Below, piece by piece: positions 1-13,748 of a DNA stretch of 13,748 nt (position 1 is the stretch's first letter; the number at the start of each line of letters is the position of its first letter). This stretch comes from Dehalococcoidia bacterium (GTDB lineage Bacteria > Chloroflexota > Dehalococcoidia > Lucifugimonadales > UBA3495). Location: assembly GCA_030740155.1 (NCBI GenBank), contig JASLXV010000076.1, positions 1 through 13,748 of the forward strand, read 5' to 3'. A program made the translations under genes and the position numbers. Under the pieces are notes generated by a model that did not search any database, had not been told where the DNA came from, and saw nothing but the letters and a program-made list of their open reading frames with translations.

Positions 1-505
1 CGGCGACAATACCTCTGAGCAGCCGCTCGCCGGGTAGCGGGAGCCTTCGAGTGCGTTCTCGCATGGGGCACTACCATCGATTCCGGAGCGTGGAACGCGT
101 GACCATTATCACGGGCCGGTCCGGTTGAACGCACCGCTATAAACGACGCCCTGGTGCCCCTCCCAGCTCCCGGAGACGATGGCCATCGGGCGACCCTGCT
201 TGAACCGGTATTAGTAACCCAAAAGAGGACTGGATCTAAGAGGCCAGCGATGGACAATGAGGCCGTGTTAGTTGCAGGGCGTCCGCATCTGAGCCAGCAA
301 TGGAAACGCCGCCGCCTCTGACCTCAAGTCTGATTAAGAGTATAGGCCGCCGACAACACCTGTTCGTCGCTTGGCCCGCGGAATTTCACCAAGGGGCCGG
401 TCCCACTTGGTCTTTCAACTGTACGAACCAACCGCACGGCCTGGCTATAGGCTCTAGTCACAGAAGATGATTGCTCCCTTGTTCTGATATATCCTCTCTA
501 GGGTG

Positions 506-511
506 TATAGT
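506..511 (+). promoter_or_regulatory. Candidate -10 element (TATAGT) for a leaderless HTH/recombinase transcript
   Basis: TATAGT at 506-511 lies in an AT-rich patch, 6 nt before ATG 518. There is no Shine-Dalgarno before 518 and no clear -35. Confidence 0.35.
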
Positions 512-517
512 AATGGG

Positions 518-736
518 ATGCTACAGGGGTATGCTACCACGAGGCAGGCGAGCGAAAGGTCTGGCATTTCCCAGGCCCATATCAGGCGGTTGATGGAGTA
601 CGGAACACTGGCGGGTCTAAAGGTGGGACGGGACTGGTTGGTGTTGATCACATCACTCGAGTACTACATGGCTAACAGACCGAAGCCAGGTATAAAACCG
701 GGAAGGGGACGCCGTGGCAAACGCGAATGGACATGA
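518..736 (+). CDS. Excisionase-like (HTH_17/MerR-type) DNA-binding protein, candidate recombination directionality factor
   Basis: ATTRQASERSGISQAHIRRLMEYGTLAGLKVGRDWLV fits the Xis-family winged HTH pattern, and there is a basic C-terminal tail. It overlaps the recombinase start. ATG 518 is preferred to GTG 503. Confidence 0.75.
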   Translation: MLQGYATTRQASERSGISQAHIRRLMEYGTLAGLKVGRDWLVLITSLEYYMANRPKPGIKPGRGRRGKREWT

Positions 737-2333
737 TGACCGGCCCATGTCGGCCGCCCTATACGCCAGGGTGAGTACCGATGACCAGCGGGACCGCCAC
801 ACCATTGGCGGCCAGATTGAGGCTCTACGGGGTTTCGCGCCTCACTGGAACATGAACATCGTTGAAGAGTACCTGGACGATGGCATCTCCGGAACCGTGC
901 CATTAGACAAGCGGCCAGCAGGCTCACGCCTGACCGAAGACGCGAAGGCCCACAAATTCGACGTAGTGATTTTCTACCGCCTGGACCGGCTGGCCCGGAG
1001 CCTGCGGACCTTCCTGGACATCGTCGACTTCTTCGAGGAGGTCGGAATAGGGCTCCGGTCCATGACCGAGACCTTTGACACTACTAACCCCATGGGCCGG
1101 TTCGCCATACAGATGATAGCTGCTGTTGCTGAGCTAGAGCGGGGGACAATCATTGAGCGCACCAGCATGGGACGAGCGAGGGTGGCGACCATGGGCAAAT
1201 GGACGGGAGGTGTGGTCCCCTACGGCTACCTGGTCGATGTCGACGGTTACTTGACCCCCGACTGGACCCCGAGGAACGGGTGTGCGTTCTCCGAGGCAGA
1301 GATCGTCCAGCGTATCTTTCGGATGATAGCTGATGAACGTAACTCCGCTATGGCCACCGCCAAACAGCTCAACGACGAGGGCATCCCGATGTGGCGGAAA
1401 TACCATCGCCGTGGTCAGACAGAGGCACAGTACAAAGCGAAGCCTGGGGCATCGTGGTGGCCGACCAACGTAACTCGGATAATCCGCTCCGAGACCTACA
1501 AAGGCACCCATGTCTGGGACGCCAAGGGCCGGAAGATTGAGCGTGAAGTCCCGACCTTGGTTGACGGTGAGATCTGGGAGCGGGCACAGCGGCAGCTCGA
1601 CTCTAACAAGCGCCTGTCGAAACGCGAAGAGGACCACCTGTATCTTCTCCGGGGCCTCGTCCAGTGCTCAAACTGCGGCAGAATGTACGTGGGTTCGCTC
1701 AATACCGCCAAGGGGGGTGATTGGAGGCGCTACTATTACCGATGCGGGTCGCAGCTTGGGGACAAGGCTGGCCGAGAACGCTGCGACGCCAAGGTGATAG
1801 GCACCGATTGGCTTGAGAATTTGGTGTGGGAGGATATAGAGTCCTTCGTGATGAACCCAGGTGGGGTAATAGACAAGCTTCAGGAGCGGATTGAAACGGA
1901 ACTCCAGGCCGCACCTTCCGAGGGCAGGAAGCGTGAGCTACAGCAGGCCATAGCTTCCAAGGAGACAGAGAAGGACCGGCTCCTGGACGCATACCGAAGA
2001 GGGCTCATCGACATCGACGCCCTGGACGCCCACGTTCAGCGGTCCCGGCTAGAGTTGGAGCCACTGCAAAAAGAGCTAGCCAGCATGGCAGCCGCGGACG
2101 CCGAACGTGGTGTGAACATCGGCAAGTTGGCCAATGCCGAGAGTCTGCTCAAAACGCTCCGGGACACAATCCAGGGCACCCTCGATTGGAAAACAAAGCG
2201 CCAGGTCGTAGAGGCGCTGGTGTGGGGTATCTCCGTACACACGACCGGGGAGGGCCGCAAGAAGAAGGCCACAGTCGAGGTTACTTACGCTTTTGAGCCC
2301 ATATTTCATGCTGTAGAAAGCGGCACAGCTTGA
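714..2333 (+). CDS. Large serine recombinase (integrase)
   Basis: Catalytic YARVST and RLDRLAR motifs, AVAELER helix, PYGY, recombinase domain, zinc ribbon (CSNCG...YYRC...C) and coiled coil. The start is GTG 714 (GGAAGGGG upstream) or ATG 747. Confidence 0.95.
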   Translation: MANANGHDDRPMSAALYARVSTDDQRDRHTIGGQIEALRGFAPHWNMNIVEEYLDDGISGTVPLDKRPAGSRLTEDAKAHKFDVVIFYRLDRLARSLRTFLDIVDFFEEVGIGLRSMTETFDTTNPMGRFAIQMIAAVAELERGTIIERTSMGRARVATMGKWTGGVVPYGYLVDVDGYLTPDWTPRNGCAFSEAEIVQRIFRMIADERNSAMATAKQLNDEGIPMWRKYHRRGQTEAQYKAKPGASWWPTNVTRIIRSETYKGTHVWDAKGRKIEREVPTLVDGEIWERAQRQLDSNKRLSKREEDHLYLLRGLVQCSNCGRMYVGSLNTAKGGDWRRYYYRCGSQLGDKAGRERCDAKVIGTDWLENLVWEDIESFVMNPGGVIDKLQERIETELQAAPSEGRKRELQQAIASKETEKDRLLDAYRRGLIDIDALDAHVQRSRLELEPLQKELASMAAADAERGVNIGKLANAESLLKTLRDTIQGTLDWKTKRQVVEALVWGISVHTTGEGRKKKATVEVTYAFEPIFHAVESGTA

Positions 2334-2337
2334 AATA
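2302..2337. other. Putative hybrid attachment site (element/host junction)
   Basis: TATTTCATGCTGT (2302-2314) and ACAGCTTGAAATA (2325-2337) are inverted repeats matching at 12/13, with a 10-bp spacer. ComF-like coding begins at about 2324. Confidence 0.7.
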
Positions 2338-2761
2338 CCGGGGCGTTCGCGCTGCCGCCCCGGAGTTGGGCCGCCTGCTGGCCAAATTTCTGGCCGGCCA
2401 TCCGGCGGCGGGAGAGGTGCTTGTGCCGGTACCGTTGCACCCCCGGCGATACCGGAGCCGCGGCTACAACCAATCGGCGCTGCTGGCCCGGGAGCTGGCC
2501 AAGGTCTCGGGCCTGGCGTTTGAGGAGGGGCTGCTGGCCCGGATCACCAACGCACCGCCGCAGGCCGGCGCGGCCTCCCGGCAGCAGCGGAGGGCCAACG
2601 TTGAGGGAGGGTTCCGGTGCACCGGCGAAGTTCGAGGAATGAAAGTGGTGCTGGTCGACGACGTGGCCACCACCGGGAGCACTCTGTCGGCCGGCGCCGC
2701 CGCCCTCAAGGCTGCCGGCGCCGCCTCGGTCTGGGGGCTGGTCCTGGCCCGGGAAGGCTGA
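2324..2761 (+). pseudogene. comF: 3' part of a ComF-family (phosphoribosyltransferase-fold) competence gene, interrupted
   Basis: HSLKYRG, LVPVPLHPRRYRSRGYNQS, RRANV and the PRPP loop VVLVDDVATTGSTL are present. The N-terminal zinc-finger region is absent and the frame is closed upstream by TGA at 2294-2296. Confidence 0.9.
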
Positions 2762-2801
2762 GGCCCGGATCCGGACCCATCGGGCTGGAAGGAGACCTGG
2801 T

Positions 2802-3782
2802 ATGAAATATGGGTTCACCATCCCGGGAAGCGGTCCTCTGGCCGCGCCGGAGGCCATGGTGGCCGCCGCCAAGCGGGGCGAGGAGTTGGGGTACGACTGC
2901 CTCACGGCCTCCGACCACATTGTTCTGCCCCGTAACGTCGGCTCTTTGTATCCGTACAACCAGCGCCGCGTCCATCCCAGCACCGTGAGCGGCTCCTGCC
3001 TGGAACAGCTTACGGTGTTGTCGTTCTTGGCCGGTCAGACCGACCGTCTGCGGCTGGTTACCAGCGTCATGATACTGCCCCACCGCAATCCCATAATAGC
3101 CGCCAAAGCGCTGGCCACCCTGGATGTCTTGTCTCAAGGGCGCCTGACCGTGGGCGTCGGCGTGGGTTGGATGCGAAAGGAGTTCGAAACCCTGGGGCTC
3201 TCGTATTTCGAGGAGAGGGGCGAGGTCACCAACGAGTTTATCCGGGCGTTCAAAGAGCTGTGGACCAGCGATAATCCTTCTTTCGACGGCCGGTACTGCC
3301 GGTTCTCCGACATCGGTTTCCTGCCCCAACCGGTGCAGAAGCCCCATCCGCCAATCTGGGTGGGCGGGGAAAGCCGCGCGGCCATTCGCCGGGCGGCCCG
3401 GCTGGCGGACGGCTGGCACCCGGTAAGCTCGAGAATCAACCCTCAGTCCGGCGGCCCGGAGCGGCTGGTGGCGAGGATCAGAAGTTTGCGCCTTCAGGCC
3501 GAAGCGGTGGGCCGAAACCCGGACGAGATCGCCGTCATCTACCGGGTCCACGGTTACGGCCTGGAGAACGGCGCGGGCGCGGCGGCATCAAGCAACGGAG
3601 ACCGCCACCCCTTCTCCGGCAGCGCGGACCAGATCGCCTCGGACATCCGCCGGTATGAGGAGCTAGGGGTCAGCCAACTGGTGGTAGACTTCGCCGGTCC
3701 CGGCAGCTCCCGCCGGAGCGATCTGGGGCAGGCATTGCAGGACATGGAGGACTTCGCCACCCAGGTGTGGCCCCAGGTATAA
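2802..3782 (+). CDS. LLM-class (luciferase-like) oxidoreductase, probably F420-dependent
   Basis: SDHIV, LATLDVLSQGRL, GVGVGWMRKEF and PQPVQKPHPPIWVGG motifs; AAGGAG RBS at 2789-2794. Confidence 0.9.
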   Translation: MKYGFTIPGSGPLAAPEAMVAAAKRGEELGYDCLTASDHIVLPRNVGSLYPYNQRRVHPSTVSGSCLEQLTVLSFLAGQTDRLRLVTSVMILPHRNPIIAAKALATLDVLSQGRLTVGVGVGWMRKEFETLGLSYFEERGEVTNEFIRAFKELWTSDNPSFDGRYCRFSDIGFLPQPVQKPHPPIWVGGESRAAIRRAARLADGWHPVSSRINPQSGGPERLVARIRSLRLQAEAVGRNPDEIAVIYRVHGYGLENGAGAAASSNGDRHPFSGSADQIASDIRRYEELGVSQLVVDFAGPGSSRRSDLGQALQDMEDFATQVWPQV

Positions 3783-3855
3783 CCGCCGGCCGCCACGGGA
3801 CACGATACCCGAAACGACAACCTTGGACGGCCGTTTACCTTCGATTGACCCCCGA

Positions 3856-3884
3856 TTGACCCCGGCCGAGGTAGAGAATACAAT
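3856..3884 (+). promoter_or_regulatory. sigma70-type promoter for the SelA-like gene
   Basis: TTGACC (3856-3861), 17-bp spacer, TACAAT (3879-3884). Confidence 0.7.
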
Positions 3885-4027
3885 TGCCCCACCCTTGGCG
3901 GCAGCGCAGACCAGACGCTTTTTCCGGCACATTGCTCCATCCGCCGGAAAGCCCGTAAGTCGATCGGGCTCGATGCCGCCCAGGCGACCGATCTTGTATC
4001 TGATACTTCAACCCTCAGGAGGACCTT

Positions 4028-5164
4028 ATGGCTACCGGCAAGAGAGACCCGGCGGAGGCGTATGGGAGGCTTGGGCTCAAGCCCATCATCGTCGCCACCG
4101 GCGCGACCACCCGGCTCGGCGGGACCAGGACTCGCCCGGAAGTGTTGGAGGTGATGGCCGAAGCCGCCACGGTACTAGTGGACGTGGGCGAGCTGAACGA
4201 TAAAGCCGGGGAGGTCATCGCCCGGCTCACGGGCGCCGAAGCGGGGTTCGTCTGCAGCGGCGCCGCGGGGGGGCTGCTGCTGCAGGCCCTGGCGTGTATC
4301 GCCGGCAGTGACCCGGTGAAGATGCATCGTTTGCCCAATACCGAGGGAATGAAAGACGAAATCGTCATCCAGAACATGCATCGCTTCCCCTACGACCAGG
4401 CGTACCGGGCCGCCGGCGGCAAGCTTGTCGGAGTAGGCGGCGGAAAGCGTTGCCACGGCTGGGAGCTGGAAGGAGCGATCGGCGAGAATACCGCGGCGGT
4501 GGCCTACCTCTGCGCTCCATTGACCGACCGGCGCACGTTGCCCCTTGACGAAGTCTGCGACATCGCCCATCGGCACGGGGTTCCCGTAATTGTGGACGCC
4601 GCCTCGATGCTGCCGCCCCGGAGCAACCTGCGCCGGTACGTGGCGGAAGGGGCCGACATGGTGGTCTACAGCGGGGGAAAGGGGGTCCGAGGGCCCCAGG
4701 GAGCGGGCATTCTCTGTGGGCGGAAGGACCTCATAGCGGCGGCTTCAACCAACGCCAGCCCCAACCAGTTCCTCGGGCGTCCCGCGAAGGTGTCCAAGGA
4801 GGAAATCGTGGGGCTGATCACGGCGTTGGAAATCTTCGTGGATGAGGATGAAGAAGAGGAGACTCGCCACTACCGCCAGCTAGCCCAGCAGGTGGTGGAT
4901 GCCATGTCCGAGTTCCCCGGCTTGGATGTGACGCTGATGCACGACGATTTTGACTACCTGACCCCCAGCGCCGTGATTCGGTTCAACGGGGAGTGGCGTG
5001 GCCCTTCTCGAAGCCAGGTGGCGGCGGCCCTGGAGCAGGGCGACCCCGCCATTCACCTCAATCTACTGGGCCGGCCCGACGAACTGGCGGTGTCGCCGCT
5101 GAACCTGCTGGATGATGAGGTCCCGATCGTGGTGCGCCGGCTTCGAGAGGAGCTGCTGCGATAG
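4028..5164 (+). CDS. SelA-like PLP-dependent enzyme (SelA/DgaE-related, substrate unknown)
   Basis: IVATGATTRLGG, GAEAG..CSGAAGGL, PVIVDAA and the PLP-lysine motif YSGGKGVRGPQ..G; GR..KVSKEEIVGL; AGGAGG RBS. At 378 aa it lacks the N-terminal extension of true SelA. Confidence 0.85.
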   Translation: MATGKRDPAEAYGRLGLKPIIVATGATTRLGGTRTRPEVLEVMAEAATVLVDVGELNDKAGEVIARLTGAEAGFVCSGAAGGLLLQALACIAGSDPVKMHRLPNTEGMKDEIVIQNMHRFPYDQAYRAAGGKLVGVGGGKRCHGWELEGAIGENTAAVAYLCAPLTDRRTLPLDEVCDIAHRHGVPVIVDAASMLPPRSNLRRYVAEGADMVVYSGGKGVRGPQGAGILCGRKDLIAAASTNASPNQFLGRPAKVSKEEIVGLITALEIFVDEDEEEETRHYRQLAQQVVDAMSEFPGLDVTLMHDDFDYLTPSAVIRFNGEWRGPSRSQVAAALEQGDPAIHLNLLGRPDELAVSPLNLLDDEVPIVVRRLREELLR

Positions 5165-5206
5165 TCGCGCCGGGAGCTACTTCAGCTCGACCAGGAGGAC
5201 GTGGGT

Positions 5207-5473
5207 TTAGCTGGTCCCCAAGACCTCGGTGGAGTGGGAGTGAGCGTCATAGTACATCGCCTGGCCCGCTTGTAGCTCGGCTTCGAAGGATGCGCCGTCG
5301 CCCAACGTGAACTTGAACTTGCCGCCTGTGATGGCAATAGCCACCAGGTTTGGATGCGTGTGCATCTCGGTCTTCATTCCAGAGCTGCCTTTGAATTCAA
5401 GCACTCGTACTTGGTCGTTTTCCAGCAAGACTTTATAGGCATGGGGTGCTACTGCTACGGCGTCGCCTGGCAT
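5207..5473 (-). CDS. Small cupin-domain protein
   Basis: DAVAVAPHAYKVLLENDQVRVLE and MHTHP...HSHSTE fit a cupin metal-binding pattern; AAGGAG RBS upstream on the minus strand. Confidence 0.85.
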   Translation of the reverse strand: MPGDAVAVAPHAYKVLLENDQVRVLEFKGSSGMKTEMHTHPNLVAIAITGGKFKFTLGDGASFEAELQAGQAMYYDAHSHSTEVLGTS

Positions 5474-5534
5474 TCTACTCTCCTTCTACTGTTGATTACC
5501 TGATTCTCGGTTCGTCCTGAAAATGGATACAGCC

Positions 5535-5563
5535 ATACTAGGGGCGGCCCGGCCGGGTGGCAA
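5535..5563 (-). promoter_or_regulatory. sigma70-type promoter for the cupin gene
   Basis: Minus strand reads TTGCCA, 17 bp, TAGTAT. Confidence 0.5.
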
Positions 5564-5598
5564 TACGTACTGTTAGGGGGCTAATGCAGGAGCGGCCT

Positions 5599-5607
5599 TG
5601 CTAAAAT
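5599..5607 (+). promoter_or_regulatory. Extended -10 promoter candidate for the DAO-family gene
   Basis: TGcTAAAAT about 35 nt upstream of ATG 5643. Confidence 0.45.
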
Positions 5608-5642
5608 GGACCTAGATCGTGGCGAATACGGGAGGAGTTCCG

Positions 5643-6788
5643 ATGGCGCAACAGAACAAGCGCGGCGGGCCCAGCGTGGTGGTAATCGGCGCGGGCATAG
5701 TCGGCGCGTCCATAGCCTATCATTTATGCCGCCGAGGCGCGTCGGTCACCGTAATCGACGAGCATAGTCCGGGGTCCGGAGCCTCCAGCCGCTCCTTTGC
5801 CTGGATCAACGCCACCGCCAAGGCGCCGGCCTTATACCACGACCTCAGCCGGCGCTCCCAGGAGATGTGGGGCCGGTTCGCCGGCCATCTGGGAGGCGAC
5901 GTGGGCCTGCGTTGGGGCGGGCGGCTCCAGTGGGTCGCAACCCCCGAGGCCGCTGAAGAGATGTACCAGCTGGTCAAGCAGCTTCAAGGGTGGGGCTACC
6001 CCTGCCGGATAGTCGACAAAGCCGAGATGCTGGAGCTAGAGCCGGGGCTGTCTCCCGGGCCGGTTACCGCCGCCATCTATACTGAAGCTGACGGGCAGGT
6101 CGACCCTGTAAAGGTCATCGATGCCTGCTTGCAGCGTGCCGCCCAGTGGGGCTTGAAGTTGCACCAGGAGACCCCTGCTACCGGCTTAACCCTGGCCGAA
6201 AGCGCGACCGGGGACGTGCGGGTGGTGGGGGTGGAAACCGAAAGGGGCAATCTGCCCTGCGACGTGGTGGTGCTGGCGGCGGGAGTAGGGATAACGAGGC
6301 TGGCCGCCATGGCGGCGATCGACCTTCCCCAGCCGGTAAGCCCCGGCGTGACCATCAAGACCGACCCGCGCCCGCCGTTGTTGCCCACGGTTCCGGTCCT
6401 GTACCCGCCCACGCTCCAGGACGGCCGCGGGGTGATACACATCCGCCAGTCCACCGACGGCGTGGTGACCGTGGGCGAGAGCGCCGAAGCCAGCCTGAGC
6501 CTCGATGACTCCCAGCGCCACGCCGACGACGTGCTGGCCCGGGCGGTCCACTATCTGCCGGCCCTGGCCGGAGCCAAGGCATTCCCGGCCGCGGTGGCCT
6601 ATCGCCCGATGCCCCGGGACGGCTTCCCGGTGCTGGGGTTCTCCCAAGCAGCCCCCAACGTCTACGTTGCTTTGACCCACAGCGGCGTCACCCTGGCCCC
6701 GCTGATTGGTGAACTGGCCGCCCTGGAGATCGTCGAGGGCGCCACGGTGGAAATGCTGAGCGCGTACCGCCCGGACCGGTTCACCTGA
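5643..6788 (+). CDS. FAD-dependent oxidoreductase, DAO/glycine oxidase family
   Basis: VVVIGAGIVG Rossmann motif, GSGASSRSFAWIN, RPMPRDGFPVLG and THSGVTLAP. ATG 5643 follows GGAGGAG. Confidence 0.92.
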   Translation: MAQQNKRGGPSVVVIGAGIVGASIAYHLCRRGASVTVIDEHSPGSGASSRSFAWINATAKAPALYHDLSRRSQEMWGRFAGHLGGDVGLRWGGRLQWVATPEAAEEMYQLVKQLQGWGYPCRIVDKAEMLELEPGLSPGPVTAAIYTEADGQVDPVKVIDACLQRAAQWGLKLHQETPATGLTLAESATGDVRVVGVETERGNLPCDVVVLAAGVGITRLAAMAAIDLPQPVSPGVTIKTDPRPPLLPTVPVLYPPTLQDGRGVIHIRQSTDGVVTVGESAEASLSLDDSQRHADDVLARAVHYLPALAGAKAFPAAVAYRPMPRDGFPVLGFSQAAPNVYVALTHSGVTLAPLIGELAALEIVEGATVEMLSAYRPDRFT

Positions 6789-6848
6789 CGCGGCCCGCGG
6801 CCGGCGGTGAAACTGGCTCATTACCCGACGGCCTCTAATGGACCATCC

Positions 6849-7117
6849 TTCGACAAGCTCAGGACGAACGGGGGGGAGATCAAGGCGAACGGGAGGGGAG
6901 ACCCGAGCGAACGGACGAGAATCCTCCTCTACCGTTCGTGGTGAGCTTGTCGAACCACCTGGTCAGGTGGAAACGCTCCTCCTCACTGTTCGTGGTGAGC
7001 TTGTCGAACCACCTGGTCAGGTGGGAACACTCCTCCACCGTTCGTGGCAAGCTTGTCGATCCACCTGGTCAGGTGGGAACGCTCCTCCTCACCATTCGTG
7101 GTGAGCTTGTCGATCCA
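6849..7117. repeat. REP/BIME-like cluster: one inverted copy plus four tandem copies of a ~23-bp motif
   Basis: TTCGACAAGCTCAGGACGAACGG (6849-6871) faces CCGTTCGTGGTGAGCTTGTCGAA-type copies in units starting at 6931, 6985, 7037 and 7091 (periods 54, 52, 54). CCACCTGGTCAGGTGG palindromes lie at 6955, 7009 and 7061. Confidence 0.9.
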
Positions 7118-7152
7118 TTTGATTGGATCAGTTTGCCAGACCGCCGAGGGCA

Positions 7153-8082
7153 TCAGCCAAGCTTGGGCAGCACGTCTTTGGCCAGGCGCTCCGCCTGCTC
7201 CTCGAAATCGTACAGCGGGTTTACCATGAGCATTTCGATGCCCTCGGCCACAACCTTGGCCAACTCGTCGATGCACTCGTCCTCGGAGCCAAAGACCGCA
7301 ACTCTGATCTTCTCGGGATCTCCGCTGTAGCGTCCAAACCACTCCCGGAGCTTCTGGTCCGCCCGCTTTTTGTCCCGGTCTACCGCGACATAGACCCTCT
7401 TGGAGAGGGTAAAGGTGTCCGGGTCCCGGCCTTCCTCCTCCAGGTACTGCCGGATAAGCTTTATCTCTTCGGTGAAATTCGAGGTCGAAGAAGCCCCGGC
7501 GCCCATCCAGCCATCCCCCAGCCGGACGGCCCGTTTCAAGGCCCCAGGAGAGACGGCCCCGATCCAGATGGGAGGATGGGGATTTTGCAATGGCCTCGGG
7601 TCAATGGATTGGTTGTCCAGCTGCGTGAAGCGCCCGCGGAAGGTCACCTTGTCCTGAGTCCAAAGCTTTTTCATCAACTGGACCCCCTCTTCGAACCGGC
7701 GGGCCCGGCCCTCACGGGTCATGCCGAAGGCGGGGTAGATGTCGGCATATCCCCCCAGACCCATGCCCACCATGAGCCTCCCCTGGGAGAGCTGGTCCAG
7801 GGTCGCCAGGCTCTTGGCCAGGGGGACCGGGTTTCGCAGCGCGGTCAGCAACACCGAGGTGCCAAGCTTGATGCGGCTGGTCAGCGCCGCGGCGTAGGAC
7901 AGCAACGGAACCGGGTCGAGAGCGGCCACGGCGCCCAGGACCTGCTCCTGGGTCCATGCTCCGTAGTAGCCCAGAGACTCCGCCTTGACCAGCCACCGGG
8001 CGATGGCAGCCGGGTCGATTACCCCGTCAGGGAAGATCTGCGGAATAGAAATACCGAAGCGCAGTTCCTTGTGCTCAGCCAT
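7153..8082 (-). CDS. LLM-class flavin/F420-dependent oxidoreductase
   Basis: LDPVPLLSYAAALTSRIKLGTSVL, LATLDQLSQGRL and PRPLQNPHPPIWIG motifs. ATG at 8082 has GGAGGT upstream. Confidence 0.9.
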   Translation of the reverse strand: MAEHKELRFGISIPQIFPDGVIDPAAIARWLVKAESLGYYGAWTQEQVLGAVAALDPVPLLSYAAALTSRIKLGTSVLLTALRNPVPLAKSLATLDQLSQGRLMVGMGLGGYADIYPAFGMTREGRARRFEEGVQLMKKLWTQDKVTFRGRFTQLDNQSIDPRPLQNPHPPIWIGAVSPGALKRAVRLGDGWMGAGASSTSNFTEEIKLIRQYLEEEGRDPDTFTLSKRVYVAVDRDKKRADQKLREWFGRYSGDPEKIRVAVFGSEDECIDELAKVVAEGIEMLMVNPLYDFEEQAERLAKDVLPKLG

Positions 8083-8270
8083 CTGGTCACACCTCCCGGC
8101 CAAGGCTCTCGAGCCGCTTGATCCCTCTTTTTACCAGGCTTTTCCGGCCCCATTCCGGCCCATTGTAATATGTGGCGGTCCGGCCCGCCAGGCGGCGACG
8201 CCGGCCCTGCTCAGTAACGGCCTCTCAAACCTCGCACTGGCAGACCGCGCCACGAGGAAACGCCTCAAAG

Positions 8271-8304
8271 TCCCACTTTGCTAAAGGGGGATTTAAGGGG
8301 ATTT
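8271..8304. repeat. Short palindromic intergenic repeat, copy 1
   Basis: TCCCACTTT-GCT-AAAGGGGGA-TTTAAGGGGATTT; related to 9435-9467. Confidence 0.7.
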
Positions 8305-8494
8305 CGCTCCACCAAGTTCCCGGCCAAATTTCGGCATCCGACCGGCGAAATAAATCCGGCACGATGCCTGAAGACGGTGGGCCGTATCCCCGGCCCTTCC
8401 GAAAGAGCCTCACCCAGACGGGCGGCCCGTCGCCGCGGGGCCCGATAGACCCACCGGGAGCCGGTTGGAAACAAGAGTGCCGTCGCCTGGCCCG

Positions 8495-8503
8495 TGGTAA
8501 GAT
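8495..8503 (+). promoter_or_regulatory. Extended -10 promoter candidate
   Basis: TGgTAAGAT about 66 nt upstream of ATG 8570. Confidence 0.4.
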
Positions 8504-8569
8504 ACATAGCTAAGCATTTGGAGCAGCGTCGAGGCGCCGCATCCGGCCCCGCCGCGAGAGAACCCTGGC

Positions 8570-9271
8570 ATGGACGAATTTGACCACCGCATAGCAAGCG
8601 CCCTCCAGCAAACCCAGGTGCTGCGCCCGCCCAAGCGACACTTGGCCACCTTTGGCGCCACCGATCTACGGTACTACCTGGTTACGACGCCTATCTACAG
8701 TGACCTCGTGCCGGGGACGGAGGAGAGCGTAGTCCGCGATGGGAAGGTGGTGTCGCAGCGGCCCGCCATCGTGACCCCCACCTACATGCTGAACCTGGAA
8801 GGGTTCGGCGACGACGCCAGACAGTACATGGAGTCCATGGTGATGCAATACGGCCCCAACAGCCCCGGCCTCCTGTACCAGTATCGCAACGAGCCGGGCG
8901 GCCTCGAAATAGTCGGCGGCGAGGCCCATGCGGTAGCCCAGCGGATAGCTGACGACCTGGACCAGCGAGGCGTCGACTCGGCCGCCGTGATCATGGGGGC
9001 CGATGAATTGTGGGACCTGTCACTCATGAAGTTCATCTACGACTACACCACTGCATCCCTGTCCTCCAACGTGGACGAGATACAGGCCATGGGGCTACTG
9101 GACCCACATCCTGACGTGGAAGTTCCCCGGGGCGCGGTCCAACGAATTGAATCGCTCTTCCGGCAGGTGGAAAGAGGATCGGACCCCCAGAAATTACACC
9201 GGGAGCTTACCAGGTGGGGCCTCTTCGAGCACTACCAGGACCGCTTCCTGGGCCTGTTCCGCCGGAAATGA
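8570..9271 (+). CDS. Conserved hypothetical protein
   Basis: 233-aa ORF with strong GC3 codon bias and protein-like composition (LATFGAT..YYLVT, WGLFEHYQDRFLGLF). I cannot assign a function. Confidence 0.8.
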   Translation: MDEFDHRIASALQQTQVLRPPKRHLATFGATDLRYYLVTTPIYSDLVPGTEESVVRDGKVVSQRPAIVTPTYMLNLEGFGDDARQYMESMVMQYGPNSPGLLYQYRNEPGGLEIVGGEAHAVAQRIADDLDQRGVDSAAVIMGADELWDLSLMKFIYDYTTASLSSNVDEIQAMGLLDPHPDVEVPRGAVQRIESLFRQVERGSDPQKLHRELTRWGLFEHYQDRFLGLFRRK

Positions 9272-9434
9272 GGGTGTGCCGATGACCCACGCGCCGGTCC
9301 CCACTCTCCCCACCCGTGGCCCGGGTGGGTTGCGGCGGCGGGCCGGCCGGCCAAAGCGCCTCTCCCGCTTCTAGCCTATCCGATTCAGCACCCGCAGAGC
9401 CCTAAACAAGCTGCTAAACCTGGCGACGAAAGAA

Positions 9435-9467
9435 TCCCCCTTTATAAAGGGGGAAACAGGGGGATTT
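9435..9467. repeat. Short palindromic intergenic repeat, copy 2
   Basis: TCCCCCTTT-AT-AAAGGGGGA (perfect 9-bp arms) followed by AACAGGGGGATTT. Confidence 0.7.
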
Positions 9468-9591
9468 GACCCCGCAACCGGGCTCTTGATCAAGTCTAGC
9501 TGTCTATTCATGGGCCTGTAACTTGGCCGGGCCGGTGCCGCCCTCGCCGGGCGGCTTTCCGGCGAGCCATATTGAAACCGAGGAGGCACCG

Positions 9592-10914
9592 TTGTCGGAG
9601 AGCTTGGGCAAGCCGTTCGCGCTTCACGGCTGCGAGAAAATGATCTACGACATCCGAATGGGCCCCCAGGCCCTATGTCTCAACGACGTCATCTACTTCG
9701 CCTATCAGGCCAACCCAAACGGCCCCGAGGCACACCCCCACCTCATCACCTACGATCTCAGGAACGAGAAGTGGTCGGATCCTGTCCGCGCCGGAGCGGT
9801 CGAGCATTATGACCACCACTTCGCTCCCATTATCTGGTTCGACCTCGAGCGGCGTATCCATGTCCTGTACAACTGCCACGTCCGTGACGGCGGGATACAC
9901 CTGGTCTCGGCCGGTCCCGAGACCTTGCCCGAGTCCCCGGAGGACTGGAGAAAGGGCTCCGAGATCGCTCCATCGATAAGCTACCCTCGGGTGCTCCGAA
10001 TCGACGACGCCACGCTGCTGCTTTACTATCGCGTATTCGGACACATGGGCTACTGGTCCTACCTGATCTCCCATGACGGGGGTAACTCCTGGACACCTCC
10101 CGAATCGCCCGTTGTTGACTTCGACCGGGACCCGCAGGACGACTCCGACACCTGGGCGGGATCGTACCACAGCGTCCATGCCGATGAAGACGGCCGGTCA
10201 CTCCATATTGCGTTCATCTACTGGGACGAGCGGAAGAAGCTCCACCCCGTCTACAATCGCAGTTTTCGCACCACCGACCGGTATCACCTGTATTACCTTC
10301 GGCTGGATATCCCCTCCGGGGCCCTCTACACGATCGACGGGGAAAAGCTGGAGGCGCCCGTCACCCGGCGGCAGGCAGAGAAATGCAAGGTCTGGGACAC
10401 CGGCCACCGGCTTACCAACATGCCGTCGATTGCCGTGGACGAGAGAGGCGAGCCGTGTTTCATGGTGCCCGTTTCAGGGGAGACGCCGTGGGAGTGTGAT
10501 TTCTACTTCGTCAGGCGCGATGGCGGAGAATGGACGTGGCAGCCCGTCACCCGAACGAACCATACCTGGGCCGGCAGCAACCTGACTCGCCGCAACGGCA
10601 GCACGATGACCGCACACCTGGTCGTTGGGGATATCGACGGCGAGACACTTTCCTACGGCGGCGGAGAGGTCGAAGAGTGGGTCACCACCGATGGAGGCAG
10701 CTCCTGGAGCCCGAAACGCCGGCTGGTCCCGGTACCCGGCCTGATGTACAACAACCCGCGGCCCGTCGAACTGGCCGACGGCGGGGAACTGACCGATTTC
10801 CTTCTCTTCTACGGGTGGCAGGGTCCGGAGAGTATCCAGCCAGCCGTACCAGGCGGCCTACCCCCATGCAACCGGGGCCAGGCGTTCCTGAGCCATAACT
10901 GTAAATGGCTGTGA
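9592..10914 (+). CDS. BNR/Asp-box beta-propeller protein (BNR_4-like), possible glycoside hydrolase or lyase
   Basis: Asp boxes SHDGGNSW and TTDGGSSW, plus DHHFAP, IHVLYNCH and SYPRV motifs. TTG 9592 is in frame after GAGGAGG. Confidence 0.75.
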   Translation: MSESLGKPFALHGCEKMIYDIRMGPQALCLNDVIYFAYQANPNGPEAHPHLITYDLRNEKWSDPVRAGAVEHYDHHFAPIIWFDLERRIHVLYNCHVRDGGIHLVSAGPETLPESPEDWRKGSEIAPSISYPRVLRIDDATLLLYYRVFGHMGYWSYLISHDGGNSWTPPESPVVDFDRDPQDDSDTWAGSYHSVHADEDGRSLHIAFIYWDERKKLHPVYNRSFRTTDRYHLYYLRLDIPSGALYTIDGEKLEAPVTRRQAEKCKVWDTGHRLTNMPSIAVDERGEPCFMVPVSGETPWECDFYFVRRDGGEWTWQPVTRTNHTWAGSNLTRRNGSTMTAHLVVGDIDGETLSYGGGEVEEWVTTDGGSSWSPKRRLVPVPGLMYNNPRPVELADGGELTDFLLFYGWQGPESIQPAVPGGLPPCNRGQAFLSHNCKWL

Positions 10915-10961
10915 CCGGTGCACCCGGCCTCGGAGGCTGGTGACCGGCCAAGCTACTTCGC

Positions 10962-11702
10962 CTACGCCGGGACCTTGCCGAGGCTCTCCAGCAGACTGCC
11001 GAACCCGTATATCGGCTGGTTGATGCCCACCTTCCGGAAGGTGGCCCAGATGTTGGCCTGATTGGAGGTGACCACGGGTTTGCCCGTCCGCTTCTCCAAC
11101 TCGGCCACAACCTCCACGGACCGCCACGCGGTGCACGAGCAGAGCAGAGCGTCGGCCTCGGGATGGCACACGCTGGAGGCGAACTCCAACACCGACTCCG
11201 GGTCCTGGTCGTTGATGCCCTGGGAGCCCGATTCGGCGGCAACAGGTTCGCCGTCGACGTTGAGCACTTCGAATCCCTGCGCCTCCAGGTAACCCCGTAG
11301 CCTGACATTGGCCCACTCCTTGTAAGGCGAAGCGACGGAGATGCGCTTGGCCCCAAAGAACCGCAGCGCTTCCACCACCGACGGGCTGGTGGCCGCCGCC
11401 GGCACTCCGGCTGTCTTTTGAATGAGGTCGATCATCTCGTCGTCCCAGCCCGGCCCTTTGTAGAAGCTGCCGGTGGTGCAGCCGTAGGCGATGACGTCGA
11501 CCTTCGCCGTGGCCAGATACTTGGCAGCCGTTTCGATATCCTGGTTCATCAGGTCCATGCCATCGGTGCCCCGGGCGATGTTGGTCAACCACATGCGGTG
11601 GCAATGGATGGTCGTGTTTGGGGGAGCGACCATATTGAAATCCGCTTCACAGGTTGTGTTTGTCGAAGGTACCATGACGCCGATGCGGGTCCGAATTGCC
11701 AT
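10962..11702 (-). CDS. Maleate cis-trans isomerase / arylmalonate decarboxylase family (Asp/Glu racemase superfamily)
   Basis: RIGVMVPSTNTT.E, YGCTTGS, SCTA and PVVTSNQA motifs, with both catalytic Cys present; GGAGGT RBS. Confidence 0.9.
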   Translation of the reverse strand: MAIRTRIGVMVPSTNTTCEADFNMVAPPNTTIHCHRMWLTNIARGTDGMDLMNQDIETAAKYLATAKVDVIAYGCTTGSFYKGPGWDDEMIDLIQKTAGVPAAATSPSVVEALRFFGAKRISVASPYKEWANVRLRGYLEAQGFEVLNVDGEPVAAESGSQGINDQDPESVLEFASSVCHPEADALLCSCTAWRSVEVVAELEKRTGKPVVTSNQANIWATFRKVGINQPIYGFGSLLESLGKVPA

Positions 11703-11799
11703 TACGAGACCTCCATGCGCTAGGTTGCGTCAATAATACCAATCATCGATGCGGGTTACCAGCGGCGCCGGACCGCGGCCAGGTAACGAACTCCGGCCG

Positions 11800-11828
11800 T
11801 TGACAGCGGAGCGGGGCCCGTCCATATT
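11800..11828 (+). promoter_or_regulatory. sigma70-type promoter for the Fpg/Nei gene
   Basis: TTGACA (11800-11805), 17 bp, CATATT (11823-11828); GAGGAGG RBS before ATG 11856. Confidence 0.6.
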
Positions 11829-11855
11829 AGCGTCAGCATCGTCGAGGAGGCGGGC

Positions 11856-12290
11856 ATGCCCGAGGCGCCGGACCTGGAAGTGATCAAAACTTTCCTCAAC
11901 GGCCGGGTGCAACGGCAACAAATCAGCTCCGCCAGGGTGCTGAAGCCCACCGTCCTGCGCTCCCCGGCCGGGGACTTCTCCAACGACATTCAAGGCCGGA
12001 CCCTCAACCTGGTCCATCGCCGGGGAAAGTTCTTGCTGGTCGAGTTGTCTGGGGACCGCTGGCTGGCCATCAATCCCATGCTCACCGGGGCCCTCCAGTA
12101 TTGCGAGTCCAAGGCGCGGGTGTACAAGAAGACCTGCTTCGTTTTGTCCCTGGCCGAAGGCTGGGAGCTACGTTACCTGGATGACCGGCAAATGGGTAAG
12201 GTATATTATGTCAACCAGGCGCAACTGGCCGAGGTGCCCCTCCTGAACGAACAGGGACCCGACGTGCTGGAGGGCATCACCTTCGAGGAG
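11856..12290 (+). pseudogene. Fpg/Nei (MutM-like) DNA glycosylase, truncated after codon 145
   Basis: Catalytic N-terminus MPEAPD, RRGKFL, MLTG, LRYLDDRQMG and GPD are present; the H2TH and zinc-finger domains are missing. The last 12 residues of ORF 11856-12329 come from the inserted element. Confidence 0.9.
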
Positions 12291-12572
12291 TGTAGACCGT
12301 CAGCGATAATGGGACACATCGGGGGGTAAGAAAACCCGAGAGAGGGGAGGTGGCGTGAGCTCCTGGAGTGAAGGTAAAGTACTCACAGAAAGGAGCAGAT
12401 GTGTCCCAGTCAGTAATCAGCAAGGCCCCGGCAGCAGAAGCGCGGACCGAAGAGGCCCAGACCATCGAGAGGCGAAAACGTCATAACCGGACCCTCAGGG
12501 AATTCACTCAAGCTCTCCCACACCTCTGATCTCTTGGGTCCCAAACTGTCCCATTTGTGCTGACTATCTATA
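12291..12572 (+). mobile_element. Miniature non-autonomous IS derivative 1 (IS3/IS481-like ends), 282 bp
   Basis: Left end TGTAGACCGTCAGCGATAATGGGACAC (12291-12317) and right end CTGTCCCATTTGTGCTGACTATCTATA (12546-12572) are inverted repeats matching at 20/27. There is an internal 42-aa ORF at 12401-12529 with an AAGGAG RBS. Confidence 0.75.
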
Positions 12573-13209
12573 ACAATAGACCTCGAATCGTTACTGCAAA
12601 GAAATATAGTGCGATGAGAATAAGAAGGCCGCCACTAATCCTGCGGATAGCGGTTTCGCTACTACGAAGAGCGTTCATTAATCCAGTTCCTGCCAGCATC
12701 AAAGCCACGGAGACGTACCAGCAAGCATCGATCGCCGCTGCGGCGATTCCCATTAACCCTGTTTCTAACCAACTTGAGTCCGAGTCGACGAGATGGCTGA
12801 ATATTGCAAGAAAGAATAGAGCAACCTTTGGATTAAGGAGAGAGATCAGAAACCCTTCGCCAGTGCCTCTAAGCAATAGTGTAGAACCAATTGATCGCTC
12901 GTCTTTCTGTTGAACTGGCAGCCCGTCGCCAACCATGATTGTACGAAACCCTATATATGCAATAAGAAACGCACCTGACGTTCGTGAAGCCAACAAGATG
13001 CTCGACTGATCTACCAGCACCTCTGCTATTCCCATCGCAGTCAGGAATGCCCATAAACCGATGCCAGCCGCATGTCCAAGACTAGTAGCAATACCATAGG
13101 TCCTCCCTCCGACGATAGTATTGCCAGCTACTAAAGCAAGGCTTGGTCCTGGTGATATGGCACCAAGAAAACAAATCACCACCAGCTGGAACCAAGAGCC
13201 AATGTCCAT
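12568..13209 (-). CDS. LysE/RhtB family amino-acid exporter
   Basis: ISPGPS, G...G...GH, GA.LI.YIG and GFLISLLNPKVALFFLAIF motifs with hydrophobic helices. ATG 13209 is preferred because GTG 13290 lies inside the second mini-element. Confidence 0.92.
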   Translation of the reverse strand: MDIGSWFQLVVICFLGAISPGPSLALVAGNTIVGGRTYGIATSLGHAAGIGLWAFLTAMGIAEVLVDQSSILLASRTSGAFLIAYIGFRTIMVGDGLPVQQKDERSIGSTLLLRGTGEGFLISLLNPKVALFFLAIFSHLVDSDSSWLETGLMGIAAAAIDACWYVSVALMLAGTGLMNALRSSETAIRRISGGLLILIALYFFAVTIRGLLL

Positions 13210-13274
13210 AAAGAATGAACCTGTCCGACACGCCTTCGGTCCCCGATACGTATGGGTCTCATAAAGCGTGAAGG

Positions 13275-13462
13275 TGCTGATAATTAGCACAAATGGATCA
13301 CATTGGAGCCGTTCCCTGGGTACTATACCTACAATTCAGGGGCCGCACCACTTTCACATCACCACGAACCACCACACCGGACCCTCAAGGAGTTCGCCCA
13401 AGCTCTACCACACCCCTGATCTCTCAGGTCCCAAACTGTCCCATTTGTGCTGGTTGCCAACA
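13275..13462 (+). mobile_element. Miniature non-autonomous IS derivative 2, 188 bp, TG...CA ends
   Basis: TGCTGATAATTAGCACAAATGGATCAC (13275-13301) and CTGTCCCATTTGTGCTGGTTGCCAACA (13436-13462) are inverted repeats matching at 19/27. 13376-13452 matches 12486-12562 at 69/77. Confidence 0.75.
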
Positions 13463-13611
13463 AAGCATATCATGTCATCATAAGTCACTTGGTGGAGATA
13501 GGACAGGCTCCCTACGACGGCGAATTGGCCACTGGCCTGGGATGCTCCATCGAGGAAGGGCGACAGATCGTTCATGTGACTTGGTCGCAACAGAGACAGG
13601 AGATGCAATGA
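13463..13611 (+). pseudogene. Fragment of a winged-HTH gene resembling the N-terminus of MerB-like proteins
   Basis: The frame from 13465 reads AYHVIISHLVEIGQAPYDGELATGLGCSIEEGRQIVH and begins at the element 2 boundary with no native start. The family resemblance is from memory only. Confidence 0.4.
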
Positions 13612-13748
13612 CAACGGCTGCTCAAGAAAGAGACATTCGGATGACAGGCCGATTTATGATAACCGCTCTGGCTTCCGGTCACGCCATTTTCCACTGGGTG
13701 ATGCAAAGCTTTGTGGTATTGCTTCCTGAGATCCAGGCCGCCTTCCAT
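13608..13748 (+). CDS. MFS transporter, N-terminal part (runs off the window)
   Basis: AGGAG RBS then MTTAAQERDIRMTGRFMITALASGHAIFHWVMQSFVVLLPEIQAAFH, which resembles the first helix of an MFS protein (GH...H....F..LLP.I...F). Confidence 0.7.
   Translation, partial: MTTAAQERDIRMTGRFMITALASGHAIFHWVMQSFVVLLPEIQAAFH

Follow-up and report, generated by a model that had tools for sequence, protein, structure and literature searches.

The window analysed here, 13,748 nucleotides in all, is one entire contig (C76) of the source genome, G000. Near its left end a serine integrase gene runs into the 3' half of a comF gene. The 5' half of that gene lies on a second contig of the same genome, C80. The features that matter for our argument are the following (positions are those of the window unless a contig is given):

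1–303, no strand assigned: one copy of a repeat family, lying within the element where the contig breaks off (70–93% matches on contigs C8, C97, C92, C3, C35 and others)
484–511, plus strand: sigma70-like promoter match upstream of the HTH–integrase pair (9 of 12 consensus positions, a consensus match only)
518–736, plus strand: HTH_17 (excisionase-like) gene (27.2 bits against a cut-off of 27; 25 bits on the TIGR01764 excisionase model, below its cut-off of 28.8)
714–2333, plus strand: large serine integrase, 539 aa when integrated (Resolvase, Recombinase and Zn_ribbon_recom domains, all over the Pfam cut-offs)
2302–2329, plus strand: element-side (P) arm of the right attachment site, in the last integrase codons (inverted repeat with the arm at the C80 end, 15 of 30 positions)
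2324–2332, plus strand: 9-bp shared core, an exact match of both element ends (C80 4070–4062)
2324–2761, plus strand: comF 3' half with a phosphoribosyltransferase-like (PRT) domain and no stop from 2324 to 2761
2802–3782, plus strand: LLM-family monooxygenase gene, the native downstream neighbour, on the host side and outside the element
C80 4328–4062, minus strand: comF 5' half, a double zinc ribbon (profile match to DZR_2, 35.8 bits)

The best genome homologue belongs to a Chloroflexota MAG, and one member of the integrase cluster is labelled Dehalococcoidia. Both agree with the Chloroflexota host proposed in the initial annotation. Together with the marine sequencing runs described below and the LLM genes, a SAR202 trait, these labels suggest a SAR202-like bacterium.

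The initial annotation described an intact serine recombinase and an adjacent Xis-like gene, abutting a comF 3' part free of stops, as a site-specific element inserted in comF. Our results bear this out, and the comF 5' half, for which it proposed a search upstream, is present too. That half sits behind a NUDIX gene on C80; beyond it, 4.06 kb of DNA unrelated to comF extend to the end of the contig. Rejoined, the two halves give 231 codons plus a stop in one frame, so precise excision would restore the gene. The rebuilt protein has an N-terminal double zinc ribbon and a C-terminal PRT domain, which is the architecture of ComF/ComFC (GntX). On TIGR00201 the 3' half scores 78 bits and an intact relative 94 bits, both below the curated cut-off of 233.55; despite these scores, comF and GntX are by far the two best models.

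The C80 and C76 flanks are natively adjacent, because a relative (G001) has the NUDIX gene, a comF relic and the LLM gene on one contig. The interior of the element is unassembled because both inner contig ends fall in repeats, and a linkage from C80 to C76 through this interior was not obtained. The element is at least 6.7 kb long. Besides a transposase fragment and a small HTH gene, its C80 side encodes two proteins without a Pfam match, and the assembled part contains no recognisable phage or conjugation gene. Rfam gave no match in positions 1–3000, including the repeat at 1–303. Further along the window, an intergenic tandem array (period 54, 3.6 copies) occupies 6922–7117. At 11856–12329 a Fpg/MutM-like gene is cut after its N-terminal domain near 12292 and followed by lower-GC DNA (0.47–0.54); a gene with an H2TH domain lies on C40.

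Both comF halves are undecayed in G000. The 3' half differs at 2 of 53 conserved columns and the 5' half at 2 of 20, with 1–8 of 73 in 24 intact orthologues; the deviations of the 3' half are within the range of these orthologues. Between G000 and G001, dN/dS is 0.32 for the comF 3' half, 0.26 for comEC and 0.13–0.21 for six neighbouring or housekeeping genes (pairwise values, not assignable to one lineage). The initial annotation explained the undecayed 3' half by either recent insertion or selection for restoration. We keep the first explanation, recent insertion.

The 9-bp core shared by the element ends has about 0.007 expected occurrences by chance in a 30 × 30 window. A join at about 2320–2325 had been predicted to restore the frame. 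The frame is indeed restored, and the position needs correction: the core is 2324–2332, and the crossover dinucleotide is TT at 2330–2331, the first two bases of the Leu codon in the comF H-x-L-K-Y motif. Centred there, the reconstructed attP shows its greatest symmetry (15 of 30 positions, a value that 0.7% of random genome centres reach; ten centres were tried). A second relative, G007, carries an independent insertion. Its arm matches that of the window as an inverted repeat over 13 consecutive positions, and it pins the crossover, because it leaves the host sequence directly after the equivalent CT. All comF insertions examined cut at CT or TT. Attachment sites of about 50 bp, a common central dinucleotide and inverted-repeat attP arms are typical of large serine integrases. 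When we searched 203 genomes for the arm pattern, exact matches were returned in G000 and G007 only, both of which had been used to build the pattern; the remainder stayed at the level of the reversed control.

The catalytic serine (S21) and the four zinc cysteines of the integrase are invariant in 25 homologues. With its three domains, the protein has the full build of a large serine recombinase (LSR). The HTH_17 protein encoded next to it is a candidate regulator or directionality factor. In L085, L086 and L158, the gene directly upstream of the integrase is a homologue with 69–73% identity; in L083/L084, L044 and L045, this place is taken by a different gene. A complex prediction for the integrase's C-terminal part and the HTH protein scored 0.00, which counts for neither side. 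Sigma70-like matches number two, with 0.5 expected in shuffles.

The stop codon of the integrase (2331–2333) straddles the crossover and is created by host bases. The predicted attP falls within the integrase gene, so that translation from the circle would go on for 31 codons of the left element end and give a protein of 570 aa. P0006 is a natural 570-aa protein that ends in a homologous tail, and it is sister to the comF-linked P0004 (100/100 in the tree). The left ends of G007, L045 and L044 are likewise open for 27–37 codons in this frame only (joint chance about 0.03). The tail frame is thus open in all four left ends examined, and the other two forward frames close early. Past the tail, DNA identity drops to background. 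Within it, pN/pS is 0.74 in frame and 0.62 in the +1 frame, which is no clear protein-level signal. In the predicted structure of P0006 the core is confident, and the tail (residues 528–570), which lacks alignment depth, has a pLDDT below 50 and one short strand. Tail searches gave nothing new, either in the protein database or in 401 genomes of the order (five weak matches). The tail may have a function; the accessible part of PMC12286644 raises a blocking role for C-terminal extensions.

This layout is that of DsiB, the integrase of the Dehalococcoides ssrA islands. As described in the accessible part of PMC3146451, DsiB is also a Dehalococcoidia serine integrase of about 540 aa whose 3' end overlaps the att site, and it was proposed to be complete perhaps only on the circle. 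In contrast to the integrase here, DsiB has ssrA as its target and is accompanied by DsiA, ParB and Mom genes; the present clade splits protein-coding genes, has an HTH_17 partner and includes a long-form homologue on record (P0006).

Tyrosine integrases with an att site within an element gene are known from Mx8 and BPs. In the archaeal "suicidal" integrases of SSV1, pTN3 and pT26-2 (PMC8371274, accessible part), the att site also lies inside an element gene and integration changes the protein. However, these are tyrosine recombinases that are cut into inactive halves, whereas integration here leaves the three LSR domains whole and removes no more than a short tail.

Related integrases (61–67% identical) sit at the same comF codon in both orientations. 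Among nine metagenome loci whose integrase is at least 55% identical, this element accounts for three. Another three, from two elements (L083/L084 and L085), abut a comF 3' half at the same codon. Of the rest, L082 abuts a comF 5' half in reverse, one locus has a GlcG-like gene split, and one stops short of the junction. Same-codon insertions are seen in the DNA of G001, G007, G180, L083/L084, L085 and, in reverse orientation, L082. The initial annotation had asked whether homologues also lie beside split comF genes, and these do. Judged by their protein tails, P0004 (E = 7e-9) belongs at comF too, as does P0009 (E = 2e-4), and P0003 (E = 2e-8) apparently uses a different position in comF. The same comF codon is kept by at least five integrase branches. 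In L083/L084 the comF 3' half has a stop six codons past the site.

Other members of the clade split an FdhF-like gene (L043), a GlcG-like gene (L044/L086), an SDR-like gene (L049) and the target of L045 (labels assigned by eye). These non-comF users are interleaved with the comF users in a tree of 38 rows. Beside 71 distant metagenome integrases (33–42% identity) and 80 integrases of viral contigs, no comF was found within the flanks examined. The L044 and L045 elements carry ArdC. In G003, the 7.2-kb element that splits the GlcG-like gene also holds a paralogue of it that is intact, and in addition a second tail-like copy, which contains a stop (L044:8800–9400).

comF is matched in 178 of the 203 genomes of the host family, and of the 150 matches listed, 147 are near full length. 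Of the three findings that would have refuted the initial annotation (no 5' half, relatives with a naturally short comF and no recombinase, or rejoined halves out of frame), none turned up. A close integrase is present in 3 of the 203 genomes. At least 4 of the 178 comF-positive genomes (G000, G001, G007 and G180) bear a mark of insertion in comF, and three of these four are relics without a full integrase. The count is a lower bound, since it comes from a follow-up of G001 and of the genomes with several matches among the 150 of 192 matches listed. G000 has the complete insertion, with both halves and the full integrase. In G001 the first 11 codons of comF are joined to the last 33 of the integrase; the 5' half is lost, as is most of the integrase gene. 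G007 has the left junction and, 3.4 kb on, a full comF, rebuilt by a 268-bp, 99.6% identical copy of the 5' half downstream of that junction (L041:2081–6235). G180 holds a right-junction relic and a separate intact comF. An element kept with an intact recombinase across the host lineage, as skin-type elements are, is not what this distribution shows.

Ten further genomes with double or weak comF matches were considered as insertions. Eight proved to be frameshifts, contig ends, longer linkers or full-length genes, the second match of G204 is a distant PRT gene, and G180 alone is an insertion relic. A comF fragment in G003 was rejected as a split as well. There, a 1.09-kb tandem duplication joins the comF 3' end to an N-terminal integrase remnant behind an intact comF (L040:7374–9556).

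The occupied form is present in 20 marine runs from 13 studies (15 flagged as possible sources). For the empty site, we compared contigs of 4 of the 20 runs with positions 1–4500 of the window. Two of the four, X7 and X17, contain comF with its 5' half directly before 2324. The X7 contig has one difference over 2324–4500, and the 21 letters before 2324 are identical to the comF 5' half of G000; this extent is probably what a 31-letter graph would give if the 5' half is common to the empty and the occupied allele. In X17, which is not among the flagged sources, two contigs show the empty site, one probably from a variant strain. In X3 a contig breaks at 2324 with a 30-base overlap, and X1 has the occupied junction only, read through. 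Contig depths (14 versus 9 in X7, 17.7 versus 14.8 in X3) are not taken as allele frequencies. Empty alleles exist, and contigs cannot tell excision from cells that were never occupied. Of the two junctions by which mobility was to be recognised, the empty site was found; a junction of the circle was not among the loose ends listed for the four runs.

The element is apparently not confined to comF. The 90% cluster of the integrase has 12 members. One of them, P0129, is identical to it over residues 1–539, and P0128 differs at one residue. Both run on into 22 residues that G000 encodes element-free on contig C79 (47958–47887), across TT. Read from these protein tails rather than from DNA, the identical integrase appears to occupy a second, non-comF site in other assemblies. 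Together with the empty alleles, this site points indirectly to recent mobility and to an integrase that is probably active. In G000 this empty target lies between sortase-like and grdB-like genes (labels assigned by eye).

Integrases that target competence genes are already known. The accessible parts of three papers name comM, comK, the comG operon and the comEC family as LSR targets, with competence the most enriched target class (PMC10083194); comYC, comFA, comK, comM and radC (PMC4774983); and comYC, comC, comGA, pilB, pilQ, comFA, comEC, comM, ssbB and comK, including the interruption of comK, with comF only as an sRNA target (PMC12378983). The terms "comF" and "comEA" have no match in PMC10083194 and its eight supplement files. 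In the portions of the literature returned by our searches, neither comF/comFC nor any SAR202 competence gene was described as the site of an integrase element, and the accessible parts of PMC13626063, PMC12884075, PMC10995628 and PMC13663708 held nothing bearing on these questions. As a target, comF/comFC, and as a host, a SAR202-like bacterium, are apparently unreported. Our element resembles the known ones in its site-specific integration inside a conserved transformation gene, on which unrelated integrases converge (here comF, comEA and comM). It differs in its target, since comF/comFC (DZR plus PRT) is a protein distinct from the comFA helicase, and in its host, an uncultured marine Chloroflexota for which transformation is unproven.

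We think it probable that this is an active, selfish LSR element that inactivates comF while integrated. The integrase would recombine the attP of the element with attB at the Leu codon of the H-x-L-K-Y motif. Integration would part the zinc-ribbon half from the PRT half, and no ComF would be made. ComF function would be lost because both domains are needed in H. pylori ComFC, which is required for natural transformation (PMC9005727, accessible part). Precise excision would rebuild comF as a by-product of the recombination chemistry. Populations hold occupied and empty alleles; the circle would encode the 570-aa enzyme with its 31-residue tail, and the integrated copy encodes 539 aa. The preference of the clade for comF most likely reflects a known strategy of mobile elements, which disable natural transformation to avoid being cured, and the element would benefit accordingly. 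The core with its in-frame join, the empty alleles, the signs of recent movement, the relatives at the same codon, decay after insertion (G001 and the stop in L083/L084), the enrichment of competence genes among known targets and hits of unrelated serine integrases on comEA and comM count for this reading. Against it count that the clade also splits genes without a role in competence, that natural transformation has not been demonstrated in these bacteria, that PilB is rare, that the loose ends listed include no circle junction, that the second site is read from proteins, and that the element ends lie on different contigs of a bin with 7.65% contamination.

The other competence genes of G000 give a mixed picture. 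comEC (820 aa) and dprA are intact, two pilin genes are present, and comM is a long frame that stays open up to where its contig ends. A second serine integrase, unrelated to the first (502 aa, 23% identity) and with its own HTH gene, splits comEA (C37:47299–49633 and C105:396–580); this split has a 7-bp core, a symmetric att site, an in-frame join and an intact integrase. In G007, a third serine integrase splits comM (L046:7100–8864). On contig C93 of G000 (51147–51326 and near 40800) the pilB–pilC–pilin cluster is deleted mid-contig, leaving about 60–70 pilB codons, and the archaellum-like fla cluster present in G009 and G022 is missing at the syntenic place. No PilB was found in G000. G001 has a similar pilB remnant and broken comEC and dprA genes, and no comM was found in it. 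A PilB-type ATPase is present in 20 of the 203 family genomes, compared with 178 for comF. Therefore the lack of PilB does not single out G000, and we dropped pilB loss as proof of dead competence. Most of the host family keeps comF without a classical uptake pilus.

Alternatively, comF could simply be a conserved landing site. In this case the gene would be conserved yet dispensable (uptake lost, or comF with a minor role), and insertions in comF, comEA and comM would be cheap rather than selected for blocking transformation. The pilB deletions and the broken competence genes of G001 fit such an account. So does the clade's use of genes unrelated to competence, interleaved with comF in the tree, and the second site of the identical integrase. 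However, G000 keeps comEC, dprA, both pilin genes and an open comM, the near full-length comF genes of the family point to selection on comF, and at least five integrase branches stay on the same codon. We regard this account as less likely.

Elements with a serine integrase beside a split gene, precise excision and a host-controlled trigger are known from SPbeta in spsM and the Listeria comK prophage. The initial annotation suggested that the comF element, too, may gate competence reversibly, as an alternative to blocking it. As a switch taken over by the host, the element would rebuild comF, and perhaps comEA would be rebuilt as well, by regulated excision, and competence would come on for a time. 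The intact comF halves and integrase, the in-frame join, intact integrase and symmetric att site of comEA, the empty alleles identical to G000 in X7, the wide occurrence of the occupied form and the rebuilt comF beside the relic in G007 would all suit a switch. Yet the insertion is not fixed in the lineage, in the sister species the loss of the 5' half is permanent, the element also moves to another site, PilB was not found in G000, and no host-controlled directionality factor was identified. Sporadic presence, relics, polymorphism in the same seawater populations and the second site fit a selfish element or a neutral, cheap site better than a domesticated switch, and we consider the switch quite unlikely. 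The skin element in sigK (C. difficile CD1231 and CD1234; PMC5025042, accessible part) shares with ours a serine integrase beside half of a split gene and an excision that restores the frame. In contrast, skin has a host-controlled excision trigger and is needed for a developmental step, while the comF element occurs sporadically, varies within populations, has often decayed, is present at a second site and has no known excision trigger.

A bolder proposal is doubtful in our view. The circle-only tail of 31 residues would cover the directionality-factor site on the zinc domain, and integration would remove it. SAR202-like deep-ocean populations would then be mosaics with respect to DNA uptake, and competence would return only once the precisely excisable elements stacked in comF and in comEA had both left.

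An assembly or binning artefact, with halves from different organisms or a chimeric contig, is suggested by the separate contigs, the contamination of the bin and the repeats at both inner contig ends, but is extremely improbable and largely refuted, as the integrase–comF junction recurs in two other assemblies (L079 and L080), X1 and X3 bridge it, X7 contains the predicted join, G001 has the same synteny, and the att arms are complementary.

With a selfish LSR element in comF, the known conflict of mobile elements with natural transformation would reach a new target, comF/comFC, and a marine lineage that is abundant but uncultured. Since an attB/attP pair is defined and public seawater data contain both alleles, reads could show directly what share of comF and comEA is intact. 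The natural pair of a short and a long integrase, finally, may be used to test whether recombination takes its direction from a circle-only tail, as was proposed for DsiB in 2011.
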